Below, piece by piece: positions 1 through 63,638 of a stretch of 63,638 bases of DNA; position 1 is the first letter of the stretch; every line of letters starts with the position of its first letter. The position numbers and the translations under genes were made by a program. This DNA is from Nanobdellota archaeon (GTDB lineage Archaea > Aenigmatarchaeota > Aenigmatarchaeia > Aenigmatarchaeales > Aenigmatarchaeaceae): the NCBI GenBank assembly GCA_018901655.1, contig JAHIEG010000001.1:1-63638 (forward strand), given 5' to 3'. Under the pieces are notes generated by a model. The model saw only the letters and a list, made by a program, of their open reading frames with translations, searched no databases and was not told the origin of the DNA.

Positions 1-2
1 GG

Positions 3-110
3 AAATTCTTCTGGGGTTCTGGCCTCTGGAGCCCTGTTGTATTTTTTGATTCAGTGGGCCAGAACCATGAACTAATATCAGTCTATATCTCTTCACAGAA
101 ATACCACTAG
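3..110 (+). mobile_element. tnpA: C-terminal part of IS200/IS605-family HUH (Y1) transposase TnpA, truncated by the window edge
   Basis: Frame from nt 3 reads KFFWGSGLWSPVVFFDSVGQNHELISVYISSQKYH*, matching the TnpA C-terminal pattern LWSxSYFxxSVG...YIxxQ that carries the catalytic Tyr. Not in the ORF track. Confidence 0.8.
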
Positions 111-124
111 TCTCTGACTAGTGG
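104..124 (+). repeat. Perfect hairpin, probable IS200/IS605 right-end subterminal palindrome
   Basis: ccactagtc-tct-gactagtgg: 9-bp stem and 3-nt loop overlapping the tnpA stop codon. Confidence 0.7.
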
Positions 125-165
125 ATGCACAGGGGTTTATAAATGTTATTTTATAATAACTAACT

Positions 166-693
166 ATGGCGAAGAGAATTGTAATTACAGGAGCATCAGG
201 CACAGGTAAGAGCTCAATTATAGAAATGATACATGATAAAGGATTCTGCGTAGAACATGAAATAGCAAGAGAATTAATAGATGATTTAAGAAGATATGGA
301 CACAAAAATCCACACAAAGAAAATAGAGATTCTTTTCAGAAGGAAGTATTGCATAGACAATTAGAAAGGGAAAAAAAATTAATTGATTTTGAAGGAATTG
401 TTTTCTTTGACAGGGGTATAATCGATAACATCGCTTATTATCGATTAGATGAAATGGAGCCCCCAGGATATTTAAAAAATTTGGCTAGGGATATAAGATA
501 TGATTACATATTCTATCTTGAGCCAATCTCAAAAGATAAACTACAAAATAGAAATTTGAATGACAAGGAAAGAATTTATGTTGGGCAGTTAATATTAAAT
601 GAATATTTAAGATACGGATATAATCCTATAAAAGTGCCCGAATTAACTCCAGATGAAAGAATAAATATGATATTTACTAAGTTGTGTTTATGA
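166..693 (+). CDS. AAA_28 / NadR-type P-loop nucleoside kinase-like ATPase
   Basis: Walker A GASGTGKS, an E-x-AR motif, and FFDRG with D..AY, typical of the NadR RNK-like family. Confidence 0.8.
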   Translation: MAKRIVITGASGTGKSSIIEMIHDKGFCVEHEIARELIDDLRRYGHKNPHKENRDSFQKEVLHRQLEREKKLIDFEGIVFFDRGIIDNIAYYRLDEMEPPGYLKNLARDIRYDYIFYLEPISKDKLQNRNLNDKERIYVGQLILNEYLRYGYNPIKVPELTPDERINMIFTKLCL

Positions 694-706
694 GAGATGA
701 TGTAAA

Positions 707-1339
707 ATGATTAAGGTTATAGCTTTTGATATGTGGCAAACACTAGGCACGTATAAATTTAATCTCTTGGAAGAGGCTCTTAAATTGTCAGGATTGAATA
801 TGTCTCTAGAAGAATTTATACACCAAAAAGGCAAAATCAAAATAAGAAAAGATCTAGATGATAAAGGGCGTTTTGTAGATAAAATAAGACAGCTTGGGGT
901 AACCGATGATTCTAAATTGCAAAAAATAGAAGAATTGTACATTGATGCACATGAATCAATCTTCCTCTATAATGATGCGCTTGAGACACTAAATGGTCTG
1001 AAAAAGAGAGGAAAAATTCTTGTCATTATCACCAATGTCGATGCTTATGCACATAATAAAATTATGAAATTGTTTCCTAGAGAATTATTTGATTTTATTT
1101 TGGCATCACATGAAATAGGCATCAAAAAGCCGGATAAAAGAATTTTCTTAAAACTCATTGAAAAATTCCCTGTAAGATCGGAAGAGATTTTAATGGTAGG
1201 GGATAGTGATGAAATGGATATAAAGCCAGCAAAGCTGTTAGGTTGGAAAACAGCGTTTATTAGCAGAAATAACAAGAAAAGCAAGTATGCTGATTATAAT
1301 TTAACAAGTTTAAGAGATTTATTGCAGATAGCCGAATAA
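707..1339 (+). CDS. HAD-superfamily hydrolase (subfamily IA)
   Basis: FDMWQTL (motif I), ITN (motif II), KKPD and VGDSDEMDI (motifs III/IV). Confidence 0.9.
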   Translation: MIKVIAFDMWQTLGTYKFNLLEEALKLSGLNMSLEEFIHQKGKIKIRKDLDDKGRFVDKIRQLGVTDDSKLQKIEELYIDAHESIFLYNDALETLNGLKKRGKILVIITNVDAYAHNKIMKLFPRELFDFILASHEIGIKKPDKRIFLKLIEKFPVRSEEILMVGDSDEMDIKPAKLLGWKTAFISRNNKKSKYADYNLTSLRDLLQIAE

Positions 1340-1392
1340 ATTAAGATTTTTCAAGAAACTCATGTTAAATAACTTTTTTGTATATAAAATAT

Positions 1393-2613
1393 TTATGATA
1401 TTTTCAATTTTTTATCTGTATAAATATTATATGCCTTTTCTAATAGTATCTTTTGTTTTTTATTAAGATTTTCAAATAGTATTTTTTTGTTTTTTTCTTC
1501 TAATGCATCTACTACTCTTATAAAATGACTCGTTGGGATATATTTTTTAATCTTAAAAAGTTTCAGTAGAAAAGGCATACCCTTTTCTTTGTAATAAAAG
1601 TTATTAACCTCTTCTTCTGAATATTTTTGTTTATATAAATCAATAATAGCAAAAAATATTATTTTATCTGTAATATCTTTTAATTGTTTGATAGAGATCT
1701 TCAATGCGGCTCCGGTAAAAATAGAATCATCAATCATTAAAACAGGATAATTACGTTTTTTAAATTTACTAATACTACACTTTTTAATTATAGGTTCATG
1801 CATCTTTCTTTTTAGAAGATTATCAGTAAATTTTTTTCTATTATAGAGGTAATTATATTCTCCGACAATTAAAGGTAATTTCAAGTTTTTAAAAATTTGT
1901 TCTGTTAATATTAATGAATTCTTTTTGCAATACTTGTTTATTGGTGCTTTTGCTGTAGTATAAATGATATAATTTTTATTCTTCTTAATATAGTTTTTAA
2001 TAATTTTTGTTAATTTATTGGCATATTTTTTTATAATTATTGGATCTCCGAATTTAAATCGAGAATATTCTCGAATTATTTTTTTGTTAAGTTTTTTATA
2101 CAAAATTATTTTTTCAACATCAATATTTTTTATAGAATACCTTTTAAGTATTCTCTTAATAATATCTGTGGTATGGATTTTGTTAGATATTTTTAAAAGT
2201 CTAAACTTAATAGAAGGAAACTTTGATTCAAGTAGTTTTTTAAATTTTTGTCTTCTTTTAAATTCGATTTTATTATTTTGAGAAATAACTACCATGTCTG
2301 GCTTAATCGATTTTAAAATTTTATCATTATATGCTGATAGATAAGATGTAAAAACATAATCTACCGATTGAAGGCCCGCAATAATTTCAGCTCTTTGTTT
2401 AGCAGAAAAAATTGGGCGTGTTGATCCCTTTCTCTCTTTTACATTTTTATCATCTGCCAAACCAACTATTAAAATATCACCAAATTTTTTGGATTCCCTT
2501 AAATATCTGATATGACCTACAGTTATAATATCAAAACTACCACCAATTAAAACAGTTTTTAATTTTCCAAAATTAATTTTCTTTAATTTATTAATTGAAA
2601 TAATTTTTCCCAT
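1393..2613 (-). CDS. Cytidylyltransferase-like (HxGH) domain fused to a PRTase_3-like phosphoribosyltransferase domain
   Basis: GGSFDIITVGHIRYL..SKKFGDILIVG at the N-terminus; YSRFKFGD and the PRPP-binding loop MIDDSIFTG at the C-terminus; very AT-rich. Confidence 0.75.
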   Translation of the reverse strand: MGKIISINKLKKINFGKLKTVLIGGSFDIITVGHIRYLRESKKFGDILIVGLADDKNVKERKGSTRPIFSAKQRAEIIAGLQSVDYVFTSYLSAYNDKILKSIKPDMVVISQNNKIEFKRRQKFKKLLESKFPSIKFRLLKISNKIHTTDIIKRILKRYSIKNIDVEKIILYKKLNKKIIREYSRFKFGDPIIIKKYANKLTKIIKNYIKKNKNYIIYTTAKAPINKYCKKNSLILTEQIFKNLKLPLIVGEYNYLYNRKKFTDNLLKRKMHEPIIKKCSISKFKKRNYPVLMIDDSIFTGAALKISIKQLKDITDKIIFFAIIDLYKQKYSEEEVNNFYYKEKGMPFLLKLFKIKKYIPTSHFIRVVDALEEKNKKILFENLNKKQKILLEKAYNIYTDKKLKIS

Positions 2614-2781
2614 ATAATTTACTCCTTAGCATTACCGAATAATTAAATATAATATGTATAGATATTTATATATACTGATAAAAATGCTCCAGAAATAATT
2701 CTTTATTCATGTCATTGAGTAAGTAAACTACTCAAACATCCCGAGTGTACCACTTTTAAATTCTATAAAACCATTCTAATT

Positions 2782-2940
2782 ATGAGCTTTAAACGAAGAC
2801 GATATGAGAATCAAAAAATAGGTAAAGAAAGAATTCAAATATTAAGAGATATGAAAGAAAAATATCCAGAGTTTAAAGAAAGATATGATGAATTAATAAA
2901 TAAGATATCTAAAAAATATCGAATACCAAAAGGCTTTTAA
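2782..2940 (+). CDS. rnp4: Short RNase P protein Rpp21-like ORF (52 aa, no zinc ribbon)
   Basis: MSFKRRRYENQKIGKERIQILRDMKEKYPEFKERYDELINKISKKYRIPKGF matches the Rpp21 N-terminal helices (KIAxERI...P....RY....KI..KYR) and sits in the usual position upstream of rps19e. Not in the ORF track. Confidence 0.6.
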   Translation: MSFKRRRYENQKIGKERIQILRDMKEKYPEFKERYDELINKISKKYRIPKGF

Positions 2941-2971
2941 ACCTTGGTAGAACATTATAAAGTGATATAAT

Positions 2972-3367
2972 ATGAAGACACCTTCACAAACAATAGAGGG
3001 AATAAAGGAAACCTTGATGAAAGATAGTAAGATTTCACAGCCAGAATGGTCTAGATTTATTAAAACAGGAGTAAATGTAGAAAGACCACCTTCGCAACCA
3101 GATTGGTGGTTTATTAGAGAAGCAGCTATATTGAGAAAAGTATCAATTCATGGACCAGTTGGTGTACAGAGGTTAAGAACAGCATATGGTGGAAAGAGAA
3201 GAAGAGGACATAAGCCTCCACATCGAAAAGATGCAGGTGGTAAAATAATTAGAACAATGCTTCAACAGTTAGAAGAAGCAGGATATATTAAAAAGGTTGA
3301 TAAGCCTAAGATAGGAAGAATGCTTACAAGTAAAGGTCAATCATTGGTTGATAAGTGTGGTAAGTAA
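2972..3367 (+). CDS. rps19e: 30S ribosomal protein S19e
   Basis: PEWSRFIKTG..ERPP.QPDWWFIREAAILRK; YGG..RRG..P; GKIIRTMLQQLEEAG. Confidence 0.97.
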   Translation: MKTPSQTIEGIKETLMKDSKISQPEWSRFIKTGVNVERPPSQPDWWFIREAAILRKVSIHGPVGVQRLRTAYGGKRRRGHKPPHRKDAGGKIIRTMLQQLEEAGYIKKVDKPKIGRMLTSKGQSLVDKCGK

Positions 3368-3377
3368 AAAAATACAT

Positions 3378-3611
3378 ATGGATGGAGCAAATAAAGAAGT
3401 CTTGAAAAAAGCAATGACTAAAGACGCTTTAGAAAGATTATCACGACTTAAAATTTCAAGTCCAATAACAGCAACACAACTTGAAGCATATATAATTCAT
3501 GTTTACCAAACAGGACAAGTAACAACTAAGATAGATGATGAACAACTAAAGCAAGTTTTACAAGTTTTAAATCCTAAAAAAGATGTTAAAATAATAAGAA
3601 AGAGGAAATGA
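3378..3611 (+). CDS. PDCD5/TFAR19-family DNA-binding protein
   Basis: MTKDALERLSRLKI...EAYII...GQVTTKIDDEQLKQVL; conserved position after rps19e. Start moved to the ATG at 3378. Confidence 0.9.
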   Translation: MDGANKEVLKKAMTKDALERLSRLKISSPITATQLEAYIIHVYQTGQVTTKIDDEQLKQVLQVLNPKKDVKIIRKRK

Positions 3612-3613
3612 AT

Positions 3614-3781
3614 ATGGGAGCAATAAAACATTTAGCAAGAAAATTAAGATTGATTGCAGTTAGAAAGAAGAAAGCTGCTCCTAGATGGGCTGATTTAAAG
3701 AAATTTGGAAAACGAGCTAGATCAAGAAGAATTAGAGTTCATAAGACAAAACACTGGAGACGAAGCCGTCTTAAAGTTTAA
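3614..3781 (+). CDS. rpl39e: 50S ribosomal protein L39e
   Basis: MGAIKHLARKLRL...AAPRW...KHWRRSRLKV; basic 55-aa ORF not in the ORF track. Confidence 0.9.
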   Translation: MGAIKHLARKLRLIAVRKKKAAPRWADLKKFGKRARSRRIRVHKTKHWRRSRLKV

Positions 3782-4526
3782 TTCTTTTTTTGACATTATT
3801 AATATTTTTCTTAACTTTATTATATTCTTTTTCGTATTTTTTTCTATAAATTCCAAATAATCTTAAAATATTTTTAATAGCAGGGTGATCTAATATTTTA
3901 TCTAATTTATGCATTTTTTCCATTATAGCTAATAAACCTAAAGTAAGTAGCCCATAAGTTATCGGTGTTCCTATTTGAAAGCCAGCTTCATACACATAGC
4001 TTCCAGAATTAATGATTATTGTTTCAAATATTAAATCAGCTATAGTTGCTATTACTGCTAACATTAGTGCAGCTTCTTTGTTGTATTCTTTTATATTGGA
4101 TATTCCCCACAATCCAATAATTATTGATACTGGTAACATATTTGCTGTTGGTTCCATGTATATTTCTCTAATCCACATTGCTAATGCAATTAAAATTAGA
4201 ATATAAAAAATACCATTTGCTCTAATTGGCATTTTAATTTTATATGCATTTATGAATACAAATCTTGCTATTACTCCTGCTGAGAAAAATAAAAATACTA
4301 ATTCTATAGGAACTAGATCCATTATAAAATAAATAGATTCACGATAAGTCCAATTTCCTACAGACGTTCCAAGATATTCAATAATAAAATCTGCTAAAGC
4401 TAAAATCAAACCAATTATAGAATAATTTAATATTTCTCTAAAATCTTTAATTCTGAAAAGAAACATTAGTATTGCTAATGTTATTAAAATTCCAACTACA
4501 GTTAATATTGTTAAATATCCGAACAT
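3771..4526 (-). CDS. Multi-pass membrane protein with lycopene-cyclase-like (CarR/DUF2878-type) repeats
   Basis: IIEYLGTSVGNWTY...VPIELVFLFF, with a second repeat IFETIIINSGSYVY. Confidence 0.55.
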   Translation of the reverse strand: MFGYLTILTVVGILITLAILMFLFRIKDFREILNYSIIGLILALADFIIEYLGTSVGNWTYRESIYFIMDLVPIELVFLFFSAGVIARFVFINAYKIKMPIRANGIFYILILIALAMWIREIYMEPTANMLPVSIIIGLWGISNIKEYNKEAALMLAVIATIADLIFETIIINSGSYVYEAGFQIGTPITYGLLTLGLLAIMEKMHKLDKILDHPAIKNILRLFGIYRKKYEKEYNKVKKNINNVKKRIKL

Positions 4527-4563
4527 AACTAAACTAATACTGTATAGCTGGTATTTAAAAAAA

Positions 4564-5166
4564 TTATTTTATTTTTTCATTTAAATAGAGAGCTAATCCT
4601 GCTATAAGCACCCCAATGATGAAAAAATCTTTGTACGGTATTACAATATTATAACCCGTATATCCGCCTAATAGTAATAAAAGTGTATCAAATATTACAT
4701 CTATTGCTGCTCCAAGTGCACCAGCTATTATTATTATTGGATTTCTATATTTTAGGAATAAAGCTACTCCTAGAAATAAAAAGAATATAAATAAAGCAGT
4801 ATCTAAAACATATACAAATGCTGTTAAAAGTGTTAATAGGGCAAATAAAAATACATATTTACTACTTTTTTCTTGTTTTTGTGGATTAGGGTTAAAATAG
4901 TCTTTAAAATAAATTGTTAACACAGCTGTTGCAAATCCCATTAATACATATAGTAGTACCATTTCTAGTGGAGTATTTAGAATACTTATAAAAGTTTCTG
5001 GCCATGCCCAATCACCTCTAAGTATTCCTATTTCTTCAACAAATAATCCAAGTAAACCTGTAATAAATGCAGATAAAATATAGATAAGATATTTTCCTTT
5101 ATTATATTTGTAAAAAATTAAACCACATGCTATTATAGAAAATATAAGATAAATAAATAATAACAT
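4564..5166 (-). CDS. Multi-pass membrane protein, paralogue of 3771-4526
   Basis: FVEEIGILRGDWAW...TPLEMVLLY, with a second repeat IFDTLLLLLGGY. Confidence 0.55.
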   Translation of the reverse strand: MLLFIYLIFSIIACGLIFYKYNKGKYLIYILSAFITGLLGLFVEEIGILRGDWAWPETFISILNTPLEMVLLYVLMGFATAVLTIYFKDYFNPNPQKQEKSSKYVFLFALLTLLTAFVYVLDTALFIFFLFLGVALFLKYRNPIIIIAGALGAAIDVIFDTLLLLLGGYTGYNIVIPYKDFFIIGVLIAGLALYLNEKIK

Positions 5167-5308
5167 ATTGATATTGGAATAGAAGCAATATATAAAGTTT
5201 TTGTTTTAGTTGTTATCTTTAATATGTAATTTTATGAATATTTCAATTAAAGAGCAAACTTTAAATACATTAAAACCACGAATAATTATAAACATAAGGT
5301 AGATGTCT

Positions 5309-5758
5309 ATGGCTGATGAAAAAATATATACAATTCCTATGCGAAAAGCATATAGGGGAGTTAGACAAAAAAGAGCAAAGCGAGCTATTGCTATAATTAA
5401 TCAATATCTTATTAGACATATGAAAGCAGATAGTGTTAACATTGGTAAAACAGTTAATGAATCTGTTTGGGCAAGGGGTATACAAAAGCCACCAAGAAAA
5501 GTTAGAATTCATGCTATTTTAGATAATAAAGTTGCTTATGCCGAATTGGTTGGAATTGATATTAAAACACCTTCTCAAGAACAAGTTAAAGAAAAAGATA
5601 AAAAGAAAATAGATAAGAGAGAAAAAATAAAGGAAGAAAGAAAGGAAAGAAAGAAGATATCACTTTCAGAAGAATTGGACGAATCAGGAAGAGTGGGAGA
5701 AGAAGTAAAGGAAAAAGAATCTGTTCCAAAAGTAATTCCTGAAAATAGTGCAAAATAA
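5309..5758 (+). CDS. rpl31e: 50S ribosomal protein L31e with a charged C-terminal extension
   Basis: IYTIPMR...KRAKRAI...RHMK...NE.VWARGIQKPPRKVRI. Confidence 0.95.
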   Translation: MADEKIYTIPMRKAYRGVRQKRAKRAIAIINQYLIRHMKADSVNIGKTVNESVWARGIQKPPRKVRIHAILDNKVAYAELVGIDIKTPSQEQVKEKDKKKIDKREKIKEERKERKKISLSEELDESGRVGEEVKEKESVPKVIPENSAK

Positions 5759-5772
5759 TTATAGAGAATAGA

Positions 5773-5810
5773 TAACGTTAATTGTTGTATATAACATCAC
5801 TTTTATATAT
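5773..5810 (+). promoter_or_regulatory. 38-bp palindrome plus TATA element, copy A1
   Basis: taacgttaattgttgtatataacatcacttttatatat; 34/38 identical to 12285-12322; ends 22 nt before the ATG at 5833. Confidence 0.7.
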
Positions 5811-5832
5811 GCATTCTTTTAAACAATGTTTA

Positions 5833-6438
5833 ATGAAAGAAAGAGTAGTTTTTATTGATATTGATGATACGATTGTTAATGGGGCAATTGCAGAAGGTAT
5901 AGGTATTGCGGCATTAAGACAAACAAGAGGTAGTGTAAAAGCTTGTGCAACTTTGAAAGCGCTTCAAGTTAAAAGTGGTGCTTATTTGTTTGGAGAAACT
6001 TGGGCGCTTAGAGTTCTTGTAAAATCTCTTAAGAAAGCAGGATTTACTAAAAGTGATATAGAGAAATTTTCTGAAAGTTATATTGATAGAAAAATAAAAC
6101 CCGGAGCAGAAAAATTTTTGAGAGATGTTTCAGAAAATTCTGATCTTGTTATATTGACAACTGGATTTAATACTGGTTTAGAAATGCTGGAAAAAAAATA
6201 TAGTTTGAATTTGGTTGGAAAAATATCAAATGAACTTGTTTATAATGGAAACAATGAAATTGTTTCTTCAAATATTTTATATAATGATAAAAATATTGTA
6301 AGAAGGGTTTCAGAAATAGCTTCAGATTATGATACAGGTGTTGTAATTGATGATCGGCCTGGTAGATATTTTGAAATAAATGGTCATAATGATATGCTTG
6401 TTTACAAGAGTATTGTTGATTTTAAGAAAAATCAATGA
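5833..6438 (+). CDS. HAD-superfamily phosphatase (phosphoserine-phosphatase-like)
   Basis: VVFIDIDDTIV (DxDxT), ILTTG, VVIDD. Start set at MKERVV. Confidence 0.7.
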   Translation: MKERVVFIDIDDTIVNGAIAEGIGIAALRQTRGSVKACATLKALQVKSGAYLFGETWALRVLVKSLKKAGFTKSDIEKFSESYIDRKIKPGAEKFLRDVSENSDLVILTTGFNTGLEMLEKKYSLNLVGKISNELVYNGNNEIVSSNILYNDKNIVRRVSEIASDYDTGVVIDDRPGRYFEINGHNDMLVYKSIVDFKKNQ

Positions 6439-6479
6439 ATAAATCAAAACTTAAATACTTCTATTTCTCTATTGACTTT

Positions 6480-7130
6480 ATGGAATTCATTAAATTAGCT
6501 TTTAGTGGGGATTCTAATTTAGGACTATACGGTTTTGCTACAGAAACAAAGTGCTTATTAGGATTTGAACCACAGAATAAAAATAAAATTGAAAAGGTAC
6601 TTGGAGTTAAAGTATATCATAGTACAATTGCTGAGACGAGATTTGCTGGAATACTTGCAGTTGGAAATGATAATGGTCTATTAGTTCCAGGTATAACTGA
6701 ACCTCATGAGATAGAAAAATTAAAAAAAATATTTTCTAATGTTCAGGTTATAGATACAAAGCAAACAGCTTTGGGAAATTTAATCTTATGTAATGATAAA
6801 GGATGTTTAATTGCAGAAAATTTAGAAAAATATAAAGATATGATTTCTAAGTGTTTAGGAGTTCCAGTAGAAGTGGGTACAATAGCTGGATTAGATATAA
6901 TTGGATCTGCTGGAAAGGCTACAAATACTGGCTGTTTGGTTCATAGAGATGCAACAGATGAAGAGATTAAAAAAATAGAAGAAGTATTAGGAGTAAAGGT
7001 TGATGTTGGTACTGTTAATTTTGGAACACCATTTATAAAAGCTGGTGTTATAGTTAATAGTAAGGGTTTAGTGATTTCAGAGAAATCAACTGGACCAGAA
7101 ATAGATCGATGTTTTGAGGTGTTTAAATGA
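6480..7130 (+). CDS. eif6: Translation initiation factor 6 (aIF6)
   Basis: GDSNLGLYG, TALGNLILCNDKG, GTVNFG.PFIKAG..VNSKG, STGPE. Confidence 0.96.
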   Translation: MEFIKLAFSGDSNLGLYGFATETKCLLGFEPQNKNKIEKVLGVKVYHSTIAETRFAGILAVGNDNGLLVPGITEPHEIEKLKKIFSNVQVIDTKQTALGNLILCNDKGCLIAENLEKYKDMISKCLGVPVEVGTIAGLDIIGSAGKATNTGCLVHRDATDEEIKKIEEVLGVKVDVGTVNFGTPFIKAGVIVNSKGLVISEKSTGPEIDRCFEVFK

Positions 7131-7507
7131 GTCAAGAAAAAATGATGCAGTTTCAGGTTCTTCAAAATAATTTGAAGCAGCTTGAAGAAAGAGAAAAATT
7201 GTTAATTCAAGGAATAGACGATTTAGAAAGAACAAAATTTGCTTTAAACGAATTGGGTGGATTGAAAGGAAAAGCATACATACCGGTTGGAGCAAATAAT
7301 TTTATTGAAGGAAGTATAGAAGATAGCGAAAATGTTTTAATTACAATTGGTGCTGGAATAGCTGTTAAGAGACCAAGAAAAGAAGCTTTAGAAGTAAATG
7401 ATAAGAGAATTAAGGAATTTAATAATGAAGCTGAAAAAACATTGAAAGAGATGAAAGTATTAGGTTCTAAACTTTCTAAACTTCAAGCAGAATTACGAAA
7501 TAAGTGA
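7127..7507 (+). CDS. pfdA: Prefoldin subunit alpha
   Basis: Coiled coils flanking YIPVGAN.FIEG...ENVLITIGAGIAV. Confidence 0.95.
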   Translation: MSQEKMMQFQVLQNNLKQLEEREKLLIQGIDDLERTKFALNELGGLKGKAYIPVGANNFIEGSIEDSENVLITIGAGIAVKRPRKEALEVNDKRIKEFNNEAEKTLKEMKVLGSKLSKLQAELRNK

Positions 7508-7512
7508 GAATA

Positions 7513-8823
7513 ATGTTTGGTCTATTAAAGAAGAAACTTAAGGAAAGCGTTGAAAAGATTTCTAATGTAGTTAAGGCAAAGGAAGACCATCCAACGATTG
7601 AAGATATTGCTGAAAAAGTAGATGAAGTAGTTCATGAAAAATTAGAAGAAATTTCTTTAGAATCAGTTGAACGAAAAAAAACACTTGAAGAATTAGAAGC
7701 AGAAATTCTTGAACTTGAAAAGAAATTAGCTATACCTGAAGATATTCTTGAAAAACCAATTGAAGAGAAGACTGAAGTTGTAGAAAAAAATGAAGAAGAA
7801 GTTAAAGAGAAAGTAATGGAAGACGTTAAAGAGATTGTTGATGAATTAGAGAAAGAAGATCAATTTGTTGAAGATATTAAAATAAGTGAAGAGTTAGAAA
7901 AAGAAATAAAACCTGAAATTGTTAGAGAAATTAAAATAGAACCAAAAAAGGAAGGAATATTTAAAAAAATCAAAAAGAAAATTACTGAGAAAGAGTTGAA
8001 AGAGTCTGATGTTAAGGATATTTTGTGGGATTTACAAATTTCTTTAGTACAATCTGATGTAGCATTAGAAGTTGCTGAAAAAATAATTAAAGATTTAGAA
8101 AATAATTTGATTGGTCAGTCTGTATCAAAAAATAAGATTGATGATATTGTTAAAAGTTCATTAAAAGATTCTGTTAAAGATATACTAAATGTTAAAGAAA
8201 TTGATTTATTATCTGAAGTTAAAACCAAAAAACCTTATCTGATTACTTTTATTGGATTTAATGGATCTGGTAAGACAACAAGTATAGCAAGAGTTGGATA
8301 TTTATTGAAACAAGCTGGCTTTAGTGTTGTGTTTGCAGCAGCAGATACTTGGAGAGCAGCGTCGATTGAACAACTTGAAGAACATGGTAATAATCTTGGA
8401 ATAAATGTAATTAAACAAAAATATGGTTCAGACCCAGCAGCTGTTATATTTGATGCTGTTAAACATGCTAAGTCTAAGGGTATTGATATTGTACTTGCAG
8501 ATACTGCTGGAAGAAGTCACGCTAATGTTAATCTTATTGAGGAGTTGAAGAAAATCGTTAGAGTAAACACACCTGATATGAAAATACTTGTTATGGATGC
8601 ATTGACCGGTAATGACGTGGTTGATCAGACTTCAATGTTTAATGAGGCTGTTGGGGTTGATGCATTAATTCTAACTAAGACTGATGTTTATGAGAAAGGT
8701 GGAGCTATTCTTTCATCTGTTCATAATATCAAGAAGCCTATTCTTTATTTAGGTGTTGGTCAAGATTACAAGGATCTGAAGAAATTTGATTCTGATGAGA
8801 TTGTTAAGAACTTAATGGAATAG
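7513..8823 (+). CDS. ftsY: SRP receptor FtsY with an acidic N-terminal domain
   Basis: GFNGSGKTT, DTWRAASIEQL, DTAGR, TKTD, KGG. Confidence 0.97.
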   Translation: MFGLLKKKLKESVEKISNVVKAKEDHPTIEDIAEKVDEVVHEKLEEISLESVERKKTLEELEAEILELEKKLAIPEDILEKPIEEKTEVVEKNEEEVKEKVMEDVKEIVDELEKEDQFVEDIKISEELEKEIKPEIVREIKIEPKKEGIFKKIKKKITEKELKESDVKDILWDLQISLVQSDVALEVAEKIIKDLENNLIGQSVSKNKIDDIVKSSLKDSVKDILNVKEIDLLSEVKTKKPYLITFIGFNGSGKTTSIARVGYLLKQAGFSVVFAAADTWRAASIEQLEEHGNNLGINVIKQKYGSDPAAVIFDAVKHAKSKGIDIVLADTAGRSHANVNLIEELKKIVRVNTPDMKILVMDALTGNDVVDQTSMFNEAVGVDALILTKTDVYEKGGAILSSVHNIKKPILYLGVGQDYKDLKKFDSDEIVKNLME

Positions 8824-8862
8824 ATTTAAATTCTTTAATTCCAAACCTTAATTAGTGATTAA

Positions 8863-9153
8863 ATGGTTGAATCAAAACATTATACAAACGATAACAAGAC
8901 GAAATGGATAATTGCACCTAAAGAAGGAATTCATGAAAAATATCCAAATGCAATATGCTTAGGCGAGGATCATAGAGAAGATATTTTACAATGGCTAAAA
9001 CAGGAATATTATTTTGAAAGAGAGGATGGAGTTATTTATGCTGTTCCGTTCACTGATAGGAGAAGAAACTATTATAGACAAGTTGCTTCTAAAGTTGTAA
9101 ATGATATGACAGATCAAATAAAGAATTTTGTCTGGAAAGGAGATAACCAATAA
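8863..9153 (+). CDS. Hypothetical protein
   Basis: Open 96-aa ORF between ftsY and srp54; no motif recognised. Confidence 0.6.
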   Translation: MVESKHYTNDNKTKWIIAPKEGIHEKYPNAICLGEDHREDILQWLKQEYYFEREDGVIYAVPFTDRRRNYYRQVASKVVNDMTDQIKNFVWKGDNQ

Positions 9154-9182
9154 TTTAAAAGCCTTGAATATTAATTCTAATT

Positions 9183-12100
9183 ATGCTTGAAAAGTTAAGT
9201 TCTGGACTTAAAGAGGCATTAAGAAAGATAGCTAAAGCTGGATATATTGATACTAATACAGTAAATGAGTTAGTTCGAGATATTCAGAGAACATTAATTG
9301 CTTCTGATGTTGATGTTAAACTTGTATTCAAATTAACTGAATCGATTAAAAAAAGATCTTTAGGTGAAAAGCCCGGTAAAGGAATGACAGCTCGAGAGCA
9401 TATAGTTAATATTGTTTATGAAGAACTTGTTAAATTTGTAGGTGAGAAGCCGGAGTTGATGCTTAAACCAGGTAAGGTATTGTTTATAGGTTTATTTGGA
9501 TCTGGTAAATGTGTTCATCCTGATAGTTTGGTATCTTTGGATGATGGTAGACTTATTTCAGCTGCGAATTTGTATAATGAATATACTAATTATAATAAGC
9601 AGATATTAGAAGATGGTGAAATAATAGACATATCTAATAAAGAACTTTTTGTGCCTTCGTTCAATCCATATACATTAAAAGTAGAGAGAAAAAAAGTAAC
9701 TCATTTGTGGAAACTTGAAAAGGACGAACTTTTGAACGTATATTTGGATAATGGTAATGATTTTTCCGTAAAAGTAACTGTAGAACATCCATTTTTCGTG
9801 ATGAGAAATGGTCAAGTAATACAAGTAAGAGCTGACATGTTAAATGTCGATGATTTTGTTTCTGTTCCTAGAAACTATATTTGTAATACGCACCAAGTTT
9901 CATTATTTTCATATTTGAAAGATCTTAATTTGGATGTATATATATCCCCAAAAGAAGCTAAGGAAAATATATTGAAGATTTATCCAAATTTAAAAATAGC
10001 CAATAAAAATTTATTATATACTAAAAATTACTGTAAATTTACAATGAACGTTAAAGATGGAAAAATACCTATTGAATTCATAAAAAACGAACACAGCTGT
10101 TATAAATTAAAATTATATAATGCCACAAAATTAATCAGTTTCCCCAATTATCTTACGTCTGAATTTGCAGAATTTTTAGGTTATGTATTTGGAGACGGAC
10201 ATCTAGATAAAGGTTATGTAGAAATTTCTAATGAAAATAAAGAAGTTATAGATAGGGTTATAGAACTATCCAAATCCCTTTTCAATATAATACCAGAGAT
10301 TAAGAAAGATGGGAGAACAAAAAATATGTATAAAATAAGGATCGTTTCAACTACATTGGTTCATATAATGAACAAGATGTTTGGTGTTCCAATTGGGAAA
10401 AAAGGCAAAAAATTGAAAATTTCTGAACAAATATTCAGATCTCATGATAGAACAGTTATTTCATTCTTACGTGCATATTTTGACTGTGATGGTTATTCTG
10501 CACAAGGTACAAGAGAAATTGAAATAAGTTCTGAAAGTAAGAACATGATATCCGGTACAAATCTTCTGTTAAAGAGATTTGGAATAATGTCTACAATATC
10601 AAAGAAGATAATCAATAAGGTTCCATATTGGAGATTGTTTATAAGAGCTAGATATGCAGAATTGTATACTGATAAAATAGGATTTATGATTATGGATAAA
10701 ATGAAAAGGGCATCTGAATACAAAAGTATAGGTATTAAACAAGGTTGTGGAAAGCAGGATTTAATACCAGTTGGAAGCTTACTTGAGGAAATAAGAACTT
10801 CTTTGGGATTTTCTATAGGAGAATTGCAGAACGTTTGTAATAGTTATGGTCAATATGAAAGAAATGGGATGATCTCAAGAGAAAGCCTGGCTAAAGTAGT
10901 AGATTTATATGAAAAAAATGTTAACGGAATACATTTTAAATTTTTAAGTATTATAAGAAATAATACAATTTTACTTGATAAAGTATTTTCTACAGAAGCT
11001 ATAAATTCATTAATATATTATTATACTCAAAATGCTTTTATTGAAGAAGATAATGGTTTAATAGTACTTACTAAAAATGGATTAAGTTTTTTGGAGAATA
11101 TTTCTAATTTTGATTCAAAAATTGCTATTGAACATCTTAATAATTTGTGTAATTCTGATGTTTGTTGGTCAAAGGTCGATAAAATTGAAAATTATAAAAA
11201 TGAAACAGGATTTGTATATGATTTAACCGTAGAAGATAATCATAGTTTTATAGCTGATGGAATAATAGTTCATAATACAACTTCAATTGGTAAACTTGCT
11301 AGATTTTATCAACGAAAGGGTTTGAAACCAGCATTAATTGGTTGTGATGTTCACCGACCAGCTGCTATGGATCAATTGAAACAATTAGCTGAACAACTTG
11401 GTGTTCCTTATTATATTGACAAAGTAAATAAGGACGCTGTAAGTATAGCAAGAGCAGGACTGAAAGCTTTAGAAAAAAATGATATTTTAATATTTGATTC
11501 GTCAGGTAGAGATGCTTTAGATGGAGAGTTAGCTAAAGAATTAAAAGAATTGGGAGAAGTAATAAAACCCGATGAGGTTATTTTAGCAATACCAGCTGAT
11601 CTTGGTCAAGCTGCTGGAGAACAAGCTTCTGAATTTAATAAGTTAGTTGGAATTACTGGAATATTTTTAACAAAAATGGATGGAACAGCAAGAGGTGGTG
11701 GAGCAATAACAGCTTGTTCTATAACAGATGCTCCTGTTAAATTTATTGGTGTGGGTGAAAAAATGGATGCTTTAGAAGTGTTCGATCCGGAACGATTTAT
11801 TTCTAGATTGGTTGGATTTGGAGATCTTCAAGCTTTAGTAGAAAAAGCTAAAGAATCAATGGAACCCGAAAAGGCAGAAAAAATAGCTGAACGTATGAGT
11901 TCTGGTAAATTTACAATGGATGATTTTTATGAACAACTTAAGGGTATGGGAAAGATGGGTTCTCTCAAATCTATGATGGATATGATACCTGGCATGGGCG
12001 GTATGAAACTTCCTAAAAATTTAGACCTTAACAAACAAGAAGGCAAGATGAAGAAATGGAAATATGTGATAGAGTCTATGACCAAGGCTGAACGTGAAGA

Positions 12101-12287
12101 TCCAGAATTGATTGATTCTTCTAGAGTAAGTAGAATTGCAAAAGGATCTGGAACCGATGAAACTGTAGTAAGAGAGCTTCTTAAGAATTTCAAACAGTCT
12201 AAAAAGATGATGAAAATGATGACTGGAAAAGGAATGAAACGAGGAGCCATGTCTAGATTTGCTAAAAAGTTCAAAGGAATGATGTAA
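9183..12287 (+). CDS. srp54: Signal recognition particle protein SRP54, intein-containing
   Basis: GLFGSGK|TT after intein removal, DVHRPAA, DSSGR, TKMDGTARGGG, Met-rich M domain. Confidence 0.97.
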   Translation: MLEKLSSGLKEALRKIAKAGYIDTNTVNELVRDIQRTLIASDVDVKLVFKLTESIKKRSLGEKPGKGMTAREHIVNIVYEELVKFVGEKPELMLKPGKVLFIGLFGSGKCVHPDSLVSLDDGRLISAANLYNEYTNYNKQILEDGEIIDISNKELFVPSFNPYTLKVERKKVTHLWKLEKDELLNVYLDNGNDFSVKVTVEHPFFVMRNGQVIQVRADMLNVDDFVSVPRNYICNTHQVSLFSYLKDLNLDVYISPKEAKENILKIYPNLKIANKNLLYTKNYCKFTMNVKDGKIPIEFIKNEHSCYKLKLYNATKLISFPNYLTSEFAEFLGYVFGDGHLDKGYVEISNENKEVIDRVIELSKSLFNIIPEIKKDGRTKNMYKIRIVSTTLVHIMNKMFGVPIGKKGKKLKISEQIFRSHDRTVISFLRAYFDCDGYSAQGTREIEISSESKNMISGTNLLLKRFGIMSTISKKIINKVPYWRLFIRARYAELYTDKIGFMIMDKMKRASEYKSIGIKQGCGKQDLIPVGSLLEEIRTSLGFSIGELQNVCNSYGQYERNGMISRESLAKVVDLYEKNVNGIHFKFLSIIRNNTILLDKVFSTEAINSLIYYYTQNAFIEEDNGLIVLTKNGLSFLENISNFDSKIAIEHLNNLCNSDVCWSKVDKIENYKNETGFVYDLTVEDNHSFIADGIIVHNTTSIGKLARFYQRKGLKPALIGCDVHRPAAMDQLKQLAEQLGVPYYIDKVNKDAVSIARAGLKALEKNDILIFDSSGRDALDGELAKELKELGEVIKPDEVILAIPADLGQAAGEQASEFNKLVGITGIFLTKMDGTARGGGAITACSITDAPVKFIGVGEKMDALEVFDPERFISRLVGFGDLQALVEKAKESMEPEKAEKIAERMSSGKFTMDDFYEQLKGMGKMGSLKSMMDMIPGMGGMKLPKNLDLNKQEGKMKKWKYVIESMTKAEREDPELIDSSRVSRIAKGSGTDETVVRELLKNFKQSKKMMKMMTGKGMKRGAMSRFAKKFKGMM
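9510..11276 (+). mobile_element. 589-aa intein with LAGLIDADG endonuclease in the SRP54 P-loop
   Basis: Starts CVHPDS, ends GIIVHN, +1 residue Thr; blocks EFLGYVFGDG and FLRAYFDCDG. Confidence 0.95.
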
Positions 12288-12322
12288 CGTTAATCGTTGT
12301 ATGTCGCATCACTTTTATATAT
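12285..12322 (+). promoter_or_regulatory. 38-bp palindrome plus TATA element, copy A2
   Basis: taacgttaatcgttgtatgtcgcatcacttttatatat; starts at the srp54 stop codon and ends 22 nt before the ATG at 12345. Confidence 0.7.
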
Positions 12323-12344
12323 CAGTTTATACAAAGCTTTTGAT

Positions 12345-12692
12345 ATGCCAATAGGGATACTTTACACGAAAAACATTCAGTGTGAAAATAGAGCTTGTAA
12401 TAATGGATGCCCATTACTAAAAATGGCTCAGGATAATAGTCATAAACTTGGTGGATTTCCTGAAACTGAAGCTGGTAAATATCATCGAAAAATTACAGTT
12501 GAGGGTGAAACTATTTTAGACGTTGATTACACAATGATCGGTTCAGGTATTTTAGAGATATCTGGTCAAAGACAACATACTCCTGATCGTAGAGAATATT
12601 GCCATCTAATAATTAAAAAGAGCAAGGACAATGGCTCTGAAAACTACCTTCCTGATATTGATGTTTTCAAAAAATTATCGCCATCAGTGTAA
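12345..12692 (+). CDS. Hypothetical protein (Cys-containing)
   Basis: ORF MPIGILYTKNIQCENRACNNGCP...; start chosen from TATA spacing. Confidence 0.6.
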   Translation: MPIGILYTKNIQCENRACNNGCPLLKMAQDNSHKLGGFPETEAGKYHRKITVEGETILDVDYTMIGSGILEISGQRQHTPDRREYCHLIIKKSKDNGSENYLPDIDVFKKLSPSV

Positions 12693-12723
12693 GGTTTAAA
12701 TGTTTTTGCTTCTAAGTAATTCT

Positions 12724-13263
12724 ATGCCATAATTTGATAGTACTGGTAAAAGACCAACTAAAGTCGAATATTATTTAGGAATTGCTTCTGCTGTTCTTAG
12801 AAGAGGAACATGTTTGCGAAGAAATTATGGTGCAGTTATTGTTAAAGATGATATGATTGTTGCTACAGGATATAGTGGTGCTCCAACAGGTTCACCAAAT
12901 TGTATTGATCATAGTGTATGCCCTCGCGAAGAAGCAGGAATACCTTCTGGTCAAAGATATGAATTGTGTAAATCAATTCATGCTGAAGAAAATGCTATAA
13001 TTCCTACATCAAGAAAAGATCTTGATGGATCTATTTTATATCTTTCTGGAGTAAATGCTAAAACTGGAAAAACAATTGAAGCAGAACCGTGTATTAAGTG
13101 TAAACGATATATAATTCAAGCTCGTATTGAAAAGGTTGTTATGAAAACATCTGGTTATGAGTTCGAAGAATATTGGGTTTCTGAAACAGTAAATGAAGTT
13201 GTTGATTTGCAACAGAAAACAATGGATGAGTTTAAGCCAAGAAAAGTAGATGATATTAAATAA
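12724..13263 (+). pseudogene. dCMP deaminase (ComEB family) with an in-frame TAA at codon 3
   Basis: ATG CCA TAA, then RPTKVEYYLGIA..RGTCLRRNYGAVIV, HAEENA and PCIKC in the same frame. Confidence 0.75.
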
Positions 13264-13302
13264 ACTTTATAAACGTTTAAGACACAATTTGTTTTGATTA
13301 AT

Positions 13303-13584
13303 ATGGTAGTAAAATCACATGGAAAACATAGAAGAACTAGAGATAAGCTGAGAAAGAACACTAGAATTACTGTTAATCAATATCTTAAGAAATTTAACAT
13401 TGGTGATAGAGTTGCAATTGTAATTGAATCAGCTTCTATGGAATCTATGCCATGTAAGAGATTTCAAGGTTTAACTGGAAAAGTTATAGGAGAGAGAGGA
13501 AGAGCTTATTTTATTGAAATTAATGATTGTGGAAAACCTAAAAAGGTTTTAACAATGCCAGAGCATTTGAAGGTGATTAAATAA
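13303..13584 (+). CDS. rpl21e: 50S ribosomal protein L21e
   Basis: SHG..RRTRDKL...F.IGDRVAI...P.KRFQG.TG.VIG.RGRAY. Confidence 0.96.
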   Translation: MVVKSHGKHRRTRDKLRKNTRITVNQYLKKFNIGDRVAIVIESASMESMPCKRFQGLTGKVIGERGRAYFIEINDCGKPKKVLTMPEHLKVIK

Positions 13585-13931
13585 TGTATCATCCAGCAAA
13601 AGTTATTGAAATATTTTCAACTGGTAAGGATATTAAATCAGCTGATACTTCTATTCAAGTTACATTAGAAATGTGGGATGATAATATTCTTACATTTCAA
13701 ATCAATTCTAAACTTGGGAAAATAGCAAAAGAAGGAGATATTGTAATAGTTGATTATGGAATGAAGTCTATTAAAGAACCAGTTCCAAAGCATGATATAG
13801 TAAAAGTTTTGAAAGGAAAGAAAGGAGAAAAGATGTGGAAAAAATATCAAGACTTTTTAAGAAAAAATAAACCAAGTGCTAAAACTTCAACTCCAGTTAT
13901 TTCTAGACCACCTGTTCAGTATATAGGATAG
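13584..13931 (+). CDS. Conserved hypothetical protein, translationally coupled to rpl21e
   Basis: TAATG overlap; MYHPAKV...EMWDDN...GDIVIVDY beta-rich pattern. Confidence 0.7.
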   Translation: MYHPAKVIEIFSTGKDIKSADTSIQVTLEMWDDNILTFQINSKLGKIAKEGDIVIVDYGMKSIKEPVPKHDIVKVLKGKKGEKMWKKYQDFLRKNKPSAKTSTPVISRPPVQYIG

Positions 13932-13981
13932 CTTTTTATACTTAGAATTCTCTAATATTGTTTCACGAAAGGGTGATAAAT

Positions 13982-14167
13982 ATGGAAAACAATACAATAA
14001 AAATTGGAGATGAAATACTCTATAGTAAAGATAGACAGTCACCACCAACAGTACCAGGAAAGATTACAAATCTACGTCATTTAGACGTGTACATTGATGG
14101 CGATATGAATAGATATACTGGACATATTAGAAGAATTGATGAAATTACACGATCTGAAAAATATTAA
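13982..14167 (+). CDS. Small hypothetical protein (SH3/KOW-like)
   Basis: MENNTIKIGDEILY... preceded by an SD-like gggtga. Confidence 0.5.
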   Translation: MENNTIKIGDEILYSKDRQSPPTVPGKITNLRHLDVYIDGDMNRYTGHIRRIDEITRSEKY

Positions 14168-14259
14168 TTTAAATTTTCTTTGACACGTAAAATCCGTCTT
14201 TTGAGTAGCCAAGGCTGTAGAAGTATTGTTTATTTAAAGTTTTATTTACTATTATAATT

Positions 14260-14757
14260 ATGTTTGAATCAATTAAAAAATTAGATGCACAAATGGCTAG
14301 ATTAAAGGGTAGAATTTCTAGATCTGAAAGAAAACTTGATGATGATAAAGCAACATATAAGGAGCTTAGTGTTGAAAAACAATATCACACATTTGTTAAA
14401 GATGTAGAAACAAATGGTGAAAAATATAATCTCAATGTTCCAGGGATAGTTGAAAATTTGGATATGATGAAAAACTATATTGATAATACTTTCTTTGACG
14501 ATGCAGAGAACATTTCATCAGATATTGAAAGCGAAATTTACAATAGAAAATTTCAAAGATGTTTGATTGAAATATCATCAACCAGAACGAAGATATTAGA
14601 AGCTAGTCGCAAAGAATTAGATTTAACAGGCGTGCTAGATATATTAAATAATGCTAAGCATGAATTAAGAATAAAAGAATTTGATTCTGCCATGGAATAT
14701 GCAAAAGAAGCTTATGATATGGTAGATAATCTTTTGAAGGAATTTACAGTGGTTTAG
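14260..14757 (+). CDS. Hypothetical coiled-coil protein
   Basis: 165-aa helical ORF. Confidence 0.6.
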   Translation: MFESIKKLDAQMARLKGRISRSERKLDDDKATYKELSVEKQYHTFVKDVETNGEKYNLNVPGIVENLDMMKNYIDNTFFDDAENISSDIESEIYNRKFQRCLIEISSTRTKILEASRKELDLTGVLDILNNAKHELRIKEFDSAMEYAKEAYDMVDNLLKEFTVV

Positions 14758-16108
14758 AAACATATGGCCCTTCTTTTTTATAGCCTAATTTGTAGAAGTA
14801 TTCTCGAACACCCACACCAGAAATGACAACCATCTTATTACATTTTAATTCTTTAGTAATTTGCTCTGCTTCAATCATAAGTTTTTTACCATATCCTTTA
14901 TGTTGCCAGGTTGGTTCACCATTTATTTTAGCCATTCTCCCATAAGTGTGTATTTCTCTAACAATTGCTGTTTTGTTTGTTATTTCTTTTCTAAACGATT
15001 CAGTTGGTATTCTTAATCTTAAAAGTGAAACAAGTGCTCCATTATCATCTTCATAGCTTAGGAAGATTTCTTTCCCACCCGACGCTTGATAATCTTTTCT
15101 TTTTAATTTAAGTTCTCCAATTGTTTTTCCATCTTTTTCTAAATATCCAACTTCCCTACACCTTATACATTTGCATTTAATATTCAATTCTTTTAATTTG
15201 GTTTGAATCTCATCTCTAAGATGAGAATAGACGCATTCAGATGCGATATATTCAGCTGGAAGGTCTCTCATAATTCTCATTATTCGAACATGATTTGGGA
15301 TAAGTTGTTTTATTTTAACAATTAGGTCTACAATTTGTTCAGTAGAATATGGTTTGTAAACCCCTTGGTTATACATTTCTTCAAGTTTGGTTCCACGGAT
15401 TACGAATGTTGGATAAATTTTAATTTGATCAGGTTGATATCGTTCGTCGTTGAATAAAGTTTTAAACATCTCTAGGTCTTTATCAGAGTTTGATCCAGGA
15501 AGTCCTAACATCATATGGTAACTGATTTTGAATCCTGCGTTTTTTAGAAGTTTAGTTGCTTTAATTACATCTTCAACTGTATGACCACGTTCAGTTATTT
15601 TATGTATTTCATTATCTAAGGACTGGACACCTATTTCAATTCTTGTACATCCATAGTTTAACATTTGATCAATTGTTTTTTCATTAATCATATCTGGTCT
15701 AGTTTCTAAACATAGTGCTACTATTCTATTTTCAGCAGTTTCATTTACTTTTTGCGCTTCTTCAAGTGAATTAGATACAAAACCATTTGCTCCATCAAAA
15801 CAACCTTTGATAAACTCTTTTTGATAATCAGTTGGGTAATTGTTAAACGTTCCACCCATTATTATAAGTTCTATTTTATCTGTTGGGTGTTCCATTAATT
15901 TGAATATTTTGATTCTAGATTGAACTTGTTTATATGGATCATAATCTAAAGACGATGCTCTTAGAACTACTGGAGAAGTTTTAGTATAGCTTTCTGGCAC
16001 TCCTATTTGAGTTGGGCAATATATGCATTTTCCGTGTGGACAGGGGTATGGTTTAAGCATAACAGCTAATGGCACTATACCTGATAGTGATCTTACTGTT
16101 TTTTTCAT
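14744..16108 (-). CDS. elp3: tRNA uridine(34) acetyltransferase Elp3 (radical SAM plus GNAT)
   Basis: CPHGKCIYCP, IMGGTF, ETRPD, RGHTV, CIRCREVG, WQHKGYGKKL, SGVGVREYF. Confidence 0.96.
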   Translation of the reverse strand: MKKTVRSLSGIVPLAVMLKPYPCPHGKCIYCPTQIGVPESYTKTSPVVLRASSLDYDPYKQVQSRIKIFKLMEHPTDKIELIIMGGTFNNYPTDYQKEFIKGCFDGANGFVSNSLEEAQKVNETAENRIVALCLETRPDMINEKTIDQMLNYGCTRIEIGVQSLDNEIHKITERGHTVEDVIKATKLLKNAGFKISYHMMLGLPGSNSDKDLEMFKTLFNDERYQPDQIKIYPTFVIRGTKLEEMYNQGVYKPYSTEQIVDLIVKIKQLIPNHVRIMRIMRDLPAEYIASECVYSHLRDEIQTKLKELNIKCKCIRCREVGYLEKDGKTIGELKLKRKDYQASGGKEIFLSYEDDNGALVSLLRLRIPTESFRKEITNKTAIVREIHTYGRMAKINGEPTWQHKGYGKKLMIEAEQITKELKCNKMVVISGVGVREYFYKLGYKKEGPYVSKPL

Positions 16109-16160
16109 AGTTTAATTTAATTGAGTAATCTATATAAATCATGATAGATAGAATATTCTT

Positions 16161-16724
16161 ATGGTAGATTACATTGGGTTGTTAACAGCTTTTATAGTAA
16201 GCCTTTATTCTGGCTATGAAGGACAATTAATCACGTTAGCAATTTACACGGTTGGTATGGTTTTTTATGCAATAGTTATATGGCATTTTTATAGAAGTTT
16301 AGCAAAAAAAGAGATATTTCAAAAGAAAGGAATTAGTAGTTATGTTTTAAAATACTTAGTATTGTTTCCTTTAGTTGCTTCTGTTTGGTTTTTGATAATT
16401 TCAATGTTTTTGTTTTTCTTAGCAAAGGGTTTGTCAGTAGATCAAGTCTTATTGGCTTCAATAACAATTGTTTCATCTGTTAGAGCAGCAGCTTATTATA
16501 ATGAAGATCTTTCAAAAGATTTAGCTAAGATGATACCATTTGCGCTTCTTGGTATTTTTATTGTTGATCCAAGTTATTTTTCATATGAACTTGTAATTCA
16601 AAGAATTGATGTATTGCCATCTTTAATGCCTTTAATATTAAGATATTTATTGTTTGTATATATTTTAGAAATTACATTAAGAACCTTCCATAATTTATTA
16701 CATAGAGAACCTAAGAAAAAATAA
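16161..16724 (+). CDS. Conserved membrane protein
   Basis: Several hydrophobic helices; RAAAYYNEDLSKDLAKMIPFALL. Confidence 0.75.
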   Translation: MVDYIGLLTAFIVSLYSGYEGQLITLAIYTVGMVFYAIVIWHFYRSLAKKEIFQKKGISSYVLKYLVLFPLVASVWFLIISMFLFFLAKGLSVDQVLLASITIVSSVRAAAYYNEDLSKDLAKMIPFALLGIFIVDPSYFSYELVIQRIDVLPSLMPLILRYLLFVYILEITLRTFHNLLHREPKKK

Positions 16725-16729
16725 TTCTT

Positions 16730-17332
16730 ATGCAATTAAAAGAAGTTTATGACGAGATAGCAGAAGATTGGAATAATAAACATCAGTTTCCACATCCAGC
16801 GCAGCTTATTACATTAAAAAATTGGAAAGGAAAGATACTTGATTTAGGTTGTGGGAATTGTATTAATCTTACTATTTTTGAAGGATCTGAATTATATGGA
16901 CTCGATTTTTCTGAAAATATGATAAAAGAAGCTGAGAAATTTTGTAAGGATAATGAGATGGAAGTTCTTTTGAAAGTTGGAGATATATTAAATACTGGAT
17001 ATCCTGATAAATATTTTGACTATATCATATTTTCTAAAGCCATTCAACATCTTAAGAAAAAAGATCATTTTAAGGCGATGATAGAACTTAGGAGAATATT
17101 GAAAGATGGTGGAAAATGTTTTATCGCTTGTTGGAACAAGAAATATGAAGATAATCTGGATAAGAAAAAAGAAGCAATGATTCCATGGATACTTGGTGAT
17201 AAGATTTATGAAAGATATTATTATTTTTTTGATGAACAAGAACTTATTGATTTAATTAAAGAAACGGGGTTTAAGGTTAAAGAAAAGTTAAGTGAATCTG
17301 ATTCTAAGAACATATGTTTGGTTATATCATAA
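16730..17332 (+). CDS. Class I SAM methyltransferase, Trm9/ALKBH8-like
   Basis: ILDLGCGN; ELRRILKDGG...W...IPW...RYYYFF...EL, the Trm9-type C-terminal pattern. Confidence 0.7.
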   Translation: MQLKEVYDEIAEDWNNKHQFPHPAQLITLKNWKGKILDLGCGNCINLTIFEGSELYGLDFSENMIKEAEKFCKDNEMEVLLKVGDILNTGYPDKYFDYIIFSKAIQHLKKKDHFKAMIELRRILKDGGKCFIACWNKKYEDNLDKKKEAMIPWILGDKIYERYYYFFDEQELIDLIKETGFKVKEKLSESDSKNICLVIS

Positions 17333-17366
17333 ACTTTTAAAGCATTGGGTGGGATATTCTTAGTAT

Positions 17367-17444
17367 GGCTTAGATAGTGTAGCTCGGTTAACATAAGAGA
17401 TTGTGGCTCTCTTGACGGGGGTTCAAATCCCCCTCTAGGCCCCA
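17367..17444 (+). tRNA. tRNA-His(GUG), with genome-encoded G-1 and CCA
   Basis: Anticodon arm AGAGA-TT GTG GC-TCTCT; T-arm GGGGG TTCAAAT CCCCC; G-1:C73; ends in CCA. Confidence 0.95.
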
Positions 17445-17543
17445 TTATGGTTTATTTTATTATTGATTTATGATAGGAATAAAGAATAAGACGTCAATTA
17501 AGGGTTGATAGTAAATATCTTAAGAAGACAGAAAGAAAGATTT

Positions 17544-17999
17544 CTATTTGGCCAGAGCTCGGATAATATCTGCTCTAGCAATTATTCCAACTAATTTTTT
17601 ACCTTCAACAACAGCTAATCTTTTAATGTTTTTATTATTCATTATTTCAGCTGCTTTAATTATATTTTCATTTGGTTTAATGATAAATACTTTCTTTTCC
17701 ATAAAATCATTGACTTTTACGTTTTTACAATGTTTTTTCATATTTTCAATGTTGGGGGTTTTAACAAGTTCAACAATTAGTTTAAATGCAGTATTACTAT
17801 CAAATCTAATTTTAGGTAAACAAACATCAATAGTTTTAAGAACATCTGATTCAGTTACCATTCCTTTGATACAATTATTTTTATCAACTACTGGCATTCC
17901 GGATATTCTATATTTAGAAAAAATACTAAGAACATCTTGAAGATTATCGGTAGGTTTTACAGAGATTACTTTTTTGGTCATAATTTCTTTAACAAGCAT
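17544..17999 (-). CDS. CBS-domain pair protein
   Basis: VKEIMT.KVISV...ISGMPVVD; LAVVEGKKLVGIIARADI. Confidence 0.92.
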   Translation of the reverse strand: MLVKEIMTKKVISVKPTDNLQDVLSIFSKYRISGMPVVDKNNCIKGMVTESDVLKTIDVCLPKIRFDSNTAFKLIVELVKTPNIENMKKHCKNVKVNDFMEKKVFIIKPNENIIKAAEIMNNKNIKRLAVVEGKKLVGIIARADIIRALAK

Positions 18000-18005
18000 A
18001 ATAGA

Positions 18006-19859
18006 TTATTTACGAGCCGTAATATAAATGTATTCTCCAAACTGCCATTCATCTCTATCAACCTTAATGTCTTTAAATCCAGCTTCTCTAAATACTGTTT
18101 TAATAGTTCTGTTATGATGTAAGAAAGGATGAGTAGTTATTGTTGGTGCAATTATTGCTAGGAAACTTACTTTACCATTTTTCTTAAGTGATTTGTTTAT
18201 TTTTTCTAACTCTTTTTCTGGATTGATAAAGTAATTAATTGCAATTGAAGAAACAACTCTATCAAACATTCCTATTTTAAATGGGGAGGCCTTTGTTAGT
18301 TTAGTGTAAATTATGTTATTATGTTTTTTCCCAGATTTCATAGCTTTTTTTAATTGTTTTTCTGAAATATCGCCAGCAACAACTCTATAACATTTTTTAG
18401 CTATCATCCTAGTTGTTATTCCTGTTCCACATCCATAATCTAAAATAATGTGATCATCGTCTATATCTGCACTTTCCACAACTTTTTCTCTGTGCTCTGT
18501 TCTAACTAGTATTCTCAGAGCATAAATATCAAAGATAAAACCAATCTGATCAAAATATTTTTCTATAAAGTTTCGATCAGTTTGTAGTTTAATTATTAGG
18601 TATGCCGGAAGTCCTAAAATTATCATTCCTAATGCAAATGCTAATATATTAATTGATGGTTCGTGTGTTATCCATAAAAATATTAAATAAAAATTGAATA
18701 TGATAACTGCAAGAGGTCCAATTATTCCAAATGGTGCTTTAAAGTATCTTTTTACTTTAGGTTTGCTAAATCTTAGTTTTATAACACATGCCATTATAAC
18801 TGAATATGTTATCAAAACTAATGGAACAAGTAGTGTAAGTAGATACTGATAGTTTCCAAATGCTATTAGAGTTATTACAATTGTTATTATTGTTTGAAAT
18901 AAAATAGCAATATGTGGTGTTCCTCTTTTTTTATGTATTTTTTTAGCATCAGAAATAAATACTTTATCTCGGGCCATAGCAAATAATAATCTAGGTGAAG
19001 AAATAATCCACCCAGCAGCTGTACCAATGATAGGAATAAATATAATGAAGGCAAATATTTTACCAAAGCTTTCTCCGAATAAAACTGATGCAACAGCTAC
19101 AAGTGGTGCTTTTTCTTGTGAAAATGTTTCCCAATTTATAACACCTAAACAAACTGTAGTTAATAATATTGCTAAAATCGATATTATAATTGTAGAAATT
19201 ATTAATGCTTTTGGTATTGTTCTTTGTGCATCTTTGACTTCTTCAGCTAGAAAGGTAATTGTTTCCCATCCAAAGAAGGTTTCAGCTATAAAAAATATTG
19301 CAAGAAAAACTGTTGAATTTGGAAATACAAAAAACGGAGTAAAATTATTAATATCGATTTGAAACATGCCCGGTATTATAATTACAAGAAGTGCAGCAAT
19401 TGTCATTACTCCAAATATTAATACCATTTTTGAACTTTGTTTTATTCCACTATAATTAATTAAGTTGAAAAATAATATGAAAAATAAAGATACTATAAGA
19501 CTTGTTGTAAATTCAGCTCCTGGAAGAAGATAATAAACAGCACCAACAATAAGCATTGAAGTTGTTATATTAGCAATTATCCAAGACATCCAACCCAATA
19601 TAAATGATGGAATTTCTCCAAAAGCTTGTTTAACAAATTCATATGTACCACCTGCTTTAGGAAACATGCTAACTAATTCTGCAAAATATAGAGATATGAA
19701 AATTGCGATAACTGACATTATTGCCCAGGATAATAATGAAGCAGGACCAGCATAATGAGCACCTAAAGCAGGAAGAAAATATATTCCAGTTCCAACTATT
19801 GAATTAATTGTAAGAAGTATGAGAGTTTTAAAACCAATCTCTTTTTTCAATTGTTGCAT
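18006..19859 (-). CDS. APC-family amino acid permease fused to a C-terminal class I SAM methyltransferase domain
   Basis: SIVGTGIY, AELVSMFPKAGG, GWE..TFLAEE, PRLLFAMARD, GTPHIA; C-terminal ILDYGCGTG...AGDIS. Confidence 0.88.
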   Translation of the reverse strand: MQQLKKEIGFKTLILLTINSIVGTGIYFLPALGAHYAGPASLLSWAIMSVIAIFISLYFAELVSMFPKAGGTYEFVKQAFGEIPSFILGWMSWIIANITTSMLIVGAVYYLLPGAEFTTSLIVSLFFILFFNLINYSGIKQSSKMVLIFGVMTIAALLVIIIPGMFQIDINNFTPFFVFPNSTVFLAIFFIAETFFGWETITFLAEEVKDAQRTIPKALIISTIIISILAILLTTVCLGVINWETFSQEKAPLVAVASVLFGESFGKIFAFIIFIPIIGTAAGWIISSPRLLFAMARDKVFISDAKKIHKKRGTPHIAILFQTIITIVITLIAFGNYQYLLTLLVPLVLITYSVIMACVIKLRFSKPKVKRYFKAPFGIIGPLAVIIFNFYLIFLWITHEPSINILAFALGMIILGLPAYLIIKLQTDRNFIEKYFDQIGFIFDIYALRILVRTEHREKVVESADIDDDHIILDYGCGTGITTRMIAKKCYRVVAGDISEKQLKKAMKSGKKHNNIIYTKLTKASPFKIGMFDRVVSSIAINYFINPEKELEKINKSLKKNGKVSFLAIIAPTITTHPFLHHNRTIKTVFREAGFKDIKVDRDEWQFGEYIYITARK

Positions 19860-19879
19860 AAAAATAATTATTCATTTTG

Positions 19880-20824
19880 TTATATAAAGAATATTTGATA
19901 ATTCAAAAGAGCAATTATATAACCAAAAAATAAAATTATTAGAATAATTCCTTGTTTTTTACCATATGTTGTAGCAGAAGTTAAGAATAGGAATATCATA
20001 CTTGTAAATAATAAAAATATTGCTAAAAACTTAGAAACCGGACCTATAACTATTGGTGCAATAATAGCTGCTGAACCAAGTATTAAAGTCAAATTAGTTA
20101 CAAGTGAACCAATTAAATCACCTATAGCTAATGATATATTCTTTCTTTTTATTGCTATAAGAGATATTGACAATTCTGGCAATGTTGTTCCTATAGCTAA
20201 TATACTTGCCCCTATCAATGATTCTGCTATTCCAAACAATGATGCTATTTGTATTGCGGAATCTGTTACAAATTTAGCACTTATTATAACAAGAATTATT
20301 GAAGCAACTGCATATGCAAATGTTTTAACTGTTTCAACAGTTTTTAAACCTTCATATTTAATTTTCTTAGGTTTAAGTTTATAGCTATTTTTGTATATAC
20401 TGTAAAAGAATAATACAAATGTTGTTATACAGAATAATCCAAAGAGAAATCCAATTTCATTTAAAAACACAAATGCAAGTGAAACAGCAGATATAATTGC
20501 TATTGTTCTTATAAGTTGTTTATAGTCTTCTTTGCTTGTCTTAATAGTTACAAGTATAGCCATGATTCCAAAAATCAATGTCATATTAATTATGTTTGCA
20601 CCAAATAAATTTCCAACACTTAGTAGTCCTTCTCCCTTTAAACTTGATAAAATAGCTATAGAAAATTCTGGTAATGATGTAATAATAGATATAAACAAGA
20701 AACCGATAGCCATTTGAGTTACTTCAAGTAGTTTTGCAAGCCTTATTGAATACAATATTGACATTTCACTTGATTTAATAAGTATTATCAAACCTACTAG
20801 TAGTATGATGCCTTCTATGAACAT
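19880..20824 (-). CDS. Sodium:calcium antiporter (CaCA/YrbG family)
   Basis: Alpha repeats ITSLPEF and GTTLPEL; GN..GANI. Confidence 0.92.
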   Translation of the reverse strand: MFIEGIILLVGLIILIKSSEMSILYSIRLAKLLEVTQMAIGFLFISIITSLPEFSIAILSSLKGEGLLSVGNLFGANIINMTLIFGIMAILVTIKTSKEDYKQLIRTIAIISAVSLAFVFLNEIGFLFGLFCITTFVLFFYSIYKNSYKLKPKKIKYEGLKTVETVKTFAYAVASIILVIISAKFVTDSAIQIASLFGIAESLIGASILAIGTTLPELSISLIAIKRKNISLAIGDLIGSLVTNLTLILGSAAIIAPIVIGPVSKFLAIFLLFTSMIFLFLTSATTYGKKQGIILIILFFGYIIALLNYQIFFI

Positions 20825-20857
20825 ACTTTTATAATAGAGTTTTGCCTATAAATAAGT

Positions 20858-22144
20858 ATGGAAATTATATCAGCAATAGGCGTCTTAACATTATTTAGTA
20901 TTACAATATTTTTAGGTTATATTGGAAATTTAATTTTTGAAAGAACAAAGATACCTGATATTGTTTGGTTATTACTTTTCGGTTTATTTGTTGGTCCAAT
21001 TTTTAATTTAATTGATACAACTATGTTTGTAAAGATATCCCCACTATTTGGTGCAGTTGCTTTGTTGATTATTCTTTTTGATGCCGGATTAAATATGAAT
21101 TTTTATACAATGATTAAAGAATTTCCAAGAGCTACCACATTGGCTATTATTGGAATGATTAGTTCAATGGCGGTTGTTGGTTTGGTTTCAATTTATATGT
21201 TTAATTTTGATATTTATACCGGAATAATGATTGGTGCGATTTTAGGCGGTATATCATCGCCAATAGTTATTTCAATTGTTTCTGGACTTGAGCTTAATGG
21301 AAAAGTTAAAACCATTTTAGAACTTGAATCGATATTAACTGATCCGTTATGTATTATTGTTACAATTGCTTTAATTCAGTTAATTGTTTCTTCATTTGCA
21401 GGAAATATAGTTCATGATATTATTGCTTCTTTTTCAATTGGGATAGTTATTGGTTCTATTGTTGGTTTAATTTGGCTTTCGATACTTCATATTTTGAGAA
21501 AAAGACCATTTGGTTATATGATTACTTTAGCAATTTTGCTTATATTATATGCTTTTGTAGAAACAATAGCGGGATCAGGAGCGATTGCAGCTTTATTTTT
21601 TGGACTTGTTCTTGGGAATGGAAGATTAATAACTAAAGTTTTGAAATTTAAAAGAACTATTGGTATAAAACCATTTATTAGAACATTTCATAGAGAAATG
21701 TCATTTTTTATAAGATCGTTCTTTTTCGTGTTTTTAGGTTTAATAGTTGAAATAAATATGACGTATGTTATGTATGGTGTAGTAATTGCAGCAATATTGA
21801 TATTGTTGAGGATAATTGTTGCACAAATAAGTATGATTGGTTCTGGAATAACAAAAGCTGAATTGAATATTATGAGAATAATGACACCAAGAGGATTAGC
21901 AGCAGCAGTGTTAGCACAATTACCACTTCAAGCAGGAATTGTTGGTGGTAATTTGATATCAAATATCGTGTTTGTTGTTATTTTAATAACAGTACTTTAT
22001 GCATCATTTGCAATTAGATTTGTTTATAAAACACCTAAGAATCTTGTTGCAATTGGAAAAAAAGAAAATATTCGATATGCTAAAGAGAAAAAATCAGCTG
22101 TGAAAGAAGGTAAACTTCAGAAAGCAAAAAAGTTAAAAAAATAG
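20858..22144 (+). CDS. Cation:proton antiporter (CPA1, NhaP-type)
   Basis: ILFDAGL, LESILTDP, TPRGLAAAVLA. Confidence 0.92.
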   Translation: MEIISAIGVLTLFSITIFLGYIGNLIFERTKIPDIVWLLLFGLFVGPIFNLIDTTMFVKISPLFGAVALLIILFDAGLNMNFYTMIKEFPRATTLAIIGMISSMAVVGLVSIYMFNFDIYTGIMIGAILGGISSPIVISIVSGLELNGKVKTILELESILTDPLCIIVTIALIQLIVSSFAGNIVHDIIASFSIGIVIGSIVGLIWLSILHILRKRPFGYMITLAILLILYAFVETIAGSGAIAALFFGLVLGNGRLITKVLKFKRTIGIKPFIRTFHREMSFFIRSFFFVFLGLIVEINMTYVMYGVVIAAILILLRIIVAQISMIGSGITKAELNIMRIMTPRGLAAAVLAQLPLQAGIVGGNLISNIVFVVILITVLYASFAIRFVYKTPKNLVAIGKKENIRYAKEKKSAVKEGKLQKAKKLKK

Positions 22145-22285
22145 AAACCTTTTTAAAGGTTAATTACTTCTATATTAATACGCTGTGGCGGCGTTTAAGT
22201 AAGACTTGGCACTATAAAGCTAGGAATGAAATACTTATTTCTGTTCACAGTAATAAATGGGGCCACTAGTTAATATTTTTGGCTG

Positions 22286-22317
22286 ATGTAAGTAAGGATG
22301 TGCAAACATTTCTGTGT
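22286..22317 (+). other. 5' arm of the 16S pre-rRNA processing stem (BHB)
   Basis: atgtaagtaaggatgt-gcaa-aca-tttctgtgt pairs with 25330-25361 to form a canonical BHB with a 16-bp outer helix. Confidence 0.9.
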
Positions 22318-23069
22318 TGTTACAGATAACCCGCAAAATTAATTCCGGTTGATCCCGCCGGAGATCACTGTTATCAGGTTTCGATTTAGCCATGCGAGGT
22401 GAGAGGGTTTAGACCCTCGCCGAACTGCTCAGTAACACGTAGTTAACTTACTCTTAGGTGGGGCATAAACTCGAGAAATTGAGGCTAATACCCCATAACT
22501 GTTTATAGCTGGAATGCTTTAACAGTAAAAGTTCCGACGCCTAAGAATAGGACTGCGGCGTATCAGGCTGTTGTGAGTGTAAAATACTCACAAACCTATA
22601 ACGCGTAGAGGCCATGAGAGTGGGAGCCTCGAGATGCCTTCTGAGACATGAAGGCAGGTCCTACGGGACGCAGCAGGCGCGAAAACTTTCCAATTCATTA
22701 ACGTGTGAGAAGGGAAGCCTGAGTGCTTATGCATTGCATAAGCTTTTCTTTAGCTTAAATCGCTAAAGGAATAAGTGGTGGGTAAGACAGGTGCCAGCCG
22801 CCGCGGTAATACCTGCGCCACGAATGGTGATCACGATTATTGGGTCTAGAGCGTCCGTAGCCGGTTTAGCAAGTTCCTGGTGAAATCTAACAGTAAACTG
22901 TTAGGCATGCTGGGAATACTATTAAACTTGAGATCGGGAGAGGTCGGAGGTAGTCCATGGGTAGGGGTTAAATCCTTTAATCCATGGAGGACCACCGGTG
23001 GCGAAGGCGTCCGACTGGAACGAGTCTGACGGTGAGGGACGAAAGCGTGGGGAGCAAAGCGGATTAGAT

Positions 23070-23815
23070 ATAAAAATGAGGAAACATTAAAAGCACAGAA
23101 ACCTTAATGTGACTATGTTAGAATTCCGGGTAAAACAGTTTTTGAAGAAAAATCAAGATATTAAAAAAATTGATAAACTGTTTACTTGTCGAGCATCACC
23201 ATATCAAATTAAGATTCCTATAAATATTTCAACAGATCTTTGTAGATTATTAGGAATAATACATGGTGATGGAAATCTTTCATCAAAGAGAATACATATT
23301 ACAGACAAATGTAAAGAATATCATACCAAGGAATTAAAACCTTTGTTTGAGAAATTATTTGGAATAAAGTTAAATCTCTATCATGATGTAAATAGGAATT
23401 CATACTATAGTCATATCAAAAGTAGTATCTTATATAGATATTTTATAGATGTTTTGGAATTACCAAAAGGTGCAGTTAGACAAAATTTGATTTTGCCAAG
23501 TTTTATGCAAAAATTAGAAAATAAATTTATTGCATCTTATATTGGAGGAGTATATGATGCTGAATCAAATATAAGCAAGAGGCAAGCTCAAATTAGTTTT
23601 TCAACAACTACAAAGCAAATATTTGATTTGGTTAAAAATTTTTTAATCATAAATAATATAAAATATAGTATCTATATAAGATCTCGAAGAATTAATAAAG
23701 AATATGAAATTTACATTTATGGAAAAGAAAATATTAGGAATTTTTTAAGATATATTAAAATATCACACCCAGAAAAAATTAAGCTTTTGAAAAGGTTTCT
23801 TCATTTTTACTAGAT
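23070..23815 (+). other. 16S intron 1 (746 nt, BHB), after about E. coli position 793
   Basis: Central helix ttag/ctag, bulges ata/ata, 15-bp terminal stem taaaaatgaggaaac/gtttcttcattttta; splicing restores GGATTAGATACCC. Confidence 0.92.
23109..23813 (+). CDS. Intron-encoded double-motif LAGLIDADG homing endonuclease
   Basis: RLLGIIHGDGNL and YIGGVYDAESNI motifs. Confidence 0.9.
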   Translation: MTMLEFRVKQFLKKNQDIKKIDKLFTCRASPYQIKIPINISTDLCRLLGIIHGDGNLSSKRIHITDKCKEYHTKELKPLFEKLFGIKLNLYHDVNRNSYYSHIKSSILYRYFIDVLELPKGAVRQNLILPSFMQKLENKFIASYIGGVYDAESNISKRQAQISFSTTTKQIFDLVKNFLIINNIKYSIYIRSRRINKEYEIYIYGKENIRNFLRYIKISHPEKIKLLKRFLHFY

Positions 23816-24004
23816 ACCCGTGTAGTCCACGCTGTAAACGATGTCCGCTTGATGTCACAAATCTTACGTGGATTTGTGGTGTCGGAGCGTAGGTGTTAAG
23901 CGGACCACCTGGGGACTACGACCGCAAGGTTGAAACTTAAGGGAATTGGCGGGGGAACACACAAGAGGTGGAGACTGCGGTTCAATTGGAGTCGACGCCG
24001 AGAA

Positions 24005-24605
24005 AAGAAAGCAACTATTATAAATATCAAACTTGGTAAATAATACCGGGATTGATATGGGTGTTTATCAAAAGTGTTTAAAAAACAAAGAACTTGCAGC
24101 AAATGTTCTTTTATCTTTGATTGAATTTGAATTTAGTTTGGTAAGTGACGATACGCCAACTTTGCTTCAATCACATGTCAATAAAGAACAATTAATTGCT
24201 GTATTCAGAATCTGTAAATCTCATAAATGGACAAAATTTAAGAAATTGAAACTTAAAGGCGAAAATTTTTATTTTCGTTTGACTATTGATGGATTAAAAG
24301 AAATATATGAGATAGCTGGTCCATTTGTTAGTAAAAAAAGAAATATGTGGACTAAATTAATTACAGAAAGGGCAGGAAAGAAAGGAGGATATATGAAAGA
24401 AATGCCTTCGACTGAAAAAAGAATCATCGATCTACTGCAAACGAATCATGACTGGTGGACAGTAGAAGGTGTATGTTTAAACTTAAGATTAACACCAAGT
24501 ACAATAAGAAAATCATTTAGAAAAATAGATAATAGTTTTATAGAAAGGAAAAAAATCGGAAGATCGGTTTTGTGGAAATTAAAATAATAGGTGTTTTCTC
24601 TCGAA
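24005..24605 (+). other. 16S intron 2 (601 nt, BHB), after about E. coli position 978
   Basis: Central helix cgag/ctcg, bulges aaa/aat, stem agaaagca/tgttttct; splicing restores GACGCCGAGAATCTCACC. Confidence 0.92.
24033..24587 (+). CDS. Intron-encoded protein: divergent LAGLIDADG-like domain plus C-terminal winged HTH
   Basis: LLSLIEFEFSL in the helix-1 position; C-terminal IIDLL...WTVEGVCLNLRLTPSTIRKSFRKI...IERKKIGRSVLWKL is wHTH-like. Confidence 0.6.
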   Translation: MVNNTGIDMGVYQKCLKNKELAANVLLSLIEFEFSLVSDDTPTLLQSHVNKEQLIAVFRICKSHKWTKFKKLKLKGENFYFRLTIDGLKEIYEIAGPFVSKKRNMWTKLITERAGKKGGYMKEMPSTEKRIIDLLQTNHDWWTVEGVCLNLRLTPSTIRKSFRKIDNSFIERKKIGRSVLWKLK

Positions 24606-25135
24606 TCTCACCAGGGTTGACAGTAGGATGAAGGTCAAGCTAATGGTCTTACCAGACAAGCTGAGAGGTGTTGCATGGCCATCGTCAGCTCGTACCTTGA
24701 GGCGTGCCGTTAAGTCGGTTAACGAGCGAGACCCACGCTATCATTTGCTACCATATTTTATCTTGGAGTAATCCAAAATGTAAATTATGAGCACTATGTT
24801 AGGACCGCCACTGATAAAGTGGAGGAAGGAGTGGGCAACGATAGGTCCGTATGGCCCGGATACCCTGGGCTACACGCGGTCTACAATGGTTAGGACAATG
24901 CGATGCAACTCCGAAAGGAGAAGCTAATCGCCTAAACCTAATCTTAGTCCGGATTGAGGATTGTAATTCATTCTCATGAAGCTGAAATCTCTAGTAAGCG
25001 AAAGTTAATATCTTTCGCTGAATATGTCCCTGTTCTTTGCACACACTGCCTGTCAAACCATGCGAATGGATTTTTGGTGAGGCTTTGCTTTAACAAAGTC
25101 GAGCCAGAGGTCTGTGAGTGGGGTTAAGTCATAAC

Positions 25136-25253
25136 AAAATACTCAGTAGAATTTTTCGATTATTCCTTAGTGAATGAAGAAAAGGCAGCAAGCTTAATGC
25201 TTGTACGAGGTGAAATGAAAGGAAGTAATTTTTCTTTGCTGGTATTTTATGAA
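25136..25253 (+). other. 16S intron 3 (118 nt, ORF-less, BHB), after about E. coli position 1501
   Basis: Central helix cata/tatg, bulges aca/aaa, stem aaatac/gtattt; splicing restores AAGTCATAACAAGGTAGCC. Confidence 0.9.
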
Positions 25254-25329
25254 AAGGTAGCCGTACTGGAAGGTGCGGCTGGATCACCTCCTATATTTTA
25301 TAATATAGATTATCCGGTGCTAGTTAATT

Positions 25330-25361
25330 ACACAGAAGTTGCATAACATCCTTACTTACAT
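25330..25361 (+). other. 3' arm of the 16S pre-rRNA processing stem (BHB)
   Basis: acacagaag-ttgc-ata-acatccttacttacat, complementary to 22286-22317. Confidence 0.9.
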
Positions 25362-25379
25362 TTGATAATTTTAAAAAAA

Positions 25380-26582
25380 TTATTTTGCAGATGAAACTAT
25401 TTCTATTACGTCTCTATTTTTTAAACGATATTCTCCTTTAATTTTCATTTTAGTTCTAACATCATATGCATATAATAGTCCTTTTGCAAGATCAGTATGT
25501 ATTTTATTTGCAAAATCCATTACAGTTGAACCTGGTTTCATTAGGAAAACATCTGGTAATATGTTTCCATTTTTATCGCCTAATCCTTTTATTCCTCCTG
25601 GAAATATTGCTATGTATTTTAAGAAATCAAATACAGAATCATCTAAAGTTGTTTGTACTCCTGTTGTTTTGTATTTTTCTAAAACATTTTTCTTAATAAA
25701 TTCTAAACCTTTTATTTGTTTTTCATTCATATCTTTATTTATTATTTCAAAAACTGCATCTCCTGGGTTATATTTAATCCATGTTTTTTTAGCTGCTTCT
25801 CTTAATGCTAGTTCTGATTCTGCTGAACATGGTTTGAAATAATAGTTTGGAAATTCTTTTTTTAATCTTTCATAATTTTCATGAGCTCCTGGGATATCAA
25901 TTTTATTACAAGCAATTAAGATTGGTTTTGTTCTTTTTCTTAACTCGGTTGCAATTTGTTTTAATTGTTCTTCTGTCCATTTAGTTGGATCGAGCTTTGG
26001 TATTTTTAGTTCTTCTAATACATCATCTATTAGTTCTGGTTTAACTCCAAATACATCTAATTGAATTGCTAATTGTTCTGAAATTTGAACTTCTTTGTCC
26101 TGATTCATTTTTCTTGATAATTTGTTCCATCCTTTTTTTAATACTCCTAGATACCACATATCTAATTCTATTTCTAAAAATCTTACATCATTGGCTGGAT
26201 CGTAAGAACCTGGCTTATCTAGTTCTCCTTTTTCATTAGCTGAACCAGAAATATCTATTACATGAATTAAAACATCTGCTCTATTAAGATCATTAAGAAA
26301 CTGATTACCAAGTCCTTTTCCTTCATATGCGCCTGGTACGAGTCCAGCTACATCTATTATTTCTACTGGTACATATCTTATTCCTTTTTCACAATATCCA
26401 GTTCTTGGATTACACTGTTTATTAAATTCTTTATCTACGCATTCAACTCTTACAAAACCTGTTCCGTGATTTGGTTTAATTGTTGTAAATGGATATGATG
26501 CTATTTCTACATTTATTAAAGTTGCTGCTTTAAAAAACGTTGATTTACCAGTTGATGGTTTACCAACTATACCTATTAACAT
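25380..26582 (-). CDS. ychF: Obg-family ATPase YchF (archaeal), with TGS domain
   Basis: GIVGKPSTGKSTFF, YPFTTI, DVAGLV.GA..G.GLGNQFL, NKID, C-terminal TGS. Confidence 0.95.
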   Translation of the reverse strand: MLIGIVGKPSTGKSTFFKAATLINVEIASYPFTTIKPNHGTGFVRVECVDKEFNKQCNPRTGYCEKGIRYVPVEIIDVAGLVPGAYEGKGLGNQFLNDLNRADVLIHVIDISGSANEKGELDKPGSYDPANDVRFLEIELDMWYLGVLKKGWNKLSRKMNQDKEVQISEQLAIQLDVFGVKPELIDDVLEELKIPKLDPTKWTEEQLKQIATELRKRTKPILIACNKIDIPGAHENYERLKKEFPNYYFKPCSAESELALREAAKKTWIKYNPGDAVFEIINKDMNEKQIKGLEFIKKNVLEKYKTTGVQTTLDDSVFDFLKYIAIFPGGIKGLGDKNGNILPDVFLMKPGSTVMDFANKIHTDLAKGLLYAYDVRTKMKIKGEYRLKNRDVIEIVSSAK

Positions 26583-26611
26583 ATTAGAAGTATTGAACTT
26601 AGATTATTAAA

Positions 26612-26905
26612 TCAATATGTTGGTTCTGAATTTACTTTTTTCATTAGTCGATCTATTTTTGAATCAATCCATTCTATTGTCTCATCTGTTGGTTCTGGAC
26701 CTGAAAATTTTACTGTTAGAATATTATTTTGATATGTGATACTTTGTAGAATATTTTCATTATGTTTTATTTCATCTGCTTTAAGATACCATATATATTC
26801 ATCTTCAATTAGATTGCTAATATCATAATTTTTAAGTATTATATGATATTCATGAAAACCCGGGTTTTCTATTACTTCTGCTTGTTCTAATGGATTATAT
26901 AACAT
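26612..26905 (-). CDS. Hypothetical protein
   Basis: 97-aa acidic ORF. Confidence 0.55.
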   Translation of the reverse strand: MLYNPLEQAEVIENPGFHEYHIILKNYDISNLIEDEYIWYLKADEIKHNENILQSITYQNNILTVKFSGPEPTDETIEWIDSKIDRLMKKVNSEPTY

Positions 26906-27011
26906 AATTATAATTAAAAATTAAAAGAATTTAAATGGTTAAAAATAATAGAACCCCCAAAGTCACACCAACTTGATGTATAAAATAACCTTAAGAATTA
27001 CAAAATTTTAT

Positions 27012-27290
27012 TTACTCATCTTCAGGTTTTTCTTCATCTTCAGATTCTTCGTTTGATTCTTCAACTTCTTCCTTTACTTCTTTTGTTTCTGTTGATTCAT
27101 CAGCTTTTTTGACTTTTGTTGCCATTGGACCTTTTTCACTTTGTGATTTTTCGAATTCTACTAGATCTCCTTCTTGTGGTGAATAATCTCCAATAACTTC
27201 ATTTTTGTGGAAAAACAAACCTCTTTTTTCACCAATATCGATGAAACCAAAGTTTTTGTCATCTAACCACTTTTCTATTTTTCCTTTCAT
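27012..27290 (-). CDS. Cold-shock domain protein with an acidic tail
   Basis: KGKIEKW...KNFGFI (RNP1), LFFH (RNP2), GPMATKV; strong SD aaggaggt. Confidence 0.93.
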   Translation of the reverse strand: MKGKIEKWLDDKNFGFIDIGEKRGLFFHKNEVIGDYSPQEGDLVEFEKSQSEKGPMATKVKKADESTETKEVKEEVEESNEESEDEEKPEDE

Positions 27291-27377
27291 AAATTAACCT
27301 CCTTAACATTGCGAACTTTAATTTTTAAGTTCACTGTGTGTTAATTGGTTATACACACTTTAAATAAGAAAGATTTA

Positions 27378-27420
27378 TGGTGGACTCAGGGGAATGTGAC
27401 TAAAAGGTACAAACCCCCTT
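27378..27420 (-). repeat. tRNA-Ala 3'-end-derived repeat R1 (att-like)
   Basis: Minus strand GGGGGTTTGTACCTTTTAGTCACATTCCCCTGAGTCCACCA; 25/28 identical to R2 over the core. Confidence 0.8.
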
Positions 27421-27421
27421 T

Positions 27422-28504
27422 TTAGATAATATCAATATGATGTTTAAGCTTTCTATGTTCTGGAACAATATGTAAATTATTAAGTTCATCTGTAAATTGT
27501 ATTTCTCCCCAAAGAATAAATTGATTCGGAGTTGTTATTGTTTGACAATTGTCTCCATTAATATCACAAGATTCTCGTGTACTCTCTTTTTCAACCGTAT
27601 TATCACATAAAACATTAAATGTTAATATTTCCGTTGTATATGGAATTAAACTACTTTCTCTTCCTATTATCGTATTTTCAGTAGAATCAAAAGTTACTTG
27701 ACATACTTCTTCAACATCATTAGCAAACGCGGTTCTTATATCAGCATTTAATATTTTGTAAGTAATATCATTGAATTGATAATTTTCAAGTTGAATTCCT
27801 ATTTCTGTTGTTTCTCCTATGTTGATAATTGTTGATATTATTCTTTGAGCTGGTGCAGTAGCAGGGTCATCATCTGTATCCTCACTACCTTCTACATTTG
27901 TTAATTCGTTTATTTTCAAGTCGTCTTTATGAACTGGTTTACAAACTTCTTCTTTGTAACTTATTATATCAGAATATCCATTCTCTCCGTTAAGTCGTGC
28001 GTTGGACCATAACTCTATATCTTCGCTAGTTTTTAAAAAACTAAACACATAATCTTTTCCAATAATTGAATCAAGATCAATAGTGCATTTTACCATGTAA
28101 AGAAAACTATCACCAAACTTTTCTGTTTCAAGACATAATTCAGAGAAACTAAACATATTGTAAACCTGTTCTTCACATTCTACAGTAGTCATTCCGCTTT
28201 CAAGACATGACATATACTCTTCACGTACAATAAAATCTTGTTCAAGCGGCTCATTTACATCTAATCTAACTGAAACTCTTTCAGTATTTTTTTCACAGTT
28301 CAGGATTGTAGTATCTACCTCTAAAATTATCTCATCTGTTAAGTAAGTATAATCGATAAGTTTTCCATAAAAATTATATTCTATCGCATTCATAGTCATT
28401 TCTGTTCCTGTATTTCCACCTCTTCCTGTGCTTTGTTCTTCAACACAACCACTGATTAACACTATAGAAATTAGAACAAGTGTTAATAAAATTTGTTTTT
28501 TCAT
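27422..28504 (-). CDS. Putative lipoprotein / secreted surface protein
   Basis: MKKQILLTLVLISIVLISGCVEE, an archaeal lipobox-like signal; acidic and Cys-containing. Confidence 0.75.
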   Translation of the reverse strand: MKKQILLTLVLISIVLISGCVEEQSTGRGGNTGTEMTMNAIEYNFYGKLIDYTYLTDEIILEVDTTILNCEKNTERVSVRLDVNEPLEQDFIVREEYMSCLESGMTTVECEEQVYNMFSFSELCLETEKFGDSFLYMVKCTIDLDSIIGKDYVFSFLKTSEDIELWSNARLNGENGYSDIISYKEEVCKPVHKDDLKINELTNVEGSEDTDDDPATAPAQRIISTIINIGETTEIGIQLENYQFNDITYKILNADIRTAFANDVEEVCQVTFDSTENTIIGRESSLIPYTTEILTFNVLCDNTVEKESTRESCDINGDNCQTITTPNQFILWGEIQFTDELNNLHIVPEHRKLKHHIDII

Positions 28505-30360
28505 CCAAACCAACTGAACATGCCCTTAGCACTATTTTCTTTTTTTTCAGCTTTCTTAAGTATCTCTCCTGCCTGCTCTTGCAATGATTCGGCTTGTTCT
28601 ACTAAAATAGATTTAGCTGGTTCATCAACTTGTTTAGAAATCTCTAATAATAAATCTGCAGTTTTTATTAATCTTTGTCCCTGACTTTTTAAAAATTCAG
28701 CATCTTCTTTTTCTTGTTCTACAACCATTCCGAAGAACCATTTAAACCTATAGCCAAATCCTCTTTCATCGATTTCTTTTTCAAAAGTATCTGTATCTGT
28801 ACTAACCTTTAATATTTCTTCCTGAACTGTTTCAATTTCTACGGCTTTTTCCCCAACTACTTTTGATTTAATTGTTTCTAACTGTTTAACTCTTGCAACA
28901 GCAACTTCATCTACTTGTAGAGTCTGTCCAGTATAACTAACTCGTAATGTCGCATATTTCCAGCTATCATCTATTGATATAAAATTTATTACAGCACCAA
29001 ATACGGGTTTTGCTTCTGTAAGAGGTAATGTTATTGTTTCTGATTTATCTTCAAACAATACTTCAAGTTTGATTGTTTGTTCGTATTTACTTATTCCCCA
29101 AAGATAAATTTTCAATGGATTATTATTCTTATCTAAATAATCTACTATTTTAACTGGCTGTCTTTCCTGCAATTTGAACATTTCTCCCAATTCTGCATAT
29201 GTCCCATAAATAGTTTCTTCCGAACCGATTGGTTCTATTATAACGCCTTCACTTTCTTCTTCTACAGGTGTTATTTCACTTTCTTCTTCAATTAATGAAT
29301 TACTTGGAGTTTGTACTCTCAAACTCACACGATCTTTACTTCCAAAAGGAGGATTTAAATCATAGAAAATAGAATCTATAGTAATAAACATTGTATTTTT
29401 GCCAGAAAGAACACTCTTTGGTTCTGTTGTGCTAACCCAATATTCTAATACAACATTTGTATCGGGATCAATTGCCTTTATCTTTGCTGTTTCTCCACTA
29501 ACTTCAGAAATCATAAAACGATTGCCACTATAATCATACAAATATTCCATCATTGGTGCCTGATAATAATTATAAACATAACAATTTTCATATACTGGAC
29601 CGTCTTCTGCTGAGCACTGATCAACTTTACTTTTAAGAAGACAAACTTGATAAGCACTTTTTATACAAGTATATTCATTTTGACAAATTACCCCATCACA
29701 AACTTCATTAGGGATCATTGTTATAGATGTAGAAAGCATGTTATTAGCTTCATTTGTTTCAATTACTTGATTTTGTGGATCAACAGTTGCAATAATATCT
29801 ATTGTTCTTACTGTTTTCAATGAGCTACCGTCAGACAAATATCCATAACCTGTTTCTGTACATGTTTCTCCTGGTAAAAGTTCTGTACTACCACATACAT
29901 TATCAACATAAACGCTCAATTGTGGTATCTGTGGATTTATTCCAAATGTTTGTGTTGCCGCGCTTCCAACATTACTAACTTTTATATAATAATATATTTT
30001 TTTAGGATTATCGTTGTTATCAAATGTATATGTTATTTTTTCAACCTTCAAATCAGCTGCTGTAGTATTTTCAACACATACTGCATCTTGACAATTACAC
30101 TGAGTAAATTCAATCCAATAATATGGGTCTCCTCCTGCAACAGTTCCACAAAAATAATGCAAAAATCCATATTCTCCAGAACCACTACTATATCCACACT
30201 TATCAGTCAGTGTTTTTACATAACCATCATCATAAGAAACCGTTATTGATTTTTCTGACTCTACACAGCTGGTTATTTCTTGAGCAAATACAGAAACGGA
30301 ACTTAACGATATCAAAATCGTTACTATTATAAAACAAATCATTAAATTATTTATTCTCAT
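28501..30360 (-). CDS. Secreted surface protein with a CARDB (Ig-like) domain and C-terminal coiled coil
   Basis: Signal peptide ending VFAQ; ADLKVEKI...VSNVG...TVDPQNQVIETNEANN. Confidence 0.8.
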   Translation of the reverse strand: MRINNLMICFIIVTILISLSSVSVFAQEITSCVESEKSITVSYDDGYVKTLTDKCGYSSGSGEYGFLHYFCGTVAGGDPYYWIEFTQCNCQDAVCVENTTAADLKVEKITYTFDNNDNPKKIYYYIKVSNVGSAATQTFGINPQIPQLSVYVDNVCGSTELLPGETCTETGYGYLSDGSSLKTVRTIDIIATVDPQNQVIETNEANNMLSTSITMIPNEVCDGVICQNEYTCIKSAYQVCLLKSKVDQCSAEDGPVYENCYVYNYYQAPMMEYLYDYSGNRFMISEVSGETAKIKAIDPDTNVVLEYWVSTTEPKSVLSGKNTMFITIDSIFYDLNPPFGSKDRVSLRVQTPSNSLIEEESEITPVEEESEGVIIEPIGSEETIYGTYAELGEMFKLQERQPVKIVDYLDKNNNPLKIYLWGISKYEQTIKLEVLFEDKSETITLPLTEAKPVFGAVINFISIDDSWKYATLRVSYTGQTLQVDEVAVARVKQLETIKSKVVGEKAVEIETVQEEILKVSTDTDTFEKEIDERGFGYRFKWFFGMVVEQEKEDAEFLKSQGQRLIKTADLLLEISKQVDEPAKSILVEQAESLQEQAGEILKKAEKKENSAKGMFSWFG

Positions 30361-30458
30361 AATTAAAATGCTATTTCTATGCTTATATAAACTTCTATTT
30401 AGTTCGGTCAAAACCTAACCAATCTTAATTTTATAAACATTACTCTATAATTCTATTC

Positions 30459-30953
30459 ATGGAAATAGATAAGAAAACAATTAAGCTATTATCATCAGAT
30501 ACCAGAGTAAATATTTTAAAAAGTCTATCAAGAAGAAGAAAAACATTAACTGAGTTAGCTTCTGAGTTTGATTTAGCTAAATCTACTATTACTGAACATC
30601 TAAGTAAATTAGAAGAATCAAATCTAATCATAAAACAAGAAACTGGAAGAAAATGGATTTATTATGAACTATCTTCAAAGGGTGAAAAATTAATAAAACC
30701 TAAAACTCCAACACCGTTCGTAATTTTACTAACATTAGGAATCATAATCATAATATTTGGATCAATGAGTTTAGGAATAATGGACTCAGGTTCTTCTCAA
30801 TTTCAATCAGCTGAAACAACAGCAAAACCATCTATAGACGGAATAGTACACGAAGAAGTTAATCAATTTAATCCTTTACCTATTAGTTTGGTTGTATTAG
30901 GTTTAATTGTTGTAGTATTTAGTGTGTATAAAATTAAAAAATTAAAATCTTAA
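30459..30953 (+). CDS. ArsR-type wHTH regulator with two C-terminal TM helices
   Basis: LSSDTRVNILKSL...TLTELASEFDLAKSTITEHLSKLEE..GRKWIYYEL, then two hydrophobic segments. Confidence 0.88.
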   Translation: MEIDKKTIKLLSSDTRVNILKSLSRRRKTLTELASEFDLAKSTITEHLSKLEESNLIIKQETGRKWIYYELSSKGEKLIKPKTPTPFVILLTLGIIIIIFGSMSLGIMDSGSSQFQSAETTAKPSIDGIVHEEVNQFNPLPISLVVLGLIVVVFSVYKIKKLKS

Positions 30954-30959
30954 TTTTGA

Positions 30960-30997
30960 TGAACTCAGGGTAATGTTACTAAAAGGTGTGGTGGACT
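30960..30997 (-). repeat. tRNA-Ala 3'-end-derived repeat R2
   Basis: tgaactcagggtaatgttactaaaaggtgtggtggact; 34/38 identical to 32633-32670. Confidence 0.85.
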
Positions 30998-31112
30998 TAA
31001 TTAACAGCCACATAATCTTTTACAACATTGTTCTATTTCTGCGTCTGCTCTAACCATTTCTTCTTTTAATCACATTATATCTAATTCTTAATTGTTCTTA
31101 AATAACCCGTAT

Positions 31113-31200
31113 ACTCACAGTTTACTATATATGATAAATGTTATACTATAAGTTCATTATATATAGTAAATGTTTATCTATTTTGTTATAAACTGTGAGT
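31113..31200. promoter_or_regulatory. Nested inverted repeats upstream of the toxin-antitoxin-like pair
   Basis: actcacagttta (31113-31124)/taaactgtgagt (31189-31200), 12 bp perfect; tttactatata (31121-31131)/tatatagtaaa (31160-31170), 11 bp perfect. Confidence 0.6.
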
Positions 31201-31281
31201 TTACATGTATAAATTCGTAGTTTATTACTACTGCAGTAATAAAAGCATAACTTTATATATTATTACCGCTATAGTAATATT

Positions 31282-31896
31282 ATGAAGTACTATGAATTAT
31301 GGATCATTATGTGGAGATGGAAAAAAGAGTTTTCTGTAAAGGAATTTATATCAACTTTTCAGACACCTAGTCCAAATAAGACATTATTTGATATGACTAA
31401 GAAAGGATTTATAGAAAAAACAGAGAGAGGAAACTATAAGGTGGTTTCTCCTGAACAATTATTTAAAAACAGGGTAAATATATCAAAATTTTATGATTTT
31501 TTAAAACAGATTAAGTTAAAATATAGCTTAACAGGCCAGGATGCAGTGTTCTTATGGACTAAAGGCGGATATCAGGTAGGCAGATTCTTTGGCTTTTATC
31601 CTGTTTACGTAAAAGTTTTACAATCAGATTTGAACAAATGGAAAGAATTATTAAAAACTAATAATATGAGTTATCATGTACAGGGAAACGAATTAAAAGA
31701 AACATATTTTGGAGCGTTTTATATGTTAATTCCTGAAGAAGATTTCAAAACAGAAATAGCAGATAATTTCTCAGTCGATCCGTTGAAAGAAACTATAAAA
31801 TTCTGCAAAGATAACATATATCAATACGAACCTGCGTTGGAAATGTTAAACGAGATGTATAACTTAGGTATGGAAGTGAGGTACAGAGAAGTATGA
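31282..31896 (+). CDS. Putative AbiEi-like antitoxin / wHTH transcriptional regulator
   Basis: N-terminal wHTH (LFDMTKKGFIEKTERGNY); ATGA overlap with the nucleotidyltransferase gene. Confidence 0.6.
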   Translation: MKYYELWIIMWRWKKEFSVKEFISTFQTPSPNKTLFDMTKKGFIEKTERGNYKVVSPEQLFKNRVNISKFYDFLKQIKLKYSLTGQDAVFLWTKGGYQVGRFFGFYPVYVKVLQSDLNKWKELLKTNNMSYHVQGNELKETYFGAFYMLIPEEDFKTEIADNFSVDPLKETIKFCKDNIYQYEPALEMLNEMYNLGMEVRYREV

Positions 31897-32600
31897 AATT
31901 TGTTGAAAGAGAAAATGAGATTATAGAAATAATAAGAAAATTATCAGATTTTAAAATGGTAGTAGTTGGTGGTTATGCTGTTTCAGCTAGAGCTAAGCAT
32001 AGATTTTCTGTTGATTGCGATATTGTTATTCCTAAAGATGAATTGGAGAAAATAGTTGAACTAGTGAAAAAAGAAGAATTTGAAAAAACAATAATTAAAG
32101 ATAATCTTGATAATGAATATGGTGGAGAATTTATCAGATATGTAAAGAAAATAGAAGACCTTCCTGTTAGTGTTGATATATTAGTTAGTTCTTTGGTTTG
32201 TAGAACAACAAGTGCTTCCTGGAGTTTTGATTATATTCTTAAAAATTCAGATAAAATAATTATAGCTGGAATAGAGAGTTCTGTTGAATGTATGGTTCCA
32301 AATAAAGAATTATTATTGGCCTTTAAGATCCACTCTGCTAGAAAAACTGATCTAAGAGATATTATTATGTTAAAAGACGCTAATTGGAATGCTGTTAAAG
32401 ATCATCTAAACAGAGGGGATTCAGATGTTTTGAAAAAACAAATTGGATCCATGATCAAGGAATTGGACAGCGAATATCTGGCTGATTCATTAAAAGGAGT
32501 ATTTCAGTTAAAAGAAGATGTTGAGAAAATAATAAAGGATACCAAAAAGAAATTAACTGGTTTATTAAATAAAATAGGTGTTAATGATGAGCGAAACTAA
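31893..32600 (+). CDS. Nucleotidyltransferase, AbiEii/type IV TA toxin-like
   Basis: VVVGGYAV...RFSVDCDIVI; FKIHSAR.TD.RDI. Confidence 0.75.
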   Translation: MKFVERENEIIEIIRKLSDFKMVVVGGYAVSARAKHRFSVDCDIVIPKDELEKIVELVKKEEFEKTIIKDNLDNEYGGEFIRYVKKIEDLPVSVDILVSSLVCRTTSASWSFDYILKNSDKIIIAGIESSVECMVPNKELLLAFKIHSARKTDLRDIIMLKDANWNAVKDHLNRGDSDVLKKQIGSMIKELDSEYLADSLKGVFQLKEDVEKIIKDTKKKLTGLLNKIGVNDERN

Positions 32601-32670
32601 ATGGTGTGGGTGAACTGAGTAAATATACTAAGTGGACTCAGGGTAATGTTACTAAATGGTGAGGAGGACT
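32596..32670 (-). repeat. tRNA-Ala 3'-end-derived repeat R3 (tandem degenerate units)
   Basis: taagtggactcaggg (32629-32643) is 15/15 identical to 33480-33494; actaaatggtg occurs twice. Confidence 0.85.
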
Positions 32671-32681
32671 AAACGCGATAT

Positions 32682-33428
32682 TCAGCAAGGATATTCGTTA
32701 CAATAATTTTCTATCATTTCTCTACAAGGTGGTGTAGAAGTGTCTTCGGTTATCATATCACAAATTTCTAAAGCTCTTGCTTCATCTGACCTCCTTGCTA
32801 TTACAGCGATATTGTGAAAACACATATCTTTTGCTTTTGTAATTAATTCATTACAAAAATTTACACCTGCTTCTACATCAGTTTCAGCCATTTTTGTACC
32901 TATTTCCTGTAAACAATTCTCTTTTGGATATCCTTCAAAATAATTATTGCAGACATTCTCTGCTTCATCGAAATTATTATTAGTTATCGCTGTTTGTGCT
33001 TTTTGTTTAATACACGAATTTGCTAGACTTTCATCAGATATCATATTACAAATTTCAATAGCTTTATCTAAACCATCATTAATATATGCTACACCTGAAG
33101 CTTGCATATAACAATCTGGGCATATGTCTAAAATTTCTCCCCAGGTTTCAGGATTTTTACAATCAGGAACTTCTACTTGTTCTCCTTGTATTGAAGTATA
33201 GCATTTTTTCTCAGATGTTACTATACCAGAGCAATATATATGTGTACCACAATCCAAGCAACCAACTGGATAATAATCAAATTTGAAACCTATGCAGCCA
33301 TATTCTGTTCGTTGAATATGCGGTGGACCAGGACAGAAACCGCAGGTACCACCAGCATCTTTAGGATAGAAAAATGCTATTAGAGGTATAAGAATTATTA
33401 TTATTAAAATTAAAATCAGTTTATTCAT
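32682..33428 (-). CDS. N-terminally anchored Cys-rich surface protein with helical repeats
   Basis: Hydrophobic N-terminus, CGFCP and CLDC motifs, repeating A..ICN.I......C units. Confidence 0.75.
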   Translation of the reverse strand: MNKLILILIIIILIPLIAFFYPKDAGGTCGFCPGPPHIQRTEYGCIGFKFDYYPVGCLDCGTHIYCSGIVTSEKKCYTSIQGEQVEVPDCKNPETWGEILDICPDCYMQASGVAYINDGLDKAIEICNMISDESLANSCIKQKAQTAITNNNFDEAENVCNNYFEGYPKENCLQEIGTKMAETDVEAGVNFCNELITKAKDMCFHNIAVIARRSDEARALEICDMITEDTSTPPCREMIENYCNEYPC

Positions 33429-33458
33429 AACAATAATTAGTAGAACTGTCTTATAAAA
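33424..33458 (-). promoter_or_regulatory. Leaderless promoter element C3, shared with two pilin-like genes
   Basis: ttcataacaataattagtagaactgtcttataaaa resembles 34823-34861 and 43024-43062. Confidence 0.55.
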
Positions 33459-33483
33459 TTAGGGGATTTGTACAAAAAGTAAG

Positions 33484-33610
33484 TGGACTCAGGGGGATTT
33501 TCACTCAATGTAAATTATACTATCAAGATTTGAACCCCCAACCCCTCGCTGTTCTGAAAACAAATTGTTTCTTGCAAAGCGAGTGCTCTACCAGGTTGAG
33601 CCATGAGCCC
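33484..33610 (-). tRNA. tRNA-Ala(UGC) with introns at 37/38 (33551-33572, 22 nt) and 59/60 (33498-33528, 31 nt)
   Basis: Spliced GGGCTCATGGCTCAACCTGGTAGAGCACTCGCTTTGCAAGCGAGGGGTTGGGGGTTCAAATCCCCCTGAGTCCA; G3:U70; both introns form BHBs (TTTG/CAGA and TTCA/TGAA). Confidence 0.93.
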
Positions 33611-33682
33611 GGTATAAGTAATTATAAGATAATAGAATTTAAAGCTTTGGGTAAAAAGAAGAAAGGGCTGTTGACCCTAAAA

Positions 33683-33994
33683 TTATTTTTTGCTTAAAAC
33701 AATCTCTATACTAGAGACATTTAGTTTCTCGCCTTGATCGTTTGATACTTGTTCTGTACCTATGGTTACGTTTTTAATTATTGTATCTGTTACAAACTTG
33801 TTTCTAACTATTTCAGCTATATCGACAGCATGAGAAATTGCTCTTCCCCTCGCTCTTAATAGCACTTCTTTTTGTCCCTCGTTAAACTGTGTTACGCACG
33901 CTAGTACGTAGGACATTGCCGGTATAAAGATAAGTAAAATAAACAACTTTACTTAATTCTTCCCGACAAAGACCACATTGTCCATATCTGTCAT
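33683..33994 (-). CDS. albA: DNA/RNA-binding protein Alba, spliced: join(33957..33994, 33683..33923), 92 aa
   Basis: SD gaggtg before ATG 33994; spliced [29 protein letters not shown]...[23 protein letters not shown]. Confidence 0.92.
33924..33956 (-). other. 33-nt BHB-type intron in alba mRNA
   Basis: TTAAGTAAAGTTGTTTATTTTACTTATCTTTAT; 7-bp exon helix, 4-bp central helix, AUA and AAU bulges, 9-bp intron stem; contains an in-frame TAA. Confidence 0.85.
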
Positions 33995-34064
33995 ACTACC
34001 ACCTCGAACTGATTATTTACAACCACAAAGATCTTTACATTCTGCTTCCGACCTTATTTTATAT

Positions 34065-34487
34065 TTAACAACCACATAGTGCTGCACAATTTGCTTCTGT
34101 ATTAATATTGTAATAATTGTAACATAGTGCTGCTAAATTGTCGTTATCTACTGCGTCGTCTAAATTGCTCTTTGTCCATATTGTCGCTGTTTGCCAACCA
34201 GTTCCTGGATCAAGGCCATTGGTTCCTGATGTTGTAGCTGTTTCTTCTACTGCATCTTTGTCTGCATCAAAATTTGTTATCATTATTTGATTCGTTGATT
34301 TAGTACAACCTCCTCCAACTAGTTGAGAACAAGCAGCACTTTTTGCATCTCCAGATGCTGATGTAAACGCATCTTGATTAAATCCTGCTAAAAACAAAGC
34401 TACAACTCCTAAGAGTACGATTACAGATACTGCTACGACCACTAAAAGGTTTATTGGTAATTCCATTCCTTTCATTTTTTTTGTCAT
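34065..34487 (-). CDS. Type IV pilin-like protein (class III signal peptide)
   Basis: MTKKMKG|MELPINLLVVVAVSVIVLLGVV; Cys pairs in the head domain. Confidence 0.85.
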   Translation of the reverse strand: MTKKMKGMELPINLLVVVAVSVIVLLGVVALFLAGFNQDAFTSASGDAKSAACSQLVGGGCTKSTNQIMITNFDADKDAVEETATTSGTNGLDPGTGWQTATIWTKSNLDDAVDNDNLAALCYNYYNINTEANCAALCGC

Positions 34488-34509
34488 TTTTTATCACCTA
34501 TGAATATAA

Positions 34510-34830
34510 TTAGCAATTACATATTTCAATTCCTGTTTGATCACTATTAAAACAATAAGTTATTAATTCATCAAGATGGTCTGTTACTTTATCTCCTTCT
34601 TCTTGACCACATTTAACTTCATTTATTGTTATATCAGCTGCAGTTACATCACCTGTACAACCATTTAATGAAATGAATTTTTGACATCCGCTGTTTTTAG
34701 CTGCATCTAATTGTAATCCAGATGAACTTTGACCAAATACGTTTGTAAACATTGCTAAACTTGCTATAAGAACTACTATAGCTATTAGAAGTATAATAAG
34801 CATGTTGATTGGTAAACTTGAACCTTTCAT
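34510..34830 (-). CDS. Type IV pilin-like protein
   Basis: MKG|SSLPINMLIILLIAIVVL; AAKNSGCQK resembles AKSAACSQ of the neighbouring gene. Confidence 0.85.
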   Translation of the reverse strand: MKGSSLPINMLIILLIAIVVLIASLAMFTNVFGQSSSGLQLDAAKNSGCQKFISLNGCTGDVTAADITINEVKCGQEEGDKVTDHLDELITYCFNSDQTGIEICNC

Positions 34831-34861
34831 AACAATAATTAAGTAGAACCGATATATAAAA
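34823..34861 (-). promoter_or_regulatory. Leaderless promoter element C1
   Basis: 37/39 identical to 43024-43062; TATA about 25 nt upstream of the ATG. Confidence 0.7.
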
Positions 34862-34900
34862 GCTATGTAACTATGTGTTTTTTACCAATGTTCTTTATGA

Positions 34901-36370
34901 TTAAGTGGTAGCTGTTTCTACTGTACACGTTGAAGAGCACCCATCTCCATCAACATTATTTCCATCATCACACCTTTCTCCTATTTCTTTAATATTGTTT
35001 CCACATATAGTAACAGATTTAGTTTTTTCATTATTGTTTTCATCTGTTTCTAAAAATTCTCCTGAAGGAAGTGATGTAGAGGTAGGATCTACAATTATTT
35101 TAACAGTTCCACTTTGAGAAACATCGGCACAGGCATCAAATTTATTTTCTCCTTGGGCAGCTATGTATGAAATTATACCACCACATAGTTTAGTAGATCC
35201 CAAATACATATCATATTTAACATCAGATACTTCTAAATTTCCATTATTTTTAACAGTAAACTTTACAGATATTGGATCGTTAATTCCGATTAGTTCTATA
35301 TCAACCGCTTCTAAATCATAATATTTTAATTCAGCTTTGATTGGTTTTAAATTAAATTTTAATCTTAATTGATCAGTTGGCGAATCGCCAACTTCTCTTT
35401 CTTCGCTTGATAGATATATATTGGATTCGGTATCTGTTATTATTACTTTAGGATTTATTGTAAATATATTTGCATTCTTTGAAACAGTTCCTTTAGTTAT
35501 AAATACATTTATATTTTCAGAGCTTAAATCAGAGTTTAATGAATTAGTTGTACCGTTTAAGATTGCATCTATTCTGAAATTTATTTCATTTAGATCATTG
35601 TTTGTAATTGTTCCAATTCCAGGATTTGATTTATAACCACATAAAATAGCAACCTTTACAATGTTTTTAATATTGGCATATGTAAATCCTGAAACGCTTG
35701 TATCATCTATAGCATCAAAGAATTCTATAGAACTACATTCGGAAATATGACTTGTTACACTAAACGTTGAATCACTAGGAGTAAACCATAGAGAGTTTAT
35801 AGAATATTGTTCTTTATCAATTAGTGCTCTTCCTTGAGTTGCTAATCTAAAATAAGATAAAACAATTGTTTCATCAATTATTATTTCTGACTTTGAAGTT
35901 GATTCAAGTATAGAATTGGTAATTTTTATTTCTTTTTTTCCACTTACAATAAAATTAGTTTCATAATCTTCTAATTCTAAAACATCTACATCGTTTCCAC
36001 CTAAATCTTTTATATTATTAAATTCAATACGTCTATTTCCATCTATAACAGTTTTCGTTAGTCTATTGTTTATATCATTTTTTAAATTTATTTTAATATC
36101 GTCTAATGTAGGAGAACTTTCACTCCACTCATCGTTTCCACATCCAGTGGCTCCCATATAATAGGTTGAATATCTTAACATGTAAGGAATTGATTCTACA
36201 TATAATTTTCTATAAAGTTGAACATCATTTGCAAAACTTACTATTTTTCCAGAATTTATTGCCTGTCCTGTTTGTACTGGTTCAGCTTGTGTCATATATA
36301 TTACAACAAATGTAGCAACTAGACACATTCCTAATATCCCACCCCATGCTAATGCTAATCCTTTTTTCAT
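34901..36370 (-). CDS. Large pilin-like/adhesin protein with CARDB and a C-terminal DUF4215-like Cys-rich repeat
   Basis: MKKG|LAL...; IVDP...ETDENNN; CGNNIKEIGERCDDGNNVDGDGCSSTC. Confidence 0.75.
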   Translation of the reverse strand: MKKGLALAWGGILGMCLVATFVVIYMTQAEPVQTGQAINSGKIVSFANDVQLYRKLYVESIPYMLRYSTYYMGATGCGNDEWSESSPTLDDIKINLKNDINNRLTKTVIDGNRRIEFNNIKDLGGNDVDVLELEDYETNFIVSGKKEIKITNSILESTSKSEIIIDETIVLSYFRLATQGRALIDKEQYSINSLWFTPSDSTFSVTSHISECSSIEFFDAIDDTSVSGFTYANIKNIVKVAILCGYKSNPGIGTITNNDLNEINFRIDAILNGTTNSLNSDLSSENINVFITKGTVSKNANIFTINPKVIITDTESNIYLSSEEREVGDSPTDQLRLKFNLKPIKAELKYYDLEAVDIELIGINDPISVKFTVKNNGNLEVSDVKYDMYLGSTKLCGGIISYIAAQGENKFDACADVSQSGTVKIIVDPTSTSLPSGEFLETDENNNEKTKSVTICGNNIKEIGERCDDGNNVDGDGCSSTCTVETATT

Positions 36371-36371
36371 A

Positions 36372-36917
36372 TTAATCAACATATAATTCTAAATTTACTG
36401 TTGTACCATCTACTAACCATAATCTCGTTGTTGACTTCTGATCGGTATTTGGAACAATTATACCATCCTCATTATAAATCCCACCAAGTATCATTTCAGG
36501 ATCAGTTATTCTTAACAAATAATTTTTTGGTTGATTATTTTGATTTTTTCTTAATTTAAAATAAACATCGTTAAGTAAAGTGTTAGTTAACGCCGCAACA
36601 TCATATGTATTTCCTTCATAACTAACTATACACCCTTCTTTAACAGTACACGGATCAGGTTGTTGTATTGCAACTAATGTAAATAGTTTTTTCATTGGAA
36701 CTCCTGATTCTGTAGTTTCTAAAATTGCTAAAAGTACTCCGTCGTTTTTTAATGGATTTTCAAATAATTTTATTTTTAAATCTCTGGTCCAGTTATCATC
36801 ATCGCCAAATTTATATGTCATAATAACTGCCCACAACATTCCAGATATTAATAACATAGTTACCAATAAAACAAATAGCATAAAAATATCACTAAACATT
36901 GAAACTCCTTTTTTCAT
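36372..36917 (-). CDS. Minor pilin-like protein
   Basis: MKKG|VSMFSDIFMLFVLLV. Confidence 0.75.
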   Translation of the reverse strand: MKKGVSMFSDIFMLFVLLVTMLLISGMLWAVIMTYKFGDDDNWTRDLKIKLFENPLKNDGVLLAILETTESGVPMKKLFTLVAIQQPDPCTVKEGCIVSYEGNTYDVAALTNTLLNDVYFKLRKNQNNQPKNYLLRITDPEMILGGIYNEDGIIVPNTDQKSTTRLWLVDGTTVNLELYVD

Positions 36918-37381
36918 AATTTAACCTTCATATTAGCAAGTTTCACTTCTCCGTCTATCATTTTAATAGCAACTACATAATTTGCAGTTGCATCTTTAGC
37001 AACACATTTTTCTGTTGAAACTACACGACCTAAAGACGGCCCGATAGTATAAATCCATAAGTTTTCTGTATCTAAATTTTCTAATAGCTGAATTGTTATT
37101 GTGCCAGCATCAGATTTAATATCGCACGCTCCTTCTCCACCTGTTTTTAGACTATTTATTTTAGATTCTAAGAAAAGTCCTTTTATTGGATAACCACTTA
37201 CATCTGTTTCAACTAAACAACCATTTGATAATAATGTATCTCCTAAGACAACTGCTGTTTTGTGAGAATCTTCATAACATATAATTACATTGTACTGTAT
37301 GAATATGAAAAATATAGATAAAACCCCAACAATTGCAATAGCGATTGTTATTAATTTTAAAAAATCTTCAGTTAATTCCAT
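36914..37381 (-). CDS. Minor pilin-like protein lacking the basic leader
   Basis: MELTEDFLKLITIAIAIVGVLSIFF; TAATG coupling. Confidence 0.7.
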   Translation of the reverse strand: MELTEDFLKLITIAIAIVGVLSIFFIFIQYNVIICYEDSHKTAVVLGDTLLSNGCLVETDVSGYPIKGLFLESKINSLKTGGEGACDIKSDAGTITIQLLENLDTENLWIYTIGPSLGRVVSTEKCVAKDATANYVVAIKMIDGEVKLANMKVKL

Positions 37382-37830
37382 TAAGCAATAACCTCAATTT
37401 TACAGCCAGTGTCTGTAATTTCTTTTTTAATCCAAATTTGTTTAACATCTAAAAGTTGTATATCTAGATCTTCAATTTCACATGCTAGTGATAGTTCTGT
37501 TGGCTCTGCTGAAGCAAATTTTGTTTTCATCTCAGCTGCTTGTGAAGGTGCAATGTGTAAATAATAATAATCTGTTTCTAGATCTTTTTCTATTTGTAAT
37601 TTATGGTTTTTACCAGAAGATTCAATCTTTATTTTAAAATAACCAGGAGCATCATTTGCTGTAGTTAGTGCTACCTTTATACTATCTTGTAATATTATTG
37701 GTTCAGCATATTGCATGTAATCATATGTTCCCATTATTATACCATTTTGAGTAAATAGTATAGCAAATATCATTAAAACTAAAATTGCTTCTGCCAAAAG
37801 TTTAATTATATCTTTTGTTGTTTCAGGCAA
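37381..37830 (-). CDS. Minor pilin-like protein lacking the basic leader (TTG start)
   Basis: MPETTKDIIKLLAEAILVLMIFAILF. Confidence 0.65.
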   Translation of the reverse strand: MPETTKDIIKLLAEAILVLMIFAILFTQNGIIMGTYDYMQYAEPIILQDSIKVALTTANDAPGYFKIKIESSGKNHKLQIEKDLETDYYYLHIAPSQAAEMKTKFASAEPTELSLACEIEDLDIQLLDVKQIWIKKEITDTGCKIEVIA

Positions 37831-40353
37831 TTAATCATCTCCTGTAAGTTTTTTCATTTCTTCTTGAAATTTTCCATATGTACAAGTATCTGTACCTGCT
37901 TTCATTTTTTCAAATGTCATATCTTCAAATGGATAACCTGGCCAACTAATTGCAGCTTCTACTAATGATTGACCAATTGTAACAACATCTAAATCTATAG
38001 TTTTTCCAGCAAATGTCTTTAGTGATTCTTTAGCTGTTATTTCAACTACTTTACCTCCTATTTTAAACGTTCCCATTGATACTAATGATAAAGCAACATC
38101 TGTATAATCACTTATTGCCCAAATTGCTGCATATCTATTAACTAAGCTTTCATCTGCAAAACAATAATTAGAAGCACCACCTGCATCGCATTTTTCCATT
38201 GAAATAAAAATAGTGTTTTCACCTTCTATTACCTCATTGGTTTTCCATATTTTTGCTTTTGCAAAACAAGGACTTACCACATAAAACCGTGGATGTTCTG
38301 GAACGTGCATCAATGCTATTTGTGGACTACCATACTGTGCAAGACTATTAACCGGTCTCCAAACTCTTACAAAGTAATTATCTGCTTCTTCACTCATATA
38401 ATGTGGATCTTCTGATTCTGTTACGTGATCATAAAGACATATTGAATTTCCTTCACAATATTCTGTCATTGCTTCTCCTACAAATTGTTTTAATACCCAA
38501 CTATTTGGATTTACCATTGCAGTACCATCTATGTAAATCATTTTACCTATTTCTTGACTAGCATATTGTCTAGGAAGAGTTGTTGGTAATGTGTCAATAT
38601 CTTGTGTTAAAAAGCCAAGCATAATTCCAAGTTCTTTTATAGCTTCTGGGTCAGTTGGGTTATCTTTCAAACGAGCTGTAATTCTTCTAAAGAAATCTTC
38701 ATTTCCTACAGTTTCAAATCCTAATTTATCAACATATACAATTCCAGGAACATCAGAAACAATTGTAGCATCATCAAGTTTTGTTGCAAGATTGTTATAA
38801 ATCTCATCAAATTGAGATTCTGAAATATCTCCAAAATTATCAAGTTCTTTAACCTGTTCGAATATATTTCGCTTTACTGTTGTTGGTGATATAAGATACT
38901 CGTCAAAATTATTTTGCATTTCATTTATAATTACTCTGTCAACATTGTATACTGATTCTTTTGGTAATAACCACATACCACCATCTGGCATATCATTTAC
39001 AAAAGAAATAATATGTGATTGCTTTATTTCACTTGCTGATGTTAATTTGAATTTTTTCATTATTGATTCTTTTACCGATTGTTTTGATTCTATTATAGGC
39101 ATTACTACATGTTTATGAAAATCGTCTCCAACATTTAAATCCGCAGCCATATTTAATACAGATAACTTTAATGCAAGAGCTGAATCTGCATCAATAGGTG
39201 TTTTTTCTAACATGTGAGTTGGACTTATTCTCTGAAATAATTTTTTTAATTTTCCACCTTCTTTAAGAGGATTGTATACATGTTTATACATTCCAGTTTG
39301 TGTTATATCAAAATTAGAAAGTTTTGTCCAAGTAGAAACACCCTCTGTATCAAATTCATATATTTCTTTTATTAAATCACGATTAGCTTTATTTATACTG
39401 GTATCAAATGCATAATCATGCATTACATCATATGGAACATATGTAAGTTCTTCAAAACCACTTCCTGCTTCTGCAGCAGTTCTTGCTAATAAACTATCGA
39501 TTATTTCTCCTTTAGCATTTTTTTTAACAAAAAGAGTTTTTTCGATTCTAACAAAATCTGCATCTGTTACAAACATTCTTACTGGACGGGGAGTTTTACT
39601 TAATCCTGCCTTGCCTGCTGGACTAAATAATACTTCTTGTGCATCTTCTGCAAGCCAACCACTAAGTTTCATACTTTCAAGTGCATTAAATGCATCTGCT
39701 TTCCCCATAATACTAATAAATTCTTCTGCTTTGCCACTTTGTTTAAATTCTTTATATGCAATTTTCAGAGCTGGATTATTATCTATCATATTCATTGTTT
39801 TCTTTGAATTCTTCAAAATTTGTATAAATGATGATCTTTCTTTAAGAATCCTATGAATTGTTGTTGTTGCAGATAACCCCATTTTAACTTTAGCAAATGC
39901 AACATACTTAATTCCTCTTGCTGCAGCAGTTCCTAATCTCAAACCACCCCAGAAAAATAAACTTGATGCTGCACCACCTGACCATGGATAATTTTCTGTC
40001 CACATCCAAGCACCACCATTGAAGAATCCTTCTGGAAACTGTTCATAATAAATTTGATATTCTGGAAAGCCTCCCATAAAAGATTGTGTGTAAGAATAGA
40101 ATGAATGTTGTTGACAAAGTGATATTTGTTTTTCAACATAAACCCCCGGATCGTTTGGAACACCATCACCGGTATATGACTCATAGTTTTCTGCTACGTC
40201 ATTTATTCCTATTCTTAACTGTTCTGCTGTAACACTTGCTAAATCATTACATTTTGGTGATCCGAAAACATTCCAAAAAAGTAGAAGAACAAATACAAAA
40301 ACAACAACCATCATTACTATTTGTGTTGTTATTTCTGTTCCTTTCATGGGCAA
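37831..40353 (-). CDS. Giant (840 aa) class III signal peptide protein
   Basis: MPMKG|TEITTQIVMMVVVFVFVLLLF; internal Gly/Ala amphipathic segments. Confidence 0.8.
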   Translation of the reverse strand: MPMKGTEITTQIVMMVVVFVFVLLLFWNVFGSPKCNDLASVTAEQLRIGINDVAENYESYTGDGVPNDPGVYVEKQISLCQQHSFYSYTQSFMGGFPEYQIYYEQFPEGFFNGGAWMWTENYPWSGGAASSLFFWGGLRLGTAAARGIKYVAFAKVKMGLSATTTIHRILKERSSFIQILKNSKKTMNMIDNNPALKIAYKEFKQSGKAEEFISIMGKADAFNALESMKLSGWLAEDAQEVLFSPAGKAGLSKTPRPVRMFVTDADFVRIEKTLFVKKNAKGEIIDSLLARTAAEAGSGFEELTYVPYDVMHDYAFDTSINKANRDLIKEIYEFDTEGVSTWTKLSNFDITQTGMYKHVYNPLKEGGKLKKLFQRISPTHMLEKTPIDADSALALKLSVLNMAADLNVGDDFHKHVVMPIIESKQSVKESIMKKFKLTSASEIKQSHIISFVNDMPDGGMWLLPKESVYNVDRVIINEMQNNFDEYLISPTTVKRNIFEQVKELDNFGDISESQFDEIYNNLATKLDDATIVSDVPGIVYVDKLGFETVGNEDFFRRITARLKDNPTDPEAIKELGIMLGFLTQDIDTLPTTLPRQYASQEIGKMIYIDGTAMVNPNSWVLKQFVGEAMTEYCEGNSICLYDHVTESEDPHYMSEEADNYFVRVWRPVNSLAQYGSPQIALMHVPEHPRFYVVSPCFAKAKIWKTNEVIEGENTIFISMEKCDAGGASNYCFADESLVNRYAAIWAISDYTDVALSLVSMGTFKIGGKVVEITAKESLKTFAGKTIDLDVVTIGQSLVEAAISWPGYPFEDMTFEKMKAGTDTCTYGKFQEEMKKLTGDD

Positions 40354-40622
40354 TCACACAAAGAATATATTTGGTCTTCTGAATAATCACCATTTGGTAT
40401 AACAAAATCTGATAGGAAATTACCATCATCGCATTCAATAAAACCTATTGTAGCAGGATTACAATCATTTGCTAAATATTTTCCACAACAACTTTTTAAC
40501 TTACTTTGTTCTCCTAAACTTCTTCCAGGTTCTGTAACTGTTCCAGATAATACTAATAATAATGCTACTAAAACAACAATAACAAGTACAATTGTAATCA
40601 TTTTATTAATCGCTAGATCCAT
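40344..40622 (-). CDS. Pilin-like protein lacking the basic leader
   Basis: MDLAINKMITIVLVIVVLVALL; CC...C Cys pattern as in the 34065 and 34510 genes. Confidence 0.75.
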   Translation of the reverse strand: MDLAINKMITIVLVIVVLVALLLVLSGTVTEPGRSLGEQSKLKSCCGKYLANDCNPATIGFIECDDGNFLSDFVIPNGDYSEDQIYSLCDCP

Positions 40623-40947
40623 CTGTTTCCCCTCTTTTTGATGTACATAGGTCTATACATTTTTGTTTAAATGTCGGATTTGCAAGAGTTTTAGTACTAC
40701 TAGTAGGATCAATATCACTTACTCCAAGCGCGGTTCGACATTGTTCGTTCATATTTATTGTTCCGTCTGTTGTTTCAAATTCAGAATGTTTATAGCTATC
40801 TCCAAACCAAAAAAGACAGGCCTGACTAAAAGATATTTTATTTCCAGTCATATCTCTTGCACTTGCACTAGTGGTAGAAACCCATACAAACACAAGAACT
40901 ATAACAATTACTACTACTATAATTGATGTCATCATCTTTTCTGGCAT
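40606..40947 (-). CDS. Pilin-like protein
   Basis: MPEKMMTSIIVVVIVIVLVFVW; SFSQAC motif. Confidence 0.7.
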   Translation of the reverse strand: MPEKMMTSIIVVVIVIVLVFVWVSTTSASARDMTGNKISFSQACLFWFGDSYKHSEFETTDGTINMNEQCRTALGVSDIDPTSSTKTLANPTFKQKCIDLCTSKRGETDGSSD

Positions 40948-41018
40948 AAAAGAGATATGTATTTACCTATTAATAAAAACTATGGTGTTTGAATATTAAG
41001 AGATTTGATATCTTTAAC

Positions 41019-41195
41019 CTAGAATGGTATTTTAAATGTTATCAGATTTGATATTTTTGAACCTATAGCTGTTAAAAAACCTGATTGAATTGCCATAAAA
41101 GTAAGTACAACAACTAATACAAATACTGCTAAAACAATCATTAATATTCCCGTTCCTTCTGCTAACCCTTTATTTGATGCATTTACTTTGATCAC
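41019..41195 (-). CDS. Small pilin-like protein (58 aa, GTG start)
   Basis: MIKVNASNKG|LAEGTGILMIVLAVFVLVVVLTFMAI...; not in the ORF track. Confidence 0.6.
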   Translation of the reverse strand: MIKVNASNKGLAEGTGILMIVLAVFVLVVVLTFMAIQSGFLTAIGSKISNLITFKIPF

Positions 41196-41448
41196 ATTTA
41201 TAATCTCCTATAAGATGATTACAATCATCATCTATTCTACAACTACAGTGTATTTCTGGAAGATCAGAACAAAAAGAACCAAGTTCACTATCTATACAAT
41301 AATCTGGTGAATTTTCACATGTTTCGATTTCTTCTGTTGGTTCTGCACTAGTATTGGTTAATCCTCCAGCTAATCCTGACCAGACAATAGCTACTATAAT
41401 AACTAAAATTATTACAGCTTGTGTTACTCGTATAGCCATTGCTTTCAT
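41170..41448 (-). CDS. Pilin-like protein with a Cys-rich C-terminal knot
   Basis: MKA|MAIRVTQAVIILVII; six Cys in the last 50 aa. Confidence 0.7.
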   Translation of the reverse strand: MKAMAIRVTQAVIILVIIVAIVWSGLAGGLTNTSAEPTEEIETCENSPDYCIDSELGSFCSDLPEIHCSCRIDDDCNHLIGDYKCDQSKCIK

Positions 41449-41489
41449 AAATATAATTAATAGAAGAAGTTAATAAAGATTAAATTTGT

Positions 41490-43031
41490 TTAACTAAGTA
41501 AAGAACCGCCATTTCCAGTTTCAGGTGGTATTGGAGGAATTATTTTTGATATTATAATTAATCTTTCTTTGGCATATATGTCATTACCAAATCCGTCACG
41601 CGTAGCGACACCTGTATCTTCTGTCCTATATATATAATTTGTAACTATCATTCTATATTCTTTATCCTTATAAATTTTTTCATTTGAAATCATATTGTGT
41701 GGTATTATTTTATACGGAGTTTCTATTGTTGTTTCTCCCATAGCCCAGTATGGACCCGTTCCCGTGACAGGTCGTTGTGGAAAACAAGAATATATATTTT
41801 CTTGGAAGCACGATGTTTCAATTGTTACACCATATGAAGCATCAGTAGAATAGATATTTCCAGCATCAATTGCAATCTTGAATGCTTCTAAAGTAAAATC
41901 TGCTTCTGCTGTAAAATTAATATCAATAATTTTTCTCATATCTTGTATAAATAAACCGGCATAATTGTCTCTATATGAGAATTTTTTATTATTGATATTA
42001 TCTGATAGTGTAGTTAAACTTGCTGTACCAATATCATAGTTTTCTAAAAATGATTGATAATATATTCTATATCCACTATAACCAGTATCTCTATCTATTG
42101 TAACAATATAGTGATTTCCAAAGATAGGTGGGAAATTGTCATTATTTTTAATTATGCATTTTTCTGAATCTGTCCATCTTGAGCCCTCTTTTTGAGTTCC
42201 TGAATTTGGTACTACACCATTTGCAAAATTTACATTACAATATTTATATTCACTTTTATCTTTTGGTTCTTTCATTAATCTATCATTAAGACAATCTTCG
42301 TCATCTTCATTAGAACATTCATCATTTCCAACCCAGTTATTATCAGGATGGGCACAAGTTTGGCTACCAGAATTATGAGATTCGTCTTCTATTGTAAGGA
42401 TTCCGTTAATATAACGTCGTTCATTTGCAAATATTACATTTTTTTCTGTACCGTCATAATTTTTAGTTTTACCTTGCCACACACCACAAAAATTGTGATC
42501 ACCAACTTTTAATAAATTAAAATTTTTATTTATACAAACTTCATTTAGAAGATCACAGGTTGCACACTCGATATCATTTGGTGGACCAGCTACAGTTTTA
42601 AGTTCATAATATCCTATTAAACACTGTTTTCTGCTTTTTCCACCACCTGGCTCATTAACACAGTAATAACCGTCTTCATATTTACCAAGACCCATTTTTC
42701 TACTGCCAGCTTTGGTAAAATCGCCATCATAGTCTCCATAAAGTATCATATCATCATAAATATTTTTTGCAATTGCACAGCCGTAATCTGAAATAGTTGG
42801 ATCCACTGTATCTTTTATATAATCTACAAAATTGGTTACTTCAAGATCTCCACCGCCTCCTTGACCGTCTTGACCTCCAGTACCTGGACCACCATCAATA
42901 TCAGGTCTAATACCAAGTAGACCTGGAATATCAAGAGCACTAACTTCTCCAGTAAAACCAACACTAACTAATATTACTACTAAAACAACAATAATTCCAG
43001 CCATTAAACTTTTCCAAGTTACTCCTTTCAT
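41490..43031 (-). CDS. Large class III signal peptide surface protein, Cys-rich with a Gly linker
   Basis: MKG|VTWKSLMAGIIVVLVVILV; GGPGTGGQDGQGGGG linker. Confidence 0.78.
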   Translation of the reverse strand: MKGVTWKSLMAGIIVVLVVILVSVGFTGEVSALDIPGLLGIRPDIDGGPGTGGQDGQGGGGDLEVTNFVDYIKDTVDPTISDYGCAIAKNIYDDMILYGDYDGDFTKAGSRKMGLGKYEDGYYCVNEPGGGKSRKQCLIGYYELKTVAGPPNDIECATCDLLNEVCINKNFNLLKVGDHNFCGVWQGKTKNYDGTEKNVIFANERRYINGILTIEDESHNSGSQTCAHPDNNWVGNDECSNEDDEDCLNDRLMKEPKDKSEYKYCNVNFANGVVPNSGTQKEGSRWTDSEKCIIKNNDNFPPIFGNHYIVTIDRDTGYSGYRIYYQSFLENYDIGTASLTTLSDNINNKKFSYRDNYAGLFIQDMRKIIDINFTAEADFTLEAFKIAIDAGNIYSTDASYGVTIETSCFQENIYSCFPQRPVTGTGPYWAMGETTIETPYKIIPHNMISNEKIYKDKEYRMIVTNYIYRTEDTGVATRDGFGNDIYAKERLIIISKIIPPIPPETGNGGSLLS

Positions 43032-43062
43032 AACAATAATTAAGTAAAACCAATATATAAAA
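43024..43062 (-). promoter_or_regulatory. Leaderless promoter element C2
   Basis: 37/39 identical to 34823-34861. Confidence 0.7.
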
Positions 43063-43070
43063 CTATAAAA

Positions 43071-43274
43071 TTAACCACCCGGAATTGCTGCACAAGCTTG
43101 ACTTAGGGCACCCATCATACTAGCAAGAGGTACCCAAAATAATATTCCACATACTATCCATCTAACTACAGCACCGCCAGTTAATTTATTTATTAAATAT
43201 ATAAAAATTAAAAAACCTATTAATATGAATATTGTTGTACTAACCATTTTTAATGTTTCTTCTGTTGTTTCCAT
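43071..43274 (-). CDS. Small hydrophobic pilin-like protein
   Basis: METTEETLKMVSTTIFILIGF. Confidence 0.65.
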   Translation of the reverse strand: METTEETLKMVSTTIFILIGFLIFIYLINKLTGGAVVRWIVCGILFWVPLASMMGALSQACAAIPGG

Positions 43275-43281
43275 AAAATCA

Positions 43282-43512
43282 CTACCAAGGCACTAAACTA
43301 CCTATTGTTGATATTATTGCTTTAGATATTCCTGAAAATATACCAGTATATCCAGTAGCAGATAATAACATTTGACCCATAACATCAAACATTGTTTTGC
43401 CCATTCCACTAGTAAAAAGTGGTAAGACAAATTTAAAAATAACAAGTACAGCAATTAAAGATATTATTATTATCGCTACTAATTGAACTGGTTCTGGTCC
43501 TGCTTCTCCCAT
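43282..43512 (-). CDS. Small hydrophobic pilin-like protein
   Basis: MGEAGPEPVQLVAIIIISLIAVLV; SD gaggt. Confidence 0.65.
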   Translation of the reverse strand: MGEAGPEPVQLVAIIIISLIAVLVIFKFVLPLFTSGMGKTMFDVMGQMLLSATGYTGIFSGISKAIISTIGSLVPW

Positions 43513-43521
43513 ATTAATACC

Positions 43522-43677
43522 TCATATTGAAAATAACTTTGTCATTGCTTTTAAAAAGCCTGAAAATATCCCTGTTTCTAAATGTGGATACATTACTATA
43601 AACAAACCTACAGCTATAAGTATAAATGCAAATCCTATTATTATTTTTGTTACCATTGAAATTGTTTCTGGTTCCAT
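43522..43677 (-). CDS. Small hydrophobic pilin-like protein (51 aa)
   Basis: MEPETISMVTKIIIGFAFILIAVGLFIVMYPHLETGIFSGFLKAMTKLFSI; not in the ORF track. Confidence 0.6.
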   Translation of the reverse strand: MEPETISMVTKIIIGFAFILIAVGLFIVMYPHLETGIFSGFLKAMTKLFSI

Positions 43678-43681
43678 ATTA

Positions 43682-43807
43682 TTACCCGTTTAAAGTTACT
43701 TCTGTTCCTATTAAATTAAATAATATTTCTTTTCCGAATAAAATAAATAGAGCTGCAATAAACAGACCCACAATTACCCAAAATAAAATCATTTGACTTT
43801 GACCCAT
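43682..43807 (-). CDS. Small hydrophobic pilin-like protein (41 aa)
   Basis: MG|QSQMILFWVIVGLFIAALFILFGKEILFNLIGTEVTLNG; not in the ORF track. Confidence 0.55.
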   Translation of the reverse strand: MGQSQMILFWVIVGLFIAALFILFGKEILFNLIGTEVTLNG

Positions 43808-43808
43808 A

Positions 43809-45884
43809 TTATACCACCGGATTTAGTAGTACACCCAATGAATCTCCAAATACGGAGAATGATATGTACCAACTAATAATATATACAAGTATTCCAATTA
43901 TTAAAACTGACCACATGCTGTTTCTAATTCCAATCTTATCTTCACCATATTTAATCTGATTCAAAAACATTGAAAGTAAAACTCCCATTTCAACCATATA
44001 AATTCCTACAATTAATTGAAAAACTGCTGGACTAATTGGAGGTGCTCCACCCATTGCCCAAGGAATTAACATTAAACCTTGTGCAGCAGAAACACCTGCG
44101 CCTGATTCCATTATTCCACCAAGAGTTGAACCAAGTTGTGATAAGATTTGTAGAATAACAACAGCCATTGTTACTGTTACACCTGCTACCATTGGAGCTA
44201 AGAACATTGCTAAAAATTGCATAGATGTTATTGTTTCACCAAGAATTTCATCAATTTCTTCTTTAACATTGTGAACATTTTTAAGATAATTAGAAACTAC
44301 AATCATAGAAGTTGAAGCTGTTTGAATTGATTTTTTAGAAGATTCAATTATTGTTTGCATAATTGATTGAATTAAAGTTGAAGGATAATAATAAATTGCA
44401 CCAACATCTTTGTCAAACAAAGCTTGTTCAAACGTATAACCGAATTTTTTCATATTCATACTTATTATTTCAAACAGTTCAGCAATCTTTAGACCTTTCA
44501 TATTTGATCTTGCTTTATCAATTGCTAATTCAATTGGCATTCCACTTGCTAAAACATTTCCTAATTGGAATAATGCAACTGAAAACTCATCTTCAATTTG
44601 TTCAATATCTTTTCTTATTTTCATTTTTTGAAAACTATCTAATAAGCAGTATGAACCAATTCCTATTGATAAAGAAAATATTACTATCATAGAATATGCT
44701 ACAGAAGTGTATGTATCAGGATTGTTTATTCCAACAAAACCAAATATCAATAAAGGTAAACTAATTCCTATTGCTACAGGTAAAACTGGTATGTTCATAT
44801 TTTTAAATTTAAAGTATCCCATTTTTGGAATTCCTTTTGCCATTGAAACATCTGGTTGTGAAAATGTTGGAGGTTTAGATTGTAAAATATAACTTGTGAA
44901 AAATAATAAAGCTAATGGTAATAACACATCATATCCTAAAAATACAAAAATCGGTTTTACCTTTTCTGCCATAAAGATCATAACAATAGGAAACATTACT
45001 AATCCCATTACTGGTAATAAAACTCCCATTGCATGTATCATCATCATTGGCATTCTTAATCCAGAAGCATAGTGTTTTGCTCTTTCTCGAGTTCCATTAA
45101 GTATAACACTTATTGTTTCATCAAAAATAATATTTCGTCTAGAAGGTTCAACTGCAACTCCTCTTAATAGATGTAAAGCTTCTGCAAATTCTTTGTTCTT
45201 ATCTTTCCACTTGTAAACATATTCAAGTAATGCTGCGTCCGCAGAAGAATGAACTCCAACTTCAATATCCCAAATTAATTTTTTAAGATCCCATGAAAGA
45301 GGTCCTTTAAGATGTTGTGCAGCAAATTTTAATGCTCCTTCTAAATTTGGAGAAGTTCGCATGTAAATAACCATATATAGAACAGCAAGAACTGTATCTG
45401 AAGACATTCTCATTCCCATAACTTTTGCTTGCATTGTTGGATAATTATAAAGATAATAAGCAGTTCCTGCAGCACATATTAGTAAAACTATACCAACTGC
45501 TCCTCCTATTCCTAGGAAAATTAAACCAAAAGTTAAAGCAAATAATAATAAACCTATTATAACAGAAAATGATAAAACTCCTTTTGGAGTAGCATGCATG
45601 AAAGATGCTTTAATATTTTCTTCTAACTTATCTGCCATCTTTTGATCTGGTTTTATTGGAAATATTTTTTCAGAAAATGCACAAGATAATTCAAACCAAG
45701 TTTTTGGTTTAGTCTCTATTTCAGTTAAAAACTGTTTATATTCTCTTGTTTTAAATGAAGAACTGGAACTTCCTGTTGGCATTTCTATTCGAGATAATTT
45801 TTTTATTTTTTCAATCTCTTTAAGTCTTTTTTCTTTTGCTCTTTTTTCAGCTTCAGTTATTTTTTTACTTTTTTTAAATGCCAT
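43809..45884 (-). CDS. Type IV pilus membrane platform protein (TadC/ArlJ-like, T2SSF duplicate)
   Basis: Two cytoplasmic T2SSF-like domains (SPNLEGAL; LASGMPIELAI) with TM bundles; immediately downstream of the ATPase. Confidence 0.85.
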   Translation of the reverse strand: MAFKKSKKITEAEKRAKEKRLKEIEKIKKLSRIEMPTGSSSSSFKTREYKQFLTEIETKPKTWFELSCAFSEKIFPIKPDQKMADKLEENIKASFMHATPKGVLSFSVIIGLLLFALTFGLIFLGIGGAVGIVLLICAAGTAYYLYNYPTMQAKVMGMRMSSDTVLAVLYMVIYMRTSPNLEGALKFAAQHLKGPLSWDLKKLIWDIEVGVHSSADAALLEYVYKWKDKNKEFAEALHLLRGVAVEPSRRNIIFDETISVILNGTRERAKHYASGLRMPMMMIHAMGVLLPVMGLVMFPIVMIFMAEKVKPIFVFLGYDVLLPLALLFFTSYILQSKPPTFSQPDVSMAKGIPKMGYFKFKNMNIPVLPVAIGISLPLLIFGFVGINNPDTYTSVAYSMIVIFSLSIGIGSYCLLDSFQKMKIRKDIEQIEDEFSVALFQLGNVLASGMPIELAIDKARSNMKGLKIAELFEIISMNMKKFGYTFEQALFDKDVGAIYYYPSTLIQSIMQTIIESSKKSIQTASTSMIVVSNYLKNVHNVKEEIDEILGETITSMQFLAMFLAPMVAGVTVTMAVVILQILSQLGSTLGGIMESGAGVSAAQGLMLIPWAMGGAPPISPAVFQLIVGIYMVEMGVLLSMFLNQIKYGEDKIGIRNSMWSVLIIGILVYIISWYISFSVFGDSLGVLLNPVV

Positions 45885-48800
45885 TTATTTCGCCTGTTTT
45901 TTAAACCATTCGAGCCACGAATTAAATACAATTTTAGGATCAACTTTTCCAACTTCAGACATTGATTCATTTGATAATTGGTGGAACATTTGATTTGTTT
46001 TTATCATTACAGGTGCTTCTAATAATTGTCTATTACCTGTTTTTCTTGAAATTTCAACCATTTTTTCAAGTATATCTGCTCTTAATTGAATGTTTTCCCA
46101 AACTAAATTCCATCTTCCTGCCCATCCAGGAACTCGTTTAGCAAGTTCATTTAAAATATAAGATTCGCCATTTAGCAAAGTATCAGTAGGTTTTAATTTA
46201 TCTTCTTCAGAAGAATATTCCATTAGGTTTACAAATCCTCCTTCTTCTGCTGGATCTTTTGTCCAATGTTTTCTAACCTCTGTAAGTTCAACAACTCTTC
46301 TAAAATTATGAACTCCATCAGCTGTTTTTAATCTATTACAAACTACAACAAAATCTGTTGCTTTAAAACTTGTTGGAGGAACACCTAGGTCGTTTACAAC
46401 TCTATCAAATACTCCATATGCAGATTCACCATGTATTGTACCAGCTACAACATTAGCTAATGCACCGATTCTCATTGCTTCATAAAGTGCTTTAGCTTCT
46501 GTATTATGAAGTAGCAATCCTCCAAATCCGCCAATAAATCTTTGAGTTGATTTTACTTCTAAATCATAAACATATTCAGGTTTTTTAAGATTGATAACAT
46601 CAATAAATTTTACTTTATCAACGAAAAAATCGCCATGGGCAAAATCATGCAATTCATCGCTGCACTTTACCTCTTCAGTTATTTTTTTCAAATAATCTTT
46701 TGAGCAACATTTTGTTTTTCTAAGATGCCTGTATTTTCTTGGCAATTTTAAATGATTTTCCAGTTCTTTTGGATCAAATGAAACCGAATCGTCTTTGCTA
46801 TGTGAAAACGATTTTGATGTTATAAGAGGATTTTTATGAGTAAATCCTATCTCATTTAAAAAACATTCAATATATCTTCTCTTTTTTATTTCTGCTGTAT
46901 AAAGAATTCTTTTTCCTTTTTTTCCAGGTTCTCTACTATGTAATCTACACACAATTTCTAGACATAATAAGGCATATGCAACATCTTCAACAAGTTTTTT
47001 TGATGTTGAAAAATATCTTATCATATCCCCAGCATTTTTTGTAGCTGAAAATGATCCATCACCACTGTACATCCCTCTTAATAAACTACATATTTTTCTT
47101 TTATTCAGCCCATAAAACATCTGTGGAATTCTTTTATGAAATGATGTTTTTCCACAACCAAGATAAATAAATAAATCAGAAAGCGGTTTACAGCATATAA
47201 ACATCTGTACTGAAGTTCCATATCCCTTTATTTGTCTTTGAGATATTTTTAATCCAAGTTCTTTTTTACAGATATCTTTAATATCTTCAATAATTTTTGC
47301 TTTTGAATTAGTTATTTGAATTTTATTTTTATCTATATTCCCCTCTGCTAAATAATAACCAATCAATCTTAATGTATTTTCATTTATTGGGAATCTTGCA
47401 GGAATGCTATTTGAAGTGCCTCTTTTTATTCTCAAATTATTTATATCATATTTTATTTTAGCTTTTTCCATCAACTCTAAAAATGAATTTATAGGAATTC
47501 TTGTTTTTTGCGTAGACAATAAATATCTGTAAATATCAGGAATTTTACATATTTTGCTTACATTTTTCCAACCAAGAACTTTAATTGCCTTTCTAATATA
47601 AGGTTCAGCATTTTCCAAGCGATAATCTTCTTTAAAAATTTCAAGAAGATTGATATAATCTATATCATTAAACCCACAAGGAATTTTTGAAGGAATTATT
47701 ATTGGGTCCCCTGCTTTTAATTTATCACTGTTTATAGCTGCTATTTTAAAATTAACATGAGTAAAAACACTATGATCAGGAGTAACAACAACCTCTCTTC
47801 CACTATTTGTGATAATCTTAATCAGTTTCTTTCTTTTTGGATGCTTTACAAAACCTGAAAGAGGCTTTAATTCCACTTTATTATCTTTAGTCAAAGTTGG
47901 AAGATTGAAAGATTTTATATCAATATTTTCAAAATCTTTAATAGGAAGTCTTTTTGTTATTCCCTTATCAACAACTACAACTTCTTGATCTCCTCTCAAA
48001 GAACTTCTTACTTCTCCTATAAACAAACATGAATCTCCTAATCTTAATGCAGTTCTTAATGCTTCTTCTGCTGGAAGTTCTGTTTCAATTTTAGTAATAA
48101 CAGATCTTGATTTCATTCTTTGAATATTATATCCTAATTTTCTTAACGCACTAACAGGTAATTCTAAAGTGTCCTCCACCGTAATCATTCTATAATATGG
48201 TAATATTTGCAACATCATTGAACCTAGAAGTGATGATTTACCTGAAGATCTTGTTCCTGCAACTAAAAATGTTCTTCCATATGATTCAGTAAACCACATT
48301 AAACCACCAAATAGTGGATCAAAATAACGAGTATCTATAAAGAGAGGAAATGTCCAAGGGTTATCTCTATGTCTTCTTAATGCAAAACCTAAACCATCTG
48401 GAGAAAGTTTTGGATTAATTGCCGCAACTCTTGCTATTCCACCTGGAACCATTAGTTCAGTATCTAAAACTGGATTAGCTTCATCAAGTGGTCGTCCAGA
48501 TAATAATTTAAAACGAGTACTCCATCTTTCTGCATCTTGTTTTGTTGGAACTAAATTTGTTTCGCATTCTCCGTAGTCCTGATGATTAATATAAATTGGA
48601 ATATTACCAAGTGGTGAATTAATGTAAATATCTTCTATTTTATTATCTGCTAAAAGTAATTCTATTATTCCTAAACCTGCAGTATATCTTGTAAGTATTC
48701 CAGAAAGTTTTGTAATTTGAGAAGAACCAATTGGTATATCCATTTGATCAGATAAATCAGTTAATAAATCAACTGATAATGTATAAAATAATTCTCTCAT

Positions 48801-49616
48801 CTTTTCCTGTTCAGTAATTTCTAATTCTTTTGGTCTTCTTTCTTCTAATATTCTTCTTGCCCCATCTAATAGTGTGTACTCGTTTTCTCCCAATTTAAAT
48901 TCTGGTGGAATAACATGATAAATATGTCTTATTTTTCCAGGAATTCTATATATTTCAACTTTAGAATCTCCTACTGAATATTTTTCTATAAGCTCTCCTT
49001 CTGGTCGTTGAGACATATACTTCGTGTACATGAAATTTGGCCTAATTGTTGGCTTAAAAATTCTTCTATAAATTGTTCTATCTCCAGCATGATAAGCTGT
49101 TAAACTTGGTCTTGCAATTTGAATTAATTTACACTCGTCTAAAATATCCTGAATTGGTAATAATGAATTTTCTAAAAAGTATTGTATACATTCTGCATGT
49201 TCTGAAGAATTCATCATCTTTGTTTTAAGATGTCTAATTTCTCTTGTTAAAGATAAATATGCTCCTATTGGATCTCCTCTCATTTGTAAAGCCATTAAAT
49301 CTTGAATCCAAGAATACCATTTTGGAATGTATGCTTCACAAGATTTGCTTCCTATTTTTTTAATAGATATTAACTTTTCTTCTTTTATGATTTTATTTAT
49401 TGCTTCAGCAATTTCTTTCAAATATGTTGTTTGAAGAGTATCATATTCATATTCCCTGGTTTCAGCAAGAATAATATCAGTTACTTTCTTATTAACTATC
49501 AAAGAACCTATTACCCTAGCCATTACAACATCAGAATCTTCTAAAGTAAATCCAAAAATAGAGCCAATACAGTTCATTCTCATTATTCCATCATTTACTT
49601 CTATCTCAAAAACCAT
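45885..49616 (-). CDS. Type II/IV secretion/pilus assembly ATPase (VirB11/ArlI/TadA family), intein-containing
   Basis: AGTRSSGKSSLL, TVEDTLEL, ALRLGDSCLFIGEVRS|TEA, GTIHGES. Confidence 0.95.
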   Translation of the reverse strand: MVFEIEVNDGIMRMNCIGSIFGFTLEDSDVVMARVIGSLIVNKKVTDIILAETREYEYDTLQTTYLKEIAEAINKIIKEEKLISIKKIGSKSCEAYIPKWYSWIQDLMALQMRGDPIGAYLSLTREIRHLKTKMMNSSEHAECIQYFLENSLLPIQDILDECKLIQIARPSLTAYHAGDRTIYRRIFKPTIRPNFMYTKYMSQRPEGELIEKYSVGDSKVEIYRIPGKIRHIYHVIPPEFKLGENEYTLLDGARRILEERRPKELEITEQEKMRELFYTLSVDLLTDLSDQMDIPIGSSQITKLSGILTRYTAGLGIIELLLADNKIEDIYINSPLGNIPIYINHQDYGECETNLVPTKQDAERWSTRFKLLSGRPLDEANPVLDTELMVPGGIARVAAINPKLSPDGLGFALRRHRDNPWTFPLFIDTRYFDPLFGGLMWFTESYGRTFLVAGTRSSGKSSLLGSMMLQILPYYRMITVEDTLELPVSALRKLGYNIQRMKSRSVITKIETELPAEEALRTALRLGDSCLFIGEVRSSLRGDQEVVVVDKGITKRLPIKDFENIDIKSFNLPTLTKDNKVELKPLSGFVKHPKRKKLIKIITNSGREVVVTPDHSVFTHVNFKIAAINSDKLKAGDPIIIPSKIPCGFNDIDYINLLEIFKEDYRLENAEPYIRKAIKVLGWKNVSKICKIPDIYRYLLSTQKTRIPINSFLELMEKAKIKYDINNLRIKRGTSNSIPARFPINENTLRLIGYYLAEGNIDKNKIQITNSKAKIIEDIKDICKKELGLKISQRQIKGYGTSVQMFICCKPLSDLFIYLGCGKTSFHKRIPQMFYGLNKRKICSLLRGMYSGDGSFSATKNAGDMIRYFSTSKKLVEDVAYALLCLEIVCRLHSREPGKKGKRILYTAEIKKRRYIECFLNEIGFTHKNPLITSKSFSHSKDDSVSFDPKELENHLKLPRKYRHLRKTKCCSKDYLKKITEEVKCSDELHDFAHGDFFVDKVKFIDVINLKKPEYVYDLEVKSTQRFIGGFGGLLLHNTEAKALYEAMRIGALANVVAGTIHGESAYGVFDRVVNDLGVPPTSFKATDFVVVCNRLKTADGVHNFRRVVELTEVRKHWTKDPAEEGGFVNLMEYSSEEDKLKPTDTLLNGESYILNELAKRVPGWAGRWNLVWENIQLRADILEKMVEISRKTGNRQLLEAPVMIKTNQMFHQLSNESMSEVGKVDPKIVFNSWLEWFKKQAK
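46503..48002 (-). mobile_element. 500-aa intein with LAGLIDADG endonuclease just after the Walker B motif
   Basis: Starts SLRGDQEV (Ser1), ends LLLHN, +1 Thr; blocks LIGYYLAEG and LLRGMYSGDG. Confidence 0.93.
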
Positions 49617-49687
49617 GAAATCACTTATATTTTATATATACTCCGATATTAATATATTAAGTAACCCATATAATAGTTTGTGATTAA

Positions 49688-50065
49688 ATGCCTGAGAAAA
49701 AAGATATTCAAGTAATTCTATCAGAAATGGTTAGAAGAATGAATGACCATGGTCGAAGACTTCGGGCTATGGAAGAAAAAACATCTTTACTGGAATCCAG
49801 AGTAAGTTCGTTACAAGATATGATTTTGAAGAATAATGAAAAAGCTAAGAAAAATGTAAAAGAAGTTGAAGATGAATTTGAAAAAATAAACACTACATTA
49901 ATGAAAATTGATAACGATATTACAAAAATTAGTAAAAATATGGAACGCTTTGCTCGAAAATCAGATTTGAAAGAAGTAGAAAATATAATTTCATTATACA
50001 ATCCATTGAAGACAAGCTTTATAACTAAAGAAGAACTAAAAAGAATATTGACCAAGGGTGAATAA
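49688..50065 (+). CDS. Coiled-coil protein divergent from the pilus ATPase
   Basis: Heptad-rich; RRLRAMEEK..LE.RV; LYNPLK. Confidence 0.75.
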   Translation: MPEKKDIQVILSEMVRRMNDHGRRLRAMEEKTSLLESRVSSLQDMILKNNEKAKKNVKEVEDEFEKINTTLMKIDNDITKISKNMERFARKSDLKEVENIISLYNPLKTSFITKEELKRILTKGE

Positions 50066-50866
50066 ATGGCAGTATTTCCTTTTATGAAAAAGAAACCACA
50101 AGAACAGCAAAAAAATTATATTCCTGTTAATATGGTTCAACAATATGCTTCTCAAGGTATGCCTGAAGGTAGAATTATTAATGAATTAAAAAATCAGGGT
50201 TTTAGTCCTTCTCAAGTTGATTCAGCTTTAAGATCAGTATTAAAAAGACAAGTAAGTTCTCCAAGACAAGAAATGTCTCAACGATCTAGAGAAATGAATC
50301 AAGATGAGTTTCCAACTATGCAAATGGGTGGAAGAGCACCTTCACAAGAGAGAGAAATGCCACAGGAGAGAAGACAACCAATGCCCCAAAGAAGACCAGA
50401 GGAAATGCAAAGACGACCAATGGAAGAAATAGAAAGAAGACCAGTTGAACAAAGACAACAATTACCAGTTCAAGAACAACAGCAAATGGAAATACCTTCA
50501 AGAGCAAGTCCAGCACAATATACTTTTGAAGAACCACAAAAAATGCTGGGACCCGGATTAGAAGATATAACTCTTGAAGAAATAATTGAAGGAATTGTTT
50601 CAGAAAAATGGCAAGTTTTTGAAGAAAGACTAGCTAATTTTGAAGAACGAGATTTGCAATTACAAGAACAAATTGAATCAATGAGAAGTTCGATTAAAGA
50701 TGTTGAAAAATTAGTTGTATCTAAAGAACAAAATATGAGTGGTCAGTTTAATGAATTTAGTGGTTCAATGAGTGATATTCAAGGAAGAATTGGATCAATT
50801 GAAAAGGTATTTAAAGATCTTGTTCCTGAATTAACAGATGCACTTAGAAGAGTACCTAGACAATAG
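50066..50866 (+). CDS. Conserved hypothetical protein: small helical N-domain, Q/P/M/R-rich repeat linker, coiled coil
   Basis: ELKNQGFSPSQVDSAL; RRP repeats; EEIIEGIVSEKW. Confidence 0.75.
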   Translation: MAVFPFMKKKPQEQQKNYIPVNMVQQYASQGMPEGRIINELKNQGFSPSQVDSALRSVLKRQVSSPRQEMSQRSREMNQDEFPTMQMGGRAPSQEREMPQERRQPMPQRRPEEMQRRPMEEIERRPVEQRQQLPVQEQQQMEIPSRASPAQYTFEEPQKMLGPGLEDITLEEIIEGIVSEKWQVFEERLANFEERDLQLQEQIESMRSSIKDVEKLVVSKEQNMSGQFNEFSGSMSDIQGRIGSIEKVFKDLVPELTDALRRVPRQ

Positions 50867-50961
50867 TTTAATTTCTTACAATTTAGAGAGGTATTCCCCT
50901 GCACTTGGTATGGTATATAGAAAAGTCATAAAATCGCAGTAAAGAATCAGTGATATATTAT

Positions 50962-51513
50962 TTAATTTCCTTTCTTACTTGGATCAGCAACCATCCATAC
51001 AATAGCTAATACAACTACTGCTAAGAACATGTATGACATTATTGCTGAATCTGTTAATTGTAATGTTGGCAATCCTAATAATTCTAATCCACCTGCTCCA
51101 ATAAATATTAAAGTTACAATTATTAAAAATCCAACTGCAAATAATAGTGGATATTTCTGGAATATAGTAACTTCAACAGGACCTTTAACATCTCTACCTT
51201 CTTTATCTTTACCTATTACTTGTTCTCGAGTTGGTTTAATTCCAGCTGTTTCTAAAAATACTATGAATACCAAAACTCCTACAATCATTAAAATCATACT
51301 TGAGGACATTTTAGCTATAACATCAATTAATTGATTAGGTACTGAAAATAATACAAAAAATGCTGAAACTAATGCAATTATTGCTCTAGTACCTTGTGAT
51401 TTTGGAATACCACCATCTCCTGCTTGAGATAATACTCCATAAACTATCGCAAAAGTTAAAAGCCATAAAAGTATTTGTGGAAATCCTAAATTAACTAACA
51501 TGCTAATATCCAT
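50962..51513 (-). CDS. Four-TM membrane protein, paralogue 4 of the tandem array
   Basis: ILLWLLTFAIVYGVLS. Confidence 0.8.
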   Translation of the reverse strand: MDISMLVNLGFPQILLWLLTFAIVYGVLSQAGDGGIPKSQGTRAIIALVSAFFVLFSVPNQLIDVIAKMSSSMILMIVGVLVFIVFLETAGIKPTREQVIGKDKEGRDVKGPVEVTIFQKYPLLFAVGFLIIVTLIFIGAGGLELLGLPTLQLTDSAIMSYMFLAVVVLAIVWMVADPSKKGN

Positions 51514-51514
51514 T

Positions 51515-52018
51515 TTACTTACCTTCTTTTCCTTCTTTCATTAATATCCAAATAGTTACAACCATGATTGCTACAAAGAATAATATAGCAATTGTTGGAT
51601 TACCAATTGTAATGGCAGGAATGTTTAACAGTCCTAATCCACCTGCTCCAATAAATATCAAAATTAATAATACAATTAAAGCGATTCCAAAGAATTTTGG
51701 ATGTACTGCAAAAATATGTGCTCCATCTTTCTTTGCACCAGATATTTCTAAAAATATCATTACTATAAACAGAGCAAAAGCAATTACTAATCCAGATACC
51801 ATTATATTTTCAACAAATTGGACTGCTGGTCCTGATGCTGCTGCAAATAAAACCATAAATGCTGCTACAATTGATATTGTTCCCCTCACTACTTTTGATT
51901 TTGGCATATCAATATGTGATAGAATTCCATAAACTACTGCCATTGTTAATACCCATAATAAAAGTAATGGTATTCCTTCTGCTCTTAAATTCAATATTAA
52001 GTCTTGTAATGCTGCCAT
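51515..52018 (-). CDS. Four-TM membrane protein, paralogue 3
   Basis: LLLWVLTMAVVYGILS; FIGAGGLGLL shared with 50962-51513. Confidence 0.8.
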   Translation of the reverse strand: MAALQDLILNLRAEGIPLLLLWVLTMAVVYGILSHIDMPKSKVVRGTISIVAAFMVLFAAASGPAVQFVENIMVSGLVIAFALFIVMIFLEISGAKKDGAHIFAVHPKFFGIALIVLLILIFIGAGGLGLLNIPAITIGNPTIAILFFVAIMVVTIWILMKEGKEGK

Positions 52019-52055
52019 GTTATCACTTTAGTTTATGTTGTTTATGTATATAAGA

Positions 52056-52568
52056 TTATTGTTTTTTCTGAGATGATTCAATTGCTTTTTGGACATCTGA
52101 TAAGGTATTCATTCTAAATGCTGCCCAAAAGATTATTGCGATAAATATTATTCCTAATAATAAAAGTAAATTTTCTGCATCTCCAACAAGTGGGATTTTT
52201 CCAGGTATTTGATCTATTACAGACCAACCAATAGTTAATAGTAAAAATAAAACAACTCCACTTAATATCACTTTTTCAGGTGTTGCAAATGGTTGTTTAC
52301 TTCTTAATCCAAAAAGTTCTAGTAAAAATGCTATAAAGAACATTGCTATAAAGAACCATGTTATTGTTGGTAAATAAGCCCAAAGCATTGTAATAAATGG
52401 TGAATATGATATTGCAAAAAAAGTAATTGCTAAAGAAATTATAACAATAACAGATCTATTCATTTTTTTAGGTGTAGCTAATTCTAGTACTCCAAAAACA
52501 ATTGCGAAAACAAATAAGAAAGGGACAAAAAATTGCATTATGGGATCCAAAGCAAGTTCAATTGCCAT
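52056..52568 (-). CDS. Multi-TM membrane protein, paralogue 2
   Basis: FVPFLFVFAIVFGVLE. Confidence 0.8.
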   Translation of the reverse strand: MAIELALDPIMQFFVPFLFVFAIVFGVLELATPKKMNRSVIVIISLAITFFAISYSPFITMLWAYLPTITWFFIAMFFIAFLLELFGLRSKQPFATPEKVILSGVVLFLLLTIGWSVIDQIPGKIPLVGDAENLLLLLGIIFIAIIFWAAFRMNTLSDVQKAIESSQKKQ

Positions 52569-53168
52569 TTAACCACCTAACTCTTCTATTGCACGTTTTA
52601 GTTGTTGTTCTTCATCTAATTTTTGACTATAAAGTGCTTTTAAAGTTGCCATTGTTCGTCTATCATTTGCTATCTTTGCAGCTCTCATATCATCATCTAG
52701 TCTTTTAAGTGTTTTTCTTGTATAAGTTAATTGATCTTCAAGTGCGTCAATTTCTTTACCTTTATTTGCTTTTTTACCAACACTTTCAAACCCTTTTGAT
52801 ATTAATCCACTTGTAACTTTTCCAGCTGCTGGATGCCAAATTACACTTATGAAAAATACTATAAAGGCTAATACTAGTACTATAGTAAACCAACCTGTTA
52901 AGAGTGGTATTAATATTGATCCATACCAACCTCCCCAAACTATGAAAATATAAGTAATAATTTGAAACAGATAAGAAAATCCTTTATGTTCTCCAACTAT
53001 TCTCAAAACAGTTCCTTTAGATACAGCATAAATAAACATAAGTAAAATTACATGAGGAATCAAAATCAGATATAATAATTGGTCTGGAACTGTAGTATAT
53101 TTAGCTATAATAGAAGGATCTATCTTTAGCAAAGTTTCAAAAATTAATGTAAATACATTAAATGCCAT
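52569..53168 (-). CDS. Multi-TM membrane protein with a C-terminal coiled coil
   Basis: Three hydrophobic helices, then a UVR-like hairpin (RAAKIANDRRTMATLK). Confidence 0.75.
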   Translation of the reverse strand: MAFNVFTLIFETLLKIDPSIIAKYTTVPDQLLYLILIPHVILLMFIYAVSKGTVLRIVGEHKGFSYLFQIITYIFIVWGGWYGSILIPLLTGWFTIVLVLAFIVFFISVIWHPAAGKVTSGLISKGFESVGKKANKGKEIDALEDQLTYTRKTLKRLDDDMRAAKIANDRRTMATLKALYSQKLDEEQQLKRAIEELGG

Positions 53169-53204
53169 ACAGATTTATTAGAAGTTCTAATATTTAAAAT
53201 AAAA

Positions 53205-53768
53205 TTAAGCATATGCGAGATCTTTTTCAAGATTATAACTTCCTGTTTCATCCACTAGTACATGTGCCAATTCATATATGCCTTCATTCAACTCTTTATT
53301 TTCTTCATCTTCTTTCAAAAGTATTTTTTGTAAAACTTGTTGATATTGTTCAGTTCTTGTGCTATCAATATCTTTTAATATATCTTTTATATATTTTACA
53401 CTTGCCCCTCTTCCATTAGAATAACCTTCATAAATAGCTGTAATTGGACTAACTGCTCTACCTATTAAACCCCTAACATCTAAAGTAGAACACATTTCCC
53501 AAAACATTGCTGGCTGTCCACCAGGTAAATAATTACTAACTAATCCATCAACAAGACTACCTTCACCAGTAGTACTATTAAATGGTCTTAAAGCATCAGT
53601 TAATTGTGAAGAAAATGTTTTTTTCTGTCTTTCAAGTAATCCCATTTTTTCAAATGCATTATAAACAGTATCTACAGGTCCTTCCATATGAGGCAATTCT
53701 CCATATTTACCTCCATACATTGCATTCCTTATTGCTTCTGATAATTGTTGTGGATTAAGTTCGCTCAT
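53205..53768 (-). CDS. Hypothetical protein
   Basis: 187-aa soluble ORF with its own promoter element B1. Confidence 0.7.
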   Translation of the reverse strand: MSELNPQQLSEAIRNAMYGGKYGELPHMEGPVDTVYNAFEKMGLLERQKKTFSSQLTDALRPFNSTTGEGSLVDGLVSNYLPGGQPAMFWEMCSTLDVRGLIGRAVSPITAIYEGYSNGRGASVKYIKDILKDIDSTRTEQYQQVLQKILLKEDEENKELNEGIYELAHVLVDETGSYNLEKDLAYA

Positions 53769-53803
53769 ACTTATATTTACTACTAGATAGTATATAAGTC
53801 TAT
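53766..53803 (-). promoter_or_regulatory. 38-bp leaderless promoter with internal palindrome, copy B1
   Basis: catacttatatttactactagatagtatataagtctat; 37/38 identical to 55763-55800. Confidence 0.75.
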
Positions 53804-53813
53804 GCTTTTTTCA

Positions 53814-54068
53814 CTAGATTCGCTCTTCGACAGAAAATATACCTAAATCAAGACAAAGTTCATATATGCTCCACGACCAGATTACAGCTTCAAATGCTCG
53901 AACATAATCTTTTTGTTCAATAAAATGTTTTGCATCTGAAATATAGGCTTTCATATTAATAAAAAGTGATCCACCTTTAGTATCAAAATATTCTATCTTT
54001 TTTACAATTGGTTCAATTCGTTCTAACCACTTATGTGTCTCTGCAATCAAAACTTCTTCTGTGTTCAT
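53814..54068 (-). CDS. DUF357-family protein
   Basis: MKAYISDAKHF.EQKDYV.AFEAV.WSW; usual neighbour of dph5. Confidence 0.85.
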   Translation of the reverse strand: MNTEEVLIAETHKWLERIEPIVKKIEYFDTKGGSLFINMKAYISDAKHFIEQKDYVRAFEAVIWSWSIYELCLDLGIFSVEERI

Positions 54069-54772
54069 AAAATCTCCAAAAACTCTTTTTCCTTAAAATG
54101 TAATTTACCTGGTAATATTAAAATAGATGGTGTTTCTATATCTTTTTCAATAAGTTCAGAAACTGTTTTATAAAAAATATCATCTCCAATTTTACCTGCT
54201 ATCATTTTAGTTGATCTAGTTACTAATTTATTATCTAATAATAACTTTAAAGCATTTTTAACAGGCATGTAAATATTCATTTCAGCATCTAAGTCTAATA
54301 ATAATAAAGTATGTAATCCTAATTTCTTATTACCTTCTATAGCGTCTTTAACAGATTCAAGTTTTCCAGAATATGGAATGGTAGCTGTTCGACCCATTTT
54401 ATACAATTGCAATCCAGTTTCTCCTATTGCTGAAAATATAGAAGTATTATGAATTATCTCAACTCTGATTCCTTGGGACCTTGCTTCTAAAACAAGATCA
54501 GCATGTGTTGTCGCTGCGAGTGGATCTCCTAATACGAAAAGTGCTACATGGTTTTTTTTGCATTTTTCTAAAAATTGTTTTTGATTATCTTCTAAATCAC
54601 TTCTTCTTAACTGTTTAATCTCTTTACCAACCATTCTTTCAAGATTTCTTAAATCACCTGACCATTTAGAAGTATAAGTTTCAATAAAACAATCACATGT
54701 TTTAGCTACTTCAACTCCTTTAAGTGTGATTCCTTTCTCATCACTAATTCCTAATCCTATCAAATAAAGCAT
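54065..54772 (-). CDS. dph5: Diphthine synthase
   Basis: LYLIGLG, ETYTS, GDPLAATTH, HNTSI, GLHTLLLLD. Confidence 0.95.
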   Translation of the reverse strand: MLYLIGLGISDEKGITLKGVEVAKTCDCFIETYTSKWSGDLRNLERMVGKEIKQLRRSDLEDNQKQFLEKCKKNHVALFVLGDPLAATTHADLVLEARSQGIRVEIIHNTSIFSAIGETGLQLYKMGRTATIPYSGKLESVKDAIEGNKKLGLHTLLLLDLDAEMNIYMPVKNALKLLLDNKLVTRSTKMIAGKIGDDIFYKTVSELIEKDIETPSILILPGKLHFKEKEFLEIL

Positions 54773-54844
54773 AGAATAAATTACAAATTAAAGTATAAAA
54801 GTTTAGATATTATAAATTCCAAATGGATTTACAACCATGAAAAT

Positions 54845-55765
54845 CTAACATTTTGGTGGCGGAATTATATTCGCCCACTTCTTTGGATCTATCACATCAT
54901 TTTTCAATGCAGGCATCTTGTGAACTCTTCCAATAGCTTCTAAAGTTTCTGTTCCATTAAGTATGGTTTGTATCTGCTGATTTGGGATTCCTATTATTCT
55001 ACATCTACTTATAAGATCGCTATAAAAACGATCATAATAGATTGCACTTTTTCCAGATAAACAATATTTAAAATCTACTATTGCTTGTCCAATTTCAGTA
55101 TCCCACGAATTGAGTGATCCTTCTACCATACATATTCCTGGTGCTATTGGTAATGTATATGCTTGCTGAAAAGTACCCTTTTCTTCTAAAAATGAGGTTA
55201 AATCACTTGTTGCAAGTTTATGTAAAATTTTATCAAATTGCTTATCATATCTATCAAAATAAAGCACTATTTTATTAGTAGCATCGGCGGATCTACCGTC
55301 TTCTCTAGACCATTCACCAACATGATGTAATTTAATTTGACCACCTAATCCTTGACACGATTCAAATATTTCTTTAATTGCTTTTTTGGGTGCGTCTCCA
55401 CTCATTCCACCCATGTCGGGAGAAATATATATTCTTATCAAATCCTCTGTCAAGAAATTTGAGCCAAAAACATAACATGGGCCAGTCATCATACCGAAAG
55501 AGTTGGCATTAGTTCTTTTTGCAATTTCGGTTGTGTATTTATAAATATCATTTTCAAAATTTGCTAAAGCTAATGGACGAGGAGGACCTGCTGTTCTGTC
55601 TGTATCAAATTTCTGATATAATTTTTTTCCAACAACTTCTAACTCTTCATAATCAAATTGCTTAATTGTTTCTCTGACTTCTCTATAACTAACACTGGGA
55701 TCTTCAAACCATGAAAGGATCTCTAGATCTCGTATATCGTCCATAGGACTATCATGATATGACAT
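54845..55765 (-). CDS. Hypothetical protein with a HopA1-effector-like domain
   Basis: RIYISP...DATNKIVLYFD...YTLPIAPGICMVE resembles the R.Y.N / D..VLY / FTK.LAPG.G.AE pattern, recalled from memory. Confidence 0.5.
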   Translation of the reverse strand: MSYHDSPMDDIRDLEILSWFEDPSVSYREVRETIKQFDYEELEVVGKKLYQKFDTDRTAGPPRPLALANFENDIYKYTTEIAKRTNANSFGMMTGPCYVFGSNFLTEDLIRIYISPDMGGMSGDAPKKAIKEIFESCQGLGGQIKLHHVGEWSREDGRSADATNKIVLYFDRYDKQFDKILHKLATSDLTSFLEEKGTFQQAYTLPIAPGICMVEGSLNSWDTEIGQAIVDFKYCLSGKSAIYYDRFYSDLISRCRIIGIPNQQIQTILNGTETLEAIGRVHKMPALKNDVIDPKKWANIIPPPKC

Positions 55766-55800
55766 ACTTATATTTACTACTAGGTAGTATATAAGTCTAT
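55763..55800 (-). promoter_or_regulatory. 38-bp leaderless promoter with internal palindrome, copy B2
   Basis: catacttatatttactactaggtagtatataagtctat. Confidence 0.75.
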
Positions 55801-55837
55801 CTATATAGTTAAATAAAGAGTAAACACAATTTAATTT

Positions 55838-56551
55838 ATGGTTTACGAGATTATCGGAAGCAAAGAAAAGGCAGTAGCTATTATTGGGTTCGGAACTGAA
55901 AACATAAAGGAATTAGCTGAAAAGATAATGAAACAACATAAAAATGTTAAATCTGTTTTAGCTAAAACTGGTCAAAGAGAAGGAGTATTTAGAACTCATC
56001 CAACTAAACTTATTCTAGGTGATAAGAACACTGAAGTGATTCATAAAGAAAATGGATATTCAATTAAAATCGATCCAAGAATTGCTTATTTCTCACCTAG
56101 AGAATCAACTGAACGATTAAGATTAAGTAAAATGATTAAAGCTGGAGAAAAGATTCTTGTGATGTTTTCTGGCGTGTCGCCAATTGCTATAGCTATTAAG
56201 AAAGTTCAACCCGATTGTAAAATAACATGTATTGAAATTAATCCAGAAGCTGTAAAATACGCTGATGAAAATGTTAAACTAAACAAGATATGTGGAATCA
56301 AGAATATATGTGGCGATGTGAGGGAAGTTAAATTAGAAAAATATGACAGAATTATTATGCCTTTACCAGAGACGTCTTTAGAGTATTTAGACTTAGCTAA
56401 GAAACATTGTAAAGGAATAATTCATCTATATGGATTTGCTAAAGACCCGAAGGAGATAACAAGTAAGATAGAAGATAAAATAATTAAGATACAAAGAGTA
56501 TTACCTTATGGTCCTGGAATTTACAAAATGAGATTTGATATCGAAATCTAA
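55838..56551 (+). CDS. Trm5/Taw2 (Met-10+) family tRNA-37 modification enzyme
   Basis: IHKENG...ID....YFSPR..TER; VMFSGVSP; EINPEA; IIMPLP. Confidence 0.88.
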   Translation: MVYEIIGSKEKAVAIIGFGTENIKELAEKIMKQHKNVKSVLAKTGQREGVFRTHPTKLILGDKNTEVIHKENGYSIKIDPRIAYFSPRESTERLRLSKMIKAGEKILVMFSGVSPIAIAIKKVQPDCKITCIEINPEAVKYADENVKLNKICGIKNICGDVREVKLEKYDRIIMPLPETSLEYLDLAKKHCKGIIHLYGFAKDPKEITSKIEDKIIKIQRVLPYGPGIYKMRFDIEI

Positions 56552-56665
56552 CTAATCTACACTATATTCTTTTTTTAGGATTCTTCTAAACTGTGGACTT
56601 CCATCTTCTGCTCCAGTTCTAAGTGTATAAAATCTTGGTTCCATTTCTTCATCTGGTCTTAACAT
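56552..56665 (-). CDS. Possible 37-aa small protein
   Basis: MLRPDEEMEPRFYTLRTGAEDGSPQFRRILKKEYSVD fills the gap between the two Trm5-like genes. Confidence 0.25.
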   Translation of the reverse strand: MLRPDEEMEPRFYTLRTGAEDGSPQFRRILKKEYSVD

Positions 56666-56689
56666 AATTTAATTAACATAGGAAAGAAT

Positions 56690-57484
56690 TTAAACCTTCT
56701 TTAAATCATAAACCATGTGCCATACATTCGGTGAATATGATTTAACCTTTCTTGTCCTCAAAACTTTAACTTGTTTTGGAAACTTAATTTCTTCTCCATC
56801 TCTAACGTTACGATGGAAATGAATAATCGCTCCTTTTTTAGCTATTTTCAACGCGCTTGGTAAGAAGTTTTCAGTATCATAAAGATGTCCCATAACAATT
56901 CTATTAGCCGTGTTCTCAAGCAAGCTAGCGAAATCTCTACAATCTCCTTCTAATATCTCAATTTTATTTTCAACTTTATTAAGAAAAGAATTTCGTTTAA
57001 GATATTTAATTGCATCTGGATTCAAATCAATTGAATAAACTTTCTTAGCTTTTTTAGCTAATAGAATTGAAAAATATCCTATGCCTGCAAACATGTCAAC
57101 AACTATCTCACTCGACTTAACAGATTTAATCATTATCTCCTTTTCCATTTTATTTCCTTTAGACCACATTACTTTAGTCACATCTAAAAAGAATTTAGCA
57201 CCATGTTCTTTGTGAATAGTTTCAGTATTTTTAGATCCAGCAATTACTTCCATCTTTGGTTTTCGTTTAACTCCGTCTATACTTCGTTCAAGAACAACGG
57301 TTTCAATATATGGTAATATTTCTAAAATGGCTTTTCCAATTTTCTTTCTATGTTTGTATAATTCTGGTTTTAATTTAACTATGAGTATCTTACCAAGAAT
57401 AAAGTAAGACCTCGGGGCTAATCGAAGGTCTTGAGAAGGAATATTATCTTTTAGATTGTCTATAAGTTTTGTATAAAACGACAT
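56690..57484 (-). CDS. Trm5/Taw2 (Met-10+) family tRNA-37 modification enzyme, second paralogue
   Basis: TIHKEHG..F.LDVTKVMWSKGN..EK; DMFAGIGYF; DLNPDA; ANRIVMG. Confidence 0.9.
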   Translation of the reverse strand: MSFYTKLIDNLKDNIPSQDLRLAPRSYFILGKILIVKLKPELYKHRKKIGKAILEILPYIETVVLERSIDGVKRKPKMEVIAGSKNTETIHKEHGAKFFLDVTKVMWSKGNKMEKEIMIKSVKSSEIVVDMFAGIGYFSILLAKKAKKVYSIDLNPDAIKYLKRNSFLNKVENKIEILEGDCRDFASLLENTANRIVMGHLYDTENFLPSALKIAKKGAIIHFHRNVRDGEEIKFPKQVKVLRTRKVKSYSPNVWHMVYDLKKV

Positions 57485-57618
57485 AATTCTTTATGTTCTC
57501 TTGCATATTAAATATTATACTCATTGGTAAACACCGGGCTTTTTATCACCATATATTCCCTTCAATTCTTTAGGATTTAGTACAACATATCTAATTTCTT
57601 TTTTCTCTTCCATTATAA

Positions 57619-57756
57619 TCACATTAAATTTATCACATCTTGAGGATTATGTGTTTCATAGGTTCCCCCCCGATTACTAATTATATATGTTTCTAATCCA
57701 CCAATTAATTTTGATTCTATTGTTTCACCATTTTTTCCTTTGTATTCCCCAGGCAT
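57619..57756 (-). CDS. Small hypothetical protein (45 aa)
   Basis: SD gaggtg 7 nt before the ATG; MPGEYKGKNGETIESK... Confidence 0.4.
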   Translation of the reverse strand: MPGEYKGKNGETIESKLIGGLETYIISNRGGTYETHNPQDVINLM

Positions 57757-57827
57757 TTTTCTTCACCTCATGAACATAATAAAAAAGGGGGAGGGGTCGT
57801 TAAAAGTGACAATACATGTGAAATTCC

Positions 57828-58208
57828 TTACATGTATTTAATTGATCCTGCTTTCCAGATTGCTTCTATTGCTAGAATTGCAACTGCTGGTGCTGCTAAT
57901 ACTGCAATGTGTCCAACGATTGGTGCTAAGTAGTCACCCACGTATGGTACACCTGCTAATACAGCTCCAGATGCTCCTACTGCCATCAAAGCGATTGCAG
58001 CAAGCATGAAAATTTCTATATCATCTTTTCCGATTGATCCCATGCCAAATGCTCCTAACAAACCTACTACAAATCCTAACACCACTAATAGTGTTCCTGC
58101 TGAAGGTATTGTTCCAACCATCAATCCCTCTATTACTGCGATTAACATTCCTAGTAGGAATAGATAGCCACTGAGCTTTATCCATTGATTTCCTTGTTTT
58201 TTTGCCAT
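57828..58208 (-). CDS. Small Gly/Ala-rich four-TM membrane protein
   Basis: GYLFLLGMLIAVIEG...FMLAAIAL...VPYVG..LAAPAVAILAIEAI; SD aggtga; C/T-rich terminator downstream. Confidence 0.8.
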   Translation of the reverse strand: MAKKQGNQWIKLSGYLFLLGMLIAVIEGLMVGTIPSAGTLLVVLGFVVGLLGAFGMGSIGKDDIEIFMLAAIALMAVGASGAVLAGVPYVGDYLAPIVGHIAVLAAPAVAILAIEAIWKAGSIKYM

Positions 58209-58253
58209 ATTTTTTCTCACCTTTGAGCATAATAGTAAAGGGGCTAGTGGGGC

Positions 58254-58529
58254 CTACTTAAAGACCCCTAATAAAACAAATACAACACCAATTAAGGTGA
58301 CTAATAAACCGATTACGCTAAACAATGTCGTTCCCCATGTTACAGCACTTCCTATTGAAATTGCTGATCCAATTCCTAAATTAAATGCTGCAGCAAGTAA
58401 ATACGATGCACCACCTGCACCTAACCATATAAATCCTTTGTCGCCTTTCTTTTTAATTTTTCCATATTCTGCTAAAATTGGGGCTAATAGCAATGCGATT
58501 CCCATCCATACGAATGTTGCTTCAAACAT
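58254..58529 (-). CDS. Small Gly/Ala-rich three-TM membrane protein
   Basis: Start at MFEATF after SD aggtga; three hydrophobic helices. Confidence 0.75.
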   Translation of the reverse strand: MFEATFVWMGIALLLAPILAEYGKIKKKGDKGFIWLGAGGASYLLAAAFNLGIGSAISIGSAVTWGTTLFSVIGLLVTLIGVVFVLLGVFK

Positions 58530-58689
58530 TTTTTCACCTAATAGAAAGGTGGTAAAATTTGTTCTTAAAGGTAGCTTCGACAATCGTATTACTTCTCTCA
58601 AATATAGAAATCTTTATATATTATTAATTTGTGTATATAACACCCTTATAGAAATAAATTATATTTTTCTAGATAATTTATATAAAAGT

Positions 58690-58799
58690 TGGTAGCGGGG
58701 GCACGATTTGAACGTGCGACCCCTGGGTTATGAGCCCAGTGAGCACTCCAGGCTGCTATAGGCAATCTAGTTCGCTAAAACAAAGACTTCCACCCCGCT
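58690..58799 (-). tRNA. Initiator tRNA-Met(CAU) with a 32-nt intron at about 10/11 (58758-58789)
   Basis: Spliced AGCGGGGTGGAGCAGCCTGGAGTGCTCACTGGGCTCATAACCCAGGGGTCGCACGTTCAAATCGTGCCCCCGCTACCA; A1:U72, three G:C pairs in the anticodon stem, A11:U24. Confidence 0.92.
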
Positions 58800-59060
58800 A
58801 TACCTAGAGTTTTGAAACAGCCCCGCCATATTGTAATTTTATCTTATATGAATTGTGTTTCAAGCTTTTAAAACTTGTTGATATTCTCATTCTATGTATT
58901 TTATTATTTGACTTATAATTATTTTCTAACCAACATTTTCTTATCGGAATATTCAATGATTTTGTAATATTTTTTTAGGTTTAGAACTCATTATACTCAC
59001 AGACAAACATTTATAATTACGTTATTAAATAATAGATGCTAACTAATTTACGTGAGTTAA

Positions 59061-59714
59061 ATGACAACAATTTTAGGAATTGATGAAGCAGGAAGAGGAT
59101 CAGTAATTGGCCCAATGGTTATAGCTGGATTAATGATAGATGAAAAAGATGAATTTAAATTAAGAGAAATAGGAGTTAAAGATTCAAAATTACTAACTAA
59201 AGTTCAAAGAGAATTTATGTTTGATAAAATAAAAAATATTGCAAAAGATTATGTTATATTAAGTGTATCTGCTAAAGAAATAGATGAACTTAGAAAAACA
59301 ATTAATTTAAATAAAATTGAAGGACATAAAATGGCTGAAATTTTAAAAACCTTAAAAGCTGATAAAGCTTACATTGATACTCCTCAAGTTTCAACAGGTA
59401 AGTTTAAAGATTTCCTATTTTCAATCTCAAAAACTAAAACAAAAATGATATGTGAAAACGGGGCTGACTTAAAATATCCAGTTTGTTCAGCTGCATCTAT
59501 ACTAGCTAAAGTTACTAGAGATAGGGAAATTGAAGTGATTAAGAAAAAAGTTGGATTTGATTTTGGAGTTGGTTATTCACATGATAAAAAAAGTATTGAA
59601 TTTGTACAAAAATGTTTAAAAGAAAAGAAAAATCTTGAATATTTAAGACACTCATGGATAACTGTTTCTGAACTTGTTAAAGAGAAGGAACAAAAACGAT
59701 TAGGAGATTTCTAA
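59061..59714 (+). CDS. rnhB: Ribonuclease HII
   Basis: GIDEAGRGSVIGP, KDSK, AASILAKV.RD. Confidence 0.97.
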   Translation: MTTILGIDEAGRGSVIGPMVIAGLMIDEKDEFKLREIGVKDSKLLTKVQREFMFDKIKNIAKDYVILSVSAKEIDELRKTINLNKIEGHKMAEILKTLKADKAYIDTPQVSTGKFKDFLFSISKTKTKMICENGADLKYPVCSAASILAKVTRDREIEVIKKKVGFDFGVGYSHDKKSIEFVQKCLKEKKNLEYLRHSWITVSELVKEKEQKRLGDF

Positions 59715-59775
59715 AATAACATTTATATTAAAGTAAATACATAGTTAGTTCATAATAATTGATTAGGGTGTTATA

Positions 59776-60240
59776 ATGGATTTGATTAACCTAAAAACTA
59801 CTATTGATAATAATATTGATTTTGACAAATCTTTTAAAAATGAGAAAGATTTCTGTGAATGGATAAGAAAAAACTATAAATTGTTAGGATTTTCAGAAAT
59901 ATGCGAAGATAATAAAGATTCTACACCAGATTTTGTATTTTCTATCAATGGAACAAAAATTAGAACAGAAATAGAAACAAAATCAAGCAATTTTATTTTA
60001 CACAAGCATGATAAAAATAATATAGATTTAATATTATGTTTAAAAAAAGATAAAGAAATCTATGATATTGATATTATTGAAATAAAAAACTTCGAGTTTA
60101 TTGATCCCACAAAGATTTTAATTAATCTAACTGATTATCATATTGAAGAATTAGACAAATTAGTAAAAATGGGGGTGTATCAACACAAAGCAGAAGCTAT
60201 TCGTGATGCAATTAGAAAACTAATCGAGGGACGTTTATGA
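59776..60240 (+). CDS. PD-(D/E)xK nuclease-like domain plus C-terminal ribbon-helix-helix
   Basis: TPDF...EIETKSSNF..HKHD...DLILC; INLT....EELDKLVKMGVY..KAEAIRDAIRKLI. Confidence 0.65.
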   Translation: MDLINLKTTIDNNIDFDKSFKNEKDFCEWIRKNYKLLGFSEICEDNKDSTPDFVFSINGTKIRTEIETKSSNFILHKHDKNNIDLILCLKKDKEIYDIDIIEIKNFEFIDPTKILINLTDYHIEELDKLVKMGVYQHKAEAIRDAIRKLIEGRL

Positions 60241-63200
60241 AAAAAATAATAATTTTATCTCTTCTAGTAATATTTTTATTTTCCGTAACATCAGCTTTCG
60301 CAGCTGTTTGGTGGACCGGGACACCCGATTTTTATATAAATGAAACAGCTGACTACGATACCCCAGCAGTTAAAGTAAACACAACAACAATCACAGATAG
60401 ATACAACCAAAGTTCAAATACAGCTGAGATGGATTTTCCTTATGCTTCTAAAGATGCTAATCTTATTTCTTATTATAGGGGTGCAGATGTAACAGATGAA
60501 ACAGGAACTAATGATTTAACAAATGTAGGAGCAGGTTTTGTAGCAGGTAAATTTGGCAATGCTTTTGATACAGATGGAGCAGGTAGTAATTTTAATGATT
60601 TAACTTTTACAAGTTTTGAAAATGCAGGAGCAATTACAATAGTTGCTTGGGTTAATCCTGATGTAACAAATGTAGGAGCACAAGCTGATTATATTATTTC
60701 TTTACCAGATGGATATGGAGCAAATGGAATAGATTTAGCACAAAAAAATAATCATTTTCAATGGGTATTAATAACGCATTCAGATTCTACAGTTCAAGAA
60801 GGTTCAACTGCAATAACAGCAGGAACATGGTATATGCTTTCTATTACTTATGATGGAACAAATTCAAGAGGTTATGTTAATAATGTATTAGAATTTACAG
60901 ACCCTTTAACATTAGGAACAGGATTAAAACACACAACTGGAGATATTTATATTGGAAGACAAAGTGATTATGCTGGAGTGTTTTTCAATGGACAGATTGA
61001 TGAAGTTAAAGTCTATAATCGTGGTTTAACAACAGCAGAAATAACAGTTCTTTACAACAATGGTAAAAGATATATAGACACAGCTTGGGCAGGTTCAGCT
61101 TCTAATTGGACAAGTGATACACAAACAATGACAGCAGGAAACAAACTTTTAAACACTACAATAAATTTAACTTCAAGTGCAACAGCTTATTTAACTAAAG
61201 TAGAATGGTTGTCTAATGGAATAATAGTTGCTTCAAACGAAACTGATATAACTTCAACTGGATTAGTTACTTACTCAACAGCAAACGGATTAGATACAGG
61301 AAGTTTTGATTACATAAACGATAGTTATACTTTTACAATAAGAACATATTTTACTGGAGATGGAACAACAACACCAAAGGTAGATGATATAATAGGTTAT
61401 TATGAAGAAGGAGAAACAATTGTTTGGCAAGGTGGAACATCAACTGATTGGAATGTCGGTTCTAATTGGAATACATCAACTGTTCCAGGAACAGTTAATC
61501 GTGTAATATTAAATGCAACTTCAGAGAGACAACCAAATTTAACTTCAAATTCTTATGCATATAATATTTCAATACCATATGGAGCTAGTCTGAACACAAG
61601 TGGTTATAATCTGCAAGTTGGAGATGATATTTCTGTTTCTGGATTGCTGAATGTTTCTGGTGGAAAATTAATAATGAATGGCGATTCTGATGGAGATTGT
61701 GAATTGAATATTAGAGACGGTGGCACAATGTATTTGCTTAATTCAGGAAATGTGACAAATGGCGCTGCTGATTCTGCAAATTATCAATTTTATATTGCAG
61801 ATGGTTCGAATATGAGTGCAAATGATTCTTATATTCGTAAAGCAGGATGGGAAGATGTAAATTATCACCGAGGAGTTGATGTTTATTCTGACAGTGTGAA
61901 TATGAATAATATGACAATAAGTGGAATGGATTATATTGGACTTTATTTTTCTGATTCTAATAATGGTATTTATAATAATATTACAATCACTTCAACTGAT
62001 AATGCAGTTTTTTTAAATTCAAGTTCAAATAGTAATAAGTTTATTAATAGTACATTAATTTCATCTTCAGATTATGTAATATATATTGGCAATAGCAATT
62101 CTACAAATTTTACAACTAGTAGCATTTCAGGTTCATCTGGAATTTTTATAAATTCAGGAAATTATAATTTCTTTAAAGGAATGGCAGCAGGCGTTACAAA
62201 CAACGCGTTGTATTATAAAGGTTCTGATTCTATTTTTCGAAATTCTAATTTTACTGGTTCAACAAATCAGTTAAATTCTGACGGAGGAAATAATAGTTTT
62301 ATAAACTCAAATTTTACAGGAACAGTATCTGACGCTCTTTATGTTTATAGTACATCAGGAAACAACAGCATCTATAATGCAACATTTTCTTCAGATATAG
62401 GAGCAGGTGATTATGACATAGAATTTGACACATCAGGAAATAATCTTACTTTGGTTAATTGTTCTTTTAATGCAAATAAAATTGCATGGACCTCTTCAAC
62501 ATCTTATTTGTTTGTAAAATATTACATTGATGTTCATATGATGAATTCTTCTGATTCAAACAATACCCTGAATGCTAATGTTACTATGAAAGATGTTTTT
62601 GATTCTCAATTGTTTAATGAAAACACTTCTTCAACTGGCTACACATCTGTTTATGAAATTTTGGCTTACAAACAAAATGGAACATTAACTGGCAATATAA
62701 CATCTTATGATTTGCATAATATATCAGCAACAGCAGACCACTATAATGCAAATTCAACAACATATAATGTTACTGCACAGAAAAGTTCAACTGCTGAATT
62801 ATATTTAACAACAGCGACACCAGGTTTCACAATTAATAACTTATATTGGCTGAGAACATATCAATCTGATAATTATTCAAGATCATTTTTCACAGAAAAA
62901 GAAACTGTCAGAATAATAACAAATTTGTCTGGAACAATTGTTGAAGGGCAACTTTATCCAAGGATATCTGTTTATTATCCTAATGGAACTATGGTAGTAA
63001 ATCAGTTTGATATGACAAATTATTCAACAGGAACTTCTGGAATATATTATTATGATTATGATATCAACACTTCAGAAATAGGTTATTATAATGTTTCAAT
63101 AGGAACAAAAAGTATAACAAATGCGTTTTACAGCGGATATAGATGGCAAGACAATTGGACAAATTCTTCTGGTATTATTTATCCATTTGAAATAAATCTA

Positions 63201-63638
63201 ACTGTTAACAATAGTGCAGGTTCAGAAAGACACTGGGAAGTAATTGATAAATATATTAACTTTAGTTCTGGTGCTCATGAGAATTCAGTAAGAGTTTGTT
63301 TGTATAATGGAACAGATTTGATAGAAATTCCGTCTCAAGTATATAATAAAACAGAATCAGCTGGAGTTATTTCATATGCAAATGTTGTGTTCTTAAGTTC
63401 TTTAAATGAAACTCAAAGTAGATCATATAATCTTTATTACAAAAAATCAGATACAGGTGCGATGAATTACTCTACTGATTTGAATTATACAAACCATACT
63501 GGTTATTATACATTTGAAAATAAAAATTATAAAATCCAAACAAACAAAACATTTGGAGGACTTATGTATTCTGCATATAATAAATTAGGAAGCAACACAA
63601 ATTTATCAGGACTTAATCCAATGCAATCAATGCCTGAA
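60237..63638 (+). CDS. Very large secreted glycoprotein (LamG/ConA-like domain, parallel beta-helix repeats); partial, runs off the window
   Basis: Signal peptide MKKIIILSLL...AFA; GKFGNA, TIVAWVNP, WYMLSITYDG, FFNGQIDEVKVYNRGLT; many NxS/T sequons; frame consistent to the last base (1134 codons). Confidence 0.85.
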   Translation, partial: MKKIIILSLLVIFLFSVTSAFAAVWWTGTPDFYINETADYDTPAVKVNTTTITDRYNQSSNTAEMDFPYASKDANLISYYRGADVTDETGTNDLTNVGAGFVAGKFGNAFDTDGAGSNFNDLTFTSFENAGAITIVAWVNPDVTNVGAQADYIISLPDGYGANGIDLAQKNNHFQWVLITHSDSTVQEGSTAITAGTWYMLSITYDGTNSRGYVNNVLEFTDPLTLGTGLKHTTGDIYIGRQSDYAGVFFNGQIDEVKVYNRGLTTAEITVLYNNGKRYIDTAWAGSASNWTSDTQTMTAGNKLLNTTINLTSSATAYLTKVEWLSNGIIVASNETDITSTGLVTYSTANGLDTGSFDYINDSYTFTIRTYFTGDGTTTPKVDDIIGYYEEGETIVWQGGTSTDWNVGSNWNTSTVPGTVNRVILNATSERQPNLTSNSYAYNISIPYGASLNTSGYNLQVGDDISVSGLLNVSGGKLIMNGDSDGDCELNIRDGGTMYLLNSGNVTNGAADSANYQFYIADGSNMSANDSYIRKAGWEDVNYHRGVDVYSDSVNMNNMTISGMDYIGLYFSDSNNGIYNNITITSTDNAVFLNSSSNSNKFINSTLISSSDYVIYIGNSNSTNFTTSSISGSSGIFINSGNYNFFKGMAAGVTNNALYYKGSDSIFRNSNFTGSTNQLNSDGGNNSFINSNFTGTVSDALYVYSTSGNNSIYNATFSSDIGAGDYDIEFDTSGNNLTLVNCSFNANKIAWTSSTSYLFVKYYIDVHMMNSSDSNNTLNANVTMKDVFDSQLFNENTSSTGYTSVYEILAYKQNGTLTGNITSYDLHNISATADHYNANSTTYNVTAQKSSTAELYLTTATPGFTINNLYWLRTYQSDNYSRSFFTEKETVRIITNLSGTIVEGQLYPRISVYYPNGTMVVNQFDMTNYSTGTSGIYYYDYDINTSEIGYYNVSIGTKSITNAFYSGYRWQDNWTNSSGIIYPFEINLTVNNSAGSERHWEVIDKYINFSSGAHENSVRVCLYNGTDLIEIPSQVYNKTESAGVISYANVVFLSSLNETQSRSYNLYYKKSDTGAMNYSTDLNYTNHTGYYTFENKNYKIQTNKTFGGLMYSAYNKLGSNTNLSGLNPMQSMPE

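Follow-up and report, generated by a model that had tools for sequence, protein, structure and literature searches.

A probable bulge-helix-bulge mini-intron in the alba pre-mRNA of an Aenigmatarchaeota genome and its counterparts in other archaea

The alba gene in the stretch of DNA analysed here (63,638 nt in full; hereafter the window) is interrupted within its thirteenth codon by a 33-nt insert, which is very probably a bulge-helix-bulge (BHB) intron of the alba pre-mRNA, removed by the splicing endonuclease EndA and the ligase RtcB. Interruptions at the same position or within a few bases of it occur in no fewer than 22 further archaeal alba genes, and, to judge from sequence comparison, the intron of the window is a member of an alba intron family spanning Aenigmatarchaeota and other uncultured archaea. 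That the tRNA-splicing machinery acts on alba pre-mRNA had been suggested in the initial annotation of this DNA. The proposal is supported here by comparative geometry, covariation and purifying selection, and further backed by the single-copy status of alba, by the presence of EndA and RtcB genes and by a tRNA-Ala gene that serves as a control. From these data we infer that cleavage and ligation of the alba pre-mRNA take place in the cell.

The interrupted gene and its predicted splice motif

The source organism is represented by an Aenigmatarchaeota MAG (DPANN) with a GC content of 30%; the public alba loci closest to its own carry the label Candidatus Aenigmatarchaeota. All features of the alba region described below lie on the minus strand:

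34005..34000, minus strand: Shine-Dalgarno sequence GAGGTG, 5 nt 5' of the alba ATG (33994), read directly
33994..33957, minus strand: alba exon 1, from the ATG to the second base of Lys13 (ends AA)
33956..33924, minus strand: predicted BHB mini-intron UUAAGUAAAGUUGUUUAUUUUACUUAUCUUUAU, 33 nt, with an in-frame UAA (from the cut-site table, the fold and homology)
33923..33683, minus strand: alba exon 2, from the third base of Lys13 to the stop codon, the protein ending SKK
33969..33916, minus strand: complete predicted splice motif (from the fold, the junction-anchored table and covariation over 12 homologous introns)
33484..33611, minus strand: tRNA-Ala(UGC) interrupted by two BHB introns, on the strand of alba and 72 nt past its stop codon

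Direct reading bears out the layout first proposed for the locus, namely an alba gene with a Shine-Dalgarno GAGGTG and an ATG at 33994, interrupted by a 33-nt insert (TTAAGTAAAGTTGTTTATTTTACTTATCTTTAT; minus strand, 33956..33924) that contains an in-frame TAA. As had also been stated, the unspliced frame encodes a peptide of only 13 aa before this stop. Deletion of the 33 nt joins AA to A and yields a 92-aa protein that contains GKKPAM and ends SKK, and the conserved peptide is obtained from a single pair of cut sites only. In its spliced form the protein has a Pfam Alba match at 1.6e-20 and aligns with the PDB entries 2z7c, 1nfh and 3toe at about 1e-28, with no gaps across the junction. Exon 2 is the sole Alba match in the assembly (665 kb, 23 contigs, 84% complete); an intact copy elsewhere, which the initial annotation had named as part of one outcome that would refute its proposal, was not found there, and alba is single-copy in this assembly. 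Further copies of the intron were likewise sought elsewhere in the genome and none was found.

The RNA around the insert is predicted to fold as described earlier. A 7-bp exon-exon helix (H1) pairs UUGUCGG (33969-33963) with CCGGCAA (33922-33916), and a 4-bp central helix pairs GAAG (33962-33959) with CUUU (33929-33926). The 3' bulge, AUA (33925-33923), would be cut between 33924 and 33923; the 5' bulge, AAU (33958-33956), faces a single U (33930), and its cut would fall between 33957 and 33956. Intron positions 33955-33931 make up a hairpin with a stem of 9-10 bp. The two bulges and 4-bp helix of an archaeal BHB intron are present in relaxed form, with an extra U opposite the 5' bulge, and both flanking helices are found, one between the exons (h) and one within the intron (h'). 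The MFE fold has an energy of -23 kcal/mol (z = -4.98 against dinucleotide shuffles). It draws a 5-bp central helix and a 2-nt bulge, an alternative register of the 5' site, and we therefore describe this site as relaxed. Cutting after the second base of each bulge, the rule put forward in the initial annotation, indeed restores the conserved motif GKKPAM and a gapless Alba.

We propose that after transcription the codons for F-V-G (UUGUCGG) would pair with those for P-A-M (CCGGCAA), and GAAG with the CUUU of the intron, the remainder of which would form the 9-10-bp hairpin. EndA would then cut past the second base of each bulge, that is, between ...GGGAAGAA and U at the 5' site and between ...CUUUAU and A at the 3' site, and RtcB would ligate the exons, completing the Lys13 codon from AA and A. 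The spliced mRNA would encode full-length Alba with its GKKPAM motif; in the absence of splicing, only the 13-aa peptide or an N-terminally truncated protein would be made. If splicing proceeds as proposed, these reduced genomes need EndA and RtcB to produce Alba. The idea raised in the initial annotation, that the intron places Alba output under regulation or autoregulation, is speculation.

Taken from a single locus, the BHB motif is no more than suggestive. The A/U-rich insert of the window pairs easily with GAAG; when it is shuffled, 17% of the shuffled sequences yield a 4-bp central helix at the correct place and 7% yield the central helix plus the stem. The significance of the motif derives from the comparative data presented below. 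A genome-wide scan for introns in coding sequences, in which a BHB scanner was combined with an ORF-joining filter, gave 1775, 419 and then 105 candidates, mostly at boundaries between adjacent genes; alba had the best helices among them. The scan is neither specific nor sensitive, given that gene boundaries dominate its output and that it missed the relaxed intron of minD.

The tRNA-Ala(UGC) gene downstream of alba is an internal positive control for the cut rule. It carries a 22-nt intron at 37/38 and a 31-nt intron in the T-loop. The unspliced gene is detected by neither ARAGORN nor Rfam, the latter finding no match over 33300-34200; once both introns are removed by the rule applied to alba, the result is a perfect tRNA that ARAGORN calls as tRNA-Ala(tgc). 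The minD gene of the same genome provides another case: it contains a 30-nt insert with the central helix UCGG/CCGA and the bulges AAU and AAA, and removal of this insert by the alba cut rule restores GKGGVGKTTT.

Alba inserts across archaea

The survey of the phylum covered 371 genomes, 285 of which have alba; about 257 of those genes were inspected, and inserts were found in 14 genomes. Seven further introns were taken from metagenome contigs (L-numbered loci). With the gene of the window included, 24 inserts are present in 23 alba genes, at three positions and with lengths of 18-34 nt (18, 20, 22 (three times), 23, 28 (five times), 30 (twice), 31 (six times), 32, 33 (twice) and 34). Site A splits the second Lys codon of GKKP (Lys13 in the window) after its second base, separating AA from A. 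It is occupied in four genera of the window's family (G000, G001, G006 and G011), in another family (G039) and in the seven contig loci (L143, L145, L147, L149, L151, L152 and L153). Site B, 4 nt upstream of site A and after base 1 of the preceding codon, is occupied in G171, G176-179, G193 and G204 (one family) and in G133 and G118 (another family). Site C is represented by a second insert of 18 nt in G118, between GVI and TQF. Most insert lengths are not multiples of 3, so rescue of the frame by read-through is impossible. Between lineages the insert sequences are mostly unalignable, being unrelated or only partly related. The two signatures that the initial annotation had recommended seeking in related genomes, inserts in the same codon and compensatory changes in the stem, have both been found.

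The window comes from a MAG fragmented into 23 contigs, a setting in which an insert could arise as an assembly or sequencing artefact. However, equivalent inserts are present in 22 other alba genes from independent assemblies, in MAGs and metagenome contigs produced by different studies with different assemblers, leaving practically no chance that the interruption is an artefact.

The geometry of the inserts is far more constant than their sequence. All 21 formally scored inserts (20 in alba and 1 in minD) have a central helix of 3 or 4 bp at the junction dictated by the protein, and the cut rule restores the protein in 20 of them. The exception, L149, has a 4-nt 3' bulge, and restoring its protein requires the cut to be placed by distance from the exon helix. 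Three of the four central-helix pairs are formed in L143. The first 14 introns tabulated (13 in alba and 1 in minD) all have a complete 4-bp central helix and two 3-nt bulges at the protein-dictated junction, and cutting them gives GKKP(A/S/T)M, GRKPSM or GVITQF exactly in alba. G006, L147 and L151 display the canonical 3-4-3 motif. Over 10 independent sequences, the joint probability of obtaining the central helix from shuffled inserts is 1e-11, falling to 1e-20 when the stem is required as well.

The same observations bear on whether ribosomes might instead pass over the insert by programmed bypassing or frameshifting, in the manner of phage T4 gene 60. A stop codon directly past the take-off region and a stable hairpin would suit such a process, as would the G171 insert, which is flanked by an AAG codon on either side. 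Yet the window offers no AAG or AAA landing codon before CCG, and bypassing would not produce GKKP there; moreover, across inserts of 18-34 nt it is the BHB geometry that is conserved, and not a codon pair. We consider bypassing exceedingly unlikely.

Covariation within the motif was assessed on the 12 site-A introns, anchored by the splice junction only. The pair counts were restricted to site A because MAFFT, when aligning all introns together, displaced those of site B by 4 nt and put minD in the wrong place. In this set, 82.3% of the cells are paired, compared with 61.7% in shuffles, and the covariation score is 0.585, compared with 0.206 for shuffled sequences (0/500 shuffles reach the observed value in either case) and at most 0.19 for slid controls. 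Pairing reaches 97.9% in the central helix, and each of its four pairs shows double changes; the compensatory changes characteristic of an archaeal BHB intron are therefore found in these introns. In the exon-exon helix, the synonymous Val3:Pro3 pair, formed by the third bases of the two codons, reads AU, UA, CG and GC. Covariation at synonymous sites has no sensible explanation other than use of the RNA motif. Both synonymous H1 pairs are formed in 5/5 carriers, compared with 18% of 66 intronless alba genes.

The site-A introns also resemble each other in their ends and loops. A G-C-closed apical loop of the form UUG(C/A)(G/U)(G/A) occurs in 7 of the 12, and the loop of the window also starts UUG. 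The window's intron has the ends UUAAG...CUUAUCUUU in common with L145 and L153, and its inner stem differs from theirs by compensatory changes. These common ends and loops, together with the compensated stem, indicate that the site-A introns, those of the window, L145 and L153 among them, are homologous and not independent accidents.

Interruption by an in-frame stop past codon 13 is also what a decaying pseudogene or a neutral scar would look like, with Alba function lost or supplied from elsewhere, and in an assembly that is 84% complete a second alba copy is strictly possible. The carrier genes do not behave in this manner, however. One Alba match is found in the window's genome and in each carrier genome, both exons are open in 23 independent genes, and the insert geometry always permits exact removal. 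Upstream of exon 1, GAGGTG or GAGGTA and the ATG are retained in the other intron-bearing genes. Between carriers, dN/dS is 0.07-0.15 with synonymous sites saturated, indicating purifying selection on both exons. The selection data largely refute decay, and a pseudogene is scarcely credible.

An explanation that retains a functional gene without splicing is that translation starts within the gene, at either TTG 33946 or the ATG of Met16, to give a shortened Alba, exon 1 being dispensable. The ATG of PAMSYV is conserved 3' of the insert in every gene, and gene callers do choose such starts. The initial annotation had predicted that they would truncate the protein: the ORF listing for the window contains an 87-aa ORF from TTG 33946, and public calls at homologous loci are Alba products of 75-88 aa. 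In the window, however, neither TTG 33946 nor the Met16 ATG is preceded by a Shine-Dalgarno sequence, and translation from them would leave out strand beta1 and the GKK motif, both of which align to all solved Alba structures. The NVVFVGK peptide of exon 1 is kept across intron-bearing genes through synonymous codon changes, and the compensatory synonymous changes in the exon-exon helix are relevant only if the RNA motif is used. Translation from an internal start is thus very unlikely, and splicing of a BHB intron from the alba pre-mRNA is the one explanation that accords with all these findings.

Splicing enzymes and an endonuclease gene next to alba

The genome encodes both enzymes expected of the host of a BHB intron. 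RtcB is found on contig C17 (PF01139 at 2e-174) and EndA on contig C18 (16457-17029; PF01974 at 4e-27); the latter is an alpha-type protein of 179 aa with both Pfam domains. Its best solved relative is the catalytic (alpha) subunit of Nanoarchaeum equitans EndA (3iey), with which it has in common a Lys-rich insert, GVKPMKKGPKQEQEH, that M. jannaschii EndA lacks. According to Kaneta et al., this loop, the Nanoarchaea/ARMAN-2-type L3 loop, is widespread in DPANN, alpha4-type enzymes included, and goes together with relaxed motifs and with tRNA genes that are disrupted (PMC5829648). The loop type of the EndA described here fits both the relaxed 5' site of alba and the T-loop intron of tRNA-Ala.

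At the position of the M. jannaschii catalytic residue Lys156, the EndA of the window's genome and all 18 family members have Ala or Ser (RLAHNIR[AS]). A search by phmmer of the 84%-complete assembly found no second EndA subunit, a weak match on contig C6 being an HTH_10 protein. Tandem EndA paralogues are present in G011 and G007. The window's genome and its family have many intron-bearing tRNAs, and for that reason the EndA is presumably active. The Ala or Ser at Lys156, the relaxed 5' site of the window's intron and the deviations of L143 and L149 are among the caveats attached to the proposed splicing.

A further feature of some interrupted alba loci is the gene that adjoins them. At the G011 and G001 loci, a pilin-like gene and alba are separated by a LAGLIDADG_3 gene (Pfam 1.5e-15 and 2.5e-17) that encodes a double motif and a C-terminal helix-turn-helix. 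In the window, a 70-nt gap free of LAGLIDADG genes separates the end of the upstream pilin-like gene from alba, and in intronless relatives the pilin-like gene directly abuts alba. No LAGLIDADG_3 gene was found at about 95 intronless alba loci. A protein search returned 13 LAGLIDADG_3 homologues; eight loci were examined, and in all eight the gene lies immediately upstream of an Alba gene, while the other neighbours differ from locus to locus. In seven of the eight, Alba is called at 75-88 aa and the DNA contains a site-A intron. In the eighth, L150, alba is uninterrupted and the site has diverged to VGQKAPM. With G011 and G001 included, the endonuclease gene is thus directly upstream of alba at 10/10 loci, and alba is interrupted at 9/10. 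The endonuclease ORFs of G011 and L143 lack their own stop codon; they continue in frame through alba exon 1 and terminate within the intron. At site B, a search by homology to the G011 protein and by motif found no endonuclease gene within 1.5 kb of the introns.

By analogy with collaborative homing in phages (see below), the mini-intron may form one half, the RNA-level 'immunity', of a mobile module for collaborative homing that is dedicated to alba and of a kind new for Archaea; we regard the odds of this as even. In such a module, the free-standing LAGLIDADG enzyme would cut intronless DNA encoding FVGKKPAM. The intron, too small to encode anything, would split this target and would itself be neutralised by the tRNA-splicing enzymes of the host, and the endonuclease gene and the intron would spread together by break repair. 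The intron of the window would then be a relic that has lost the endonuclease gene after fixation, which would account for the match of its ends and stem to those of the endonuclease-linked introns of L145 and L153. Two side observations may be recorded here as hints: G012, a congener of G001, lacks both the endonuclease gene and the intron, and the uninterrupted alba of L150 is the one with a diverged site. If homing does occur, the process would explain why tiny introns accumulate in conserved DPANN genes. The linkage between the LAGLIDADG gene and interrupted alba offers a testable route to how BHB introns devoid of ORFs spread.

Relation to known BHB introns and homing systems

Papers of 2018, 2020 and 2025 give cbf5 of Crenarchaeota as the sole case of a BHB intron in an archaeal coding sequence and add the 5'-UTR intron of HVO_1309. 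A literature search on BHB introns in alba found nothing. Very few introns are known from protein-coding genes of archaea; that of alba joins them, with hosts in a superphylum other than that of cbf5. With 24 examples at three positions, it provides enough material to study intron origin, movement and loss. Such genes are overlooked by annotation pipelines or lose their N terminus in them, as seen in the Alba products of 75-88 aa.

The closest parallel is the BHB intron in cbf5 pre-mRNA of Crenarchaeota (Watanabe 2002; Yokobori 2009, PMC2738675). In both cases a tRNA-type BHB intron lies in a coding sequence and is removed by EndA and a ligase, as proposed here for alba, and in both the distribution is patchy, with gains and losses, in hosts with broad-specificity endonucleases. 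The alba intron differs in its gene, which encodes a chromatin- and RNA-binding protein, and in its phylum, Aenigmatarchaeota of the DPANN. It also differs in its size of 18-34 nt, in its occurrence at three positions within one short gene and in the family of free-standing endonuclease genes associated with it, and the two introns have no sequence relationship. Thus, the alba intron works like the cbf5 intron yet stands outside the cbf5 intron family, which is defined by a conserved site in cbf5 of Desulfurococcales or Sulfolobales.

An intron in the 5'-UTR of the HVO_1309 mRNA of Haloferax volcanii (Schwarz 2020, PMC7714728) is likewise a messenger substrate of the archaeal splicing endonuclease. 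That intron lies in an untranslated leader, where it leaves the frame intact, and has been shown experimentally, whereas splicing of alba is deduced from comparison.

For the candidate homing module, the nearest counterpart is found in cyanophage S-PM2, in which the free-standing endonuclease F-CphI is encoded beside an intron-containing psbA (PMC6083498, citing Zeng 2009). In this form of collaborative homing, the endonuclease cuts the intronless allele and an intron without an ORF protects the copy of the host (PMC6083498). The relatives of the window have the same arrangement, an ORF-less intron in a conserved gene that adjoins a free-standing homing-endonuclease gene. The alba intron, however, is a protein-spliced BHB intron and not a self-splicing group I intron, and the putative homing enzyme encoded at its side is a LAGLIDADG protein of a cellular archaeon.

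Within Archaea, introns of rRNA genes such as that of I-DmoI are BHB introns that encode a LAGLIDADG endonuclease within them. The combination of a BHB intron with a LAGLIDADG enzyme is therefore common to both systems; in contrast to the I-DmoI type, the endonuclease gene linked to alba is outside the intron, upstream of exon 1. Finally, the alba inserts have a geometry and a cut rule identical to those of the BHB introns of tRNA and rRNA, including the introns at non-canonical positions in DPANN and Thermoproteales. Unlike these, the host of the alba intron is a messenger, and the exon half of its motif is made of codons, those for F-V-G and P-A-M, so that the structure is maintained through synonymous positions.

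Apical loops and sites of the alba introns

Seven of the 12 introns at site A (between bases 2 and 3 of the second Lys codon of GKKP) have in common an apical loop, UUG(C/A)(G/U)(G/A), which is closed by a G–C pair. The site-A introns listed for an apical UUG loop are as follows.

Genomes of the phylum: G011, G039 and G006
Individual loci: L143, L152 and L153
Window: 33950-33940, where the loop, UUGUUUA, likewise starts with UUG

The stems beneath the common loop covary. A shared loop on top of covarying stems suggests that these introns descend from a common ancestor, and the loop could possibly be bound by a factor.

Alba can also be interrupted more than once. In genome G118 (locus L134), the gene, of about 90 codons, consists of three exons separated by two introns, one of 31 nt at site B (4 nt upstream of site A) and one of 18 nt at GVI|TQF (CGUG-AUA-GGUUaauAACC-CACG-AAA).

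The LAGLIDADG gene upstream of alba

At two loci, L029 (G011) and L143, the free-standing LAGLIDADG open reading frame that precedes alba lacks its own stop codon; it continues in frame across the Shine–Dalgarno sequence, ATG and exon 1 of alba and ends within the mini-intron. Among the LAGLIDADG-adjacent alba genes, that of locus L150 is the sole intronless one, and its intron site has diverged (VGQKAPM versus VGKKPAM), as expected if sequence change were an alternative escape from cutting by the putative endonuclease.

Neighbouring genes and other introns of the genome

The following features flank alba in the window or lie elsewhere in the organism's genome (G000).

34510-34830, minus strand: second pilin-like gene, upstream of alba
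34065-34487, minus strand: first pilin-like gene, upstream of alba
33484-33611, minus strand: tRNA-Ala(UGC) with two BHB introns, on the strand of alba and 72 nt downstream of that gene
Contig C5, ~6941-6970, outside the window: 30-nt insert in minD
Contig C18, 16457-17029, outside the window: EndA gene

Both pilin-like products have a class-III-signal-like N terminus (MELPINLLV...) and a Cys-rich C terminus (...CGC), and neither has a match in Pfam. The first gene adjoins alba in most relatives, and synteny is thus conserved.

One tRNA-Ala(UGC) intron, at 37/38, is 22 nt long, and the other, in the T-loop, is 31 nt long; they must be removed before ARAGORN and Rfam detect the gene. Genome-wide, ARAGORN with intron search finds 30 tRNA genes, about two-thirds of them with introns, and none on 12 of the 23 contigs; non-canonical or multiple introns therefore probably conceal some tRNAs. 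The minD insert interrupts the Walker A box (GGU GUC GGA A|...|AA ACC), and its central helix is UCGG/CCGA, as in the alba introns that G133 and G118 carry at site B.

The splicing endonuclease EndA

The EndA family has two tandem paralogues in G011 and G007 and one in its other genomes. The Lys-rich, DPANN-type loop GVKP.KKGPK is kept across G000 EndA and the family, and the catalytic Lys156 of Methanocaldococcus jannaschii is replaced by Ala or Ser in G000 EndA and all 18 family members (RLAHNIR[AS]N; loci L154-L174).
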